The notes under the pieces were generated by a model. The model did not search any database, was not told the DNA's origin, and was given only the letters and a program-made list of their open reading frames with translations. Position numbers and translations under genes: made by a program. 64,000 nucleotides of DNA from positions 486 to 64,485 of the forward strand of contig JBBAKM010000007.1 in NCBI GenBank assembly GCA_040403495.1. The letters run 5' to 3'. Below, in pieces: positions 1-64,000 of the stretch. How positions within the stretch are numbered: position 1 is the stretch's first letter; every line of letters begins with the position of its first letter. The DNA comes from Bacteroidia bacterium. Its GTDB lineage: Bacteria; Bacteroidota; Bacteroidia; NS11-12g; UBA955.

Positions 1-1383
1 TTAATGACACAGAATCTAAATGTAACTTCTTATTGTATGAAAAATGATAGGTATGAACAGTGTCGGGCAACTGCCATCCAAACACCAAATCAACCTTTTT
101 TCCTCTTTGCGCCAAACTATCCCCTGTTTTTAAAATATCTTGTAAACTTACACTGTCTTTATTTTCTTTGGTAAAATGTGTAAATCGTGCCATCTTTTGT
201 TCTCTTAAAACCCAAAATGGATAAGGATAGTAATACATGACAGATTCCATAATATAATCAGGTTCAGCAATGATTACCCTTTCTGTCACATGCGACAATT
301 GTAAGTCGTGCCCCAATTCGTTGGCATTTGAATTTTTGAAACGGAAGTCCATTTCATATGCTTGATATCCTTTGACAAACAAAACTGTTAATATAAAAGT
401 AAACGAAATTACACCCAATCCCATCAAGTTTCTAACCGTTGTTGAACTATTAAAATCCAATTTCAAATCTTCGTAACTACCTATTACTAATGCTATAAAT
501 CCAAATATAAACACGCCTTGGTGATGGAGGTAATTTTCTCTAATGTTTTGATGAAAAAAACTCATTATTATCATCAATGCAAATGCAGAAAACATGATAC
601 TTTTTCTTTTTACAAAAATCAACAAACTCAATAATAGCAATAATGTAGTTAACTCACGTTCTAAGGGAATTGACAAACCTAACAATTGAGGAAATCCAAT
701 TCCAACATCCCACACATGCACCCAAGACAACTCATTCCAAGTCCAAGACTTAACAACAAGACTTTGTTCATTGGGTAAACAAGTTAATATTGCAAAAAAG
801 ACAGAAAGTATTACTATTCCAATCGCTATAAATTGACCCATTCTCAATTTTGGGTTTTGAAAGATGTACAAGGCCAAAAATACTGGCGTAAACATGGTTG
901 CATAAAAATTAGTTTGGGGTAGTAATACCAAACAAATCAACGGCAATAATCCCTCCTTTTTTTGCGACAACATACAGGCAAACCAAAACATCAAAAACAC
1001 TGATATACCATAGTTTCGCGCATTGATGGAATATTCATAAAGACCGTAAAATCCAAAAACAATGAGTACTGCAAAAAGCCAATGAATTTTAGTTTTGAAC
1101 AGTAATAAATATACAAACCCTGCAGCAAACAATAATGACAAAAAGCCTAAAACTAAGGGAGTATTAAAAAGCGAATGAGATACTTTTAACAAAAAATACC
1201 ACAATATTGGATGACCTTCATTTTTTAAATTCGTAAATAAATCAAGAAAAGAATCCGATGAAAGGGCAATACTCAATGGTCTTACTTCATCGCGCCAATA
1301 CACATGATTGACAATGCCGTATAAGACTAGAGCTCCCCAAGTTATAAAAACCAAAAGTCGAATATTCCTATCGACTTTTGACA
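1..1383 (-). CDS. Integral membrane protein, 3'-partial at the window edge; multi-TM, GT-C-like glycosyltransferase/ArnT-PMT-like topology. The start ATG is at 1381-1383.
   Basis: An open frame runs on the minus strand from the ATG at 1383 to position 1 with no stop. The translation (MSKVDRNIRLLVFITWGALVLYG...WRDEVRPL...) is highly hydrophobic with many predicted TM helices. Its last gene in the operon is the asparaginase gene, whose stop codon it abuts. Confidence 0.45.
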
Positions 1384-1385
1384 TA

Positions 1386-2417
1386 TCAGTGCATTTTAAT
1401 TGAGTTAAATTGAGGCAGTTGAAGGTCCACTGTTTTAGTTTCACCTGTCACCATACCACCAAAATTCTTATTTTCAGTCGCAATGTAATGATGCAAGGTC
1501 GCATTATCAGCCTCTGACAAAAGCTGCATTTTTTCAACAACTGCTTGAGCCACATTGTATTGAGGCCCCATTTTACCATCGTCAATTTTAATACACACCC
1601 CCAATTGTTGCTTAACAATTCCTAAAGAATATACGCCATCAGCGCCTGTTTTACCTATCAACTCCCCTTTTGAAAGTCTCATAAGGTCGGTACAATATCT
1701 TTGTTTACCTGCTATCATTTCAGGGAACTCTACAATAGAATCAACCATTAATTTGCAAGCATTTTGAACCGATTGGTCGAACTTATTAGGCGCAACTAAT
1801 TGTCGGTAAGCGATGGCTTGGTTATAAACAGGGAAAGAAAAAATAGGTGCAGAACAACCATCAACGCCTTGTTTTATTAAACTCACAGGATACTCATGAA
1901 AATCAGAAATTACAGTCAAGATAGTTTGATGAAGCGCATGAGTTGGCTGAATATAAGTGGCAATATCTAAATTGTTGTAAACGCAATAGGCCAAAAACCC
2001 TGCATGTTTTCCACTACAATTGTTATGAATTTTTTGAGGTTTTATATCATTTTTAATCAGCAAATATTGGTCTTCTCTGAGTGTAGGCATTTGAGGACCA
2101 CATTGCAAATCATCTTCTTTCAAGCCAATTTTATTTAAGATAGAACGCACCGTTTCAACGTGGGTAGGTTCACCATTGTGACTCCCGCACATAATTGCTA
2201 TTTCTTTCCTAGTAAACCCAAAATGCTCAATAGCGCCAGAACAAAGCAAAGGGATTTGTTGAAAAAACTTAAGTGCAGAACGCGGAAAACAGACTTGTTT
2301 TACATCGCCTTGTTGGTATAAAATATGATTATCAGAATCTACAATACAGATAACTCCACGGTGAAAACTTTCCAAAACGTCTCCACGCATTACTTCTACT
2401 AAAATCGGGTTACTCAT
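1386..2417 (-). CDS. L-asparaginase II family protein (DUF/AnsA-like, pfam06089-type)
   Basis: 343 aa. It carries the diagnostic 'HNNCSGKHAGF' motif of the asparaginase II family. The start ATG overlaps the pyrB stop by 1 nt (TAATG). Confidence 0.7.
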   Translation of the reverse strand: MSNPILVEVMRGDVLESFHRGVICIVDSDNHILYQQGDVKQVCFPRSALKFFQQIPLLCSGAIEHFGFTRKEIAIMCGSHNGEPTHVETVRSILNKIGLKEDDLQCGPQMPTLREDQYLLIKNDIKPQKIHNNCSGKHAGFLAYCVYNNLDIATYIQPTHALHQTILTVISDFHEYPVSLIKQGVDGCSAPIFSFPVYNQAIAYRQLVAPNKFDQSVQNACKLMVDSIVEFPEMIAGKQRYCTDLMRLSKGELIGKTGADGVYSLGIVKQQLGVCIKIDDGKMGPQYNVAQAVVEKMQLLSEADNATLHHYIATENKNFGGMVTGETKTVDLQLPQFNSIKMH

Positions 2418-3349
2418 TAATTTTTATTAATATTATTAGCTAGCAAGAACATACAAGCCATTCTGATGGCAACGCCATTCTCTACTTGGTCTAAAATGAT
2501 ACTTAAGTCACTATCAGCAACCTCACTTGTTATCTCCACACCTCTATTGATAGGTCCGGGATGCATAATAGTAATTGGTTTATCAAGCTTTTTAATTAAG
2601 TCCATTGTTAATCCATATTGTAAACTGTATTCCCTTAAAGATGGGAAATATTTATCATCTTGTCTTTCCATTTGAATGCGCAACATATTGGCAACATCGC
2701 ACCATTGAAGGGCTTTTTCCAATTGATGTTCCACTTTTACACCCAACTGTTCTATGTGTTTGGGAATTAATGTTGTTGGTCCGCAAACCATCACTTGGGC
2801 TCCTAATTTATTAAGACACAATATATTTGACAAAGCTACTCTACTGTGTAAAATATCACCCACTATTAGCACTTTCTTTCCTGCCACATCGCCATAAGTT
2901 TCGCGAATAGAGTATGCATCCAAAAGGGCTTGAGTAGGATGTTCATGCGTTCCGTCGCCTGCGTTTAATATAGCAGCATCAATGTGTTTAGACAAAAACA
3001 CACAAGCACCAGGACTAGGGTGACGCATTACCACCATATCCACTTTCATGCTTAATATATTTTTAACCGTATCTATCAATGTTTCACCTTTGGTAACCGA
3101 AGAGGAAGAGGATGAAAAGTTGATAATATCGGCACTTAGTCTTTTTTGGGCAAGTTCGAATGAAATTCTTGTTCTAGTAGAGTTTTCGAAAAACAAGTTA
3201 GCAACAGTAATATCACGAAGAGAAGGCACTTTTTTTATCGGACGGTTAATAATGGCTTTAAAGTTATCTGCCGTTTCAAAAATCAGTTGAATATCCGCTT
3301 CTGAAAGGTCTTTAATGCCCAATAAATGATTTACTGATAATTTACTCAT
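2417..3349 (-). CDS. pyrB: Aspartate carbamoyltransferase catalytic subunit
   Basis: 310 aa. Carbamoyl-phosphate-binding motif 'STRTR', aspartate-binding 'HPTQ' and the 'HPGP' C-terminal motif are present. The gene overlaps the pyrR stop by 8 nt. Confidence 0.9.
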   Translation of the reverse strand: MSKLSVNHLLGIKDLSEADIQLIFETADNFKAIINRPIKKVPSLRDITVANLFFENSTRTRISFELAQKRLSADIINFSSSSSSVTKGETLIDTVKNILSMKVDMVVMRHPSPGACVFLSKHIDAAILNAGDGTHEHPTQALLDAYSIRETYGDVAGKKVLIVGDILHSRVALSNILCLNKLGAQVMVCGPTTLIPKHIEQLGVKVEHQLEKALQWCDVANMLRIQMERQDDKYFPSLREYSLQYGLTMDLIKKLDKPITIMHPGPINRGVEITSEVADSDLSIILDQVENGVAIRMACMFLLANNINKN

Positions 3350-3878
3350 GCGTTTTTAACCAAACTTTATAATTATTTTCTTGCCAATCTACTTTAACCT
3401 TTTGATTTTGACCTCTTGTATCAATGGATTTACCAACATAATCGGCACTAATTGGATTTTCTCTGTGGTATTTTCTGTCTATCAACACACACAATTCTAC
3501 TTTATCGGGTCTGCCAAAATCCACCAAAGCATCCATGGCACTTCTGATAGAACGTCCCGTGTACAAAACATCATCTATTAAGATAATTTTCAACCCTTCG
3601 GTACTAAAAGGAATGTGAATAGGACTGGCAGACAACTGCTTTTCGGAAGACCTAAAATCATCTCGGTAAAAAGTAATATCCAATTCACCATAGTTGATTT
3701 TTTTTCCTATAATTTCTTCAATCTTATTTTTGATAAACCTAGCTGGCAAAACACCTCTGGGTTGCAACCCAATGATTGCGGTATTAGAAAAATCATCGTA
3801 GTTCTCTATCAACTCATAAGCCAACCTGTTTAGGGTTACAATAAGTTTGTGGTGATCAAATAATAATTTTTCTTCCAT
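3342..3878 (-). CDS. pyrR: Bifunctional pyrimidine operon regulator / uracil phosphoribosyltransferase PyrR
   Basis: 178 aa. It has the PRTase fold motif 'ILIDDVLYTGRSIRSA' and lies directly upstream of pyrB, as in classic pyr operons. Confidence 0.85.
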   Translation of the reverse strand: MEEKLLFDHHKLIVTLNRLAYELIENYDDFSNTAIIGLQPRGVLPARFIKNKIEEIIGKKINYGELDITFYRDDFRSSEKQLSASPIHIPFSTEGLKIILIDDVLYTGRSIRSAMDALVDFGRPDKVELCVLIDRKYHRENPISADYVGKSIDTRGQNQKVKVDWQENNYKVWLKTHE

Positions 3879-3881
3879 TGT

Positions 3882-4292
3882 TTATTTCGTTTCGGAAAGT
3901 TCTAAAATGATATCAAATTCATACTGAGTTAGCTTCATAACACTCAACCGTCCTTGTTTAACCAATCCAATGTTTGCCAAACGACTGTCATTTTTTATTT
4001 GTTCTAAAGTAACTGTTTTTTTGAGTGTTTGAAATGGTGCAACATCCACAACAACCCAATTGGTATCATCGGTTGTAGGGTCTTGGTAATGTTCTTTAAC
4101 AATTTTTACAATTCCCACAATCTCTTTACCTTCATTGCTGTGATAAAAGAAACACAAATCCCCAACTTTCATTTCTCTGAGGTTATTTCGTGCTTGGTAA
4201 TTGCGAACACCGTCCCAAAAAGTCTTCTTGTCAGCCAACATTTGTTGCCAAGAGTACTTAAATGGCTCCGATTTTATCAACCAATGATTCAT
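3882..4292 (-). CDS. EVE (PUA-like) domain protein
   Basis: 136 aa. The N-terminus 'MNHWLIKSEPFKYSW' and the overall length and pattern match the EVE domain family. It is the first gene of the minus-strand EVE-pyrR-pyrB-asparaginase-membrane protein operon. Confidence 0.7.
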   Translation of the reverse strand: MNHWLIKSEPFKYSWQQMLADKKTFWDGVRNYQARNNLREMKVGDLCFFYHSNEGKEIVGIVKIVKEHYQDPTTDDTNWVVVDVAPFQTLKKTVTLEQIKNDSRLANIGLVKQGRLSVMKLTQYEFDIILELSETK

Positions 4293-4458
4293 TCATGCAA
4301 ATGAAAAGAAAAAAAATTGACTTTTCAACAGAAACAAAGAAAGATTATTCACTTAATATCTTGATAACTTAAGAGACAATCTTTCCTAATTAATTTTCAA
4401 CATGAATAAAATCTAATAATAAAATTTGTATTTTTGCTGTCACAAATAAGAATACGTT

Positions 4459-5568
4459 TTGGAAAATTTCATTGTATCAGCTAGAAAATATCGCCCTTCC
4501 GTTTTTGACGAGGTGGTGGGTCAAAGGCATATTACAGATACATTACTCAATGAAATCAACTCCAATCAACTGGCTCAATCATTTTTATTTACTGGTCCAA
4601 GAGGTGTAGGTAAAACAACTTGTGCCCGTATTTTAGCCAAGATTGTAAATCAAACTGAAAATGACAATCCTGACAATGATTACAGTTTTAATATCTTTGA
4701 ATTAGATGCTGCAAGCAACAACTCTGTAGAAGACATTCGTGGTCTTATAGAACAAATTAGAATACCGCCACAAACAGGTAAATACAAGGTTTATATTATT
4801 GACGAGGTTCACATGTTGTCCTCTCAAGCTTTTAATGCTTTTCTAAAAACCCTTGAAGAACCCCCTAAATATGCGATTTTCATTTTAGCGACGACTGAAA
4901 GACATAAAGTTCTTCCCACAATATTATCACGCTGCCAAATCTTCAATTTCAGAAGAATTCAGGTTAACGATATGGTAGAGCATCTTAAAAAAATTGCTTT
5001 AAAAGAAAATATTGAAGTTGAAGAGGAAGCCCTCCATGTTATTGCCGAAAAAGCAGATGGTGGTCTGCGTGACTGTTTATCAATATTCGACCAAATGGTC
5101 AGTTTTTCTAAAGGAAAAATCACCTACGAAAAAGCCATTGAAAACTTAAATATCCTTGACAGAAGTGTTTACTTCAAAATGACTGAATCAATTATAAGTC
5201 AAGATATTGCCCAAACACTTAATTCATTTGACAACATCATCCAACTTGGTTTTGATGGTCAATTATTCCTGAACGGATTAAGCGACCACTTTAGAAATCT
5301 ATTGGTTTGCAAAAACCCAAATACACACAAACTTTTGAATGTAAGCGACAACCACAAAGAACGCTACAAAATTCAAAGTGAGGAGTGCCAATTGTCTTTC
5401 TTGCTCAACGCACTTAATATCAACAACCAATTTGATATTGAATACAAAATGAGTAAAAACCAACGTTTACACATTGAACTTGCCCTATTAAAACTCTGTC
5501 ACATCAAAAGTTTAATCCAATCAAATCTAACATTGGAAGAATTAAAAAAAAAAGTGATGAGTATATAG
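4459..5568 (+). CDS. dnaX: DNA polymerase III subunit gamma/tau, N-terminal clamp-loader domains I-III (gamma-like product, 369 aa). It terminates just after an A10 tract.
   Basis: The ORF carries the Walker A motif 'GPRGVGKTTCARILAK', the 'DEVHML' box and an SRC-type sensor motif. It ends with ...LKKKVMSI* at the TAG at 5566-5568, immediately after the A-run at 5544-5553. Confidence 0.9.
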   Translation: MENFIVSARKYRPSVFDEVVGQRHITDTLLNEINSNQLAQSFLFTGPRGVGKTTCARILAKIVNQTENDNPDNDYSFNIFELDAASNNSVEDIRGLIEQIRIPPQTGKYKVYIIDEVHMLSSQAFNAFLKTLEEPPKYAIFILATTERHKVLPTILSRCQIFNFRRIQVNDMVEHLKKIALKENIEVEEEALHVIAEKADGGLRDCLSIFDQMVSFSKGKITYEKAIENLNILDRSVYFKMTESIISQDIAQTLNSFDNIIQLGFDGQLFLNGLSDHFRNLLVCKNPNTHKLLNVSDNHKERYKIQSEECQLSFLLNALNINNQFDIEYKMSKNQRLHIELALLKLCHIKSLIQSNLTLEELKKKVMSI

Positions 5569-6164
5569 CTTCTGTTAAAGAGCTAAAGAACAAACGTTTG
5601 ATTGATTCCAACAAACCGAAACATGGTGTGTTTGAGTCTGAATTAGCAACCAAAGAATACAAACTCCCCAAGATACCTTCCAAAGGCGCCATTACAGTTG
5701 AGGACAATGCCAAACAAATTTCAATACTTGAATTAGCCAAAGACGAAGAATCTGTCATTAAAATATCAGAGGACTTAATTAAACAAAGCTTGCCTCCAAT
5801 GGAACAAGTGCCTGTCCTGAATGAAACAACATTAATTGCAGCGAATCAATCATTTGGAAAAAGCAAACCTATTGCACTAGCTTCTCTCTTTAAAATTCTA
5901 AAATATGAATTAGTAGGAACTAACATCAATGTTCATTTAACCAAGCAACAAATTGAAAAAATTGGGGACCATAAAATTGATTGGCAAATTTATTTAAGGC
6001 AGTATTTCCAACTAAATGAAATTGTTTTAAATTTCAATGAAGACAATAGCGTTGAAGCCCCTAAAATTTCCTACACCTCTGCTGAACAGTTTAAAGAAAT
6101 GTACGATGAAAACAAGTCTATTCAAGAACTTGTAAAAACATTCAACTTAAAAATCAAGTATTAG
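5517..6164 (+). CDS. dnaX: Probable tau-specific C-terminal part of DnaX in the -1 frame relative to 4459..5568. It is reachable by a -1 ribosomal frameshift or transcriptional slippage in the A10 tract, or it is a homopolymer sequencing error.
   Basis: The -1 frame is open from 5517, well upstream of the TTG at 5598 used by the ORF track. It overlaps the A10 tract and continues 216 codons to 6164. There is no independent RBS or promoter context. The encoded sequence is hydrophilic and looks like a tau C-terminal domain. Confidence 0.55.
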   Translation, partial: PIKSNIGRIKKKSDEYIASVKELKNKRLIDSNKPKHGVFESELATKEYKLPKIPSKGAITVEDNAKQISILELAKDEESVIKISEDLIKQSLPPMEQVPVLNETTLIAANQSFGKSKPIALASLFKILKYELVGTNINVHLTKQQIEKIGDHKIDWQIYLRQYFQLNEIVLNFNEDNSVEAPKISYTSAEQFKEMYDENKSIQELVKTFNLKIKY

Positions 6165-7665
6165 TTTGGCTCGACTTATTGTGCTGGTGGTGGTACATTT
6201 TCAGAGCTGTAATAATAGCTAAATAACCCCAAAATGGTGCTGCAATTTTATCAAAATCAGTAAAGTTATTCAAAAAGGCGTGGACGTAATAGGTAAACAA
6301 ACCAAGCATTACAGCAGTACCCAAACTCTTTACCCATGGCAATACCGAAGGATGATATATGAGCCCCATTGCCAAATAAATAGAACTTAAAAAAACTGCA
6401 ACCCAACTCAAAAAACCAATCAGTCCCATTTCGGAAAGGGCATTAAAATATTCACTATGTGTGTTACCCAAGTCACCACTGTTGGTGCTAATAAGTGTTA
6501 AGTTTTCAGGTCTTTGAAATGGGGCATATTGGAACGTGTATGTTCCGGGACCGAAACCAAAAACAGGCCTTTCTTTGAACATTAAAACGGCACATTGCCA
6601 CCTGTTTACTCTTTCCAAATTGGAAGGATCGGTTGTAATATTTGAAACAGATTGTGCATGAGATTCTATGTCATCGGCACTCCCCTGCTTATTCTTTTCG
6701 AGACTGTATAAAAGTTGGTCTTGCCTAATCCAAGCAATTGACAAAATCAAAAGCAAAGCATACATCATGTGTTTAAAAGAAACTTTGAACTGCAATAGCA
6801 CGTAAAAAAACAATGCTGCCAATAAACTTATCCATGAAGCACGGGTGTAAGAAAAAATAATTCCCACAACCAAAACAATAAAGATACTAAAAAAAACGGT
6901 GCGATAAATCCAATTAAAATTGAATAACTGACCACGCAAAGTATACATTAAAGCTACGGGAACCAAAAATGAAATATAGGCCGAATACATGGTATGTTCT
7001 TGGAAAAAAGGCTTCATAATATCATACCCCCAACCTCTCGAAAAATCTTCTCTAGCATGTTTAACCAAGGTATAAAAAACCACTATAACCGTTCCATATA
7101 GCAAATAAGAAAGAAACTTTCTCACTACACTTGGATTCTTAAATAACTGAAGTAAGAAAAAGTAAAAAACGACCATAAACCAAGTACGGGCCAAAAAGTA
7201 CTTGAGAGAAACCATCGGCATTGAGCTTGCAAAAACGGTTACAAACATCCATACCCAATTGATAACTATAAATAAAATTAACGGATTATTGAATAATGAA
7301 ACCTTTATCTCTCCATTAATAAACAACTGGATGACATAAACCAAAAACAACAACCAAATCATTGGTTCTGTTGGTAAAGACAAGCCAAAACCACCTCCAA
7401 CATCGTCAACAAACAATGAAAAGGGAATTAAAAAACAAAGGATTAAAGTATAAAAAACTGGTCTGTAAATACAAATATAAACTGCAACTAGCGCAACAGG
7501 TAATAAGAGCATTTCATACACCCCAAAAAACAAAGAAATGCCAGTGATAGCAATAAAAAGCAATCCGATTAAATAGATTACTTGGTTTGATTTTTCTTTG
7601 AAATGGAGGTTTAAATAATTCAAATTAAACAGACTTGGTCGTTTGAATTTTTTCGTAAATGGCAA
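6154..7665 (-). CDS. O-antigen ligase/polymerase-like (Wzy_C domain) multi-TM membrane protein
   Basis: 503 aa with more than 10 hydrophobic helices and a large periplasmic loop, typical of the WaaL/Wzy family. It sits adjacent to Wzz-like and Wzx-like genes. Confidence 0.55.
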   Translation of the reverse strand: MPFTKKFKRPSLFNLNYLNLHFKEKSNQVIYLIGLLFIAITGISLFFGVYEMLLLPVALVAVYICIYRPVFYTLILCFLIPFSLFVDDVGGGFGLSLPTEPMIWLLFLVYVIQLFINGEIKVSLFNNPLILFIVINWVWMFVTVFASSMPMVSLKYFLARTWFMVVFYFFLLQLFKNPSVVRKFLSYLLYGTVIVVFYTLVKHAREDFSRGWGYDIMKPFFQEHTMYSAYISFLVPVALMYTLRGQLFNFNWIYRTVFFSIFIVLVVGIIFSYTRASWISLLAALFFYVLLQFKVSFKHMMYALLLILSIAWIRQDQLLYSLEKNKQGSADDIESHAQSVSNITTDPSNLERVNRWQCAVLMFKERPVFGFGPGTYTFQYAPFQRPENLTLISTNSGDLGNTHSEYFNALSEMGLIGFLSWVAVFLSSIYLAMGLIYHPSVLPWVKSLGTAVMLGLFTYYVHAFLNNFTDFDKIAAPFWGYLAIITALKMYHHQHNKSSQTNT

Positions 7666-8686
7666 AAACTAAAGCAGAAAACAAAATAGTAGCAATAAGA
7701 GTGACCAAAACAATTAATTTCCTAACGGGATAAGCACGTTGTTCAGCCACATCGGCACCACTTACTGTAAATTTATTATTCAATGTTTCCTTAACATCCA
7801 CTTCGGCTCTTTCAAATTTGGCTTTCAGTGCCGAAAAACGCTCAAGCTCCAAAAGTAAAGTCTCCGACAAGGAAGTGAAATTACCACCATGCTGAGCTAA
7901 ATTCTTCTGTTGTTCCATTAAGTCTAACACTTTGTTCATGTTTCCGGCAGCCCTAGCTTTGTATATTTCCTCAGACACAGCTCTGGTTTGTTCGATATAG
8001 TTTGTAACACCCTCCAAACCCAACTTATACATATCTTCCTTTATTTTATTAATTTCATTTTCTTTGGCAACCATTTGACGTTTAATAATTTCCAAAGCAG
8101 GAATAGCTACATCCAATTGAATTTCGTTTTTGATAGAATCGTATAAATCTAAAATACCGTTCGCCATTTTGGCGGCCATTTCAGGATTTTCATCCATAAC
8201 ATCTACTTTTATAGAAAGGTATCTGGTTCTTGAAAACTTAAAATTTGAACTGATTTTTTCATTTAACCTTGTTTTTTTATAATTACTTTTCGGATCAATT
8301 TTGTAATGTTCCATCAGTTTGTAATTTCTAATTAAACGTTCTGTAAGCTTAGAAGATTGTAAAATTTGTAAAGCTTTTTCGGCTTCCTCTTCTGCACCAA
8401 ACTCCAAAACATCCTTTTGTCTTTGGTTTAATTCTGCTAATAGTGCGTTACTAATGGAATTGTTAGTAGTTGGATAAAAAACAACTGTTGACTGATATTT
8501 AGGTGTAATCATAAACGACACAACCGAAGAAATAACAATTGCCAAAATTGACAATACGATAAATTGTTTTCTCCATCTGTAAAAAAGAGAAATGACATCA
8601 GCAAAAGTTATTATACCACTTGAAGGTTTTTCGAAAGAATTTTCCATGCTCAATAAATGAAACGCAAAAATAAGAATTTTAAGCAA
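7625..8686 (-). CDS. Polysaccharide chain-length determinant (Wzz/PCP family) protein
   Basis: 353 aa. It has an N-terminal TM helix after 'RWRKQFIVLSILAIVISSVV', a long coiled-coil periplasmic region and a C-terminal TM helix ('LIVLVTLIATILFSALVFAIY'). This is the PCP topology. It overlaps the downstream Wzy gene by 41 nt. Confidence 0.6.
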   Translation of the reverse strand: MLKILIFAFHLLSMENSFEKPSSGIITFADVISLFYRWRKQFIVLSILAIVISSVVSFMITPKYQSTVVFYPTTNNSISNALLAELNQRQKDVLEFGAEEEAEKALQILQSSKLTERLIRNYKLMEHYKIDPKSNYKKTRLNEKISSNFKFSRTRYLSIKVDVMDENPEMAAKMANGILDLYDSIKNEIQLDVAIPALEIIKRQMVAKENEINKIKEDMYKLGLEGVTNYIEQTRAVSEEIYKARAAGNMNKVLDLMEQQKNLAQHGGNFTSLSETLLLELERFSALKAKFERAEVDVKETLNNKFTVSGADVAEQRAYPVRKLIVLVTLIATILFSALVFAIYEKIQTTKSV

Positions 8687-8715
8687 TTCTCAAGGCTAAC
8701 TTAAATTAAAGTATT

Positions 8716-10155
8716 TTATTGTGCCTTATTTTTTAAGAAATTAACAAAAGTATGAGGATTTATTAACCTCAATAGAATAGATAAAAGGACAGAAAGGATG
8801 GCAAATAGACCCAAGCTTAGTACAGTATTACCAATTGCTTTTACAAAAAAGAAGACCCCAAACAGACAAATCACAAAAAGGATGTAACGCATTACTAGGT
8901 TGAATGATAACTTAAATTGGTATAAATGAAAACATCTAAACAAACATAAAAGAGCAAATACACTTTGTGTTACCAATGTTGCAACCGCTGCACCTATAAT
9001 ATTGTAGTTGGGGATAAGTATAAAGTTTAACAATAAATTAACCATTAAAGCGGTTGCTGCGAACAAAATCAGGTAATAAATATCCTTTTGAGCCGTTAAT
9101 AAAGTGCTAAAAACAAAGATTAACGCCATTGGAATAAAACTAAGCATGATTATTTTGAATGTTTGTGAAGAATATTGCCACACTGCGACATCTGCATAAT
9201 CATACATCATTTTCATAATCCTTTCGTTGTAAAACATGGAACCCAACCCCACAACAAGTGCTGTTAACAACAAAATAGTCGTTGCGGTTTTGGTTAATGG
9301 CTTAACATCCTCATTCTTAGCTAATAATTTGGCAAACATAGGGAGAAGCAATCCTGCAAAAAGCATAGCAAACATGGAGGAGGCATCCAAAAAGCGATAA
9401 CTCTGAGCGTACAATGAAGAGTAATAATTGGGATTATCAAGAAGAATATTCATCAGCACAACGTCCACACGAGTGTACAATCCCATTAAAGCAAACAAAA
9501 GAGCAAAAGGGAGGCTTTTTCTGATAAGTAACTTCACTTCAGTTGTATTGACCTTATAGGACATTGCTTCAATTTGAGCATAATATTTAATATTGTAAAG
9601 CAGGGCAATAAGTAATGTAACACACAATGCTAACAGTTGTGCCGATGCAAAATAATAAACATTAATCCATTGAAACCAATACAACAAGACACACAAAATA
9701 ATTCCAAAAAACTTATCACTCACTGACAAAAAACTATCAATCTTGTAATGATGAAGTCCGTTTATATTACTTCTAAAATACAATATAAAAGAAGTCACGA
9801 TTTGACTTGCTCCCACTATCATCAAAAGAGATACATTGACTTGTTTGGCCCATCCTAAAGAGAAAACAATAGCAAAATATATAAAAGATAAAATCAGTTT
9901 GAGACCAACCAATGTTTTTAGATTTTTTTTAAAAAACAATGGGTCAGATGCGACGTGAGTATTATTAAAACTTTGAATACCGATGTCTAGGAGAACCCCA
10001 AACACCAAAGACAAATTGAGAACAATATAGTATTCGCCGTATGCAGTCCCCAATAAATTGTTGGCCATTCTATCTATCAATAAAATCCAAACAGGTTTAA
10101 CAACCAAATTAAGACCTTGTAACAGAAATAAATTTTTTAGAAATAATGACCTCAT
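8716..10155 (-). CDS. Oligosaccharide flippase (Wzx / MOP-superfamily polysaccharide biosynthesis protein)
   Basis: 479 aa with roughly 12-14 TM helices. The N-terminal region matches Wzx/RfbX-type polysaccharide biosynthesis proteins. Confidence 0.6.
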   Translation of the reverse strand: MRSLFLKNLFLLQGLNLVVKPVWILLIDRMANNLLGTAYGEYYIVLNLSLVFGVLLDIGIQSFNNTHVASDPLFFKKNLKTLVGLKLILSFIYFAIVFSLGWAKQVNVSLLMIVGASQIVTSFILYFRSNINGLHHYKIDSFLSVSDKFFGIILCVLLYWFQWINVYYFASAQLLALCVTLLIALLYNIKYYAQIEAMSYKVNTTEVKLLIRKSLPFALLFALMGLYTRVDVVLMNILLDNPNYYSSLYAQSYRFLDASSMFAMLFAGLLLPMFAKLLAKNEDVKPLTKTATTILLLTALVVGLGSMFYNERIMKMMYDYADVAVWQYSSQTFKIIMLSFIPMALIFVFSTLLTAQKDIYYLILFAATALMVNLLLNFILIPNYNIIGAAVATLVTQSVFALLCLFRCFHLYQFKLSFNLVMRYILFVICLFGVFFFVKAIGNTVLSLGLFAILSVLLSILLRLINPHTFVNFLKNKAQ

Positions 10156-10325
10156 TAATTTTTACAAAAAAACAATAATTAATAGACATTTCAATGACAA
10201 ATTATTTAAGTACATTCATTGTAAGCATTCGATAAAACAAAGATTGATTTGATAATATCAAGGAAATATTTTGATAATTTAAAATTATCGACTACATTTG
10301 CCAATAAACAACATATAAAAATACC

Positions 10326-10511
10326 ATGGGAAGAGGAGATCAACGTACAAAAAAAGGTAAAATTACAGCTGGTACATACGGCGTAAGTAGACCTAGACCA
10401 GTTGCCAAAGCAACACCGTCTAAAGCTGAAGCAAAAGCTGCTGCACCAAAAACAGTAAAAGTAAAAGCAGAGCCAAAAGCAAAAGCGAAAGCTAAAAAAA
10501 CCAAAGATTAA
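10326..10511 (+). CDS. 30S ribosomal protein THX with a Lys/Ala-rich histone-H1-like C-terminal tail
   Basis: The N-terminus 'MGRGDQRTKKGKITAGTYGVSRPRP' matches the THX signature (GKGDxRTxxGKIxxGxYG). The remaining ~35 aa are AKA/KAK low-complexity sequence. Confidence 0.75.
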   Translation: MGRGDQRTKKGKITAGTYGVSRPRPVAKATPSKAEAKAAAPKTVKVKAEPKAKAKAKKTKD

Positions 10512-10536
10512 TTTAAAGAACAAGCAACTATTAAAA

Positions 10537-10583
10537 AATGCTAAATTGGCTTCTATAAGATAGACCAATTTAGCATTTTTTTA
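10537..10583 (+). terminator. Rho-independent terminator after the THX gene
   Basis: A perfect 13-bp inverted repeat, aatgctaaattgg ... ccaatttagcatt, is followed by a T-run (tttttttatt). Confidence 0.8.
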
Positions 10584-10592
10584 TTCATATAC

Positions 10593-11621
10593 ATGACCAC
10601 ACAAGATACCATCGAAGAAGAAGACATAGACCTATACGAACACCATCGATTTATTGCAGACAAGGGACAAACCCCTATGCGCTTAGATAAGTTCGTAACA
10701 ATGAGAATTGAAAATGCAACCAGAACGCGTGTTCAAAAAGGCATTGACCTTGGCAGTATTTTAGTTAATGACCGCCCTTCTAAAAGCAATTATGCGATTA
10801 AACCCCATGATATTGTTACTGTTGTTCTTCCTAATCCTCCGCGTAACCCCGAACTAATTCCCGAAAACATCCCGATAAACATCGTTTACGAAGACGATGA
10901 ATTGTTGTTGGTTAACAAAAATGCAGGTTTAGTGGTACACCCAGGTTTTAATAATTACTCAGGAACTTTAATCAATGCCTTGGTTTATCATTTCCAAAAC
11001 CTACCTGCTTTCTCTTCGGATCAAAGGCCGGGACTAGTTCACCGTATTGACAAAGACACGAGTGGTTTATTAATTGTTGCCAAAACTGAGGATTCTATGG
11101 TTCACCTTGCAAAGCAATTTTTCGACCACAGCATCCAACGCATATACAAAGCCATCGTTTGGGGCGATTTGAAAAAAGACAGCGATACCATTGTTGGAAA
11201 TATCGGTAGAGATGTTCGCGACCGTAGACTTTCTGCAGTGTTTGCAGACCCAGCTATTGGCAAACATGCCGTTACTCATTACCGAGTTTTAGAAAGATTT
11301 GGATTTTGTACCCTAATAGAATGTCAGTTGGAAACTGGTCGAACACACCAAATTCGTGCACACATGAGACACATAGGTCATACGTTATTTGCTGATGATG
11401 CTTATGGCGGAAAAAAAGTAATGGTTCAAAGTAAAATGCCCAAGTTTGACACGTTTATCAACAATTGCTTTCAAATCCTGTCAAGACAAGCGTTGCATGC
11501 TCAAACGCTCGGTTTTATTCATCCACAAACCAAAGAGTTTATGAATTTTGAGACAGAATTACCCGAAGACATGAGTCAGTTATTAGACAAGTTTAGAACA
11601 TATGTTCAGCAGAATTATTAA
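10593..11621 (+). CDS. rluD: RluA-family 23S rRNA pseudouridine synthase (RluD-like)
   Basis: 342 aa with an S4-like N-terminus and the catalytic motif 'HRIDKDTSGLLIVAKT'. Confidence 0.85.
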   Translation: MTTQDTIEEEDIDLYEHHRFIADKGQTPMRLDKFVTMRIENATRTRVQKGIDLGSILVNDRPSKSNYAIKPHDIVTVVLPNPPRNPELIPENIPINIVYEDDELLLVNKNAGLVVHPGFNNYSGTLINALVYHFQNLPAFSSDQRPGLVHRIDKDTSGLLIVAKTEDSMVHLAKQFFDHSIQRIYKAIVWGDLKKDSDTIVGNIGRDVRDRRLSAVFADPAIGKHAVTHYRVLERFGFCTLIECQLETGRTHQIRAHMRHIGHTLFADDAYGGKKVMVQSKMPKFDTFINNCFQILSRQALHAQTLGFIHPQTKEFMNFETELPEDMSQLLDKFRTYVQQNY

Positions 11622-12859
11622 TTAGAAAGCACCAATTCTCGCAGCATAGCAAGGGCCATATTACTCGACCTTCCTATTACATTACTTCTGTCACCTATAA
11701 AGTGAAAGGTTTGCACTATGGTTTTTTGTGCCGATGACACCCCTATAACTACTGTACCAACTGGTTTTTCCTCACTGCCCCCACCCGGACCAGCAATCCC
11801 TGACACGGCAATTGAAAAATCTGTTTGTAATCTTTCCCTCACACCATTTGCCATTTGTTCTACAACAGGTTCACTAACCGCTCCTACAGTTTCAAACAAA
11901 ATGGACTCAACGCCTAATTGATGGTGTTTTACTGAATTACTATAACTTACCACAGACCCTACAAAAAACTGAGAAGCGCCTGACAATTGGGTTAACTGTT
12001 GAGAAATAAATCCTCCTGTACAACTCTCAGCAATACTCAAGGTATAATGGTTTTTGATAAGCAATTGTGAAACTATTTCAGGAAAGGTTAAATCATTTTC
12101 TGCAATTACCCCTTCTTTTATAATCTCCTTTATTTTGTTTGCATATATTTCAATTTCATCTACAATAGAGCCATCATGAGAACTAGCGCCGGTCAACCTC
12201 AATCTCACCACATTCAGATTAGGTAAGTATGCAAGCTTTATAGTTGGAGGCAATGACTCTTCCACCTCTTTAATTTTTAAAGCCAATAAAGATTCAGGAA
12301 TATTAAAGGTAACCATTGTTTTGTAATACAATGGAGACTGAGAAAATTTTTCCTTGATGAGTGGCAATGCTTTTAATTCAAAAATACGTTTCATTTCATA
12401 AGGCACGCCTGGTAAACTTATAATAACGGCGCCCTCTTTTTCGAACCACATTCCGGGAGCTGTTCCCCATTCATTGTATAGCGTTACACAAGATTCGGGC
12501 AATTCGGCTTGCATTACATTAATTTCGAGCATTTTACGACTTCTTTTTTCGAAAAAAAGCTCCAACTGCTGAACTACACCTTGGTCGATTCGCCAACCGG
12601 TATTGAAAAACTTAGCCAAAGTTTTTTTAGTAATGTCATCCTTAGTTGGCCCAAGACCTCCTGTTAAAATAATTAATTGAGACCTTTTTAAACTTTCGGC
12701 TAATTGGTGTATTATATCTTCTTCGGTGTCACTGATACATGTCTTACATTTAACTTCAATATTGTTCTTAAACAACAATTGCCCCAACCAAGCACTGTTT
12801 GTGTCAACCACTTGACCAAGCAGTAATTCATCCCCTATCGTTATTATTTCAGCTTTCAT
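11618..12859 (-). CDS. cinA: CinA-family competence/damage-inducible protein (nicotinamide-nucleotide amidohydrolase)
   Basis: 413 aa. The N-terminus 'MKAEIITIGDELLLGQVVDTNSAWL' is the MoCF-binding domain and a CinA C-terminal domain follows. It is convergent with rluD and overlaps it by 4 nt. Confidence 0.85.
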   Translation of the reverse strand: MKAEIITIGDELLLGQVVDTNSAWLGQLLFKNNIEVKCKTCISDTEEDIIHQLAESLKRSQLIILTGGLGPTKDDITKKTLAKFFNTGWRIDQGVVQQLELFFEKRSRKMLEINVMQAELPESCVTLYNEWGTAPGMWFEKEGAVIISLPGVPYEMKRIFELKALPLIKEKFSQSPLYYKTMVTFNIPESLLALKIKEVEESLPPTIKLAYLPNLNVVRLRLTGASSHDGSIVDEIEIYANKIKEIIKEGVIAENDLTFPEIVSQLLIKNHYTLSIAESCTGGFISQQLTQLSGASQFFVGSVVSYSNSVKHHQLGVESILFETVGAVSEPVVEQMANGVRERLQTDFSIAVSGIAGPGGGSEEKPVGTVVIGVSSAQKTIVQTFHFIGDRSNVIGRSSNMALAMLRELVLSN

Positions 12860-12952
12860 TTCAATTGCAAATATTCATTAATTAATTCATTTAACAATTA
12901 ACTTAATTTGGGGAATTTGAATTAATGTCATAAATTTGTTTATCAAGATTGT

Positions 12953-14428
12953 ATGAGGCTAAGATTATTTGCATATTTAATATTTTTTGTTCAAATACAA
13001 TCTATTGATTTAAAGGCTCAATGTGATAAATCTGTTGTACCACCAACAACTATAAATACCATCTTCATCACTCACAATTACACAGGCGATGTCACTTTTT
13101 ATACCTCAGCATTTAGTTCTAATTGTGTTACAGGCACTGTCACTACCCCTCCTAATTCTGTTTGGTTAGGAAGAAATGGCTCATTTAAATACACCCTAAA
13201 TTTTAGTAAAAATGTCAATGATTTGGTTATTGTTATAACTGGAACAGGGCAAACAGCCAATGAAAACTTTATATTCACAACAAACAAAGGAAATCCAACA
13301 ATAACAAGTAGCAATAATTGCTTAACAAGGATTGTTGGAAATGTAATTTTAAGCGGTAGTCCAAATAACTCAGGAGCTTCAGCAAGTGCTAGAGGTGGTG
13401 GTGGTGGCATTTTTACAATTTCTAATAACACTGCATTTAACTCCCTCACAATTTCAGGAGATGGAGGTCAAAATGGTTCTTTATTAGCGTTATGTAGCAG
13501 TTCTGTCGTTGAAGTTGAAAAAAAATCTTACTTTACACAAACTATTTATCGCTGTCCCAATTCCCCATTTACATTTGGCAACAAAACATACCTATTACCA
13601 GGAAAATACATTGACACTTTAGTTAATTATTTAGATGATGATTCCATAGTTACCACTCATTTATTTCATCATCCTAGCTATGAACAAAATATATACAAAA
13701 CAATTTGCGAAGGAGACACGTTTAAAACCGGCTTAAACCTATACACGCAAGAAGGTGTCTATAACCAAAATTTTTTAAGTAGATTTGGATGTGACTCTAT
13801 TGTTAAACTCAACTTAAAAGTAAGCCCCAAATCAACAGAAAACATAGAATTTACAATTTGTGATGGGGATACATTATTGTTAAACAACAAAGTCTATTTA
13901 AATGAAGGATTATTTCAAGATACTTTATTAAATTTCAGAGGTTGTGACTCTTTACTAAACATTGCAATTAATCAGATTGAAAAATCATACTACACATACA
14001 ATTACTTCATCTGTCCCGAGGATACCGTTATTCACAACAATCAAATTTTCACAGATATAGGAGAAACAATTGAAATATTAAAATCATACCGAAATTGCGA
14101 TTCCATAGTAAGTGTAAAAGTACAATTATTACCCAAGCTAAACGAGTGTAAAGATGCCACTTTTTTCATTCCAACAGCATTTAGTCCAAATAGTGACGGA
14201 CACAATGATGTATTTAAAATAGAAGGTGAACACATTAAAGAAATAGAAATGATGATTTTTAACCGTTGGGGCGAAATATTATTCCAAAAAACAGACCAAT
14301 CGGCCCAATGGGATGGATATTATCAACAAGAAATTTGTCAAGATGGATTGTACTTTTATCAAGTAAAAATAAAAGCCAATAACCTCAAAATCTACTACAA
14401 AAACGGCACAATTCATTTGATAAAATAA
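12953..14428 (+). CDS. Secreted protein with a T9SS type-B (CHU_C / gliding-motility-associated) C-terminal sorting domain
   Basis: 491 aa with an N-terminal signal peptide. The C-terminal ~90 aa, 'FFIPTAFSPNSDGHNDVFKIEGEHIKEIEMMIFNRWGEILFQ...GLYFYQV', is the type-B CTD signature. Confidence 0.75.
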   Translation: MRLRLFAYLIFFVQIQSIDLKAQCDKSVVPPTTINTIFITHNYTGDVTFYTSAFSSNCVTGTVTTPPNSVWLGRNGSFKYTLNFSKNVNDLVIVITGTGQTANENFIFTTNKGNPTITSSNNCLTRIVGNVILSGSPNNSGASASARGGGGGIFTISNNTAFNSLTISGDGGQNGSLLALCSSSVVEVEKKSYFTQTIYRCPNSPFTFGNKTYLLPGKYIDTLVNYLDDDSIVTTHLFHHPSYEQNIYKTICEGDTFKTGLNLYTQEGVYNQNFLSRFGCDSIVKLNLKVSPKSTENIEFTICDGDTLLLNNKVYLNEGLFQDTLLNFRGCDSLLNIAINQIEKSYYTYNYFICPEDTVIHNNQIFTDIGETIEILKSYRNCDSIVSVKVQLLPKLNECKDATFFIPTAFSPNSDGHNDVFKIEGEHIKEIEMMIFNRWGEILFQKTDQSAQWDGYYQQEICQDGLYFYQVKIKANNLKIYYKNGTIHLIK

Positions 14429-14549
14429 GTTGCTTAATAGTAAAAATAGGTTCAAATAAAGCAAACAAAAGACAGGCTAGAAACTTGCTCTTTTTTATCA
14501 ACAATTCTATAAAATTAATCTCAAAACCTTAATTTTACGGAATCAAATT

Positions 14550-17500
14550 ATGCCCGAATTCGTCCATTTACACAACCACACTCAATACTCTTTGTTAGAC
14601 GGAGCTGCCTCTATCAGCAAACTCTATAAAAAAGCGGTTCAAGACAATCAGAAAGCAATTGCAATTACCGACCACGGCAATATGTTTGGGGCTTTCCAGT
14701 TTGTGGCAGAAGCAACTAAATATAACAAAAATGGAGAAGTTATTAAACCAATTGTTGGATGTGAGTTTTATGTTTCAGAAGATAGATTTAGAAAAAATTT
14801 TACCAAAGACGACAAAGATGTAAGATACCACCAATTGCTTTTGGCTAAAAATGCAACTGGATATAAAAACATATCAAAACTGTGTTCATTGGGTTATTTG
14901 GAAGGGATGTATGGCAAATATCCAAGAATCGATAAAGCCCTAATTGCTGAATATCACGAGGGATTGATTGCCACTTCTTGCTGTTTGGGGGCTATTATTC
15001 CAAGAACCATCCTTAAAAAAGGTGAAGCTGCCGCAGAAGAAGAATTAAAATGGTGGTTGGATGTTTTTGGAGAAGATTTTTACATTGAAATACAAAGACA
15101 TCAGTTGAACGATGAAATTATCGTAAACGATACGTTGATGAAGTTTGCCAACAAATACCAAATTAAAGTTATAGCAACCAATGATTCCCATTATGTTGAT
15201 GAGGCTGATGCCAATGCTCATGATATATTGTTGTGTATAAACACCAACGAAAAACTAAACACTCCCAAAATTATAGACTACGGGGATGAGGAAACAAGTA
15301 CAAAAGGACGACGATTTGCTTTCCCTAACGACCAATTTTATTTTAAAACCCAAGCACAAATGAATGTGCTGTTTAGCGATATCCCCGAGTCGCTCGACAA
15401 TACTTTAGAAATAGTTTCAAAAATAGAAACGCTCGACTTAAAAAAGGAAATTCTACTTCCTAACTTCCCAATTCCTGACTCCTTTAAAACCCATACCACT
15501 TCGCTCAAAATTGACGAAAAAACCACGCTTGAGCCTGATGTGCTAAACCAATGGGAATATCTAAAAGACTTGACTTTTAAAGGCGCCAAAAAAAGATATA
15601 CTGATATTACTCCCGAAGTGGAAGAACGATTGACTTTTGAACTCGACATTATCCGAAAAATGGGGTTTGCTGGATATTTCCTTATCGTTTCGGATTTCAT
15701 TAGAGCAGGAAAAGATTTGGGCGTTATCGTTGGCCCGGGACGTGGTTCTGCTGCAGGAAGTGCCGTTGCTTATTGCATTGGAATTACCAGTATTGACCCC
15801 ATTAAGTACGACTTACTATTTGAGCGTTTCCTGAATCCCGACCGTAAATCAATGCCCGATATAGATACCGATTTTGATGACGAGGGAAGACAAAAAGTAA
15901 TAGATTATGTGGTTGAAAAATACGGCAAATCGCAAGTTGCTCAAATTGTTACTTATGGTAAAATGGCAGCAAAAATGAGTGTCAAAGATGTGGCTCGTGT
16001 TATGGATTTCTCGATGGAAGAATCCAACCATTTAACCAAATTGTTTCCAACCAAACCAATTGGTATTACCCTTAAACAAATTTTACATGCTAAAATTGAG
16101 GGTGCCGAAGAGGTTATAGAAAACGAAGACCCTGATGCTGAAGGAGATACTGCAGAGATAGAAAACAAAGACACTATCGTTATTCGTAGAGAGGAGGTAC
16201 AAGGCATAATGCAACTTCGAGAGTATTACAATGACAAGCAAAACACCAATGGAGAAGTGTTGCGACAAGCTGAATTACTCGAGGGTTCTGTAAGAAACAC
16301 AGGAGTACACGCTGCGGGTATCATCATTGCCCCAAAAGATTTAAAGGAAATTCTACCCGTTGCTATTTCAAAAGATTCTGAGTTATACCTAACCCAATAC
16401 GATGGAAAAGTGGTAGAAGATGCCGGTGTTATTAAAATGGACTTTTTGGGACTTAAAACCCTATCTATTCTAAAAACAGCGGTTGATATTATCAAAATGA
16501 ACAGGGGCATAGAAATAGATATAGAAACGCTCCCACTTGATGATGAACTAACATATCAACTGTACCAAAAAGGCGAAACCAATAGTACTTTTCAGTTTGA
16601 AAGTGTGGGGATGCAGAAATACTTGAGAGAATTAAAACCCGATAAATTCGAAGATTTAATTGCTATGAACGCCTTATACAGGCCGGGACCAATGGAGTAC
16701 ATTCCTTTGTATATTAAAAGGAAACACGGTTTGGAAGAGATTAACTACGACATCCCTGAGCTCGAAGACCATCTCAAAGACACTTATGGTATTACTGTTT
16801 ACCAAGAGCAGGTGATGCTTCTGAGTCAGTCCTTGGCAGGATTTTCAAAAGGGAAAGCTGACATATTGAGAAAAGCAATGGGTAAAAAGAACCTCAATGA
16901 CTTAATGAAATTGAAGGATGATTTTATGAAGGGTATCAAAGAAAGAAACTTAGATGCCAACCGTTGTGAAAAAATTTGGAAAGATTGGGAATCCTTCGCC
17001 TCTTATGCTTTTAACAAATCACACTCAACTTGTTATGCTTTTGTAGCCTATCAAACGGGTTATCTGAAAGCGCATTATCCTGCTGAATTTATGGCATCGG
17101 TTCTTTCAAACAACACGAATAACCTTGAAAAACTAAGCTTTCACATGGAAGAATGCAAACGAATGGGCGTTCCTGTGTTAGGTCCTGATGTGAATGAGAG
17201 TCACATTCAATTTACAGTAAATTCAAAGGGTGAAATCCGTTTTGGTTTATGCGCAATTAAAGGAGTAGGTGATGGACCAGCCTTTAATATCATAGAAGAA
17301 AGAGAGAAAAATGGACCTTATAAAAGTATATTTGATTTAACTTCACGTTGCAATTTGCGAAATGTCAATAAAAAAACATTAGAGTCATTGGTAAAGGCAG
17401 GTGCTTTTGATTTTGACCCAACCTACCACAAAGCTCAATACATAACTGAAATGGGAGGTACTACAGGATTAGAAACCGCTTTGAAATATGGAATCAATTT

Positions 17501-18257
17501 TCAGGCTTTACAAAACAGCAATCAAAGCTCATTGTTTGGGGACAAAAGCGACAGTACTATCAATTTACCTCTTTTACCAAAAGTAGAGCCTTTTACCATT
17601 ATTCAAGAATGTGAACTTGAAAAAGAAATGGTTGGCATATACATTAAAATGCACCCATTGGATACCTTTAAACTTGAATACGAAACCATTGTTAACACCA
17701 AATTGCATGAATTAAATGATTTAGGACCTCTTGAAAACAAACCATCCATAGCTGTAGCAGGTGTTATTTTAGAAGAAAACACTTTCACTTCAAAAAAGAA
17801 TCAAAAGTTCAACAAATTCAAACTACAAGATTATGATGGTCAGTATGATTTTTATTTGTCAGGAGAAACTTTGGACAACTTTGGAAAATATATCAATAAA
17901 GGGGAATTTGTATTAATCAATTGCACCGTAACAAAAAGTAAATACGCTACTAGTCCCGATGCTAAATTGTATTTGAATATTATTTCTATCAAACGAATGG
18001 AATATCTTAAAAAAGATTGGTTTAAATCCCTGTTGATAAATCTGGTTGTCAATAAATTGAGTCATCAGACTATTGAAGATTTACAAGCAATAATAGAAAA
18101 ATTCCCAGGCGACAAACCCCTTGAATTTAATCTCATCGATACTCAGAAAAAATACAAGATAAATACCTATAGCAATGACAAGAAAATTGAGATTTGCGAA
18201 GAACTTATTTTTGAGCTTAAAAAAATCGATGTAGATTATACCATATTAAAAAATTAG
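14550..18257 (+). CDS. dnaE: DNA polymerase III subunit alpha
   Basis: 1235 aa. The PHP-domain N-terminus 'FVHLHNHTQYSLLDGA' is present, followed by the polymerase core, (HhH)2 and OB-fold regions. Confidence 0.95.
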   Translation: MPEFVHLHNHTQYSLLDGAASISKLYKKAVQDNQKAIAITDHGNMFGAFQFVAEATKYNKNGEVIKPIVGCEFYVSEDRFRKNFTKDDKDVRYHQLLLAKNATGYKNISKLCSLGYLEGMYGKYPRIDKALIAEYHEGLIATSCCLGAIIPRTILKKGEAAAEEELKWWLDVFGEDFYIEIQRHQLNDEIIVNDTLMKFANKYQIKVIATNDSHYVDEADANAHDILLCINTNEKLNTPKIIDYGDEETSTKGRRFAFPNDQFYFKTQAQMNVLFSDIPESLDNTLEIVSKIETLDLKKEILLPNFPIPDSFKTHTTSLKIDEKTTLEPDVLNQWEYLKDLTFKGAKKRYTDITPEVEERLTFELDIIRKMGFAGYFLIVSDFIRAGKDLGVIVGPGRGSAAGSAVAYCIGITSIDPIKYDLLFERFLNPDRKSMPDIDTDFDDEGRQKVIDYVVEKYGKSQVAQIVTYGKMAAKMSVKDVARVMDFSMEESNHLTKLFPTKPIGITLKQILHAKIEGAEEVIENEDPDAEGDTAEIENKDTIVIRREEVQGIMQLREYYNDKQNTNGEVLRQAELLEGSVRNTGVHAAGIIIAPKDLKEILPVAISKDSELYLTQYDGKVVEDAGVIKMDFLGLKTLSILKTAVDIIKMNRGIEIDIETLPLDDELTYQLYQKGETNSTFQFESVGMQKYLRELKPDKFEDLIAMNALYRPGPMEYIPLYIKRKHGLEEINYDIPELEDHLKDTYGITVYQEQVMLLSQSLAGFSKGKADILRKAMGKKNLNDLMKLKDDFMKGIKERNLDANRCEKIWKDWESFASYAFNKSHSTCYAFVAYQTGYLKAHYPAEFMASVLSNNTNNLEKLSFHMEECKRMGVPVLGPDVNESHIQFTVNSKGEIRFGLCAIKGVGDGPAFNIIEEREKNGPYKSIFDLTSRCNLRNVNKKTLESLVKAGAFDFDPTYHKAQYITEMGGTTGLETALKYGINFQALQNSNQSSLFGDKSDSTINLPLLPKVEPFTIIQECELEKEMVGIYIKMHPLDTFKLEYETIVNTKLHELNDLGPLENKPSIAVAGVILEENTFTSKKNQKFNKFKLQDYDGQYDFYLSGETLDNFGKYINKGEFVLINCTVTKSKYATSPDAKLYLNIISIKRMEYLKKDWFKSLLINLVVNKLSHQTIEDLQAIIEKFPGDKPLEFNLIDTQKKYKINTYSNDKKIEICEELIFELKKIDVDYTILKN

Positions 18258-18272
18258 ATTTAATTTGCAGTC

Positions 18273-18926
18273 ATGTTAAGTAAAGAGCAAATAGCACAGA
18301 GAATAGCCATGGAATTGAAAGATGGTTATTATGTTAATTTGGGAATTGGAATTCCTACATTGGTTGCCAATTACATTCCGGCAGGTGTAGATGTTGTTTT
18401 ACAATCCGAAAATGGATTGCTTGGCATGGGGCCATTTCCATTTGAGGGCGAAGAAGATGCAGACTTAATAAACGCAGGAAAGCAAACTATTACAACCGTG
18501 AATGGTTCTGCATTTTTCGACAGTGCCATGAGTTTTGGAATGATTAGAGCAGGAAAAGTCGATTTAACTGTATTGGGTGCTATGGAAGTCAATGACAAGG
18601 GTGATATTGCCAATTGGAAAATACCCGGAAAAATGGTCAAAGGAATGGGTGGTGCTATGGACTTAGTGGCAAGTGCCAAAAACATCATTGTAGCGATGCA
18701 GCATGTCAACAAAGCTGGAGAATCAAAACTGCTTAAAGAGTGCAGTCTTCCTATTACGGGATTGGCTTGCGTAAAAAAGATAGTAACCGAATTAGGCGTT
18801 TTTAATATCAACGAAAATGGTTTTGAATTGATAGAGAAAGCCGCAGATGTTTCGGTTGAATACATCAAAGAAAAAACAGAAGGAAGATTGACTGTAAGTA
18901 GTGAACTTAAAGACATTACTTTTTAA
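18273..18926 (+). CDS. scoB: 3-oxoacid CoA-transferase, subunit B-like
   Basis: 217 aa containing 'MGGAMDLVASAKN', the glutamate-CoA thioester region of CoA-transferase family I B subunits. No subunit A is adjacent. Confidence 0.75.
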   Translation: MLSKEQIAQRIAMELKDGYYVNLGIGIPTLVANYIPAGVDVVLQSENGLLGMGPFPFEGEEDADLINAGKQTITTVNGSAFFDSAMSFGMIRAGKVDLTVLGAMEVNDKGDIANWKIPGKMVKGMGGAMDLVASAKNIIVAMQHVNKAGESKLLKECSLPITGLACVKKIVTELGVFNINENGFELIEKAADVSVEYIKEKTEGRLTVSSELKDITF

Positions 18927-18955
18927 TTGAATACAACACATAAAGAACTTATATA

Positions 18956-20101
18956 ATGAAATTTGGAACCAAAGCATTACATGCAGGCATAGAACCTGAT
19001 CCAACTACAGGAGCCGTTATGACTCCTATTTATCAAACTAGCACTTTTGTACAAGAATATCCAGGCAAACACAAAGGCTATGCTTATGCGAGAGGAAAAA
19101 ATCCAACTAGAAATCAACTTGAAAACAACTTAGCTGCGTTAGAAAATGGCAATCATGCCATTTGTTTTAGTAGTGGAATGGGTGCAATAGACGCTGTAAT
19201 TAAACTTTTAAAACCTGGAGATGAGGTTATCACAGGAGACGATATCTATGGAGGTTCATACCGAATGTTTTCTAAAATATACGAACCTTTTGGAATTAAA
19301 TTTCATTATATCAACTTATACGATGCTAGCAATATTGAAAAATACATCAACAGCAATACAAAATTGATTTGGGCCGAAACCCCGACCAATCCAACATTAA
19401 AAATTGTTGACATTGCAGCAGTTTCTGCTATAGCAAAAGCCAATCATATTACCTTAGCTATTGACAATACTTTTGCTTCACCATACCTACAAAACCCTTT
19501 GGATTTAGGGGCAGATATAGTAATGCACAGTGCAACAAAGTATTTGGGCGGACACAGTGATGTCGTAATGGGGGCTTTGGTTGTTAATGATGATGAATTA
19601 TACCAACGTCTTCATTTTATTTTAAATAGTTGTGGTGCTAATCCGGGCCCTATGGATAGTTTCCTTGTATTAAGAGGCATTAAAACCCTTCATTTAAGAA
19701 TGAAAGCCCATTGTGAAAACGGAGAAAAAGTGGCACACTTCCTAAGAAATCATCCAAAAATTGGTCATGTTTATTGGCCAGGTTTCGAAGATGCAAATGG
19801 TCATCAAATTGCAAAAAAACAAATGCGTGGATTTGGCGGTATGGTTTCATTTACACTTAAAGGAGATGATTTTGATGCTGCTATGCGTTTTGCTTGTAAT
19901 GTTAAAGTATTTACGCTTGCAGAATCATTGGGAGGAGTTGAAAGTTTGGTCAATCACCCTGCAAGTATGACACACGCAAGTATTCCAAAAGCAGAGAGAG
20001 ACAAAGCCGGTGTTGTTGATGGTTTATTGAGACTTAGTGTTGGCGTTGAGGATATCGAAGATTTAATTTTAGACATAGATCAAGCACTTGATTTGGTTTA
20101 A
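18956..20101 (+). CDS. PLP-dependent trans-sulfuration enzyme (cystathionine gamma-synthase/lyase or methionine gamma-lyase family)
   Basis: 381 aa with the Cys/Met metabolism PLP family pattern and the PLP-lysine motif 'SATKYLGGHSDVV'. Confidence 0.8.
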   Translation: MKFGTKALHAGIEPDPTTGAVMTPIYQTSTFVQEYPGKHKGYAYARGKNPTRNQLENNLAALENGNHAICFSSGMGAIDAVIKLLKPGDEVITGDDIYGGSYRMFSKIYEPFGIKFHYINLYDASNIEKYINSNTKLIWAETPTNPTLKIVDIAAVSAIAKANHITLAIDNTFASPYLQNPLDLGADIVMHSATKYLGGHSDVVMGALVVNDDELYQRLHFILNSCGANPGPMDSFLVLRGIKTLHLRMKAHCENGEKVAHFLRNHPKIGHVYWPGFEDANGHQIAKKQMRGFGGMVSFTLKGDDFDAAMRFACNVKVFTLAESLGGVESLVNHPASMTHASIPKAERDKAGVVDGLLRLSVGVEDIEDLILDIDQALDLV

Positions 20102-20119
20102 TTTTCAAAAAATGTAGTA

Positions 20120-20600
20120 TAATCTATTTCCCAATAGCTTTTGGGACCATTCAACCATCCTTCCCTCTTCTTTTTGTCATCTTTTTTGCTAGAAAAAAAG
20201 CAAAAAAGTCGCCAAAAAGGATTGTGTGTTTAATAATAACCACGGGTTAAAACCCGTGGCTATTATTATTTACCTCCTCTGGAGGTATTTTTACCGTTGT
20301 TGTATTCTCTCTGTTTTCATCACACCATACCTTCCCTTGTTATTAGCATGTTCAAAGAGCATCTTCGTGTTGTCTTTTCCTCTCTCACTCTGCGCTCTCC
20401 TGAATGACTCGGGAGTGGTTAGGTTTCCATTAAAAAGCGCAACTAAGAGTGCTTTTTGTGTGGCTTCGCTCATAACCACGGGTTAAAACCCGTTGCTATA
20501 ATTATTTTCCAATAGCAATCGGGACTATTTCCAGATAGCTATCGGGACTATTTAATATCCCCCGAGCTGTCATGTCGACGAAGGAGACATCTTTTCCCGA
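20120..20600. repeat. Mosaic intergenic repeat element (family A). It contains short perfect hairpins (ccacgggttaaaacccgtgg, tacctcctctggaggta, cccgatagctatcggg) and is related to 44030-44460.
   Basis: Long stretches are shared with 44058-44316. These include ccaatagct.ttggga, ttttgtcatctt...aaaagcaaaaaagtcgccaaaaa..attgtgtg, ataaccacgggttaaaacccgtggctattattatt and cgatagctatcgggactatt. Confidence 0.8.
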
Positions 20601-20747
20601 CAGCTTTTGTGATTGATGTTGGTCTCTGCTTAAAAGAAAAAAAAAGAATTTAAAGCCTTGATAAAATTGCAATCAAAGTTGAAAACTTTAACTTAAATGT
20701 ATTCCATTGAATTCATATTTTTGCAGATAAGTTAAGAATTAAAAAAT

Positions 20748-21371
20748 TTGAAAACGGGGAATATTTTTTTTGTGCTGTTGTCTGTATTATCTTTTTTTGC
20801 ATGCAATCAAGAAAAATCTAGCGTTAATCAACTTTCACGGTCAGATGAGAACAAAGCAACCATCATTATTCAACCTTTTGATGAATTTCCCGATAATGAA
20901 ACCCAAACAATAGCAGTAGAACTAAGAAAAGTCTATTCAAAGGTTACAATTAATAAAAACATCCCATTTCCTAGTAATTCGATTAACCCTTCTGGCAAAA
21001 GATACCGTGCCGATTCTTTAATTAAATATTTGAGTAAACAAGCCCCTAAGAATACACTTATAATTGGACTAACCAATAAAGACATAAGTACACAAAAAGG
21101 GAAAATCAAAGATTGGGGAGTGTTTGGTTTAGGTTATTGTCCTGGCAAATCTTGTATAGCCTCAAATTTTAGATTAAAAGGGAAGAATAGAGCTGAAAAG
21201 TTATACAAAGTCGCAATTCATGAACTTGGCCATACCCAAGGCCTTCCCCACTGCCCCATAAAAACTTGTTTGATGCGAGATGCAAAAGGCAAAGATGTAT
21301 TAGACGAAGAAAAAGAATTTTGCAAAATGTGTAAACAGGTTTTAATAAATGCCAATTGGGCTTTTAAATAA
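20748..21371 (+). CDS. Archaemetzincin-like Zn metalloprotease lipoprotein
   Basis: 207 aa with a lipoprotein signal (…LSFFAC). It has the 'HELGHTQGLPHC' (HExxHxxGxxHC) motif followed by a CxxxC…CxxC cysteine cluster, as in the AmzA family. Confidence 0.55.
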   Translation: MKTGNIFFVLLSVLSFFACNQEKSSVNQLSRSDENKATIIIQPFDEFPDNETQTIAVELRKVYSKVTINKNIPFPSNSINPSGKRYRADSLIKYLSKQAPKNTLIIGLTNKDISTQKGKIKDWGVFGLGYCPGKSCIASNFRLKGKNRAEKLYKVAIHELGHTQGLPHCPIKTCLMRDAKGKDVLDEEKEFCKMCKQVLINANWAFK

Positions 21372-21380
21372 AAAAATAAA

Positions 21381-22739
21381 ATGAATAACAAATATCTAAT
21401 AAAAAACATTAGCATCGTGAATGAGGGTTCTATCATAACAAGTGATTTACTCATAGAAAATGGATTAATTAAAAAAATTGGCATTATCAATGATTCAGAA
21501 AGTCATGTAATTGATGGCACTAATCAATTTCTATTTCCGGGTATTATTGACGGTCAAGTGCACTTTCGCGAACCAGGACTAACACACAAAGGCGACCTAT
21601 ACACAGAGAGTAAAGCCGCTGTTGCAGGAGGTACCACTTCATTTATTGACATGCCAAATACTGTTCCGAATGTATTGACTATGGAAATTTTAAACGATAA
21701 ATACACTATTGCAGCTAAGCAATCTTTGGCTAATTATGGCTTTTTTTTAGGTGTTAATGGCGACAATCTTGACGAAGTAATCAAACTTGACAAAAGTAAA
21801 TTACTAGGAGTGTCGGATGATGGACTCTATTTCACAAAAAAAGGGAATCTCCTTGCTGACAATCCTGAAACGATGGAAAAACTATTTGCTAACTGCAAAT
21901 CCATAATAGCGATTCATTCTGAGAAAGAGAGTATTGTTGAAGAAAACGAAAACCATTACAAAAACCTATATGGGGAAGAGGTTCCTGTTAAATTTCACCC
22001 AATAATAAGGAGCGAAAAAGCCTGTTATGAAGCTACAAAAAGAGCCATTGATATAGCAAACAAGCACAATGCTAGACTTCATATCCTTCACTTAACAACC
22101 GAAGCTGAAACTCATTTATTCAGAAACGATATTCCTTTAAAAGAGAAAAAAATAACGACCGAAGTGTCTGTTCACCATCTTTGGTTTAGTGACAAAGATT
22201 ACGACAAATTGGGCACTTTAATCAAATGGAATCCGGCCATTAAAACCGAAAAAGATAAAAACGGATTGTTAAAAGCCCTTTTAGATGACAGAATTGATAT
22301 TGTAACAACAGACCATGCACCGCATTCAATCGAAGAAAAAGAAAAAACTTATTTCAATGCAATGTCAGGTGCTCCTATCATTCAACACTCATTAAACATT
22401 ATGTTGGAATTTTACAAAAAAGGCCAAATTTCACTTGAAAAAATTGCTGAAAAAATGTGCCACAATCCAGCAATTCTCTATGATATTTCAATGCGAGGAT
22501 TTATTCGTGAGGGATATTATGCAGACTTATGTATTGTTGACTTAAATTCAGACTGGACTGTTGATAAAGACAATCTTTTATATAAATGTGGCTGGTCACC
22601 TTTAGAAGGCACTACTTTTGGAACCAAAATTACACACACTTTTGTCAATGGAAACTTGGTGTACAACAATGGACAATTTGACGAAAGTTATAGAGGACAA
22701 GCCTTAGAAACAAGTGAACAAGTTAGGCAACAGGCTTAA
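21381..22739 (+). CDS. Cyclic amidohydrolase, dihydroorotase-like (pyrC-type) / allantoinase family
   Basis: 452 aa. The metal-binding 'DGQVHFREPG' (HxH) motif is present, a likely carbamylated-Lys region, and 'DHAPH' late in the protein. Confidence 0.65.
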   Translation: MNNKYLIKNISIVNEGSIITSDLLIENGLIKKIGIINDSESHVIDGTNQFLFPGIIDGQVHFREPGLTHKGDLYTESKAAVAGGTTSFIDMPNTVPNVLTMEILNDKYTIAAKQSLANYGFFLGVNGDNLDEVIKLDKSKLLGVSDDGLYFTKKGNLLADNPETMEKLFANCKSIIAIHSEKESIVEENENHYKNLYGEEVPVKFHPIIRSEKACYEATKRAIDIANKHNARLHILHLTTEAETHLFRNDIPLKEKKITTEVSVHHLWFSDKDYDKLGTLIKWNPAIKTEKDKNGLLKALLDDRIDIVTTDHAPHSIEEKEKTYFNAMSGAPIIQHSLNIMLEFYKKGQISLEKIAEKMCHNPAILYDISMRGFIREGYYADLCIVDLNSDWTVDKDNLLYKCGWSPLEGTTFGTKITHTFVNGNLVYNNGQFDESYRGQALETSEQVRQQA

Positions 22740-22751
22740 ACATTACTAATA

Positions 22752-23588
22752 ATGTTTAAAAACAGGAAACTTCTTATTGCAACAAAACACAAAAAAGAAA
22801 GTGTTATTGCACCCATTTTAGAGAAAGAATTGGGTGTTATTTGTTTTACTGACGAGCATTTTGACACAGACCAATATGGGACTTTTAGTGGCGAAATAGA
22901 GCGAATAAATGACCCGATTACAACGCTAAAAAACAAATGTTTGAGCGCAATGGAACAAAATGATTGTGATTTAGCCATTGCAAGTGAAGGTTCTTTTGGC
23001 CCACATCCCACTCTATTTTTCGCAAATGCTGATGACGAGTTTTTAATCTTTATTGACAAAAAGAATAACATTGAAATTATAGTTAGAGAACTGAGCACAT
23101 CAACTAATTTCAGTGGCAAAGAAATAAATTCAAAAAGTGAATTAATGGATTTTGCTCAAAAAATTGGCTTTCCCTCACATGGATTGATTTTAAAAAACAG
23201 TCAATCACGTGGACAAAAAATCGAAAAAGGCATAGTGGATTTTGTTAAGCTTAACGATGTTTATGAGCAGTTAAAAACAGACAATCAAGCTCTTTATGTT
23301 GAAACAGACATGAGGGCCATGTATAATCCAACAAGAATGGACGTTATAAAAACAGCAACTACTAAATTAGTTTCCAAAATTATGTCTTGTTGTCCTCAAT
23401 GTGAAAAACCTGGATTCGACGTTACTAAAGCAAACAAAGGACTTGCATGTAATTTGTGCGGATTTCCAACTAATTCCATTTTAAGTTACATTTATGAATG
23501 TAAACATTGTAAATTTACAAAAACCGAAATGCATCCTCACAATAAGCAATTTGAAGACCCAATGTATTGTGACAATTGCAATCCTTAA
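22752..23588 (+). CDS. Hypothetical protein with a C-terminal 4xCxxC zinc-ribbon pair
   Basis: 278 aa. The C-terminus carries CPQC…CNLC…CKHC…CDNC. The N-terminal two-thirds have no recognisable motif. Confidence 0.4.
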   Translation: MFKNRKLLIATKHKKESVIAPILEKELGVICFTDEHFDTDQYGTFSGEIERINDPITTLKNKCLSAMEQNDCDLAIASEGSFGPHPTLFFANADDEFLIFIDKKNNIEIIVRELSTSTNFSGKEINSKSELMDFAQKIGFPSHGLILKNSQSRGQKIEKGIVDFVKLNDVYEQLKTDNQALYVETDMRAMYNPTRMDVIKTATTKLVSKIMSCCPQCEKPGFDVTKANKGLACNLCGFPTNSILSYIYECKHCKFTKTEMHPHNKQFEDPMYCDNCNP

Positions 23589-24060
23589 AAATCAGACGCC
23601 AAGCATGGCGTCTCTACCGAAAACCTATTATGATTTCGCCACGACGTGGCTGGGAAATTATTGATTTATTCCTATTATGATTTCGCCACAACGTGGCTGT
23701 TAAATTTTTGATTTTATATAATCAAACACCTAAACACCCTTTACTTCGACAAGCTCAGTATAAACTCCCTCACGTGACTAGGCTCAGCCTAGTGGGTGAC
23801 AAACAAATAAACAATTTAAACACCTAAACCCTTTAAACCTCCTCAACCCTTTAAACACCTAACCACCTAAACACCCTTCGAGAGGTAATCTCACGTGACT
23901 AGGCTCAGCCTAGTGGGTGACACCTAAACCCTTTAAACCTCCTCAACCATTTAAACCACCTAAACAAATAAACACCCTTCGAGAGCCTCAGGGTGACAAC
24001 TAAACAAATAAACAATCTCGCTACTCAGCGCGAAACCATTCCCAACTAATAACTTATCAA
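23585..24060. repeat. Intergenic repeat cluster with several units. The palindrome-containing unit ttatgatttcgccacgacgtggctg occurs twice. The unit ctcacgtgactaggctcagcctagtgggtgac occurs twice here and once at 44361. Degenerate 'cacctaaaccctttaaacc' tandem units are also present.
   Basis: The direct repeats are visible in the sequence. gccacgacgtggc is a perfect palindrome. The gacgccaagcatggcgtc hairpin at 23594 recurs at 44023. Confidence 0.8.
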
Positions 24061-24122
24061 AAAGTGATTTTAAAAAATGAAAAAATAATTATATTTAAAG
24101 AAAAATTAATTCTAATTACATC

Positions 24123-25067
24123 ATGTTAAAATTATCTTTAAAATCATTGTTTCTATTTAGCCTCATTTCTTTTAACAACTTTAGCAATGGTCAGGGTTGT
24201 AGCGATGCTGGATTTTGTACCATTAACAGTTTTAAACCTAACAACACAGACAGCACTCAAGAAACAAAAAATCAATTTAAAACGGGTGCTTTTTGGGGAA
24301 ATGCCGACAATTCTATCTTAGCTTATGGCGCTTATATTGAATACAACCGACTGCTTAACAACAAATGGTCAATCGATTTGAAAATTACAAGTTTGGGACA
24401 AAACGGGAATAACATCAGCACCTATGGCCTTTCCGATGCATTTATCAATGCCAATTTTAAAGCGCATGAAAATTTAAAATTAACAATTGGCACTAAACTT
24501 CCTTTTACAAGAGCTAACAAACAAATTCCGCCTAATATTACTATGCCTCAATCTGCAAGATCTTTACCAATGGATTATCAGGCAAGTTTGGGAACCATTG
24601 ACTTCATTTTTGGAGTTGGATTCCAATTTAAAAAAATACAATTAGCCGCGGCAATTCAGCAGCCTATCACTCAAAACAGCAATACATTTGCACCCTATAC
24701 TATTAACACCGTTGGTTATTCTCAATTAAATCAGTTTCAAAACACCAATCAATTCAAACGAAGTGGTGATGTATTACTTAGAATTTCTTATCCTTTTACC
24801 GTTAAGGAACGCCTAATGATAACTCCTAGCCTACTCCCTATTTACCACTTAGCAAACGATAAATATACGGACTTCCAAAATATTGAAAGAGAAATTATTG
24901 GTTCTAAAGGATTGACACTTAATGGCAATTTGTATTTCGACTATGAATTAAACCATAAAAACACCATTCAATTGAATATGGGAATGCCATTCATTGTTAG
25001 AAAATCCCGTCCAGATGGGTTGACTAGAAGTTTTATTATGAACTTGGAATATAAATTCAATTTTTAA
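24123..25067 (+). CDS. Hypothetical outer-membrane beta-barrel-like protein
   Basis: 314 aa with a signal peptide. The sequence has alternating amphipathic strands and ends in an aromatic C-terminal residue (…YKFNF), consistent with an OMP. Confidence 0.35.
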   Translation: MLKLSLKSLFLFSLISFNNFSNGQGCSDAGFCTINSFKPNNTDSTQETKNQFKTGAFWGNADNSILAYGAYIEYNRLLNNKWSIDLKITSLGQNGNNISTYGLSDAFINANFKAHENLKLTIGTKLPFTRANKQIPPNITMPQSARSLPMDYQASLGTIDFIFGVGFQFKKIQLAAAIQQPITQNSNTFAPYTINTVGYSQLNQFQNTNQFKRSGDVLLRISYPFTVKERLMITPSLLPIYHLANDKYTDFQNIEREIIGSKGLTLNGNLYFDYELNHKNTIQLNMGMPFIVRKSRPDGLTRSFIMNLEYKFNF

Positions 25068-25089
25068 ATCATTAATAATCTGCTTAACA

Positions 25090-25590
25090 ATGACTGAAAA
25101 AAGGCCTCAAATTAAAATTCAAAAAACGAAAATAGAGCATACCATAGATTTTTTAACTTGGACAATTGTGACTGCAGTTTGTGTTTATACAATCGTTGAA
25201 TATACACACCTTCCCAAAACAATACCTATTCATTTCAATAGTGCGGGAGTTGCAGACGGATTTGGGAATAAAAGTACTATTTTAACACTTCCAATCATTT
25301 TAGTTTTTTTAACCATTCTGATGAGTTTGGTTAGCAAATTTCCTCACCATTTTAACTACCCCAATAAAATTACTCCAGAAAATGCATTAAGGCAATATAA
25401 GTTGGCAACTAATCTTATCAGATATTTGAGACTAGCAATCGTTTTCATTTATAGCCAAATAACCGTTTCAACGATTTGGATAGCAAATGGTAAAAAAACG
25501 GGACTTGGAGTTTGGTTTTTACCCTTAAGTGTAGGTATTATTTTTACATTAATCATCCTTTTTATATTTCAATCCAAAAAAAAACAATAG
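25090..25590 (+). CDS. DUF1648-type small membrane protein
   Basis: 166 aa with 3-4 TM helices. The N-terminal pattern resembles the SdpI/YhfL-related DUF1648 family. Confidence 0.35.
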   Translation: MTEKRPQIKIQKTKIEHTIDFLTWTIVTAVCVYTIVEYTHLPKTIPIHFNSAGVADGFGNKSTILTLPIILVFLTILMSLVSKFPHHFNYPNKITPENALRQYKLATNLIRYLRLAIVFIYSQITVSTIWIANGKKTGLGVWFLPLSVGIIFTLIILFIFQSKKKQ

Positions 25591-25686
25591 CTACTTGTAA
25601 TAAATATAACCAATTTGAATTCAATAGTAAAAATTCATACATTTGTATCACATAATGATTAAAAATTCAGGCAATTATAAAATAAA

Positions 25687-26340
25687 ATGATTCAATTAAA
25701 TCCAAAAGTTGACTTATATATCAAAGACGGTTGTGGCAGGTGTGCCTTACATGCTACTCCCAAATGCAAGGTGAACAAATGGCAAATTGAGCTTGAAACA
25801 CTTAGGCAAATAGTGCTAGAAAGTGGATTAACCGAAGAGCTTAAGTGGGGTGTTCCGGTTTACACCCATTTGGGCAAAAACATACTTACAGTTAGCGCTT
25901 TGAAGGATGCGTGTATTATTGGCTTTTTCAAAGGTGTATTGATAAAAGACACTCAAAATATGCTGATAAAACAGGGAGAAAATTCACAATCGAGTCGCAT
26001 AGTTAAATTCACATCAGAAAACGAAATCTTGAACCATCAAGATACGCTAATTGATTTTATACTTCAAGCCATTCAAATTGAAGAAAATGGACAAAAAGTC
26101 GAATTTAAGAAAGATGACATTTCTGTTCCTGAAGAATTAACCCAAAAGTTTGAAGAAAATCCAGCCTTTAAAACTGCTTTTTACGAATTGACCCCAGGCA
26201 GACAAAAAGGGTATCTACTCTATTTCAGTCAAGCCAAGCAGTCGGCAACTCGCACACAGAGAATTAACAATTACACTCAAAAAATATTTGAAGGCATTGG
26301 TTTTCACGACGAGTATAAAATGAATAATAAGAAAAAATAA
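25687..26340 (+). CDS. YdeI/OmpD-associated + DUF1801 domain protein
   Basis: 217 aa. The C-terminal 'PGRQKGYLLYFSQAKQSATRTQRI' matches the YdeI family tail. Confidence 0.45.
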   Translation: MIQLNPKVDLYIKDGCGRCALHATPKCKVNKWQIELETLRQIVLESGLTEELKWGVPVYTHLGKNILTVSALKDACIIGFFKGVLIKDTQNMLIKQGENSQSSRIVKFTSENEILNHQDTLIDFILQAIQIEENGQKVEFKKDDISVPEELTQKFEENPAFKTAFYELTPGRQKGYLLYFSQAKQSATRTQRINNYTQKIFEGIGFHDEYKMNNKKK

Positions 26341-26366
26341 AGATTTCATCAATCATTCACTTCAGC

Positions 26367-27413
26367 ATGTTGGAAAAAAAAGCAATCGAATTACAACAGA
26401 TTTTAGATAACACCATTGACGGCAAAAAAGTATTTGGTTGCAATTTTGCAATGAAGTACCAAAATGAATTTTGGCAAGGCACTGCAGGCAATTTCGAAAC
26501 CGAAGATTCATATTTCATTGCAAGCACGACTAAGCTTTTTACGACTGCATTAATTTTGAATTTAAGGGCAGCAGGGGCATTGTCGCTCAACGACCCAATT
26601 CATTTGTACCTCGACAAAAGCATTATTGATAGACTTTTGGTATATAAAGGCACAGATTATTCCGAAAAAATAACCATTCAACACTTATTAAGTCACAGCA
26701 GCGGTTTAGCAGATTATTTCCAAGAAAAGGAGTCCAATGGGAACAGTTGGGAAGATGAGCTAAAAGAAGGAAGAGACAAGGCTTGGACTTTCGAGGAAGT
26801 GCTTACCAAAGCTAAAAACATGCGTCCGAAATTCGCCCCCGGCAGCAATGGCAAAGCGCATTATTCCGACACAAACTTTCAATTACTTGGTAAAATAATT
26901 GAAACTATCACAGGCAAGAAATACACAAGTTTTTGTGAAGAAACAATCATTCAAGCACTTCAATTAAAACACACCTACCTGTACGAAAACCCTAATGATC
27001 AAACACCGCATACCATGTATTTCAAAAACGGCGTTTTAAACATTCCTCAAGCAATGGCATCGTTCAAAAGTGACGGCGGTATGGTTTCAAACACAAAGGA
27101 TTTATTATGCTTTACAGAAGCCTTTTTTAATGGTCAGTTGTTCCCCAAGGCATACATTAATGAACTTCAGGTTTGGAAGAGAATATTTTTCCCTATGCAA
27201 TCAGGGATAGGCATTCACAGGTTCAAGTTACCTTGGATTTTCAATCCTACAGGCGCTGTTCCTGAAATGATAGGACATTCGGGATTATCGGGCACATTGG
27301 CCTATTACAGCCCCAAACACGAATTATTTATAGTTGGCACAGTAAATCAAATAGCTTATCCAGATTTATCCTTTAAAACGGCCATAAAACTCATTAGAAA
27401 GGCGATTCAATAA
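26367..27413 (+). CDS. Serine hydrolase (beta-lactamase/transpeptidase-like, class C/esterase family)
   Basis: 348 aa. The SxxK motif is 'ASTTKLFT', and the Tyr and HxG regions are present. Confidence 0.75.
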   Translation: MLEKKAIELQQILDNTIDGKKVFGCNFAMKYQNEFWQGTAGNFETEDSYFIASTTKLFTTALILNLRAAGALSLNDPIHLYLDKSIIDRLLVYKGTDYSEKITIQHLLSHSSGLADYFQEKESNGNSWEDELKEGRDKAWTFEEVLTKAKNMRPKFAPGSNGKAHYSDTNFQLLGKIIETITGKKYTSFCEETIIQALQLKHTYLYENPNDQTPHTMYFKNGVLNIPQAMASFKSDGGMVSNTKDLLCFTEAFFNGQLFPKAYINELQVWKRIFFPMQSGIGIHRFKLPWIFNPTGAVPEMIGHSGLSGTLAYYSPKHELFIVGTVNQIAYPDLSFKTAIKLIRKAIQ

Positions 27414-27485
27414 AAATACTATATATTTTAAATACTATTTAAACAGGGTTTAAACACCCTTTTATCTCAATATTTTAGCCATAGG

Positions 27486-27600
27486 TTTACCACCGTTCTC
27501 GCTCGCATCTTGCGAGTGATTTACCATACCGCCTCTGGCGCAATTGTGCCGTTGTTGGTCTCGGCTAAGCCGAGTCCTACGACAAACAAGCTGGAAAATG
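27486..27600. repeat. Hairpin-repeat element, left copy of the family bracketing the lipoprotein gene
   Basis: ccgttctcgctcgcatcttgcgagtgatttaccataccgcctctggcgcaatt…gttgttggtctcggctaagccgag is almost identical to 28418-28560. It contains the ctcgca/tgcgag and gtctcgg/ccgag inverted repeats. Confidence 0.8.
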
Positions 27601-27691
27601 AAGTGCATTTGTAAGAATAGATAAATTCTCTATTTTTGAATCTTACTAAATTGGGATGCGCTAAAAAACAGTAAAAACTCAAAATAAGATT

Positions 27692-28393
27692 ATGCTCCAA
27701 AAAACGAAAACACTCTTAGTCCTTTTCATCCTTTTATTATTGCCTAGCTGCAGCATCAATTCGAATCAATCTATAACAGATGTATTAAAATTTGAAGACA
27801 TTAAAATCAAACCTCCTAATTGTCCAAATTACCAATTCGAAAGTATTCAAAAAAATGGTGATAGTATCGTGTTAAAAATAAATTGTAATGAGACCTATTT
27901 TTTTTATTTAACAGAAAGAGAATATTTTATTTACTGTTTAAAAAATCTTAAACCATACTTATTACAAGAGAAATTTATAGATACTATATTTTGTGAGTAT
28001 AATTACCCTAATCAAAATAACAGAAAAATGGATTTAAAAACTTCAAAACAGGAGGCTATCAAAGCAATTGAATTGAGAGATTCTATAAACGCTCCATTTT
28101 TTCATAAAATTATTGAAAATGTAATTAACGATTCCAATTACAATAACACTGTAAATTTCATGTCATATATCTACGGAAAATCTACCATAGGGGATTCATA
28201 CAACTTTTATGACGATGCAGATATATTTGATTTTTATTATATCATCAACAATGACATATTGAGTGGGAATAAAGACCCACTGAGTTTAAAAACATTAAAA
28301 TTGATGGAGACAAAGATGAATAAAACCAATCCTACAAGTCCAATTGATGTTCACATTACCTTTATTAAAACTCTTTATTATAAAGGTAAATGA
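27692..28393 (+). CDS. Hypothetical lipoprotein
   Basis: 233 aa with a lipobox-like signal (LLLLPSCS). It is Asn/Tyr/Ile-rich and has no recognisable domain. Confidence 0.4.
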   Translation: MLQKTKTLLVLFILLLLPSCSINSNQSITDVLKFEDIKIKPPNCPNYQFESIQKNGDSIVLKINCNETYFFYLTEREYFIYCLKNLKPYLLQEKFIDTIFCEYNYPNQNNRKMDLKTSKQEAIKAIELRDSINAPFFHKIIENVINDSNYNNTVNFMSYIYGKSTIGDSYNFYDDADIFDFYYIINNDILSGNKDPLSLKTLKLMETKMNKTNPTSPIDVHITFIKTLYYKGK

Positions 28394-28409
28394 GTTTTAA
28401 TGAATTTAA

Positions 28410-28660
28410 TCCGTTCTCGCTCGCATCTTGCGAGTGATTAACCACACCCACCGTTCTCAGCGTTCTCGCTCGCATCTTGCGAGTGATTTACCATACCGCC
28501 TCTGGCGCAATTAATAAATACTTAAGTCGTTGTTGATCTCGGCTAATCCGAGACCAACAACGGCACAATATGAAGTTAAGTAAAAGAGATGCCGGAGGCA
28601 AGGTAGGAGTTAACTCGCAAGATGCGAGCTAGAACTGATGTGAGCTAGAACGGGTATAAT
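28410..28660. repeat. MITE-like composite inverted-repeat element, right copy with extra arm
   Basis: The left arm, ccgttctcgctcgcatcttgcgagtga, is present 1.5 times. The right arm, aactcgcaagatgcgagctagaac…gagctagaacgg, is its reverse complement. The internal perfect hairpin is gttgttgatctcggctaatccgagaccaacaac. Confidence 0.8.
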
Positions 28661-28671
28661 TTCAAAAAACA

Positions 28672-29367
28672 CTACTTCATTTTGTTCAGATTTGTAAATT
28701 CTAAAACTGTTCCATCCTTTAAGAAAAGTCTTGAACCTGTGGCGTTCTTTCTGATTTCAACAATGAAATTGTAATTGATTAGATGACTTCTGTGTGCACG
28801 ATAAAAAAGTGACTCTGGTAATTTTTCTTCAAAATACTTTAAAGATTTAGTTACACTTATTTGTTTGTCCTCATAGTACAAAACGCAATAACTCCGATTG
28901 GCTTGTATTCGACTAATTTTATGACAATTAAAAAACTGTGTTTTATCGTGTCCTACCACCATTAACAAATCGTGTTCATCATGTATTGCGAGTTCTTGCT
29001 TTTGTTTTTCCTCAAGCAACTTATGTATACATTCCTTTAGTTCCGATAACACAACAGGCTTAGAAAGAAAAAACCGAACCCTTTCCTTAATTGCATCAAT
29101 AGCATAGTGTTCGTGAGCTGTGAACAAAACTACTTTGTTTTTAAGTGAATGTGGCAAACTTTCTATGAATTCAAACCCATTTAATTCTGGCATTTCAACG
29201 TCTAAAAAAACAACATCTACAGTTACGTTTTCCAATTCTTGCAACGCTATTTTGGGTGATGTGTATGAACCAATGATTAATAACTGAGTTGAAAAAAAAT
29301 TGTTTACAACCTTTTCAAAACCATTGATTGCAACTTCTGTATCATCTATTATTATCGCTCTTAACAT
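28672..29367 (-). CDS. LytTR-family two-component response regulator
   Basis: 231 aa. The receiver domain carries the phospho-acceptor context 'DVVFLDVEMPELNG', and a C-terminal LytTR DNA-binding domain follows. It lies 12 nt downstream of the kinase gene. Confidence 0.85.
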   Translation of the reverse strand: MLRAIIIDDTEVAINGFEKVVNNFFSTQLLIIGSYTSPKIALQELENVTVDVVFLDVEMPELNGFEFIESLPHSLKNKVVLFTAHEHYAIDAIKERVRFFLSKPVVLSELKECIHKLLEEKQKQELAIHDEHDLLMVVGHDKTQFFNCHKISRIQANRSYCVLYYEDKQISVTKSLKYFEEKLPESLFYRAHRSHLINYNFIVEIRKNATGSRLFLKDGTVLEFTNLNKMK

Positions 29368-29379
29368 CTATTTTTTGAC

Positions 29380-32304
29380 TTAATTTTTATTTTCGGGTTC
29401 TACTAAATAAGGTATATTAAGTGTAACACGTGTACCCGTTTCTAAATTTGATTCATTGCCTATATTTTCAATCGTAAAAAAAGATTCAATTTTTAATAGT
29501 TTACTGTAAGCTTTTAATCTATTTTGAATATTATCCAAACCATAAGACTTTCTCTCTGATACCTTTTTATTATACCCTACGCCATTGTCTGTAATTATTA
29601 CATTCAATAGCTTGTCTTTGAGTTTAACATCAAGTTGAATACGGTTTAATTGCTGTTTATGAGGAACCAATCCATGAATGATTGCATTTTCTACAAAAGG
29701 CTGAAATATCATCGTAGGCACTTTAACATTTGTTATGGTGGCGCTTGATGTGTCTGAGAAAAAACGATAGTCAAAATCTATGTTTATATTCCTTATGAGA
29801 CCTTCTAGTTTAATATACTCTTTAATAGTTTCTATTTCTTGTTCTAATGATATGAAACTGTAATCAGATTTCTCCAAAATGCTTCGCATTACTTTACCAT
29901 ATTGCCCTATGAACTCAAAAGCTTTTTCCTTGTCATTATCCAAAACTACACTTTGCAAACTCATTAATGAGTTGCTTAAGTAATGAGGATTAATTTGAGC
30001 TCTCAATGCTTTAAGTTCGCTTTCAAGCAAGACTAATTCTCTTTTTAGCGTATTTTGCTTTAACTTAAAATAGAACTTACTTATGTAAACAGCAAGAATA
30101 ATTAATATCAAACCATAAATCAAAATGGCTATTTGAGAGCTATACCAAGCTGGTTCAACTATTAATTTAATTTTTTTATAGCTTTTAACATCTGAATCTT
30201 TATTCTTCCTAAAATACACATTGTAAGTTCCTCTTTTCAAGGAATATAAAATCAATTCAAAGTTATTTAAGAGTATCCATTTGTCACTTATTTCTGGAAT
30301 TTTATATTCAATATTTGTATGGTTTAGTAAATCAATATCCGCTAAAGCAAGTTTCATTGTAAAATCAGCAAATCCTTCTTTTAAATAATATTGATAACTT
30401 AATGGTTGCTTATCTCCATTATAATCTATTTGTTGAATTATAATTGGATTATTGTTCTTATAAGGGATATATGTATTAGGATCAAAAACTACTATGCCAG
30501 ACATATTAGACAATGCAAATCTATCATCACTTAATCTTACGCCAGAGTTGTAAAACCTTCCATTAAACTCTTTATTTATTAAGCCATTATTTGTATCAAA
30601 TCTATAAATTTGCAATTCATTTTTAGGGTTTTTTTCAAACCCCAAAACCTCATTTTTTTCTATTAAAACCAATCCACTGTTTGTTGGAATCCAATAATTT
30701 CCTTTTTTATCCACTAGGTAATAATGAGCAAAATTTAATACTCCATTAGGATCATTAAAAAACTTACTAATCTTCAAATCCTTATCCATCCAATAAATAC
30801 CAGAACCATACGTAAATACCCAATATTTATTAATACTTGAATCATACTTGACAAACCTTACTTCCTTTCCTATTAATTCATTAATAATTTTCGACTTTTG
30901 GGTTAACAAATCATATAATTCAATCCCATCTTTTTCTCTTACTAAAAGCCACTGGCTTGGTTTATAAAACTCATGTGCAGAAGAAATTGTAAAATTTACC
31001 TTTAAGACATTCTCTAATTTGTTTTTCCCATTTAAGCAAAGCAATTTATTCCTGTGTAACACATATATTTTTCCTTTACTTAAAAATGCATCTGTATAAA
31101 ACTTTTCATTCGCTTCCGACGAAATATCCACTTTGTACTTTTTACAAGATTTGTCACTTATATAATAAACCGAGTCTTTGTTAAATAAGCATATTTCACT
31201 GCTGTTGATATTTATTGCGGCAGAAAAAAAATTGACAAACTGGAAGTTTTTGAATACACTTGAATTAAATGATAAAGGCATTCCTAAAGAATTAACAAAA
31301 ACTCGATAAACCTCCGCTTTTTCTTCCTCCCTTAAAGGATTTAATTCATTTTTAAAAAGACTTGGTTGTAGCAAATACAATCCATTTGTTGCGGAGTAAA
31401 AAATAGTTACTTTTTCATTTTTTAAATAGACAGATCTTTTTAAACTCTTATCCTCAATCCCATGCTTATTTATCTGTTTAAAATTCAATTTATTGTCTAA
31501 AATTATAACTTTAAACAAATCAGAACCTACATGTAAATCTATTTCATTGTTATTTTTATTAAATATTAAACTCGAGAGGTCAATTTTTCTATTTAAAATT
31601 TTTGGCAAATCATAAACTGCTTCTATTCTATCCTTATAAATCACATATAATTTTTTCGAGTAACTTAACATAGCAAGCCGGTTGTTAAATACAAAACCTG
31701 CATTAGAGAAAAATAAATGATCTATATTTGGTACTTTTTTGTCCTTGCCAAAAAAAATTTGATCTAAATTAACTTGATACCAAGTACTACTATCTAAATC
31801 ATAATAAAAAACACCATCATTTATATGATTAAAATTCCTTACAGTTGAAAATAAAACAGGATTTTCCTCTTTAAAAATCAATTCATAATTACCATTTACA
31901 ATACAATTTTTCCCAAAAACCAAACTTGAATCATAAATTAATTCAGAATTTTTATTGACCTTAAAAAAACGATTATCAGATGATTTAATTACCAATTCAC
32001 CATTTTCTCTTCTTTGAATTTTATCAAAACGATTATTTTTAATTGAAGGAAAGTTAATACTAGAATAATTAAAGAAACTTCTTCCATTATATCTACTTAG
32101 GCCTGATTGTGTAGCTATCCAAACAAATCCGTTTTTATCGCTATTCACATCATTAATTAGATTACTGGGTAAGCCATTTTCGTTAGTATAATGCTTTATC
32201 AAATAATCATTCTCATGTACTTTTTGTGAAGTAGCTGTATAGTTAAAAACCAAGAGCAAAACAATCAAAAACAAATCCTTTAAACCCTTTATTGTGCAAT
32301 TCAT
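29380..32304 (-). CDS. Sensor histidine kinase: periplasmic two-component-regulator propeller/Y_Y_Y-type domain + TM + LytS-type His_kinase/HATPase
   Basis: 974 aa with a signal/TM helix at the N-terminus and a long repeat-rich extracytoplasmic region. A TM helix (IAILIYGLILIILAVYI) is followed by the LytS signature 'INPHYLSNSL' and an ATPase domain. Confidence 0.8.
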   Translation of the reverse strand: MNCTIKGLKDLFLIVLLLVFNYTATSQKVHENDYLIKHYTNENGLPSNLINDVNSDKNGFVWIATQSGLSRYNGRSFFNYSSINFPSIKNNRFDKIQRRENGELVIKSSDNRFFKVNKNSELIYDSSLVFGKNCIVNGNYELIFKEENPVLFSTVRNFNHINDGVFYYDLDSSTWYQVNLDQIFFGKDKKVPNIDHLFFSNAGFVFNNRLAMLSYSKKLYVIYKDRIEAVYDLPKILNRKIDLSSLIFNKNNNEIDLHVGSDLFKVIILDNKLNFKQINKHGIEDKSLKRSVYLKNEKVTIFYSATNGLYLLQPSLFKNELNPLREEEKAEVYRVFVNSLGMPLSFNSSVFKNFQFVNFFSAAININSSEICLFNKDSVYYISDKSCKKYKVDISSEANEKFYTDAFLSKGKIYVLHRNKLLCLNGKNKLENVLKVNFTISSAHEFYKPSQWLLVREKDGIELYDLLTQKSKIINELIGKEVRFVKYDSSINKYWVFTYGSGIYWMDKDLKISKFFNDPNGVLNFAHYYLVDKKGNYWIPTNSGLVLIEKNEVLGFEKNPKNELQIYRFDTNNGLINKEFNGRFYNSGVRLSDDRFALSNMSGIVVFDPNTYIPYKNNNPIIIQQIDYNGDKQPLSYQYYLKEGFADFTMKLALADIDLLNHTNIEYKIPEISDKWILLNNFELILYSLKRGTYNVYFRKNKDSDVKSYKKIKLIVEPAWYSSQIAILIYGLILIILAVYISKFYFKLKQNTLKRELVLLESELKALRAQINPHYLSNSLMSLQSVVLDNDKEKAFEFIGQYGKVMRSILEKSDYSFISLEQEIETIKEYIKLEGLIRNINIDFDYRFFSDTSSATITNVKVPTMIFQPFVENAIIHGLVPHKQQLNRIQLDVKLKDKLLNVIITDNGVGYNKKVSERKSYGLDNIQNRLKAYSKLLKIESFFTIENIGNESNLETGTRVTLNIPYLVEPENKN

Positions 32305-32685
32305 TGTACTAAAAAAAAAGATAAATTCACAATTTCAACACAAGTTATACAATATTGTTTTAAACTATGAAGTCGCAAAATTAACTATTAGTGTGAAATA
32401 ATTTAAAAGATTTTCTGACAAGAATATGTTTTAAACATATTTTAATAACAATCTTCACATTTAGTTAATTGAGCACTCTTCATTAAGTAGTATTTTTTTG
32501 CTTGTTTTAATACTATCATTTCAACATTTATTGAATAAAACCAATAACCTAAATTATATTTTTGCATAATTTAACCCATTTAAGCTGTTATTGTTGTTTT
32601 TTAATTTCTGCATATTTGAATTAGTTCATTTACAAAACTTTTTTTTATAATCCCTTTCTTTTATACTTGGCCGTGCATTTTTTAC

Positions 32686-32756
32686 CGCTCTTTGATAAAC
32701 TCAGAACAGGCTCCAGCGCTGAGGTCGCTGAGGGGTTATTCACTAAGTCGCCTTAT
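32686..32756. repeat. Copy of the 'gataaactcagaacaggctcc.gcgct.aggtcgc.gagg' repeat; the second copy is at 38978
   Basis: About 60 nt are near-identical between 32686-32745 and 38978-39037. Confidence 0.75.
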
Positions 32757-33134
32757 TATAATATATTTCCTTGATAATTAATCCATTGAATAAGATATTA
32801 TTTGACCTTCGGTATGAAACTCTCTTGCAAAGTTTGAAACATAAAAATGAACAACTTGCGCTTGAACCACTAATACTTTCTGCCATTTTCCACAAGAAGT
32901 GCCTTTTAGTGGTGGTTTTAATTGAAATTATTGCACTTATCAAAACTCTAGAAAAAATAGTTTTTTGTTTGTTGACACCAATATAGAATTATTATTAATA
33001 GAAGTTGGATTATCCACTATTTTCATTTGTGATTTTGCTTCTTTAATAAAGAACCCTAAAAAAAATAGGCTTGAGGTTTGGCTTTTAGTTGTTTTTTTCA
33101 TTTTTTTAAATATCCTAATAAAATCTAAATAAAC

Positions 33135-34571
33135 TTAATTAATCCTTTTAGCAGACATCCAACTTTTACCATTTGCATCTGACAAAGTATAGCCTGAATT
33201 TGATGCCGCTTGAGAATAAATCCTTAATTTATATATTGCGGAACCTGTAGTGGTTACAAAATACTTACCATAACCGACACCTTGAACATTTAAAGAAAGT
33301 GCACTATATGTAGCTTGTGTTTCAGTATCACTAATCACTCCATTTGAAGATGATGTTAATACACCACTTACGCCTCCTGGTGTAGCTATATTAAAGCCTC
33401 TTAAACTCCATTCTATTTCCCAAACTCCAGCAGATGGTATTGTTATTGAAATATAATCTGTTGCAGTTGATGGGCTAGTTCCGGATGCAATAACCAAATT
33501 TGCACCAATTATTGGAGAAACAAATATAGGAAACACTGTTCTACTTATCATTCTCCATGCTGTTCCTGTACTTTGAATTGTAATCGAACTCAATGTAGGA
33601 ATTATAGTTGTTGAAATTCCATTTGTACCTAAAACATTTGATGCAAAAGACTTATCTACAGGACCAGAGTTAGCAACTACATATATCCTACCTGGACAAG
33701 ATGAAGCACTTGGAAGCGTTACAGTTTGAGTTGTGGCATCATTAAGAAATATAGTGTGGTCTTTGTTTCCTAATGTATATGTTGCACCTGTTATTCCTTT
33801 TGCAATTGGCGCAAAAGATCCTGATAATTCTAGTGTACTTGTTGGAGTTGTTGTACCAATTCCGACATCTCCATTATGTAATATTCTCATTCGTTCCTGT
33901 TCACTTGTATTACCAAGTGATGTCGTAGAAAATACTAGGTTTCCTCCCCCTTCTGTAGTAGTTTGATTTTCTGCTGTCAAGGCATTTATAGATGCATTTC
34001 TATTGTATGTAGTTCCGTTTGCGCTCTGAAACAATATTCCCGCTACTGCTGATCCTGAAACAAGTGCAGTGTTTACTGAAGGGTCTGCATTGTTAGTTTT
34101 ACGAATTGTAATCCATGCATTATTACCATTAGTAGTTGTTCCCCTAGTAATAGAAAAGTTTTGAATCGTTCCTCTAAAATCAAGAGATCTGTTTTCCATA
34201 TTTACTATTCTATTGCTTTTTAGAGTTCCATCAACCGTATAAATATTTTGTAGGTTTAAAGCATCTGCAATTTGAACCCATTGAGTGCCATCGTTATAAT
34301 AAAAACCAGGGCTTACATTATTTGGAGCAGTTCCTGCAGTAGCAGTGTTATAGACTGTCATACCTGAAATATGCGCGTTTAATGGCGAAGCATTATTAAT
34401 GGCACTTAGAGAAACTCTAGGCAAAAGCAAGCCTTTATTTGTGGACTCGAGTTCTAGAATAGAATTGGAATTAATCGTGGTTGGGTTATCACCCACTTTT
34501 ACTTGGGAATATGTTTCTTGAGATAATAATCCTAAAAAGAGAAGGATTAGGAGTTTGATTGTTTGTTTCAT
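33135..34571 (-). CDS. Secreted tail-fibre-like repeat protein, paralogue of 36184..38313 (shared N-terminal module)
   Basis: The start is chosen at MKQTIKLLILLFLGLLSQETYSQ, a signal peptide; the ORF track extends it upstream to 34652. The mature N-terminus VKVGDNPTTINSNSILELESTNKGLLLPRVSLSAINNASPL…YYNDGTQW is ~75% identical to that of the 709-aa protein. The 'ERMRILHNGDVGIGTTTPTSTL' repeat motif is present. Confidence 0.7.
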   Translation of the reverse strand: MKQTIKLLILLFLGLLSQETYSQVKVGDNPTTINSNSILELESTNKGLLLPRVSLSAINNASPLNAHISGMTVYNTATAGTAPNNVSPGFYYNDGTQWVQIADALNLQNIYTVDGTLKSNRIVNMENRSLDFRGTIQNFSITRGTTTNGNNAWITIRKTNNADPSVNTALVSGSAVAGILFQSANGTTYNRNASINALTAENQTTTEGGGNLVFSTTSLGNTSEQERMRILHNGDVGIGTTTPTSTLELSGSFAPIAKGITGATYTLGNKDHTIFLNDATTQTVTLPSASSCPGRIYVVANSGPVDKSFASNVLGTNGISTTIIPTLSSITIQSTGTAWRMISRTVFPIFVSPIIGANLVIASGTSPSTATDYISITIPSAGVWEIEWSLRGFNIATPGGVSGVLTSSSNGVISDTETQATYSALSLNVQGVGYGKYFVTTTGSAIYKLRIYSQAASNSGYTLSDANGKSWMSAKRIN

Positions 34572-34599
34572 TTTTATTATATTTTTGTTGTTTTTTTGA

Positions 34600-34740
34600 A
34601 TTCTTATTTTCTCACTTCGGAGGCATTCACCACAGAGGCACAAAGAGCACAAAGATTTCCTCAGTATTCTCCGTGACTTTGTGGTGCTTTTTTTTTACCA
34701 CGGAGTCAACCTCCATAGGCGGACAGACACATGCACAAAG
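34600..34740. repeat. GC-rich hairpin repeat ('cattcaccacagaggcacaaagagcacaaagatttcctcagtattctccgtgactttgtggtgcttttttt…accacggag'), copy 1
   Basis: It is near-identical to 35170-35250 and shares cattcacc/cggagg motifs with 38360-38400 and 39050-39080. Confidence 0.75.
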
Positions 34741-34741
34741 A

Positions 34742-35122
34742 TTATAAATAACCATTAATAGTCCTTTTAACTCCATTCTTTAATAACACTTCGTTAAAAT
34801 TGATTAATAACCCTAGTTTCAAATTTTTAAGTTTTAAATAGGTAAGGAGTTGTGCAGTATGAATATCCGCTAATGCTTCAACACTTTTAATCTCTATAAT
34901 TACTTTATTTTCAACTAGTGCATCTATTCTATATCCTGCATCGAGTTTTACATTTTTATAAACTACTGGTAGTGATTGCTGTTGATATACTTCCAATCCC
35001 ATTTGCCTAAGTTCGTAAACTAAACATACTTCGTAGGTACTTTCTAAAAGCCCTGGACCAAGATGCCTATGTACTTCTATTGCTGCACCGATTACTATTG
35101 TTGAAATTTCGTTTTCTGTCAT
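34742..35122 (-). CDS. GxxExxY family protein (PD-(D/E)XK nuclease fold)
   Basis: 126 aa. The N-terminus 'IVIGAAIEVHRHLGPGLLESTYEVCLVYEL' contains the invariant G..E..Y motif, and the size is right for the family. Confidence 0.75.
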   Translation of the reverse strand: MTENEISTIVIGAAIEVHRHLGPGLLESTYEVCLVYELRQMGLEVYQQQSLPVVYKNVKLDAGYRIDALVENKVIIEIKSVEALADIHTAQLLTYLKLKNLKLGLLINFNEVLLKNGVKRTINGYL

Positions 35123-35124
35123 TG

Positions 35125-35300
35125 TTTATTTATTTACCGCAGAGGCATTCCCTTAGAAGGAATCTACCAAAGAGACATTCACCACATAGGCACAAAGAGC
35201 ACAAAGATTTCCTCAGTATTCTCCGCGACTTTGTGGTGCTTTTTTTACCACGGAGGCATTTACAGCGGAGGCGAAGAGTAAGCTGAGGTGTTTTCTTTGC
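35125..35300. repeat. GC-rich hairpin repeat, copy 2 (flanks the other side of the GxxExxY gene)
   Basis: See 34600-34740. The element ends with accacggaggcatttacagcggaggcgaagag. Confidence 0.75.
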
Positions 35301-35320
35301 GCTATTTATATTTAATTTTA

Positions 35321-36160
35321 CTATTCAGTTTTTATTTTATCCATAGATTCTTTAATTGCAGTTATGGTTTTTAGGTTTTGAGCTGCTATTTCATATTCAG
35401 GGGCTAATTCCAATGCTTTCTTAAAACTTTCTATAGATTCCATGTAAGCCTTATTTTCGTATTCTAACAATCCATTGATATTATATAAAACTGCTCTAAA
35501 CGGCACATTTATTTCTTTTTTGTTTTTTTCATTAAGTACAGAGAGAGAAACTTGATTTATTGTGGTATCTGCCATTAAACTATTACAAGTTACTTGCGCC
35601 TCTTTAACCCTTTTGAGTTGTTGTTGTAATTGCAGTAATGCATAGCCATGTTGTATGTTTTTTGAATTAGAATATAACTTTTGGTATGCATCTGCTGCTT
35701 CAACCGTTTGGTTTAAGGCATTTGCAGAAACAGCGAATATTTCTGTTATTAAATCAGAACTTCTACCACTTTCTTGAATCTCTTTAACTAATTTGTAAGA
35801 AATATCGTATTGCCTGTTTTGTGCATACATTAAGGCTAAGGTATCTTTATATTCTATATTACTTTTATTTTCAATCAAATAATAATTTAAAGAAACTATT
35901 GCTGTATTTAAATCACCCTTTTGTATTGACTGTCTGTATACTTTCACGTGCAGATTCTCATTTAAGCTCTTATTTGGATTGGTCTTTTTTACTTTTTTTA
36001 CCTTAACATCTTGTGCAAAACCTAAATTATAACATAATAGAATGCATAATACGATTAGTCTTCCTAACATTTTGAATCTATTTATTGATTTAAAATCCAT
36101 TATTTTCATTTTTACTGTCATTAATTTTGAATAAAAAAAGGACTTTGATAATGATACCAA
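35321..36160 (-). CDS. Tetratricopeptide-repeat protein with an N-terminal signal/TM segment
   Basis: 279 aa with hydrophobic 'LGRLIVLCILLCYNLGFAQ' followed by several TPR-like helical repeats (…ALMYAQNRQY…, …AYMESIESFKKALELAP…). The true start may be an internal Met. Confidence 0.55.
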   Translation of the reverse strand: MVSLSKSFFYSKLMTVKMKIMDFKSINRFKMLGRLIVLCILLCYNLGFAQDVKVKKVKKTNPNKSLNENLHVKVYRQSIQKGDLNTAIVSLNYYLIENKSNIEYKDTLALMYAQNRQYDISYKLVKEIQESGRSSDLITEIFAVSANALNQTVEAADAYQKLYSNSKNIQHGYALLQLQQQLKRVKEAQVTCNSLMADTTINQVSLSVLNEKNKKEINVPFRAVLYNINGLLEYENKAYMESIESFKKALELAPEYEIAAQNLKTITAIKESMDKIKTE

Positions 36161-36183
36161 AGTCCTTTTTATGAAAAGTTTTT

Positions 36184-38313
36184 TTATTTCTTTTCTAACA
36201 ATTCCAATTTAGCTTTTAATTCATCTATCTGTTTTTGTTGATCTTTGATTGCTTCCACTAAAACTGGCACTAAATTTTGGTAAGCCATAGAAAGTGTTTC
36301 GCCTTTAGTAACATCTCCTTCTACACCCATTACAACTTCGGGTACAACTTTCTGAACATCTTGTGCTAAAAACCCTAATTGTCTTCCAGACTCAAGGTTA
36401 TTGCTCCAATTATAATAAACCCCATTCAATTGGTTTACCAATCCAAGTGCATTTTCAACTTTAACAACATTGGTTTTTAAACGAGCATCAGAAGAGTGTA
36501 ACCAACCAGTAGTGGTGTATGTTCCTGTTGTTGTTCCATTAAATACAGTAAGTCTTTGTGATGGGGAAGCTGTTCCTATACCAACATTTCCATTATTATT
36601 GATTCTCATTCGTTCAGAAGTACCACCATTATTAGTTTCAAAAACAATTTTACCAGCAGCACGTGTTGAAGTAATAACTATTCCATTATCGGTCCCTGTT
36701 TGGCCTGTTGTAGTAATCGCACCAGCACTATTACCATCAGCTGAATTAATAAAATATAGACCTCGATTTGAAATATCACCAAAAACATCCAATTTTCGAG
36801 TTGGTGAAGTTGTTCCTATACCTATATTACCAGCAATATTAATCCTCATTCTTTCCTCACTATCTGTTTCAAAAGCAATCCCTGTAAGAGATCTTATTGC
36901 TATTATTGTATTACTATTGATTGCCGGCCCAACTCCACCAGCTCCTGAAACTATATAACTTGCAGAATTATCTATTCGAATATTTCCTCCTGAAACTTGC
37001 AGTCTTTCAGTTGGAGAGACAGTACCTATACCAACATTACCACTATTATTAATAACCATAGCTTCCGTTTCTACACTTGAATTTGGCTGTTTTACATGAA
37101 ATTCAATAGCAGGCTTGGTTGACCTTGAATCAAATGATATAAATGAACCTTGAAAAGTAGGTTGACTTACTCCCAATAAAGATGGCATGTTTGAACCAAT
37201 TCGAATAAGTCCAACAGTGTTTCGCATAATACCCATGTTATAAGTTGAACTTAATGCAATATTACCATTTACTTCTAACCTTTGTGATGGAAAATCTTGC
37301 AAACCACCGCCAATTAGTAGTCCATTTGGATTTAATCTCATTAATTGAATATAGGTTGAAGCATCATTGGTCTGTGCCCATGTAAAACCACCTGCCCCTG
37401 TTCCTCTATGGTTTACAAATCCAGAATAGCCTTGTGCTGCTAACCCACCAAATAAAATACCTGAATTCCAAGACAAATGCATTCCTTGATTATTATTTGG
37501 TGCACCTGATACAATCAAAGCCCCTCCTGATACACTTAGCCTTGAAGGTGCGGTAGTTCTTCCTATAGAAACATTTCCATTGGGATGTACAATAAGTCTA
37601 TCTCTTCCTCTTGACATCAATCTAAATGAGTTATTATTAATAGTTCCTACTCTATTGTTTCTAGTGTTAGTATAATTACCACCTAAACGCCAAAACGGTG
37701 ATGTTGGCGGACGAGTTGAAGACAAAACCCAAGTTGTTCCGTTAAATTGATAGGTATTTCCTGCATTTGCTCCTTCAGTTACAACTCTTTTCTCGCCTGA
37801 AACAGGAGTATAAAAATTCCAAATCAGATTTCCTGATGTATTTACACCAGCTAACTCTGCTATATTATTTGTTTGTCCAGCCCAGTCTCCACTCGCACCC
37901 GATGGCACAATATAAACATCCCCATCATCACCTGAGGTAGGAGGAGCTGTTAGCGTATTATCAATAACTGGACCACCATCGTTGTCAACATCAGCTAAAT
38001 CAGAAAAAGCAATTAACTGCCATTTAGTTCCGTCGTTATAGTAATATCCTGGAACTACATCATTTGGCAATGTTCCCGCAGTGGCAGTGTTGTATACTAT
38101 CATACCTGCTACGTGAGCAGATAATGGAGATGCATTGTTTGTGGCAGAAAGAGTTACTCTTGGCAAGAGTAATCCTTTGTTTGTAGCTTCCAATTCTAAT
38201 ACAGAATTTGAATTAATGGTTGTAGGGTTATTTCCTACTTTTACTTGGGCGTATACCCCTTGAGCGAACAATCCTAAAAAAAATAGGATTAGTAATTTGC
38301 TTGTTTTTTTCAT
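36184..38313 (-). CDS. Secreted tail-fibre-like protein with a C-terminal peptidase-S74-type intramolecular chaperone (self-cleaving) domain
   Basis: 709 aa with signal peptide MKKTSKLLILFFLGLFAQGVYAQ. It has the paralogous N-terminal module and three or more 'ERMRINxxGNVGIGTxSPxxxL' repeats. The C-terminus 'SSDARLKTNVVKVENALGLVNQLNGVYYNWSNN…' followed by a coiled-coil tail (IDELKAKLELLEKK) matches the SDxRxK(E/T)N[IV]…Y.W signature of phage tail-spike/endosialidase chaperone domains. Confidence 0.7.
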   Translation of the reverse strand: MKKTSKLLILFFLGLFAQGVYAQVKVGNNPTTINSNSVLELEATNKGLLLPRVTLSATNNASPLSAHVAGMIVYNTATAGTLPNDVVPGYYYNDGTKWQLIAFSDLADVDNDGGPVIDNTLTAPPTSGDDGDVYIVPSGASGDWAGQTNNIAELAGVNTSGNLIWNFYTPVSGEKRVVTEGANAGNTYQFNGTTWVLSSTRPPTSPFWRLGGNYTNTRNNRVGTINNNSFRLMSRGRDRLIVHPNGNVSIGRTTAPSRLSVSGGALIVSGAPNNNQGMHLSWNSGILFGGLAAQGYSGFVNHRGTGAGGFTWAQTNDASTYIQLMRLNPNGLLIGGGLQDFPSQRLEVNGNIALSSTYNMGIMRNTVGLIRIGSNMPSLLGVSQPTFQGSFISFDSRSTKPAIEFHVKQPNSSVETEAMVINNSGNVGIGTVSPTERLQVSGGNIRIDNSASYIVSGAGGVGPAINSNTIIAIRSLTGIAFETDSEERMRINIAGNIGIGTTSPTRKLDVFGDISNRGLYFINSADGNSAGAITTTGQTGTDNGIVITSTRAAGKIVFETNNGGTSERMRINNNGNVGIGTASPSQRLTVFNGTTTGTYTTTGWLHSSDARLKTNVVKVENALGLVNQLNGVYYNWSNNLESGRQLGFLAQDVQKVVPEVVMGVEGDVTKGETLSMAYQNLVPVLVEAIKDQQKQIDELKAKLELLEKK

Positions 38314-38345
38314 TTTATTGATACTTTGGTTATTTTTTATTTTTT

Positions 38346-38412
38346 ATTTTTTATTTTTTTCACCCGGAGACATTCACCGCAGAGACGCGGAGAACGCGGA
38401 GGGGATTTTCGC
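38346..38412. repeat. T-rich run + 'cacccggagacattcaccgcagagacgcggagaacgcggagggg' member of the cattcacc/CGGAG repeat family
   Basis: It shares the gacattcacc.cag ag motif with 35180-35200 and cgcggag(g) with 39065-39085. Confidence 0.6.
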
Positions 38413-38413
38413 T

Positions 38414-38956
38414 TCATTTCCTTTTTATTGTGTGTTTTAATTTAACGACTGCAAAATTCAGTTCTATAGTTGTTTCGGTATTGGTTACATTAAGTTCATT
38501 GCCTATCCAATCTGATATTAATACACTTGTTTGATTCATTATTTCTTTTTGTTTTTCTGGATCTTCGGTTGTATTTATTGTTTCTAGGTTTCTTGTTAGT
38601 TCTTTGAATGTTGCAAATGCTTCTATAATGGAAAGAGTGGTTTGGGTTGCTTTGGCACTTTTTAAAATTGTTGCTAGCATATAAAGCCCTTTTTCAGTAA
38701 AGGCTTTTGGAAGTTTTACTTTCCCTCCAGCTGATAATGAAGACGAAAATTTCGACTTCATTGTATTCCACTCTTCTGTATTTAGATACAATATATACCC
38801 TTCAGGAAATCTATCGGGATTGTTTTTTACTGCCTCATTTACGCGTTTGGTTTCTACACCATACAAGGCAGCCACATCACTATCCAAGATAACTTTTGTT
38901 TCTCGGAGCATCATGATTTTGCTTTCTACTTCGCTATGGGTTAGTTTTCCATTCAT
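38414..38956 (-). CDS. ORF6N-domain (KilA-N-related, phage antirepressor-type) DNA-binding protein
   Basis: 180 aa. The N-terminal 'VILDSDVAALYGVETKRVNEAVKNNPDRFPEGY' is the ORF6N signature. Confidence 0.7.
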   Translation of the reverse strand: MNGKLTHSEVESKIMMLRETKVILDSDVAALYGVETKRVNEAVKNNPDRFPEGYILYLNTEEWNTMKSKFSSSLSAGGKVKLPKAFTEKGLYMLATILKSAKATQTTLSIIEAFATFKELTRNLETINTTEDPEKQKEIMNQTSVLISDWIGNELNVTNTETTIELNFAVVKLKHTIKRK

Positions 38957-38977
38957 TTATTAATTTTCTATTCTTTT

Positions 38978-39092
38978 ATTTACTGCTCTTCGATAAACTC
39001 AGAACAGGCTCCGGCGCTAAGGTCGCGGAGGTTTTCTTCTCTCTGCGCTCTTAGATTTTCACCACGGAGGCGCGGAGGTCGCTGAGGGGATT
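38978..39092. repeat. Second copy of the 'gataaactcagaacaggctcc' repeat, extended with accacggaggcgcggaggtcgctgagggg
   Basis: See 32686. The 3' part is GC-rich CGGAG repeats. Confidence 0.75.
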
Positions 39093-39093
39093 T

Positions 39094-40602
39094 TTATTTA
39101 TTCAATATAATTTTATAGGTTTTGGTTTGATAATTGCTTGTTACATTCAAAAAATACATGGCGTTATCCAAATGATTCAAATCTATTGATTGTAAACCCG
39201 ATTGTTTTGAATCATTACTCAAAATTAATTTACCATCAAAAGAAGTTAGCGTGTAGGTTAAATCTGTGTTTTCTGAAAAAATATTAATAATTCCTTGAGA
39301 TGGATTTGGATAAATTTTTACCACAGGATTAAGTCCATCACTAAATTCAACTATTTTGAAATCAGACTGAGTTGGATTCCCTTCAAAATCTACCATTGTT
39401 AATTTGTAAAAATTTAAGCCCAATTGTGCATTAACATGTTTAAATGCATAATTATTAACCAGTGATGAAGTTCCTGCTCCTTTTACTTCTCCTATTTTAG
39501 ACCAATTCGTTCTATCCACACTGGTTTCTAAAACAAAGTGACTGTTGTTGAATTCATTGGTAGTAGTCCAAGTAATTTGAGACACCAAATAACTAGCAGC
39601 TTGTGCATTAAAATCAATTAAGGTAACTGGCAATGGCGTTAATAAGTTAGTTGATTTACTGTAAAAAGCACCACTAGCGGAAGCAGAAGTAACTGTAGTA
39701 TATAATCTTGTATGCTTTACTGCAGATAAAGATGTACCTGTTGAAGGTGCATTTGTCCCTATGGCACCAACTCCGTCATCCCACATTGAAGAACCTTGAT
39801 ACTGAGTCACAAAGGCATCTGCATCTGAAGTATAAGCCGAACCATTAGTTGATGTATTATGTTGAAGTGTTAAATTAGCTGCCGAACCTGAAGTAGAATA
39901 AATATTCCAAGTTCGAAAAATTCCATTATCAGGAACTCTCTCATCAGAAGCAGACTCCGAATAGTTTTTTACTTGAACAAAAAAGTTATCAGTAGAATTG
40001 GGTGTTATGGTTGCAGGGGTATAATCAGTTGTAGCTCTTCCAACGGGGAAATCAAAAGAAGCAGAAGAAGCAATAGATTCTTTAGCTAAAAATCCCGTTC
40101 CATTGGTTACTATATATTGGGTTTCGTCTACATTGGTAATAGTAGCAGCGGATGCAACCTCAAAATTTTGATCTCCTAAAATCAAATGCCCATTTACAAA
40201 ATCCAAACCCGTTGTAATCCTTGCGTATGAATTTGTTAAAGTAACGTTATTGGTATTGTCTATTGCGATATTAATCAACGAAGGATGAGCTCCACCAATA
40301 GTAGAGCTATTACCTCCATCGAGTGTTTGAGCAGCAGCACCTACAAACAAAATCCTTCCTGTTCCAGCTTGTGTAGAAGTAGTATTGGCAAAAATTTCAG
40401 CCCCAGTATTAATAGTAGTAGCAGATCCTAACATGTGTAATGTGGAACCATTTTGAAAAAACATTTGTGCATCTACTCCTAATTGCAAATTACCAAAGTT
40501 ACCCATTTCTCCAAAAACTGAAAAAGAGCCATTGATATTAGTTTGGGAATGTGTTGCATTTATAAATAGCAATGTAAAAGCAAATAGAAGTGACTTCTTC
40601 AT
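39094..40602 (-). CDS. Secreted protein with a T9SS type-A (Por_Secre_tail) C-terminal sorting domain
   Basis: The start is taken at MKKSLLFAFTLLFINATHSQ, a signal peptide. The C-terminal ~80 aa, 'KIYPNPSQGIINIF…YFLNVTSNYQTKTYKIILNK', is the type-A CTD pattern. Confidence 0.7.
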   Translation of the reverse strand: MKKSLLFAFTLLFINATHSQTNINGSFSVFGEMGNFGNLQLGVDAQMFFQNGSTLHMLGSATTINTGAEIFANTTSTQAGTGRILFVGAAAQTLDGGNSSTIGGAHPSLINIAIDNTNNVTLTNSYARITTGLDFVNGHLILGDQNFEVASAATITNVDETQYIVTNGTGFLAKESIASSASFDFPVGRATTDYTPATITPNSTDNFFVQVKNYSESASDERVPDNGIFRTWNIYSTSGSAANLTLQHNTSTNGSAYTSDADAFVTQYQGSSMWDDGVGAIGTNAPSTGTSLSAVKHTRLYTTVTSASASGAFYSKSTNLLTPLPVTLIDFNAQAASYLVSQITWTTTNEFNNSHFVLETSVDRTNWSKIGEVKGAGTSSLVNNYAFKHVNAQLGLNFYKLTMVDFEGNPTQSDFKIVEFSDGLNPVVKIYPNPSQGIINIFSENTDLTYTLTSFDGKLILSNDSKQSGLQSIDLNHLDNAMYFLNVTSNYQTKTYKIILNK

Positions 40603-41150
40603 TTTAAAAATATTTAATTGATATGTTTTAATATTATAGTTCATAATGTTTGATTGATTAAATTGTACTAAGTGGTTCATTTTTGTGTAATTTAAAGTGC
40701 AGCAAAGTTAAGAACGTAATTAATGCTAATATTTTTACAGTAATGAAAGTGAATAAATATTTTCCCAAATGACCTTAAAATGAAACGAAATTACCTTTTT
40801 AGCTTTCGAGAGTAATTCAAAACCTATAGAATAGGGTATAAAAAGGTGTTAAATTAATGTTAATTTCACCAAATACACTCCCATTGATTGAAACCAATGT
40901 ACTACAACATGCTTTTTGTACTACAAATTTCACACAACATTCATTTTCGCTCACCGCTATTGATTAATACTTTGAAAATCAATCCATGAAAATAACATAA
41001 GTTAGAAAAAAAACCACAAACGAAGTACATAAAAAGATAAAACACTATATTTAAGTATAAAAATAGACTATAAAAATCCAATTAATAAGAAAAATGTACC
41101 CATTATTATAAAGTACTCGATAAAAATTTAGGTACTTTCATTTAAAATAA

Positions 41151-41180
41151 AAGGTCATTTGTTAGTCAGAAGGTCATTTT
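41151..41180 (+). promoter_or_regulatory. Direct repeat aaggtcattt-N9-aaggtcattt about 80-100 bp upstream of the regulator gene cluster; a candidate LytTR-type or LuxR-type operator
   Basis: The core aggtcattt is at 41152-41160 and again at 41171-41179, giving a 19-bp period. An AT-rich tattatataaa -7-like element lies about 30 bp downstream. Confidence 0.35.
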
Positions 41181-41257
41181 GAAGTTTTCCAAAAAATAGT
41201 ATTATATAAAAGGGACTAATTTCGAAAAAATTAATTGAATCTATTTCAATATACTAA

Positions 41258-41923
41258 TTGACAATGCAACAACTCATAATTATCAACAAAGACAAAGAAC
41301 AGGCGGAAGATTTAAAAAGTATGCTTTCACCTCATTATTTTGTTAGAGGCATCTTTTCTAACATTGAGAGTTTTATTGAAGTGATGTCACTAAAAACACA
41401 TATTTACATTATCATTTATTGCAATAAGACCATCGATAATTTTGCAGCAGTAAAAAGCTCAAGAATCATTATTTACAACAGTTTAGAAAATGACAAGCTA
41501 ATATTTAATGCCATACAATTAGGAGTAAAAGGTTTTGTAAATCATACTCAGAAAATAAATGAGTTATTAGACATTATAGAAATAATCATTATGGGTGGTT
41601 GCTATGTAAGTAATACCATTATTTACAAACTCTTTAAACACATACAAGACATCAATGATTTAATCCTAGGAAAAAAAATACAGAAATACGACACACTATC
41701 CAGAAGAGAAGTAATGGTTTTTGAACAACTTCTTAGTGGATATTCGTACAAAGAAATTTCTACAAACCTTGGCATTTCAGTTGACACAACACGTAAACAC
41801 ATCAGTAGAATTTACAAAAAAATAAATATTCACAGCAAAGGAGAACTTTATAATCTACATTATAATGTTCAAATAAAATCCAAACAGTACAATCAATTAT
41901 TTCCACAATACATTAAACAATAA
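41258..41923 (+). CDS. LuxR/FixJ-family transcriptional regulator with a degenerate N-terminal receiver-like domain
   Basis: 221 aa. The C-terminal HTH 'LSRREVMVFEQLLSGYSYKEISTNLGISVDTTRKHISRIYKKINIHSKGEL' is the GerE/LuxR type. The N-terminal ~120 aa are receiver-sized but lack an obvious DD…D…K phospho-acceptor set. Confidence 0.7.
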   Translation: MTMQQLIIINKDKEQAEDLKSMLSPHYFVRGIFSNIESFIEVMSLKTHIYIIIYCNKTIDNFAAVKSSRIIIYNSLENDKLIFNAIQLGVKGFVNHTQKINELLDIIEIIIMGGCYVSNTIIYKLFKHIQDINDLILGKKIQKYDTLSRREVMVFEQLLSGYSYKEISTNLGISVDTTRKHISRIYKKINIHSKGELYNLHYNVQIKSKQYNQLFPQYIKQ

Positions 41924-41928
41924 TAACC

Positions 41929-42519
41929 ATGATTACTTCAAGAAAAACCAAAAGAAAATCCAATACACCTTTTTACAATATCTGCATAGTGGACGATTCT
42001 CACATTTATGCATTAGGCTTAAAAAACAGCATTGATAAGAGTCTAAATAGAACGGCTCACTCATTCGTTTTTCATCACAAAAGTTTAGATGAAATTAACA
42101 CATCAAGCACAGCTCCTATTGATATTTTATTTATAGATTACGATGATTTACTTCTTCCTCAATTTAACACCATTTTCTCAAAATTGAAAAGAAAAAATCC
42201 AAGTATGAAACTTATCGTTTCTACGGCTGATTTGCTAAATATAGATTTCATAAAATTATACACCTATAACATCAATGGATTATTCTCCAAAAGCTTAAGT
42301 ACAAAAGCATTTAATATTTATTTTAAACGTGTTTTAGATCAAACCATGTTTATTGACCAATATAGTATTAGAAGAATTGTAGAAGAAGAGAAGAAGCAAA
42401 AAATTAGGTACTATTATAAATCTGTTTCACTTCAAAACTTGGAGTTGATTCAAAATCGTTATTTGAACTATACACCCTATTTTGTTGACAAAGAAGCTTT
42501 ATCATTTCTTCAGCAGTAA
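41929..42519 (+). CDS. Stand-alone receiver-like (possibly pseudo-receiver) domain protein
   Basis: 196 aa. The 'ICIVDDSH…DILFIDYDD…LIVSTAD' pattern resembles a CheY-like fold. No output domain is present. Confidence 0.4.
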   Translation: MITSRKTKRKSNTPFYNICIVDDSHIYALGLKNSIDKSLNRTAHSFVFHHKSLDEINTSSTAPIDILFIDYDDLLLPQFNTIFSKLKRKNPSMKLIVSTADLLNIDFIKLYTYNINGLFSKSLSTKAFNIYFKRVLDQTMFIDQYSIRRIVEEEKKQKIRYYYKSVSLQNLELIQNRYLNYTPYFVDKEALSFLQQ

Positions 42520-42600
42520 ATTAAAACTTATAAACTTGAAATAACCTACAATTTAATGTTAATTTGCATTAATTTATTGGTACTTTATTGAAATCAAAAA

Positions 42601-43329
42601 ATGTTTAGCGCCATATTAATAGACGATCAAGAAGAAATTATAGTTTCTATTAGCAAAATGATTGCTCATTTTTTCAATGAGGATATTAAAATTATTGGCA
42701 CTTATACTTCATCTGAAGAGGCAATCATTTCATTATCGGAAACTGAACCCGATCTTATTTTCATGGATATGGAAATGCCCTATTTAAATGGACTTGATGC
42801 TATCAATTTAATTCCCGACAATATAAAATCAAAAGTTATTGTTATTTCAGGCAAAGATCAATATGCTATAAAAGCACTTAAATTCAATGTATTTGATTAT
42901 TTATTAAAACCTGTTTCTTTGATTGAGTTTAAAAAATGTATCGAAAAACTAAAGGCCGAAGAAGCGTTAATTAAAGTCAATCAAAATGAAGTTAAATCAA
43001 ATACCATTGTTATTGATAGTAAATTCAAAACCTATTTTTTAGAATTTCCACTTATTAATCACATAAAGTCGAAATCCTCACATACGCTTATTAATATTGA
43101 AAATCAGGAACAGTTAGTTCCTCGACCTATAAAATATTTTGAAGAAATACTCCCTAAAACACTTTTTTTCTCCCCTCACAGATGTCATATTGTAAACTTT
43201 AACTTTATTAAGGAACTTCGTAAATCCGAAAATGGCGGTGCTATTATGGTTTTAAAGGATGATACCCAAATTGAAATGTCAAAAAAGAAGAGAGTTAGCT
43301 TTATGACTCACTTCAAATACAAGTTTTAG
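42601..43329 (+). CDS. LytTR-family response regulator, paralogue of 28672..29367
   Basis: 242 aa. The receiver 'ILIDDQEE…DLIFMDMEMPYLNG…VIVISGKDQYAIKALKFNVFDYLLKP' is followed by a LytTR domain. No kinase gene is adjacent. Confidence 0.85.
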   Translation: MFSAILIDDQEEIIVSISKMIAHFFNEDIKIIGTYTSSEEAIISLSETEPDLIFMDMEMPYLNGLDAINLIPDNIKSKVIVISGKDQYAIKALKFNVFDYLLKPVSLIEFKKCIEKLKAEEALIKVNQNEVKSNTIVIDSKFKTYFLEFPLINHIKSKSSHTLINIENQEQLVPRPIKYFEEILPKTLFFSPHRCHIVNFNFIKELRKSENGGAIMVLKDDTQIEMSKKKRVSFMTHFKYKF

Positions 43330-43514
43330 TGTTTGGGGGTCGTGAAAAAGTTATAAAAACCTTGTTCATTTGTTATAATTGTTAATCCCGTTAGTATTTC
43401 GTAAGATTTGCTAGCGGTTTTTTCTTAGCCTTTTTTGTGCTTGAGCTAAGCTCAGACTAAATTCTCAGAGATTATCCACTCGAACTCAAGAGTTCTCATC
43501 TCTTAAGCAAAAAA

Positions 43515-43540
43515 AAACAGGCGGTAAGCCTGTTTGTTTT
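43515..43540. terminator. Bidirectional rho-independent terminator (aaacaggc-ggtaa-gcctgttt flanked by an A9 run upstream and a T-rich run downstream)
   Basis: A perfect 8-bp stem with a 5-nt loop is flanked by caaaaaaaaa on the left and gtttgtttt on the right. Confidence 0.65.
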
Positions 43541-43557
43541 GCGGAGAGTAAGAGATT
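43541..43557 (-). repeat. 17-nt duplicate of the tRNA-Ser 3' end (gcggagagtaagagatt = the T-arm/acceptor 3' part); att-like remnant
   Basis: It is identical to 43717-43733 inside the intact tRNA gene. Confidence 0.7.
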
Positions 43558-43672
43558 ATTGGCATGATCTCTGTGAGGAGTGGCTTCAAGACACTACAAA
43601 ACCTAGCCGTTACACGGCTGGTCTTTTTTTATGCCCTTTTTTGTGCTTGAGCTAAGCTCAGACAAAAAAAGG

Positions 43673-43702
43673 GCATAAAAAAACCTCAATAAAATTGAGG
43701 TT
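43673..43702 (-). terminator. Terminator immediately 3' of tRNA-Ser (cctcaat-ttt-attgagg stem followed by T7 on the minus strand)
   Basis: The forward strand reads aaaaaaacctcaataaaattgaggtttt. On the minus strand a hairpin is followed by ttttttt. Confidence 0.65.
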
Positions 43703-43713
43703 TTGTAGAGTCT

Positions 43714-43801
43714 TGGCGGAGAGTAAGAGATTCGAACTCTTGATACCTTGCGATATACACGCTTTCCAAGCGTGCTCCTTAAACCACTCGGACAACTCTC
43801 C
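43714..43801 (-). tRNA. tRNA-Ser (anticodon GGA), type II with a long variable arm; the CCA end is encoded
   Basis: The minus strand reads GGAGAGTTGTCCGAGTGGTTTAAGGAGCACGCTTGGAAAGCGTGTATATCGCAAGGTATCAAGAGTTCGAATCTCTTACTCTCCGCCA. It has a 7-bp acceptor stem, a D-arm with GG, an anticodon stem CACGC/GCGTG with loop TTGGAAA, a long extra arm and a T-arm GTTCGAATC. Confidence 0.9.
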
Positions 43802-43852
43802 TTTATTCGTTTGCAAAAATAATCCTATTTTTTATTAAAAAAATTGCATTAT

Positions 43853-43911
43853 TTATACACGCTTTCTCCCGAAACCTCGGGATGCTCCTTAAACCACTCG
43901 GACAACTCTCC
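43853..43911 (-). pseudogene. Partial tRNA-Ser copy (5' acceptor + D-arm + part of the variable arm) with the anticodon arm replaced by an unrelated hairpin; tRNA fragment
   Basis: 43884-43911 is identical to 43774-43801, and 43853-43865 to 43751-43763. The segment caagcgt is replaced by tcccgaaacctcgggat, and no 3' half is present. Confidence 0.7.
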
Positions 43912-44019
43912 TTTTTCTAACGGATTGCAAAATTAATGCTTTTTAATTTAACTATTAAAGTTTTATTGCTCAATTTCTAAGTAATTTTACACCTTAACCT
44001 TTTATTCATTATTTTGAAA

Positions 44020-44460
44020 TGAACAGACTCCAAGCATGGCGTCCCTATCATTATCCATTTTCCAATAGCTATTGGGATTATTCCACCCCAAATTCTTTTT
44101 GTCATCTTTATTGCAAGGGAAAAGCAAAAAAGTCGCCAAAAATATTGTGTGGGTTTGCTCATAACCACGGGGGAAAAACCTATCCACGGGTTAAAAACCC
44201 TAACCACGGGTTAAAAACCCTAACCACGGGTTAAAACCCGTGGCTATTATTATTATTATGGTCTTGTGAAGGATTATTTTCTATTTCCCCGATAGCTATC
44301 GGGACTATTAACCAACAACATCACGTTGAACATCGTGAAACCATTCAAAACCCTTCGAGAAAATCTCTCACGTGACTAGGCTCAGCCTAGTGGGTGACAC
44401 CTAAACAATCACGCTGAACGGCGTGAAACCTCCCAAGGATTCGGGACTATTAACTCTTTT
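44020..44460. repeat. Mosaic intergenic repeat element (family A copy 2) including a 20-bp tandem array ccacggg(tt/gg)aaaaaccctaa x ~3.5
   Basis: It shares blocks with 20120-20600 and 23590-23930. The tandem units lie at 44165-44240. Confidence 0.8.
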
Positions 44461-44494
44461 TGTCTCTTTCTTTTTTTAATTGTAGGTTTGTAAC

Positions 44495-45097
44495 ATGAAA
44501 TTTATTGAATTGGACCAAATCCAACAGTATGAAATTCTGGATACTCGAATTCCCGACCTTTTTGAACGTGGCTTTATTCCCCGTTCTATCAACGTAGGTC
44601 TTAATGGCTCTTTTGAACAAAAATTAAAAACTGTGTTTCCCGATACCTCTACCCCATTATTGGTTGTATCTGACAAAAATGAACTCTCACTCAATCAGTT
44701 GAATGAATTGGGCTATTCCAATCTCGTTTTCTTAGAAAATGGCTTTAAAACATACGCCCAAGCTCAATTGCCTATTGATGTTATTATTAGTGTATCAACT
44801 GAAGAGTTTGAGCTCGACCTAAATTTTAACAATGAATTTGTTGTGGATGTTCGCAATCCCGAAAAATACAACAATGGCCATGTGCTCGAAGCTATTAATA
44901 TTCCCTACACTGAACTGCCTAGTAAACTTCATGCTTTACCCAAAGACAAAGTTATTTACTTGTATTGTAGCAGTGGTTATAGCAGTATGATTGCTTCTAG
45001 TTTGCTCAGAAAAAACGGCTTTCTCCTGATTAAAAATGTGTATGGAGGAATTGAACAAATTAGTAAAACTAAAATTCCAATTATTCAAAACGCTTGA
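44495..45097 (+). CDS. Tandem rhodanese-like domain protein (sulfurtransferase-like)
   Basis: 200 aa. The second domain carries the active-site Cys loop 'YCSSGYSSMIAS', and the first domain looks inactive. Confidence 0.65.
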   Translation: MKFIELDQIQQYEILDTRIPDLFERGFIPRSINVGLNGSFEQKLKTVFPDTSTPLLVVSDKNELSLNQLNELGYSNLVFLENGFKTYAQAQLPIDVIISVSTEEFELDLNFNNEFVVDVRNPEKYNNGHVLEAINIPYTELPSKLHALPKDKVIYLYCSSGYSSMIASSLLRKNGFLLIKNVYGGIEQISKTKIPIIQNA

Positions 45098-46632
45098 CCT
45101 TTATTCGCCGAATAAATCGAACCCATTTTATGCTTTTCGTAGCCTTTTGGCTGCTGTTCAATGCATTTATTGGTCGTTTTGATAGCTTCAATAAACCTCC
45201 TATGGGGGTTCATCAAAGTGCGCAGTGTGATAGACTCTCTTTGGCACAAAACTATTACTACAATGGTTTTCGTTTTTTTTATCCCGAAGTCAATGAAAAC
45301 CGATGTATAGACGGTATCGTTTCGTGTGAATTTCCATTGATGAGTTATTTGGCTGCGGGTTTATTTAAAATGGGTTCTTACAATGAGTTTTATTTTCGAT
45401 TACTCAGTTTTTTAGTCTTTAGTTTGGGTATCTATGCACTCTTTCTTCTTTTATTGCGCTATTTCAATCCATTTATATCACTTGCCCTTATTGGATTGTT
45501 CAATGCCTCTCCTATTGTTCTTTTTTATGCAAATAACTTTTTACCTGACATCGCCTCTCTTGGTCTAGCATTGTGTGCTTGGTATTTCTTTTTCAAAGGC
45601 TTTGTGGCTCATTCATACCTACCGGCACAACTCACAAAAACAGATTCACTCCTTTTTTGCATAACCCTTAGTTTGAGTATTGCTATCAAAACTACCTCAA
45701 TGATTCAGTGGTTTACCCTGTTTTTTGTAGGTTTTATTGCCTTACTCTTTCCAAGTAAATTCAAAATTCAAGCACCAAAAACCCTATTCACGCTCCTTAT
45801 CATTTCATTAATTTTACCACTATCATGGTATTTTTGGAGTCAACATTTGGGTAAGATACACAACAGCGCTTATTTTTTAATGCAAATCCCCGACTTTACC
45901 GGTTGGAATGATTATTTCGACGATTGGCATGTCTATTTGGCTAATTGGCCTTCGCAAACTTTCACAGCACCAGTCATTTACGTTTTGTTTGGTTTGTTAG
46001 TTTTAAATCTATTTTTATATCCCGTTTTGAATAAAACGTTGTGGCTAATTTCCTCCATCAACACATTAGGCACTTTGGCTTTTTTATCATTAATGATTCA
46101 TCAATTTAAGTATCACGACTATTATGTATTGTGCTTACTACCTGCTTTTTTTCTGAATTGGATTTCACTGGGGACTGCAATTAAACAATTAAACCCTCAA
46201 TTTTGGTTTATTAAAGTAAGCGCCATTATCCTTTTATTAGTTGGGCTCAACTATCAATTCAACTTTGGCAAACGATACCTAAAAGAACGTTATACGCAAG
46301 GTAATTACTGGGAACAGTCTCACATTAATGCTTTTGACTATGGGGCGCTTAAAACACAATTAAACGCTATTGGCATAAACAGAAAGGACTGTGTAATGGT
46401 TGGTTACGACATTTCCCCAAATAATATTTTGTATTACCTTCATCTGAATGGTTTTAGATTTTTCAAGGACCAAGATGAACGCTTAATCACAGAAAACATA
46501 GCACTTAGGCATCCCAATATACTCATTAGTAATTCTAGCGATTTTGAACAACAAGTAATGCCTTATGTAAAAGGATTACAATTGGTTCACACTTACAAAA
46601 ACATTCGTGTTTACAACATTATTTACCCATAA
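45094..46632 (+). CDS. Multi-TM membrane protein, GT-C/PMT-ArnT-like glycosyltransferase candidate
   Basis: 512 aa with 10 or more hydrophobic helices and an N-terminal acidic/aromatic loop motif. It overlaps the rhodanese gene by 4 nt. Its architecture is similar to the partial membrane protein at 1-1383. Confidence 0.4.
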   Translation: MTFIRRINRTHFMLFVAFWLLFNAFIGRFDSFNKPPMGVHQSAQCDRLSLAQNYYYNGFRFFYPEVNENRCIDGIVSCEFPLMSYLAAGLFKMGSYNEFYFRLLSFLVFSLGIYALFLLLLRYFNPFISLALIGLFNASPIVLFYANNFLPDIASLGLALCAWYFFFKGFVAHSYLPAQLTKTDSLLFCITLSLSIAIKTTSMIQWFTLFFVGFIALLFPSKFKIQAPKTLFTLLIISLILPLSWYFWSQHLGKIHNSAYFLMQIPDFTGWNDYFDDWHVYLANWPSQTFTAPVIYVLFGLLVLNLFLYPVLNKTLWLISSINTLGTLAFLSLMIHQFKYHDYYVLCLLPAFFLNWISLGTAIKQLNPQFWFIKVSAIILLLVGLNYQFNFGKRYLKERYTQGNYWEQSHINAFDYGALKTQLNAIGINRKDCVMVGYDISPNNILYYLHLNGFRFFKDQDERLITENIALRHPNILISNSSDFEQQVMPYVKGLQLVHTYKNIRVYNIIYP

Positions 46633-46724
46633 ATAGTTCAATTAAATTGAAGATGCATATAAAAAAATCCCCAATTAGATTGGGGATTTTCTACTAACAT
46701 TTTAAATAATCTGAGTCACACTCG

Positions 46725-49394
46725 TTATATCTTGGTAAGCTTAATAAGCTTTGTTTTATTGACAACTAAAGTATAGATACCCGAAGAGAAGTTAGTCAAA
46801 TCAACCATTGAAGATTCATTTGCTTTCAAAACATATACTCTTCCATAAATATCCACTAATTCTAAAGACCAAATAGTTTCACTTGAATTTATTTTAAGCC
46901 AATCTATGACTGGTTGAGGATACACTATTGTTTCATTTGACATTCTTTCATTAACACTTAATTTACCTGCGGTTTTGAACAACCAATTAGCAGTATCGAT
47001 ACCTTCATAAAAGATACCTAATTCATTTTTCACAAAATTAGATGGAATTTCAATTCCAATGAATGCACCATTTGCAAAACTCTGACTAGGCGTAACAGTT
47101 AATACACTATCTAACAAGGTTAATTCACTACTATTAGCAGATATGGTTTTAAACAATTGTTTATTTTGATATACTTTTATTTGACTACCTGCATTCAATG
47201 TTACATTTTGGTTAAACTTAATCGTCAACGGTGATGTTGTAGAGATGTCTTTAGACAAATGTAAAGGGGTTAACTGACTCATTTTTGGAGAAGCTGCCAT
47301 AGTGAAGTACCAAGTTCCATAAAAGATAGGGGAACTTTTTTGACCATACACATCAATAAAACATGAATCGGTTGCTATAACCACAAATGAACCTGGCTTA
47401 AATGCTTCAGCAGGTGTAATTGTAACCACAGAATCTACTACTTGTATGACACTACTTCCTACTGCAATAGTTTCTTTTAAACTTCCGTTTACAAAAATTG
47501 AGATATTACAATTGTTTGCCTTACTAACATTATCTTTATAGGTAATAGTTGGTAATACATTTGGCAATACATTCACTTTTAAATTTTCAGGAGACAAACG
47601 ACTCACTTCAGGTTTCTTTTCAATAGTATAAAAGAACCAATCTGTAAGTTTAATTTCAGGTGCATAAATATTGAAAGACGAATCTCTGAAAGAATTGGCA
47701 GTAACGCTTACTTCAATTTTTGAATTAATAGGCAAATCTTTCACAGGATTAATTACAATAAGTCTTCCATTTGCTCTAACATTATTAGATGTTACATTGA
47801 TTGTTTCAAACAATGTATTGTTAGCATAAATCCTTATTGTACCTGCTAGTCTTTTCAAAACAGTTTCATCAAACTCAATAGCTAAATCATCATTTGGCAA
47901 TATCATTTTAGCATCTTTTGTAGGAGATAGTTTAACTAACTTAGGAGCAACATTTTCATAATTGCAGGTGTATGCACGAGAATTTCTCTCAATTGCCCCT
48001 TTTGAAGTTAGAGTTTTATTCTTAAAAGCCCCGAATGAATTAGGATAATACGAACATCTAAAAACAGCACCATTGCCAAAGGCTCCATCTGCGCTAATGG
48101 TATTACCTACTAATGGATTTTTATATTCCCAAACAATTTTCTTTTGTGGAGTAACTTCAAAAAAGCGACCTTGAACACCACTACAAATCAATGTATTTCC
48201 ATTGGGCAAACGATTTGCCCCAGAGATAACTACTGAGAAAAATGCTGTAGACACAGAATCCTTGTAAGTCCATGAAAAGTTATTAGGACCGTATGGTAAA
48301 TTCATTTTATAAGCATTATTAGACAAATCGGGAATTTGAAACACATCAACAGTCGAATATAAAGTATCTCTTTCTTGACCATTATTGAAAATCATAATTT
48401 TACCTGAATCTAAATATCCACCTGGAATCCAATGAGCGTCATGTTGTTTAAACATTTTACGATCATTTTTTGTACCCCAACCATAGGCTTGTGGATTTCC
48501 CCAACGGTATATAATATCTCCTCCCATTCCTGAGTTTCCCCCTTGATGCGTTCCAGCTTCAGATTTAGTTGTACTATGATCAATGACCCAAACTTCTGAA
48601 ATATTATGGGTACTTATAATAATTTGATCTGTTTTTGCATTGTAAGCAACAGAATTGGCATGAATCCAATCGTATGTTTTTAAATTGGTTGCGTAATTAA
48701 TATTCATCAACTCAGGGTGGTCTGATACAACACCAAAATTAGGTTTACTAGGATCAAAATCTTGAATAATATGGTCAAATAAATCCCATTGCCATACAAT
48801 TTCAGCGCTGTCTTTTCCAATTGGACGTAATTCAATAATTCTCTCTCCCCACAATTCGTCTCCTGCGGGACCTTGTTGGAAATTCTCTGGCCTACGACCT
48901 AAATCTAATGCCTCTGTTTTGGAAATATGATGCCAAGCCAAAACTAAAATATTTCCATTTGGCATCACTTCAATGTCATGGTGCTGGGTTAATGAATCAT
49001 TGAATATTTCATAACTCCATAATAACTTACCAAACCAATCATATTCTTCGATATAACCACCTTTTCCACCAGCTGTCAAAAAACTAGTATCACTGTGAAC
49101 ACCTGTTTTTATTAAATGACCATCAGCTGTTAAATAAGAGGATAAACTAGGAGGTGTAAGCGTTGTCCATTGATGTACTTTTTGACCACATTTATTGATC
49201 AAATAAGTAGTATCGCAATTAATAGGAGAAAATAGAATGTATCCATTTTCATCGTTACCGGGGAGTTTCTTCTTTAAACCGAATGTTTTCTGAGCATAAG
49301 ACTGAGAAAAAGAAGAATTAACAAAAAAAAGAACGAGTGTTAAGAGAGAGAAAAATTTGTTCATAATTAGAAATCTTTTTAATAAAGCATGCAA
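46725..49394 (-). CDS. Arylsulfotransferase (ASST)-like beta-propeller protein with Ig-like repeats and a T9SS type-A C-terminal sorting domain
   Basis: 889 aa with a signal peptide. The ASST-like blocks 'HHDIEVMPNGNILVLAWH' and 'HANSVAYNAKTDQIIISTHNISEVWVIDH' are present. The C-terminal 'YPQPVIDWLKIN…GIYTLVV' is the CTD. Confidence 0.5.
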   Translation of the reverse strand: MHALLKRFLIMNKFFSLLTLVLFFVNSSFSQSYAQKTFGLKKKLPGNDENGYILFSPINCDTTYLINKCGQKVHQWTTLTPPSLSSYLTADGHLIKTGVHSDTSFLTAGGKGGYIEEYDWFGKLLWSYEIFNDSLTQHHDIEVMPNGNILVLAWHHISKTEALDLGRRPENFQQGPAGDELWGERIIELRPIGKDSAEIVWQWDLFDHIIQDFDPSKPNFGVVSDHPELMNINYATNLKTYDWIHANSVAYNAKTDQIIISTHNISEVWVIDHSTTKSEAGTHQGGNSGMGGDIIYRWGNPQAYGWGTKNDRKMFKQHDAHWIPGGYLDSGKIMIFNNGQERDTLYSTVDVFQIPDLSNNAYKMNLPYGPNNFSWTYKDSVSTAFFSVVISGANRLPNGNTLICSGVQGRFFEVTPQKKIVWEYKNPLVGNTISADGAFGNGAVFRCSYYPNSFGAFKNKTLTSKGAIERNSRAYTCNYENVAPKLVKLSPTKDAKMILPNDDLAIEFDETVLKRLAGTIRIYANNTLFETINVTSNNVRANGRLIVINPVKDLPINSKIEVSVTANSFRDSSFNIYAPEIKLTDWFFYTIEKKPEVSRLSPENLKVNVLPNVLPTITYKDNVSKANNCNISIFVNGSLKETIAVGSSVIQVVDSVVTITPAEAFKPGSFVVIATDSCFIDVYGQKSSPIFYGTWYFTMAASPKMSQLTPLHLSKDISTTSPLTIKFNQNVTLNAGSQIKVYQNKQLFKTISANSSELTLLDSVLTVTPSQSFANGAFIGIEIPSNFVKNELGIFYEGIDTANWLFKTAGKLSVNERMSNETIVYPQPVIDWLKINSSETIWSLELVDIYGRVYVLKANESSMVDLTNFSSGIYTLVVNKTKLIKLTKI

Positions 49395-49547
49395 ATATTA
49401 AATAAATTTGAACACTAACGTTCATTTCATATAAATAATGACAGTCTTATGACAAAGTCAAAATGTTTGAAAATCAATAAATTAACATTGTATATATCTA
49501 AATTGTTTATAAATTAACTAATTTCTATTAAAAGTAAATAATACCTA

Positions 49548-52500
49548 TTACTGAATCGTGTATCTTAACTTAGCACCAAAAGTTGTTAATGCTGTTGGAA
49601 ATGCATTGGAAGCATAAGGAGTGGATGCTCTTCTGTCATAGAATATCGTTAAATTGACATTGGAGTTAACCATGTAATTAATATTTGGACGAATTAGTAC
49701 TACTCTTTGTCCGTTTGCAGCTGTATTGGTATTTTGGTCTACTTTACGAATAATAGTGTAGTTATTTTGAATACTTACATCCAAATCCATTTGTAAATCA
49801 TTCACTAAATTTACTCTTTTACCATTTACTTTTATTGGCAATTTTATTCCATTTACCCTATATCCTAATCTAAACACCATTTCTTTACTGCTCATTTCCG
49901 TTACATTGGCATTGGGAACAAACAAGGTTATATTCCTATTAGAGTTGTATTTAAAGTTGGTGGTAATCCCTGATTTTGTAGTTAAGTCAATCCCAATTAA
50001 CGGGTTAAATTGTTCACGAATAGAAACATTATTAATATTCAACTGACTCACCAAATCTTTGCCTCTTTCTGCTGTTGCTTCAGGATTGTATTGCAAATTA
50101 CTGGTATAGCCACTTACATTATAATTTCCTACATATCTGTGTTGAATGGTTACGTTTGAAAATATTTTTCCAACTGCTTTTATTTTACTGAGTCCATTAT
50201 AATTAATAGCCCAGTTTGGCAATGGTAAATTCCTGAATGGACTAAGTGAAACCGACGATTGATTTGCCCCTGAATAAGCCGCTAAAAAGGCAGGAATTAA
50301 GGTATTTTGAGCGGTAGCGCCATATCCAAAATAGTACTTTCCTCTGTTTGTTGTATCAACTCTTTTATTCACTACCCTGTCATCCAAATTAGCTTGACGT
50401 TGTGAAATTACAAACCTGTAGTTTTCAAAGTTATCATAATTTTTACTTACCCATCCATTTTTAGCATTGACTGGATCATTGGCTGTTTGGATAAATACAC
50501 TTGACATTGAGAAATTCCCTGTTTCTGTCATTGCAAAATCTCTCCAGTCTCTTAAGGTATCGTCATATCTAAACAAAGACTGTATGGAATTCATTTGTGA
50601 CAAATTAAAATTCACTTGAATCCTAAAATCTTTCATAGGTTCTAGTGTTGCATTTCCTTGTATGGTTTTGGAATTAGTTTGGGTGTAAAAATTGTTTAAC
50701 CTTAAATCATTGCTCAAATTGCCATTTTGCGCCAAATTATAACGGGTATTATTTTCTTGACTTCCCAAAATAAATGGCAAACCAGGCGCATTTTTGGCAA
50801 AATTTTGACCGAAGTAATCGATTTGCTCATTGAAACCAGGCAATAAAATCCCTTGTCTCAAGGTATAATTCACACTACCATTTCTCAACATCATCAATGC
50901 TCTTAAAAAACCAGTTCCTGGCGATGGCTTTTCTTTTTCGTTCTTATTTGTGGCAGCTGAACCTTGATCTTTAGGGTCTTTAACTGGTGGTTTTTTGGTA
51001 CCCCCTTGGTTAATTTTCTTTAAGAACGGAATTTTATTGTATAAGTTAACAAAGTTAAACTGTGAATTCACATTCAAATCTCTACTATTTGAAATCGTAT
51101 TTCCAAACGTACTGAAAGCAGGTGGCGCTTGTGTCCAACCATAATTGGCCCCATATTTCACTTGGGTTTGAATCCAATTCAAAAATCCAACCTTAGCAAA
51201 AGGCACGGTATAGTTAAACACTGCAATCTGATTAAAATCTCTCATTCTTCCCAAAGCCCAAAAATCCTTGCGAATACTGTCTCTTTGTAAGTTATTGGTA
51301 ATTTCACCAAATGGTTCTTGAACACGGCTATTGACCGTTGCTGAATAATCTAATTTTAAACTTTTGGTGAAAGGAAAGTTAACATTAAACACCCTTTGCA
51401 TGGTAAAGTTCTTATCAAACAATCGAGGCGTTATTTGTTTAAATAAATCATTCGAACGGCTTAATTTTTCTGAATACAATCGGTCTACATCAAAACGAAT
51501 TAATATGGTTTGTGGCAAGTAATTCAGGTTGAAATCACGCAAAATCTGAAGTTTCTTGTTTTTAATAAACTTGAACGGTTCCCATGGTTTTGACTTAGGA
51601 TTGTAAGTATATCCTAAACTTCCGTGATAGGTTTTAGTAAATTGATCTTCGACCTGAATGTTACGACGCTTTAAGTGAATAAATGAATAGGTTAAGTTGA
51701 AATTAGAAATACTCCAAGGCATTACAGGACCTGTTCCGGTGTGATTTTTCCTAACGTTTGTAAAATTTATACTGTACCTTGAATTGTAATCTTCGGCCGC
51801 TCTTAATACTTCTTTTTTCTGATCTTCAGGCAAACGGGCAACAGAAGATTTCAACTCTACGTCGGGATTCAAAGGATTGAACTTAGGACGCATAATAGTT
51901 CCACTGTAACCAATAAACATTGGAATATTTACCCCTGCTTTTTGTGGGAAAAACTTACCTAATTCAAAAGCAGATGACAAATCATATTGGTAATTGTCGC
52001 TCAAATTACGTTCATTTAATCGTTTGTCTATGCCACCAAAACCGATAGTTGAAATATTTCCTGAAGCAGATAAGGTTGCAAAATCTGCCATTTGAGCCAC
52101 CACACGTCCTGTTGTAGCCCAACCACCTTTGTTGGAAATATCCGTAACACGCATTTCATTGAACCACACTTCCCCACACTTAGGATTGTCGGTATTGTTT
52201 CGAATACCAAGCATTATCACCCTTACATTGCTCAAATCAGGCAATCCTAAAATGGTAATGCGGTGTCCTTTTTCATTGAAATAGAAAAATGGTCGATTTA
52301 GTTGAACATTAGCATCTTCCCTTTTAGTTTTTGAATTGAATAAATCTGCCAAAGCAAAATTTAATTCATTTTCAGCCATCCAAATTCTATCAGGAGCTAT
52401 AGTTCCATTAGGTGTTATTTTTAAAGGAATTTCATACTCGTAATAGTTACCAACCAAATCTGTTCCTATTCTGATAAATGCTGACAAATCGCCATCATTC

Positions 52501-55500
52501 AATTGGTCGCCCTCGGCGTGAACAAACATTTTAAAATTCTTGTAATTTCGAATATCAAAATTCAAGGCTTTAAACGCTCCTCTTGCATCACCTGGTTTTA
52601 AATTACACACTCTTAATGAAAGAGATTGTTCGTTTTGTTGAACAAAGTTTTGAGAGGCAGGGTCACGAACACGGTCAATCCCTGGAGGTTCTATGTAGCG
52701 AATAGGTGTTCTTTTTCCGTTTTCTTCAATGTTAACTGTAGAAACGACAAAAGCTGTATTATCATTAGGGTCTAAAGGAACTACAGCACCTGGTGTAGTC
52801 ATAGAATTGGTATACCTTCTCCAGTCGGCACGTACTAATTGGAAATTTGCCATCCTCAAAATTGTGCTGTCGGTAAACCCTTTTAGATACATTCTCATAA
52901 AACGTATTGACTTAAAATCAGAGATATTTCCAACGGTTCTGGTGTATTCACGAATTGGAATTTTTAATTGAATCCATCTAATTTTTTCGGTTTTACCATT
53001 TTTTAGTAATTTATTGACTTCAGAAATATCGGTCACAAAACCTTTTCCAATCTCAATATCATCTGGACTTAAATTTACTTCGTAATTAAAGTAATCTTCC
53101 GTTTGATTCATGGTAAAATCATTATTTATGTCTTCGTTATCAGGTAAGTTGGTAGCAGATTCAGGTGAACCATCAGGCAATTTATTAAGCGTTGAATTCC
53201 CCTCCAAATTATTGAATTTTTTATATCTGCTGATAACTGATGCCAACTCAGAATCGTAAGCAGCAATTCTATTGTGTGCGTAATTATCATTAGCAGGGTC
53301 TTCAAAGGCTTTTAAATAGATTTGGGAATTTGCCCCAAAAACATCTCTTAAAGAATCTAAATATTTGGAATAGAACAAGCGTTCATCTTGGTCGTTCATT
53401 CCATCTAACCCCACATCTTGAAAAGGTCGAGCTGAAGGCTCATTATCAAATGCGTTATTTAATTGAGGTAAAACAGGGACTCTTCCAAAAACAGAAGTAT
53501 CAGCATCTCCCAAATTGCCCAAAGGACTGAATCCATTTTCGAAGGTTTTTCTTCTGTCAGGCAAAATATCCTCACTTACGTTACCCAAATCAATGTACAA
53601 TTTACCCTTGTTTGAGCCAGTAGAATTGTAAAAGAACGGATCCATCATCCATATTTCGATATAATCAATATTGGCTGCCTCAAAGTCGTTACTTTCAATT
53701 CTTCTCATTATTCCACCCCAAGTATTTTCAGGTTTATTAAAAGACCCATTTGCGTTAAAATCACTTGAGTTTGGATTGAAGTTATATTGACCTCTCTCTT
53801 TTGGGAAATAAGCCAAATCAAAAGTAGATAAAATATTAGGTGCGCCTTGTTGAATTTGTTTGTTTGGAAAAACCTCAGTTACCGTAACCTCTCTCATGTA
53901 ATGATTACTTTGCATTTCCACATCACTTGCAATGTGGGCAGGCGTAAATCTGTCTCTTCTGTAAAATGTGGGGTCAATATTATACCATGACAATTTAGAC
54001 CTTTGGTAACCCCAAGTCTTTTTATCAGAAGCATTCAACCTCCATTCGGGGAAAAGAAAAGGTTGGTTCTGAGGGATACTTGCTAATTTCCAATTGCTAA
54101 CTAATCTTAAATCAAAAGTAGTTTCAGCCCCTTCAAAATCATCCAAGTAACTAACCCCTCTTTGGTTGTTTTGACCTAAAGCTTTGCCAGGAAATAATCT
54201 TGCATACTCCCCTTGTGCAGACAATTTACTTTCTGCTTTGGTTTGAATAAATGGCAATTTATCTACTAACTTGGTTAAAAACAAGGAAGGCGAATTATAA
54301 CTGAAGTCGACACCAAAAATAGTATTTAAAAGAGGATCGTCATTGATATTAGTTTTGGGAGTTAAAGCTCTTTCATACATGTGTAAGATTGTTCCACCCA
54401 ATAATAATTTTTTGTTCGCAGCATAATCAAAGCGAGTTCCTAGCAATGTTTTTTGTTGAATATTAAACAAACTGTTACTCTCTGATGACACTTTAATAAC
54501 GGCACCTGATTGTAAAATCCCTTGATTGATAATCGTTACTTTACCTGCATTGTAATCAACGATAAAATCCACATTTTCAGTCAATTTAGTTCCATTAGCC
54601 GTAACTACTACAGACCCTTGTGGAACGTTAAGCGCATTTAATGAAATTTCATTACTACTACTTCCTTTGTATGACCCTTTTAAGAAAAACTTGTTGTGAG
54701 TTACATCTTGTTCTGCCATCCACTTGGTACTGTCATACAAAGCATCAAACACATATTTGTCTGCCACTTGATTATTCCCATCAAACTTACTTCTAAGAAA
54801 ATCACCGAAGGGTTCTCTTACAGGAAAAATTACCCTTCCAAATCTACTTTGAAAAGTAATATCTTCAATAACATCTAACACCCCGTCAGGTTTAGGTTCT
54901 GCCTGACGGTTTATTTTATCCATATTCATTACTCTAATTAATGGATTACCATTGCTTAATTGAGGGAAATTTTGAACCGGCATGTAATTCAAATCAGCGC
55001 CAGAAGGGTCATCATTATAAATAACGTTAAAATCCAAATCGGAAGTATTGATATTAAAGGAACCTAACGAGTAAATATTTTTCATCATCAATTCCCACAT
55101 AGGAATTTTGGTTCTGATGATGTTATTTTTTAACATTTTCACCATCAAAACTCTACTGTTTGCACGGTCGCTTGCTACTTCTGAGGCAAACTCCCCTACT
55201 TTGTATATTTGACCATTGAAAGTGTATTCAAAAGCAACCGCTAAAATCTCATCATTATTGAGCGCTGTATTTAAGGATACATATCCCAATCTTTGGTTAA
55301 CGTTAAATTCATTTTCGTTCAACTGTCGGGCATACGTCAAAAGCTCGTAATCCAAACCTTGTTGATATTGGGGATACTGACTATTTAATGCATCAATTGT
55401 AGATTTGGACAAACGAATGTTATTACTTCCCGGACCATTTGTGAAATTATCGTAAATGGTATTGTGATTGTTCGAAGTTCTTGGGTCAAGGAAACCTGGG

Positions 55501-56786
55501 ATTCTAGCATTTGTATTGTAAGGATTGGTTTCACCCAAATCCATTATAGACAATACATCTCTGGTATTTTCAAAATTTCCACTTCTATTGGTAACCCATA
55601 TTTCAACACGGTTAATAAAGACACCTGAAGCAACAAGAGGTAAATTTGACAAGGCATTGTCATATTGGTCTTTGAAAAACTGACCTAAAAAGTAGTGTCT
55701 GTTTTGGTCGTAGTTGTGCGCTTGAATATTGAATTGTGTAATTTGAGCACCTCCATTAACCGTTGTTTCTGTTCTTTGCCCTTTGTTTTGCGTGGCTATT
55801 ACAGACATTTTCAATCGACCAAACTGCCAATCTGTTTTAATCCCAAATAGAGATTGTCCTGCTTGTATTAAACTTCCGTTTAAAGGCAAACTCACATTAC
55901 CAAGTTCTACCTTTTTCAACATTTGGTCTTCCTTACCTACCCAATCCAATTTGGTTTGATTATCAAAATCAAACGTTGCATCGGTATCGTACTTGATTCC
56001 TAAGTTAAGTGCATTTCCAATTTTTCCGGTTACGTTTAATTGTATTTTTTGGTCAAAATCAAACTGACCTGTTTTTTGTTGTCTTGCACTAAATTGTGGG
56101 TTCCTAACAGTATTAAAATTTCCACCAAAAGTTAATTCAGCCGATCCACTTGGTTGAATATCAATAAGACCACCTCTGAATACTTTGTCTAATACATCTG
56201 GCGTTTTAATTAATTCAATCTTGTTATTGTTGTTGTAACCACTAGAACCTGCATTACTTTTGGCACGTTGGTCATAATAACGTTTGCGTTCATCTGCTGC
56301 GGTTTCTGCCAAATATTCATCTCTTGTTAATGACTTAACCAATGTTTTGCGACCACCTACTTGCTTGTAAACATCATATCGTTTGGTCTGAGGATTGTAT
56401 TGAACGTCTTTTTTTACAGAAGGATCTAATAAGTCGATGTTATTTTTATAGTCAGGTTTATCGTCTTTTACGTTGTCTTTTATTGGAAATGCTAATTTAC
56501 CTGAATCTTTACCACCTTTTTTAGTAGTATCATTTGGAGAAATTAAATTTAGCTGAGTTTCTTCAACAGGAAATGATGAAACAATTGATTCTTTTTTTGA
56601 TTTTGGGGATTCTACATTTTCAGACTTTTCATTTGATTCCACGAAAATAGAATCAATGATTGAAAGCATGTCAGCACTGAACATACCTCTATACGACCCT
56701 CCCAAAATGGGCAGAGTAAAACAAAACAGAACGAATCCAATAAGATTCTTATGTCCAAGCCTACTGGCGCTTTTTAAAAAATCCAC
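49548..56786 (-). CDS. sprA: Cell-surface protein SprA (T9SS outer-membrane translocon Sov/SprA)
   Basis: A 2412-aa ORF with the size, signal peptide and Asn/Gly/Tyr-rich beta-barrel composition characteristic of Flavobacterium SprA. Confidence 0.85.
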   Translation of the reverse strand: MDFLKSASRLGHKNLIGFVLFCFTLPILGGSYRGMFSADMLSIIDSIFVESNEKSENVESPKSKKESIVSSFPVEETQLNLISPNDTTKKGGKDSGKLAFPIKDNVKDDKPDYKNNIDLLDPSVKKDVQYNPQTKRYDVYKQVGGRKTLVKSLTRDEYLAETAADERKRYYDQRAKSNAGSSGYNNNNKIELIKTPDVLDKVFRGGLIDIQPSGSAELTFGGNFNTVRNPQFSARQQKTGQFDFDQKIQLNVTGKIGNALNLGIKYDTDATFDFDNQTKLDWVGKEDQMLKKVELGNVSLPLNGSLIQAGQSLFGIKTDWQFGRLKMSVIATQNKGQRTETTVNGGAQITQFNIQAHNYDQNRHYFLGQFFKDQYDNALSNLPLVASGVFINRVEIWVTNRSGNFENTRDVLSIMDLGETNPYNTNARIPGFLDPRTSNNHNTIYDNFTNGPGSNNIRLSKSTIDALNSQYPQYQQGLDYELLTYARQLNENEFNVNQRLGYVSLNTALNNDEILAVAFEYTFNGQIYKVGEFASEVASDRANSRVLMVKMLKNNIIRTKIPMWELMMKNIYSLGSFNINTSDLDFNVIYNDDPSGADLNYMPVQNFPQLSNGNPLIRVMNMDKINRQAEPKPDGVLDVIEDITFQSRFGRVIFPVREPFGDFLRSKFDGNNQVADKYVFDALYDSTKWMAEQDVTHNKFFLKGSYKGSSSNEISLNALNVPQGSVVVTANGTKLTENVDFIVDYNAGKVTIINQGILQSGAVIKVSSESNSLFNIQQKTLLGTRFDYAANKKLLLGGTILHMYERALTPKTNINDDPLLNTIFGVDFSYNSPSLFLTKLVDKLPFIQTKAESKLSAQGEYARLFPGKALGQNNQRGVSYLDDFEGAETTFDLRLVSNWKLASIPQNQPFLFPEWRLNASDKKTWGYQRSKLSWYNIDPTFYRRDRFTPAHIASDVEMQSNHYMREVTVTEVFPNKQIQQGAPNILSTFDLAYFPKERGQYNFNPNSSDFNANGSFNKPENTWGGIMRRIESNDFEAANIDYIEIWMMDPFFYNSTGSNKGKLYIDLGNVSEDILPDRRKTFENGFSPLGNLGDADTSVFGRVPVLPQLNNAFDNEPSARPFQDVGLDGMNDQDERLFYSKYLDSLRDVFGANSQIYLKAFEDPANDNYAHNRIAAYDSELASVISRYKKFNNLEGNSTLNKLPDGSPESATNLPDNEDINNDFTMNQTEDYFNYEVNLSPDDIEIGKGFVTDISEVNKLLKNGKTEKIRWIQLKIPIREYTRTVGNISDFKSIRFMRMYLKGFTDSTILRMANFQLVRADWRRYTNSMTTPGAVVPLDPNDNTAFVVSTVNIEENGKRTPIRYIEPPGIDRVRDPASQNFVQQNEQSLSLRVCNLKPGDARGAFKALNFDIRNYKNFKMFVHAEGDQLNDGDLSAFIRIGTDLVGNYYEYEIPLKITPNGTIAPDRIWMAENELNFALADLFNSKTKREDANVQLNRPFFYFNEKGHRITILGLPDLSNVRVIMLGIRNNTDNPKCGEVWFNEMRVTDISNKGGWATTGRVVAQMADFATLSASGNISTIGFGGIDKRLNERNLSDNYQYDLSSAFELGKFFPQKAGVNIPMFIGYSGTIMRPKFNPLNPDVELKSSVARLPEDQKKEVLRAAEDYNSRYSINFTNVRKNHTGTGPVMPWSISNFNLTYSFIHLKRRNIQVEDQFTKTYHGSLGYTYNPKSKPWEPFKFIKNKKLQILRDFNLNYLPQTILIRFDVDRLYSEKLSRSNDLFKQITPRLFDKNFTMQRVFNVNFPFTKSLKLDYSATVNSRVQEPFGEITNNLQRDSIRKDFWALGRMRDFNQIAVFNYTVPFAKVGFLNWIQTQVKYGANYGWTQAPPAFSTFGNTISNSRDLNVNSQFNFVNLYNKIPFLKKINQGGTKKPPVKDPKDQGSAATNKNEKEKPSPGTGFLRALMMLRNGSVNYTLRQGILLPGFNEQIDYFGQNFAKNAPGLPFILGSQENNTRYNLAQNGNLSNDLRLNNFYTQTNSKTIQGNATLEPMKDFRIQVNFNLSQMNSIQSLFRYDDTLRDWRDFAMTETGNFSMSSVFIQTANDPVNAKNGWVSKNYDNFENYRFVISQRQANLDDRVVNKRVDTTNRGKYYFGYGATAQNTLIPAFLAAYSGANQSSVSLSPFRNLPLPNWAINYNGLSKIKAVGKIFSNVTIQHRYVGNYNVSGYTSNLQYNPEATAERGKDLVSQLNINNVSIREQFNPLIGIDLTTKSGITTNFKYNSNRNITLFVPNANVTEMSSKEMVFRLGYRVNGIKLPIKVNGKRVNLVNDLQMDLDVSIQNNYTIIRKVDQNTNTAANGQRVVLIRPNINYMVNSNVNLTIFYDRRASTPYASNAFPTALTTFGAKLRYTIQ

Positions 56787-57099
56787 TTACAAAAAATTAC
56801 TTAAAATACTAAAAATCAATGTGTAATGTTACTAACAATAGGCTTTTGGTGTTTATTATCGATGTGCGAATATAACGAAGTTTTGAAATAATTATTGTTT
56901 TTAAGAAAATTTTGACAAAATCATTGCAAAAAATATATATAACACACTGAATAACAATTAATTAATCCTATAATTCAAATTCAATCATAATTTAAATTAT
57001 TTTAATAAGTAATACCTTATTTAATAAACATATACACTTTTCAATTCTTTAAATAATTGCCTATTATAAATATTTAAATCATTTGTTTAAATTTGCGAT

Positions 57100-58203
57100 G
57101 TGTTCAAACGAAACATTTTATTTATTGTAATTTTTACGTCTGTTACTTCTTCTTATGCACAAGATGCCTTTAAAGGCTTTTCCGTTAATATGTTTCCCGG
57201 CTTTTTGATTGCTCATCGCGATTATATGGCCAACATGGAAGCACATACTATGGGTATTGAACTCAACTATGTTAGCAATCACACAGGGTGGAATAGCATT
57301 GACCAAAAATACAAACATTTGCGATGGGGAGTGGGTGCCTCTTACTTTAATTTGGGAAATCGCGAAACCAATGGCAGTGTCATTGATGCAAGTCTGCACG
57401 TGGAGGCTAACTTAAAAAAAAGAGCTAAATTCCAAAGCACATTGAGATTTGGTTCGGGAATCGGTTTCCTTACCAAACCTTATAACTTCGATTTAAACAG
57501 AAAGAACAAAGCCATTGGTTCTAGATTGAATGGCAAAATGCAAATCCTCTACAATACCTACCATACTATTTCTCCCAAGCATCAATTGGTTCTTGGCATT
57601 GGCGTTACACATTACAGCAATGGTAATTTCAAACGACCGAATTTAGGAATAAATATGGCTCACCTAAGTGTTGGACTTATTCAACATTTTAATAACCCAC
57701 AATTTAAATCGAAAGACTTACCGACATTGTTCCCCAAAAATGGATTTGAAGTCATGTTTGCCTATGCTAACAAACAAATTGCAGTTGCTGATATTCGCCG
57801 TTTTAACATTTATGCCGCTAGTTTTTTGGCCTACTACCAACATAAAAACAAACCACGTGCTTGGCGATTTGGTCCTGAGTTTTTTATTGACAACACCTAC
57901 CCTTATGAAAAATTCAACCCCAATTCTTTAAAAAACAATCAACTGCATGAAATTACTGAAGTGGCTGTCAAAGTGGGACATGAATTTCAGTTTGGCAGAA
58001 TTGCTATTGTTACCGATTTGGGCACTTATGTTTACAGACCCAATGACTACAAAAAAAGGGTTTATTTTGCCATAGGGTTCAACTATCATTTCAACAAAGG
58101 TATTTTTGTTCAATCGCGACTGAAATCACACATGGCTGTTGCTGATTACTTTTATTGGGGAGCTGGTTATCGTTTCAAAAATCCATTAAATAAAAATGAC
58201 TAA
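57100..58203 (+). CDS. Acyloxyacyl hydrolase / lipid A 3-O-deacylase (PagL-like) outer-membrane protein candidate
   Basis: 367 aa with a signal peptide and beta-strand-rich sequence containing conserved H/S candidates. The assignment is by family resemblance only. Confidence 0.35.
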   Translation: MFKRNILFIVIFTSVTSSYAQDAFKGFSVNMFPGFLIAHRDYMANMEAHTMGIELNYVSNHTGWNSIDQKYKHLRWGVGASYFNLGNRETNGSVIDASLHVEANLKKRAKFQSTLRFGSGIGFLTKPYNFDLNRKNKAIGSRLNGKMQILYNTYHTISPKHQLVLGIGVTHYSNGNFKRPNLGINMAHLSVGLIQHFNNPQFKSKDLPTLFPKNGFEVMFAYANKQIAVADIRRFNIYAASFLAYYQHKNKPRAWRFGPEFFIDNTYPYEKFNPNSLKNNQLHEITEVAVKVGHEFQFGRIAIVTDLGTYVYRPNDYKKRVYFAIGFNYHFNKGIFVQSRLKSHMAVADYFYWGAGYRFKNPLNKND

Positions 58204-58924
58204 ATATCTTTTTTTCATTTCAATTGTATTATTCAGTTGTCATCCCGCCGATGATTTATTTACCTCTTACGGGGAAGTTATTAATGAAGAACGCCAAGTG
58301 CCTAATTTTGACGCCATAGAGGTGGGTGAAAAGTTTGATGTTTTTATCATTCAAGACTCAATAAAAGCTGGAACAGTTATTATGTCCGCGGGTAAAAATG
58401 TAATTAAAGGCTACACAACTGTTGTCGAAAATAACTTACTAAAAATAAGAAACGAGAACTCTTTTAATTGGGTTAGAAAACTAAAAATTAGACAAAAAGT
58501 TATTGTTTATGTAAACACTCTCAATAGAATTGAAATACTAGGGAGCGCAAAAATCATCAGTGAAGGACCTATTGTAAACAAACAATCGATAACTATAAAC
58601 CAAGGTGGACTCGAGGATGCTGAACTGAAAATTGAAGCTGATTATATCAATATCAATTGCAATAACACTGGTGGTGTTATATTGAGCGGTTCTTGTTTTT
58701 TGATTTCTGCCTCTGTAGATGATATTAGTTTTTTGGATGCAAGAAATTTGGAAGCAAAAAAATGCTATATCGCAAGCTTTAGCAGAGCTGACTCTTATGT
58801 AAAAGGGCTCGAAGTACTTGATATTAAACTTTTTGGTGCAGGAAACATTCATTATTCAGGCGAACCAAGTCAAACTTTTACTAAATTCAACTCGGGTGAG
58901 GGTAAAATTATCCCTTTAATGTAG
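58196..58924 (+). CDS. DUF2807 / head-GIN-domain (putative auto-transporter adhesin head) lipoprotein
   Basis: 242 aa with the lipoprotein signal (FSC). It has repeated beta-helix-like 'N/G-x-G-x-V' strands typical of DUF2807. Confidence 0.5.
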   Translation: MTKYLFFISIVLFSCHPADDLFTSYGEVINEERQVPNFDAIEVGEKFDVFIIQDSIKAGTVIMSAGKNVIKGYTTVVENNLLKIRNENSFNWVRKLKIRQKVIVYVNTLNRIEILGSAKIISEGPIVNKQSITINQGGLEDAELKIEADYININCNNTGGVILSGSCFLISASVDDISFLDARNLEAKKCYIASFSRADSYVKGLEVLDIKLFGAGNIHYSGEPSQTFTKFNSGEGKIIPLM

Positions 58925-59938
58925 TTTCTGTTTGATTGCCTCTAACAACCTTTCTTTTTCGCCGAACATTATCTCCGTTTTTAAAGGCAAAACCCAAAAT
59001 TTATTCTCAGGAACTAAGTTAAAAAGTGTTTCATTGAGCAACTTCGATTCATCTTTTTCGGTTGTAACTACTATGGTTTGAGCATCCAAAGAATCAATAA
59101 GCATTGTAATCTCTTTTACTGAATAATTATAATGATCGGGGAATGATTTAGCTTGAACTCCCGAATATTGCGATTTTAATTCATTGATAAACAATTGTGG
59201 ATTTGCTATTGATGACAATGCTATTACTTTTTGAACTTTCAACTCCGAAAGACTTGTAGAGCCTTTTATTGAACGAATTTTTTGGTATTGAATACAAGTA
59301 AAAAACACAGATTGATGCTTACTTGGATTAATCTTTTGAATAAGTTGTTGCTTCTCAACTAAACCCATAGTTGGGGGACATTTTGTTACTACGATGATGT
59401 TCGCTCTTTTTATTCCGTTAATACTTTCGCGCAATCTACCAACAGGCAACAAAGTGTCATTGAAATACAAATTACCATATTCAGTAAGCACCACTTGAAC
59501 ATCCAACTGAACCGCCCTGTGTTGAAAAGCATCATCCAAGAGCACCAATTCTACCTTCGATTTTTCATAATACTGTAAGCCAAGTTTTCGTTTTTCGGCT
59601 ACCACGACTTCCACTTCGGGCAAATGTTGTAAATACCAAAATGGTTCATCGCCTATTGTTTGAGCTGAAGAGGTTTGATTAGCGTGTATTAATCCTTTGG
59701 TTTTTCGTCCATACCCTCTTGACAAGATTCCAATTTTATAATCGCTTTTAAATTCGTTAAATAACCATGCCGTAAAAGGGGTTTTACCACTTCCACCCAC
59801 TTGCAAATTTCCGATTCCAATGGTTTTTAATGTCGATTTATATGATTTAAAAAACTGATGGCCGTAGCAATAATTCCTAACTTTGGTAATGGCATTGAAC
59901 AACAAAGCCAAAGGGAAAAGTAGGAATTTAGCGAACAT
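58916..59938 (-). CDS. lpxK: Tetraacyldisaccharide 4'-kinase
   Basis: 340 aa with the P-loop 'GNLQVGGSGKTPF'. Confidence 0.85.
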   Translation of the reverse strand: MFAKFLLFPLALLFNAITKVRNYCYGHQFFKSYKSTLKTIGIGNLQVGGSGKTPFTAWLFNEFKSDYKIGILSRGYGRKTKGLIHANQTSSAQTIGDEPFWYLQHLPEVEVVVAEKRKLGLQYYEKSKVELVLLDDAFQHRAVQLDVQVVLTEYGNLYFNDTLLPVGRLRESINGIKRANIIVVTKCPPTMGLVEKQQLIQKINPSKHQSVFFTCIQYQKIRSIKGSTSLSELKVQKVIALSSIANPQLFINELKSQYSGVQAKSFPDHYNYSVKEITMLIDSLDAQTIVVTTEKDESKLLNETLFNLVPENKFWVLPLKTEIMFGEKERLLEAIKQKLH

Positions 59939-59939
59939 A

Positions 59940-60662
59940 TCAATAAACTATTTCAGTTAAGTAAAGCCCATGAGCAGGCACAGAAACACCTGCTAACCTT
60001 CTGTCTTTACTTTCTAATATTTCTTTAAACTTCTCAATTGTAATTTTATTTTCCCCTAACAAGGTTAATGTTCCGACCATTGCTCTAACCATGTTTCTCA
60101 AAAAACGATTGGCTGTCACTTCAAACACTAAAATATGATCTTTATAATACCATTCGGCATGCATTACATTACAGACATAATGTTTCACGTCTGTATTCGT
60201 TTTACTAAAGCAACTGAAATCTTGTTCTCCCAATAGTAAAAGAGCTCCTTCATTCATTTTTTCTAGATTCAATGGGTGAAACCACCTTACTGCTGCATTG
60301 TGTAAAAAAGGATTCTTATCAAAAATGATGTGGTATTCGTATGTCCTTGATTTAGCATTAAAACGGGCATTAAAATCGTCGGAAATTGCAACTATATCAT
60401 GTATTGCTATGTCATGTGGCAAAATACCATTTAGGTTTCTATTGATAGAATCGGGCAAAACCACCGAAGTATCAAAATGAGCAAAATATTGTTTAGCGTG
60501 CACTCCTGTGTCCGTTCTACCACACCCCATTGTTTCAATAGGTTGTCTCAACAAAACAGACAAGGCGTTGTTAAGCACCTCTTGAACTGTCATGCCATTG
60601 GGTTGAATTTGCCAACCTTGATAGTTGGTACCATTGTATGAAAGTTCAATTAGATATCTCAT
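59940..60662 (-). CDS. truA: tRNA pseudouridine(38-40) synthase
   Basis: 240 aa with the catalytic 'GCGRTDTGVHA' motif. Confidence 0.9.
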   Translation of the reverse strand: MRYLIELSYNGTNYQGWQIQPNGMTVQEVLNNALSVLLRQPIETMGCGRTDTGVHAKQYFAHFDTSVVLPDSINRNLNGILPHDIAIHDIVAISDDFNARFNAKSRTYEYHIIFDKNPFLHNAAVRWFHPLNLEKMNEGALLLLGEQDFSCFSKTNTDVKHYVCNVMHAEWYYKDHILVFEVTANRFLRNMVRAMVGTLTLLGENKITIEKFKEILESKDRRLAGVSVPAHGLYLTEIVY

Positions 60663-60670
60663 GACTTTAA

Positions 60671-61261
60671 TTAGTCTATGAATCTACCACCATTGCCCAA
60701 CCAATCAGAAATAACTTTCTTTTCGTTTTCAGTTAAATTTCCCATGCTACCATCCACAGCTTTTGTTTTCATCATTTGACCTCTTTCCACAATTTTACAA
60801 TCGGTATTAAAGATATTTGGAACAGAACCATTGCTTGCATGACAACCAGAAATAGCACATTTTTGAGAAACCAAAGCCTTAACATTGGTAAACAATGGAC
60901 CTGCAGTTCCGCTTTCTGTAATAGTGAAAGTGGCATTTTTAGTACATCCATCGGCATCTTTAACTACCAAAGTATAATTTCCTGGCGCCAAATCTTTAAC
61001 TTCGCTATTGCTAGTAAAGTTACCTCCATTTATTTGGTAAGTAAATCCAGAAGAACCAGAAGCAGTAATCAAAACTTCTCCATTTTTTTCACAAGGACTT
61101 GCATTTTTAACCGTTGTATTAACAACAATATTTTTAGAGGCACAGTTTACGGTTGGACCATCATCGTCACTGCTACCATCGTCATCATTTTTATCGCAAG
61201 AGCTTAGCACAAAACACACTGAAAGTAGTGTTAGAAACAGATTTTTTTTAGATAATTTCAT
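60671..61261 (-). CDS. Hypothetical lipoprotein (acidic linker, Ig-like beta region, C-terminal Cys-x4-Cys-His motif)
   Basis: 196 aa with lipobox LSSCDKNDDDGSSDDDG. The C-terminal region 'CAISGCHASNGS…GSMGNLTENEKKVISDWL' resembles PSCyt-type heme or metal sites but is not a canonical CxxCH. Confidence 0.35.
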   Translation of the reverse strand: MKLSKKNLFLTLLSVCFVLSSCDKNDDDGSSDDDGPTVNCASKNIVVNTTVKNASPCEKNGEVLITASGSSGFTYQINGGNFTSNSEVKDLAPGNYTLVVKDADGCTKNATFTITESGTAGPLFTNVKALVSQKCAISGCHASNGSVPNIFNTDCKIVERGQMMKTKAVDGSMGNLTENEKKVISDWLGNGGRFID

Positions 61262-61265
61262 ATAG

Positions 61266-62651
61266 TTATTTTTTTAATTCTGAGTAAAACTGATAGAAAT
61301 ATGGAATTGTTTCAATGCCTTTGTAATAATTGAACAAACCATACTTTTCGTTTGGAGAGTGTAACGCATCTGAGTCGAGCCCAAATCCCATTAACAATGA
61401 TTTGATTCCTAATTCAGCTTCGAACAATGCAATAATTGGGATACTTCCTCCACCGCGGGTTGGGATTGGATTTTTTCCAAATGTTTGGAACATTGCTTTA
61501 GAAGCTGCTTGAAATTCAATACTGTCTGTTGGTGTAAGAACTGGTTCGCCACCGTGGTGAGGTGTTACTTTTACTTTAACACTTGCAGGCGCTATTTTTT
61601 CAAAATGAGCTTTGAATAAATCAGATATTTTATGTGAATTTTGTCCAGGGACTAAACGCATACTAATTTTAGCATTTGCTTTACTTGGCAATACTGTTTT
61701 AGACCCTTCTCCAATATAACCTCCCCATATTCCATTTACCTCTAATGTTGGTCTGATACTGGTTCTTTCAACTGTAGAATAACCTTTTTCTCCCCATACA
61801 TCGTCAATATTTAAGTCTTTTTTGTAGGCATCCAAACTGAAAGGAGCTTTTGCCATTTCGGCACGGTCTGCATCTGACACTACTATTACATCGTCATAGA
61901 AACCCGGAATTGTAATGTGATTATTTTCGTCATGCAATGATGCTATCATTTGACATAAAATTGTTGCAGGATTAGCCACAGCACCACCATATACACCTGA
62001 GTGTAAGTCACGGTTTGGCCCTATCAATTCTACTTCCATGTAGGCTAAACCTCTTAACCCAACATCTATACTTGGCGTGTCATTGGCAATCATACTGGTA
62101 TCACTTACCAATACAACATCCGCTTTTAATTTCTCTTTATTAGCTTTGATAAAAGTTCCTAAATTAGCAGAACCTACCTCCTCTTCACCTTCAATCATAA
62201 ATTTAACATTACAAGTCAATGAGTTTGTTCTCATCATACTTTCAAATGCTTTAACGTGCATATACATTTGACCTTTGTCATCACAAGCTCCTCTTGCATA
62301 AATAGCACCTTCAGGATGTTCTTCTGTTTGTTTAATTACTGGTTCAAAGGGTGGTGAATGCCACAAATCGAGTGGATCAGCAGGTTGAACATCGTAGTGA
62401 CCATATACCAAAACAGTTGGCAATGAAGCATCAATGATTTTTTCACCATAAACAATTGGATGACCTGCTGTAGGACAAATTTCAACATTATCTGCGCCAG
62501 CTTCTTTTAACTTTTCGGCAACAAAATCGGCTGTTTTTTTAACATCTTCAGCAAATTTACTGTCTGCACTTACAGATGGAATGCGTAATAAGTCTAGGAG
62601 TTCGTTTAAAAATTTATCCTTGTTGGCGTTTAAATATTCTGAATGGGTCAT
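61266..62651 (-). CDS. M20-family dipeptidase (Sapep/PepV-like metallohydrolase)
   Basis: 461 aa with the metal ligand pattern 'HYDVQP…D…EGEEE…' typical of peptidase M20. Confidence 0.8.
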   Translation of the reverse strand: MTHSEYLNANKDKFLNELLDLLRIPSVSADSKFAEDVKKTADFVAEKLKEAGADNVEICPTAGHPIVYGEKIIDASLPTVLVYGHYDVQPADPLDLWHSPPFEPVIKQTEEHPEGAIYARGACDDKGQMYMHVKAFESMMRTNSLTCNVKFMIEGEEEVGSANLGTFIKANKEKLKADVVLVSDTSMIANDTPSIDVGLRGLAYMEVELIGPNRDLHSGVYGGAVANPATILCQMIASLHDENNHITIPGFYDDVIVVSDADRAEMAKAPFSLDAYKKDLNIDDVWGEKGYSTVERTSIRPTLEVNGIWGGYIGEGSKTVLPSKANAKISMRLVPGQNSHKISDLFKAHFEKIAPASVKVKVTPHHGGEPVLTPTDSIEFQAASKAMFQTFGKNPIPTRGGGSIPIIALFEAELGIKSLLMGFGLDSDALHSPNEKYGLFNYYKGIETIPYFYQFYSELKK

Positions 62652-62711
62652 TGTAAATAATTATTATAGACGCAAACATAATTAATTATTGATAAAATTA
62701 AAAACCAATCT

Positions 62712-63278
62712 TTATGACTCCAAATAAATATATTCCTTAAGAAATCCCATGTATTTTTTCTGAGTTATTTCTTTGGCCCCAAACTGTTTTAAATGGTCGG
62801 TTATAAACTGACAATCCACCAATTTAATATCTTGTAAATGAACCCAATCCATCAAAAAAACCAAGGCAATTTTACTTGCATCTGTCACTGTGTGAAACAT
62901 ACTTTCACCAAAAAACATTTTCCCAATTTTCAATCCATACAAGCCCCCTACAAGTTCATCATTGCGCCACACTTCGAAACTGTAGGCATAACCGAGCGTG
63001 TGCAAATGGCAATACAATTCTATAATTTCCTCAGAAATCCAAGTTTCTTCTCTTTTTGCACAAGCCTGCATCGTTGACTTAAAATCGAAATTGATTCTTA
63101 AATCAAAGGTTTTTTTGGCATATAGCTTTTTTAAATTCTTAGGCACATGAAATTCCGACGGAAAAATAACACCTCTCTTTTTGGGTTGATACCAATAAAT
63201 GGTATTATTTTCATCAGGGTCTGCCATTGGGAAAACCCCTTCATAATAGGCGTTAAGAACTTGATGTGCCGTTATCAT
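62712..63278 (-). CDS. aat: Leucyl/phenylalanyl-tRNA--protein transferase
   Basis: 188 aa. The N-terminus 'YYEGVFPMADPDE…YWYQPKKRGVI' and the 'FESMFH' region match Aat. Confidence 0.85.
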   Translation of the reverse strand: MITAHQVLNAYYEGVFPMADPDENNTIYWYQPKKRGVIFPSEFHVPKNLKKLYAKKTFDLRINFDFKSTMQACAKREETWISEEIIELYCHLHTLGYAYSFEVWRNDELVGGLYGLKIGKMFFGESMFHTVTDASKIALVFLMDWVHLQDIKLVDCQFITDHLKQFGAKEITQKKYMGFLKEYIYLES

Positions 63279-63284
63279 ATTTCA

Positions 63285-64000
63285 CTAAACTATGTCTACA
63301 TAGCTTAATTTTTTGAAGGCATTTACCCTCTCCATCAATTCATTTGTTGGAATATCTAAGATATTGTCTGTACCAAATTTTTCGACACAAAAACTAGCCA
63401 TGGCACTACCATATATGATTGCACGTTTCATGTTTTCAAAACTAATATCATTGGTGTACGCCAACCATCCTATAAATCCTCCGGCAAACGTATCGCCTGC
63501 ACCTGTTGGATCAAAAACATCTTCTAGCAACATTGCTGGTGCTGAAAACACTTGGTCTCCATGAAACAACAATGCACCGTGTTCCCCTTTTTTGATAATC
63601 AAATATTGAGGTCCCATTTCTCTGATAACTCTTGACGCTTTTAACAAACTGTATTCACCCGATAATTGACGGGCTTCTTCGTCATTAATAGTTAAAACAT
63701 CTACTTTTTTTAATGCTTTTTTCAAATCTTCTAAAGCGATATCCATCCAAAAATTCATGGTATCCATTACCACTAATTTTGGTTTATTGGTCAATCGTTC
63801 TAGCAATGTTAACTGAACCTGTGGAGACAAGTTGCCCAACATAACAAACTCAGGTTGAGCCAAAGACGCCGGAACAACAGGATCAAAATCAGCCAAAACA
63901 TTGAGTTCTGTGATTAAGGTTTCTCTGCTATTCATGTCATTAAAATATCGACCGCTCCAAAAGAAAGATTTTTCGCCTTCTTTGATCTGTAACCCTTCTG
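63285..64000 (-). CDS. PfkB-family carbohydrate/sugar kinase, 5'-partial (continues beyond the window end)
   Basis: The 'DPTGAGDTFAGGF' anion-hole motif is present. The frame stays open upstream of the annotated Met to position 64000. Confidence 0.75.
   Translation of the reverse strand, partial: EGLQIKEGEKSFFWSGRYFNDMNSRETLITELNVLADFDPVVPASLAQPEFVMLGNLSPQVQLTLLERLTNKPKLVVMDTMNFWMDIALEDLKKALKKVDVLTINDEEARQLSGEYSLLKASRVIREMGPQYLIIKKGEHGALLFHGDQVFSAPAMLLEDVFDPTGAGDTFAGGFIGWLAYTNDISFENMKRAIIYGSAMASFCVEKFGTDNILDIPTNELMERVNAFKKLSYVDIV

Follow-up and report, generated by a model that had tools for sequence, protein, structure and literature searches.

Integration at the 3' end of tRNA genes is exemplified in the Bacteroidota by mobilizable elements of the NBU type, and the T-loop is said to have been described by Williams in 2002 as a sublocation for the sites of tRNA integrases. 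In the tycheposon model, tRNA genes seed genomic islands that hold partial tRNAs and degraded elements (bioRxiv 10.1101/2020.12.28.424599). Rare cases in which recombination involves the 5'-distal part of a tRNA gene are documented: PMC6563490, citing Zhao & Williams 2002, reports them and describes the integration of CalSub-E1 in this part of a tRNA-Ser gene. Here we compare with these systems a tRNA-Ser locus of a freshwater Bacteroidota genome, contained in a stretch of 64,000 nucleotides (the window; Table 1). The best overall explanation of the locus, and in our judgment a probable one, is an array of att scars at an integration hotspot on the 3' side of the tRNA, together with a separate, recent recombination on its 5' side.

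Like the att scars of integrases that use tRNA 3' ends, the locus has a direct repeat running from the T-loop to the tRNA 3' end, with both copies in the same orientation and the intact gene at one end, and at that sub-site its relatives hold cargo from mobile elements and defence systems. It differs from such scars in that neither an integrase nor cargo lies between the repeats, only terminator-bearing remnants of 84–177 nt; in that several types of these remnants (here called cassettes) are chained and are permuted between lineages; and in that one cassette holds an inverted copy of the T-arm. As in tycheposon islands, the tRNA stands at the proximal end of a variable island with multiple partial tRNA copies, strain heterogeneity peaks next to the tRNA, and scars are commoner than elements. 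In contrast to those islands, the host belongs to another phylum, no tycheposon hallmark genes were seen, and the scars form a compact sub-kilobase array instead of being scattered through the island.

Table 1. Features of the tRNA-Ser(GGA) locus, in positions of the window.
Feature	Position	Strand	Basis or remarks
C-type cassette head	43418..43473	-	AATCTCT at 43467-43473, then GAGAATTTAGTCTGAGCTTAGCTCAAGC
Cassette A, 84 nt	43474..43557	-	second 17-nt core 43541-43557, terminator A 43510-43540, inverted T-arm copy 43486-43505
Cassette B, 175 nt	43558..43732	-	order from tRNA outward: B, then A, then C head
17-nt core AATCTCTTACTCTCCGC in tRNA, T-loop to discriminator	43716..43732	-	exact repeat
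Intact tRNA-Ser(GGA), 88 nt, CCA encoded	43714..43801	-	ARAGORN; Rfam tRNA 55.5 bits
52-nt spacer, now immediately upstream of working tRNA	43802..43853	-	read from sequence; unique in window
Lineage-specific 110-nt insertion	43802..43911	-	alignment to relatives; placement ambiguous within 32-nt repeat
Displaced 5' pseudo-copy	43854..43911	-	two exact tRNA blocks around 16-nt hairpin
Ancestral upstream region and promoter, now on pseudo-copy	43912..43975	-	alignment to relatives

ARAGORN found a single tRNA in the 64 kb, an intact tRNA-Ser(GGA) that Rfam also matches as a tRNA. Its own terminator, a hairpin (AAAACCTCAAT...ATTGAGGTTTT) followed by a T run, folds as predicted. Both gene and terminator had been proposed in a reading made from the sequence alone. 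Other Rfam matches at the locus (miRNA precursors, Phe leader) fell far below gathering scores and reflect its long palindrome. The first 85 nt of the tRNA are identical across L005, L012, L014, L019, L020 and L031. The gene is a border between a conserved flank on the rhodanese side and a hypervariable flank on the LytTR side: on the same relative contigs, the rhodanese is 96.5–97% identical to that of the window and the LytTR protein 63.5% identical. In L031 the rhodanese reaches 98.5% identity to that of the window, and the whole window segment from 28.4 to 43.4 kb (~15 kb) is absent; the right flank of L019 is 95.8% identical to the window in DNA. With the LytTR protein as query, the search of genome contigs yielded two useful loci only. 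Apart from the tRNA and the terminators, nothing at the locus looks active or functional.

The 17-mer that forms the core occurs exactly twice in the window, both times on the minus strand; the second copy begins after a gap of 156 nt from the tRNA 3' end, and the chance expectation is 0.06. Its first 7 nt, AATCTCT, are the junction common to all cassettes, which start with these 7 nt or with the full 17-nt extension, each contain a terminator hairpin and mostly share the tail ...AGAGATCATGYCAAT. Cassette B includes the core, CCA and the trailer, and then the tRNA terminator (~43684-43700) and a further terminator (43603-43621), with a nested palindrome (43624-43683) between the two; the trailer recurs in inverted form at 43587-43604 (94% complementary), and the tail is ...AGAGATCATGCCAAT. 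The palindrome has arms of 19 nt (43624-43642 and 43665-43683) that are 100% complementary. The inverted T-arm copy of cassette A is 90% complementary; neither this copy nor the inverted trailer had figured in the sequence-only reading, whose exact 17-nt copy and nested palindrome were both borne out. More generally, all the sequence features it described are real and non-random.

That reading had also singled out a hairpin module, GCTTGAGCTAAGCTCAGAC. It is indeed present twice in the window (43439 and 43645, with an expectation of 0.01) and has no other copy there; the copy at 43439 belongs to the C-type head, which runs into the 3' flank of the LytTR gene. The module is not a dispersed element; it belongs to a locally repeated cassette of ~121 nt. 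In JGI metagenome contigs the module 19-mer has one match (L007), which lies inside a long open reading frame and looks like chance. An element of the MITE or REP type was rejected on these grounds, the 19-mer occurring twice in 64 kb, both times at the tRNA locus, with a single chance-like match in JGI.

Seven related lineages carry the same pieces 3' of an identical tRNA-Ser(GGA), in varying order and number. Reading outward from the tRNA, the order is B-A-C in the window and L019, B-C-C in L005 (which has neither cassette A nor a second 17-mer), A-B-C-C in L012 and L014, A-C-C-A' in L031 and A only in L020. Cassette B thus directly follows the tRNA in L019 and L005; it is second in L012 and has a short, 93-nt form in L014. 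Where cassette A adjoins the tRNA (L012, L014, L020 and L031), the tRNA has no encoded CCA. Complete C units of 120–123 nt are present in one or two copies in L005, L012, L014 and L031, and the 17-mer is also duplicated in L012–L018 and L031. The inverted T-arm copy in cassette A tracks the T-stem of each lineage. Differential deletion from a larger ancestral array is an alternative route to the various cassette orders.

The DNA between the repeats differs between relatives or is absent from them, as L005 and L020 exemplify, and several relatives hold cargo at the same sub-site (L009, L004, L005, L012 and L013). Both L009 and L004 have a tRNA 3' fragment, AATCCTCTTTCTCCGC (16 nt in L009), that matches in extent and has the same start in the T-loop. 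It abuts inserted DNA, which encodes RteC and HTH_17/AlpA-like proteins in L009; in L004 the inserted DNA encodes Fic. Within the arrays of L005, L012 and L013 we found Abi_2 and DUF6088. The shared cassettes and the real cargo at the same point in relatives identify the 17-nt copy, the module and the palindrome as parts of an att-scar array, which is a known kind of structure. These data uphold the proposal that the locus is an integration or rearrangement scar and that the 3' copy is a duplicate of the integrase type.

Could the array have arisen without a recombinase? Tandem and inverted repeats of the trailer and terminators, lying between the convergent LytTR operon and the tRNA, might have expanded and contracted through replication slippage, unequal crossing-over and rearrangement at palindromes, in which case the 17-nt copy would belong to one of these repeats. 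The C units do repeat in tandem, with variable copy number, the region is rich in inverted repeats (the palindrome, the inverted T-arm and the inverted trailer), terminator-like hairpins are enriched (7 observed vs 1.0 expected), and stems show compensatory changes (AGCCG..CGGCT vs AGCCA..TGGCT). In addition, recombinase and transposase domains, including Phage_integrase, were absent from the 39 window ORFs tested, and no integrase gene was found among them next to the site. However, wherever unlike cassettes meet, the switch falls on the 7-nt T-loop core, and four tail types and three head types combine freely; the same tRNA sub-site borders inserted DNA in L009 and L004, with mobile-element genes in L009; and the 17-nt identity begins at the T-loop position typical of integrase att sites. 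Identities of 7–17 nt are too short for efficient RecA recombination. We regard an origin without a recombinase as unlikely, and the array as a well-supported att-scar array at a tRNA integration hotspot, made, as we infer, by a tyrosine recombinase.

Searches for a partner site were negative within the collections covered. No attP-like partner for the cassette tail, cassette A or the L009 junction was present in IMG/VR, and the phage and plasmid collections likewise yielded none for the locus. Scanning IMG/VR with the tRNA 3' end matched only Ser tRNAs in phage tRNA gene clusters, and BLAST of the locus against plasmids and phages returned tRNA matches only. One of the sequences matched, a 5.6-kb Chryseobacterium 'plasmid', carries housekeeping-type genes only, without mobility or replication genes. 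The contig of L009 stops short of the tRNA-proximal end of the element, too early for an integrase to come into view. On the well-supported att-scar reading, site-specific integration at the tRNA T-loop has struck the hypervariable LytTR-side flank many times over and has left downstream a series of short A, B and C cassettes without cargo; these are direct repeats of the attL/attR type with the remains of element ends between them.

On the other side of the gene, tRNA positions 1–29 are repeated exactly at 43883-43911 (expectation 0), an identity that extends to 32 nt when 3 upstream bases are counted, and positions 36–48 are repeated exactly at 43854-43866. Between these blocks, a 16-nt hairpin, TCCCGAGGTTTCGGGA (43867-43882), stands in place of the 6 nt CGCTTG of tRNA positions 30–35. 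The sequence-only reading had described this copy as lacking a 3' half and as having its anticodon arm replaced by an unrelated hairpin. The exact blocks and the missing 3' half were confirmed. Because the 16 nt replace only 6 nt, though, the exchange is confined to the anticodon stem's 5' strand and the larger part of the loop and does not take in the whole arm. The pseudo-copy, which retains the acceptor 5' strand and the D-arm and has neither T-arm nor 3' acceptor strand, is not called as a tRNA by ARAGORN or Rfam. The hairpin bears some likeness to the D-arm (14 matches over 19 gapped columns), which we considered too slight to be relied upon.

The spacer that now precedes the working tRNA has a predicted Bacteroidota-type -7 box, TATTTTTG (43814-43821), which fits TAnnTTTG and lies 12 nt from the tRNA 5' end. 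The ancestral -7 box, TAATTTTG (43928-43935), lies 16 nt from the start of its tRNA sequence. By manual count on the alignment, the spacer is ~63% identical to the ancestral upstream region. The region at 43912-43975 has a near-identical counterpart immediately upstream of the intact tRNA in L019, L031, L014, L012 and L020; L005 matches it in the promoter-proximal part only. In L023 the ancestral flank leads, up to the limit of the contig, into a tRNA 5' part that is normal and unreplaced. The 110-nt insertion, which is the sum of 81 nt found nowhere else and the duplicate of tRNA positions 1–29, is absent from L005, L012, L014, L019, L020 and L031, where the ancestral promoter stands directly on the intact tRNA. 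Most contigs of relatives on the rhodanese side end 40–230 nt upstream of the tRNA and are uninformative on the 5' copy.

Alignment with the same locus in seven related lineages, all lacking the pseudo-copy, thus establishes the 5' copy as an insertion, and we infer a separate, recent event in the window strain. Conservation of the fragments among relatives, as part of a leader or trailer, had been named as the outcome that would speak against insertion; the 3' pieces are in fact conserved in the trailer region, and the 5' piece is absent. A conserved multi-tRNA precursor or leader was rejected, given that absence and the permutation of the 3' pieces, each with its own terminator. Also rejected were a tRNA intron, a split tRNA and insertions of the IS200/IS605 or Cas1 type, none of which predicts a duplication of 29–32 nt with a promoter-bearing insert; no such genes lie nearby.

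We considered whether the duplication might be an assembly artefact or stem from two co-existing alleles collapsed into one. Assemblies of short k fail to cross repeats of 32 nt at this point, and the contigs of many relatives break near the locus too. Against an artefact, the junction of GGAGCA with TCCCGAGG is novel sequence and not two known alleles joined, and two Logan assemblies (L001 and L002) both break off exactly at 43802, where the final unique 31-mer ahead of the repeat lies, as a real repeat predicts. Outside the window, support for the duplication consists of these contig break points only, from two runs of apparently one strain. An artefact or collapsed alleles seem to us exceedingly improbable.

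The pseudo 5' half might instead be functional as RNA, either as a leader, made from the strong ancestral promoter, that modulates folding or processing of the tRNA or as a decoy for a tRNA-binding factor. Its promoter is intact, its acceptor 5' strand and D-arm are kept, a stable hairpin occupies the former position of the anticodon arm, and shuffling of the 236-nt read-through transcript worsens its fold (z = -3.9). However, that z-score is mostly due to the real tRNA and terminator in the folded stretch, the loss of the T-arm and 3' acceptor strand speaks against function, and the structure occurs in one strain only, being absent from seven related lineages, with no further copies for covariation. 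We judge a functional RNA very improbable.

A further alternative is a local tandem duplication, in which ~100–110 nt (promoter plus tRNA positions 1–48) would have been copied by slippage, followed by divergence of the spacer and templated insertion of the hairpin. The two units lie side by side and point the same way, the 52-nt spacer can be aligned over its full length with the ancestral -52..-1 region, its far end (AATAATGC vs AATAAAAC) and the surroundings of the -7 box (17/20 positions matching) resemble the ancestral sequence, and the hairpin resembles local ones, matching 44431-44446 in 14/16 positions and sharing its stem with that at 44288. The copy is nevertheless too uneven for a simple tandem duplication: the duplicated tRNA parts are identical (29/29 and 13/13, or 42/42) and the promoter part is ~63% identical, which is incompatible with one duplication and neutral decay. 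Moreover, the duplication is wholly absent from the nearest relatives (L019 and L031). Tandem duplication therefore appears quite unlikely.

Most likely, the pseudo-copy arose when the gene recombined with foreign DNA bearing a promoter and the 5' part of the tRNA. In such an event, DNA with its own promoter and the first ~29–48 nt of the same tRNA would have recombined with the gene. The ancestral promoter and first 29 nt would thereby have become a dead fragment, shifted upstream by 110 nt, and the imported, predicted promoter would now drive the working gene. The event could be a rare integration of the 5' type or an illegitimate recombination. In the first version, an att exchange of the 5' type (reverse orientation) would have been followed by reduction of the element to 81 nt; in the second, which is equally possible, homology would have helped to join the locus illegitimately to a diverged copy of itself.

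The insertion resembles 5'-distal integration as exemplified by CalSub-E1 (PMC6563490) in that the 5' part of the tRNA is duplicated as a direct repeat, with the displaced copy on the old promoter and its ancestral flank, and in that the working gene gains a new upstream region with a plausible promoter. It differs from such integration in that only 81 nt, and no integrase, lie between the repeats, in that the displaced copy has a 16-nt hairpin inside the homologous block, and in that neither a second instance nor an attP was found for the window insertion. A scan of IMG/VR with seven patterns, including the hairpin junction, the proximal promoter and the junction of pseudo-copy and spacer, revealed no donor and no attP. 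To place a 5' duplicate outside the known models was an overstatement, since 5'-distal tRNA recombination, though rare, is documented (PMC6563490). The companion suggestion of a small non-autonomous element copying tRNA 5' parts found no footing, the 81-nt insert having no second copy in the window, loci L001–L030, IMG/VR or the collections of phages and plasmids. The weak points of the 5' model are an insert without a detectable source, a length of 81 nt that is far below element size, and a hairpin between two perfect tRNA blocks, for which both versions need an extra event.

There is also an outside chance, a rather slim one, that the cassettes are live, cargo-less mini-elements, consisting of bare attP arms and a terminator and moved at the 7-nt core by a recombinase encoded elsewhere. 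If so, the tRNA 3' end would switch between forms with and without an encoded CCA while its terminator is swapped, the inverted T-arm copy of cassette A would be part of a folded recombination site, and the 110-nt 5' insertion would be the promoter-swapping counterpart.

For annotation and assembly, our results mean that the pseudo-copy should not be listed as a tRNA and that short-read assemblies are broken at this locus by the 32-nt repeat and the neighbouring hairpin repeats. Cassette order is a possible fine-scale strain marker. The 5' insertion is a rare 5'-side footprint on a bacterial tRNA gene, with the promoter replaced, as predicted from its -7 box. The locus as a whole is a compact example of a tRNA gene seeding a variable genomic region: across the tRNA, proteins are 97% identical on one side and 64% on the other, where segments of ~15 kb are gained or lost.

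A sequence-only reading of this locus had placed a tRNA-Ser(GGA) gene here, and ARAGORN returned it as its only call in the window, with Rfam in agreement (table); the six loci checked all share its first 85 nt unchanged. With the flanking proteins as queries, the same locus was retrieved from seven other lineages, on contigs from lake metagenomes (loci numbered with L). Relative to the window, LytTR identity is 92% in L019, 84% in L020, 64% in L005 and 63.5% in L012/L013 and L014–L018; rhodanese identity is 98.5% in L031, 96.5–97% in L012/L013 and L014–L018, and 93% in L023, whose contig extends only into the tRNA. The LytTR gene and tRNA trailer are present in L009 and L004 too, on contigs that stop short of the tRNA. 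LytTR is only 63.5% identical and rhodanese 96.5–97% identical on the same single contigs (L012–L015), and this sharp change in divergence puts the tRNA at the edge of a variable region. Several type IX secretion (T9SS) cargo proteins lie near the tRNA locus and mark the organism as one of the Bacteroidota. No recombinase or transposase domain was found in the 39 window ORFs tested.

The relative L031 lacks the entire window segment 28.4–43.4 kb, and its array adjoins a homologue of ORF 27692–28393. This ∼15 kb segment encodes two regulators of the LytTR type, one next to a histidine kinase and the other with a GerE-family regulator, together with ORF6N, PDDEXK_3, T9SS cargo proteins and a tail-fibre-like protein that carries Peptidase_S74 and DUF2793 domains. 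At its left border we found neither an integrase nor a tRNA core sequence; there, a hairpin is enclosed by a direct and an inverted repeat of GTTCTCGCTCGCATCTTGCGAGTGATT. In L008 this structure comes immediately after the homologue of the window LytTR gene, and therefore both ends of the variable segment are adjacent in that contig. In L005, the tRNA upstream flank parts from that of every other relative at 38 nt from the 5′ end of the tRNA, with T9SS and Fib_succ_major proteins in place of rhodanese, so the 5′ side of the tRNA may also serve as a rearrangement border.

Coordinates and composition of features at the tRNA-Ser locus (window positions unless a locus is named)
Feature	Position	Strand	Remarks
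tRNA-Ser(GGA)	43714-43801	minus	sole tRNA in window by ARAGORN; Rfam match 55.5 bits
Encoded CCA	43714-43716		
GerE / 196-aa / LytTR regulator cluster	end 43329		neighbour of tRNA locus; LytTR 42601-43329
Rhodanese gene	44495-45097		neighbour of tRNA locus
17-nt copy of tRNA 3′ end	43541-43557	minus	AATCTCTTACTCTCCGC
Inverted T-arm copy (I5), cassette A	43486-43505; L009 about 5535-5560; L004 about 5870-5895		beyond the sequence-only reading
Inverted tRNA trailer copy (I7)	43587-43604		beyond the sequence-only reading
Cassette A			core, TACTCTCCGC, terminator A, inverted T-arm
Cassette B			core, TACTCTCCGC, CCA, trailer, tRNA terminator, palindrome (long form only), inverted trailer, tail
Cassette C			120-123 nt; core, GAGAATTTTGTCTGAGCWTAGCTCAAGC, terminator, inverted trailer, tail
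Copy of tRNA positions 36-48 (D13)	43854-43866	minus	
Copy of tRNA positions 1-29	43883-43911	minus	
Segment missing from L031	28406-43430		
GTTCTCGCTCGCATCTTGCGAGTGATT repeats and hairpin	28411-28655; L008 5850-6060		
Divergent upstream flank	L005 7627-10680		
Dispersed repeat family	44140-44312; 20440-20560; 20129-20146; 44060-44082		
20-nt tandem repeat	44162-44236		TAACCACGGGTTAAAAACCC, 3.8 copies

The 3′ features described earlier were all recovered. The 17-mer, which spans T-loop to discriminator, has exactly two occurrences, one in the tRNA and one in its 3′ duplicate, both in the same orientation (chance expectation 0.06); the arms of the nested palindrome (I4) are 19 nt long and 100% complementary; and both copies of the hairpin module, the 19-mer GCTTGAGCTAAGCTCAGAC, were found. 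The proposal that this module is a dispersed, MITE- or REP-type element was rejected, as the 64 kb hold no further copy. When the trailer region, read in tRNA orientation, was cut at each occurrence of the core AATCTCT, it resolved into three cassette types. The 17-nt copy is thus the head of cassette A. By the same comparison, the module is the head of cassette C, embedded also in long B, the nested palindrome is the B/C fusion, and all three are building blocks conserved in relatives. A tail, GAAGCCACCCC...AGAGATCATGYCAAT, terminates B and C cassettes and some copies of A.

The order of cassettes after the tRNA varies among lineages: B-A-C in the window and L019, B-C-C in L005, A-B-C-C in L012 and L014, A-C-C-A′ in L031, and A in L020. 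Every junction between unlike cassettes switches on AATCTCT, and tails of four types are combined with heads of three. Only where cassette B follows the tRNA (window, L019, L005) is CCA encoded; where cassette A follows (L012, L014, L020, L031), it is not. In the L004/L009 lineage the tRNA fragment has a different T-stem, and the inverted T-arm copy is changed to match (GAACCT, GAGGGAT).

Inserted DNA is also found at this sub-site. Next to the LytTR gene of both L009 and L004 lie a cassette-A-type terminator and a tRNA 3′ fragment (AATCCTCTTTCTCCGC in L009). With its start at the same T-loop position, this fragment borders inserted DNA that carries Fic in L004 and, in L009, RteC together with an HTH_17/AlpA-like gene. 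Abi_2 and DUF6088 lie inside the last cassette of L005, L012 and L013. Cassettes and insertions fit known integrase att sites at tRNA T-loops. From the position of the repeats in the tRNA, the short shared core and the nature of the cargo, we infer that a recombinase acted on the 3′ side; no phage or plasmid attP was found in the collections searched. The 3′ side also fits the established model of tRNA-seeded islands, in which partial tRNAs and degraded elements accumulate.

The 5′ pseudo-copy is also real: tRNA positions 1–29 are repeated exactly and positions 36–48 again, with a 16-nt hairpin, TCCCGAGGTTTCGGGA (6-bp stem, 4-nt loop), in place of the 6 nt CGCTTG between both blocks. We rejected it as a tRNA, since neither ARAGORN nor Rfam called it. 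In an alignment of tRNA upstream regions (A1), the window sequence preceding the pseudo-copy (...GCATTAATTTTGCAATCCGTTAGAAAAA) directly precedes the intact tRNA in L019, L031, L014, L012 and L020, and in L005 the match is restricted to the promoter-proximal 38 nt. The window therefore differs from the common arrangement by a 110-nt insertion, comprising the hairpin, 13 nt of tRNA (36–48), a 52-nt spacer and the second copy of positions 1–29. A conserved leader or multi-tRNA precursor was rejected for the 5′ piece on this alignment, in which relatives lack the insertion. Two Logan assemblies, 100% identical to the window, stop exactly at 43802, the last unique 31-mer before a 32-nt repeat; this supports the presence of the duplication in the reads themselves.

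The spacer has no other copy in the window or in loci L001–L030. By our own count on A1, it shares only ∼63% identity with the ancestral upstream region, and its TAnnTTTG box, TATTTTTG, lies 12 nt from the tRNA; for the ancestral TAATTTTG this distance is 16 nt. A plain tandem duplication that then decayed seems unlikely, because the tRNA parts are identical at 42/42 positions whereas the spacer has diverged, and because the insertion is missing from the closest relatives. The spacer resembles a divergent homologue of a tRNA-Ser upstream region, imported from elsewhere.

Two mechanisms fit the 5′ copy about equally well. In a 5′-type att exchange, an element whose attP comprised a promoter and tRNA 5′ part would have integrated and later shrunk to 81 nt; on the gene's 3′ side, such shrinkage to a remnant is usual, and integration in the 5′-distal part of tRNA genes is documented, if rare (PMC6563490). 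In homology-facilitated illegitimate recombination, foreign DNA with a diverged copy of the locus would have anchored in or downstream of the tRNA, with an illegitimate join at GTGTATA/AATAATGC. Under both, the hairpin needs an extra step. Its closest relatives are local: it matches a conserved hairpin upstream of rhodanese (44431–44446) at 14/16 positions and shares its stem with CCCGATAGCTATCGGG at 44288, a stem pattern found twice in 64 kb against 0.04 expected. This hints, as a lead only, at a templated repair event.

The tRNA-rhodanese spacer, ∼690 nt long in the window as against ∼200 nt in L020 and L023, contains the break point of many assemblies. A dispersed intergenic repeat family (cataaccacgggttaaaacccgt.gctat...cc.atagc.atcgggactatt), partly in tandem, occurs here and near 20 kb, and ATAGCTATYGGGA occurs 9 times (0.09 expected).

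The 3′ features are an ordinary, unusually tidy att-scar array at a tRNA integration hotspot. The pseudo-copy on the 5′ side is a genuine, strain-specific scar of a rarer type, predicted to have swapped the promoter of the tRNA.
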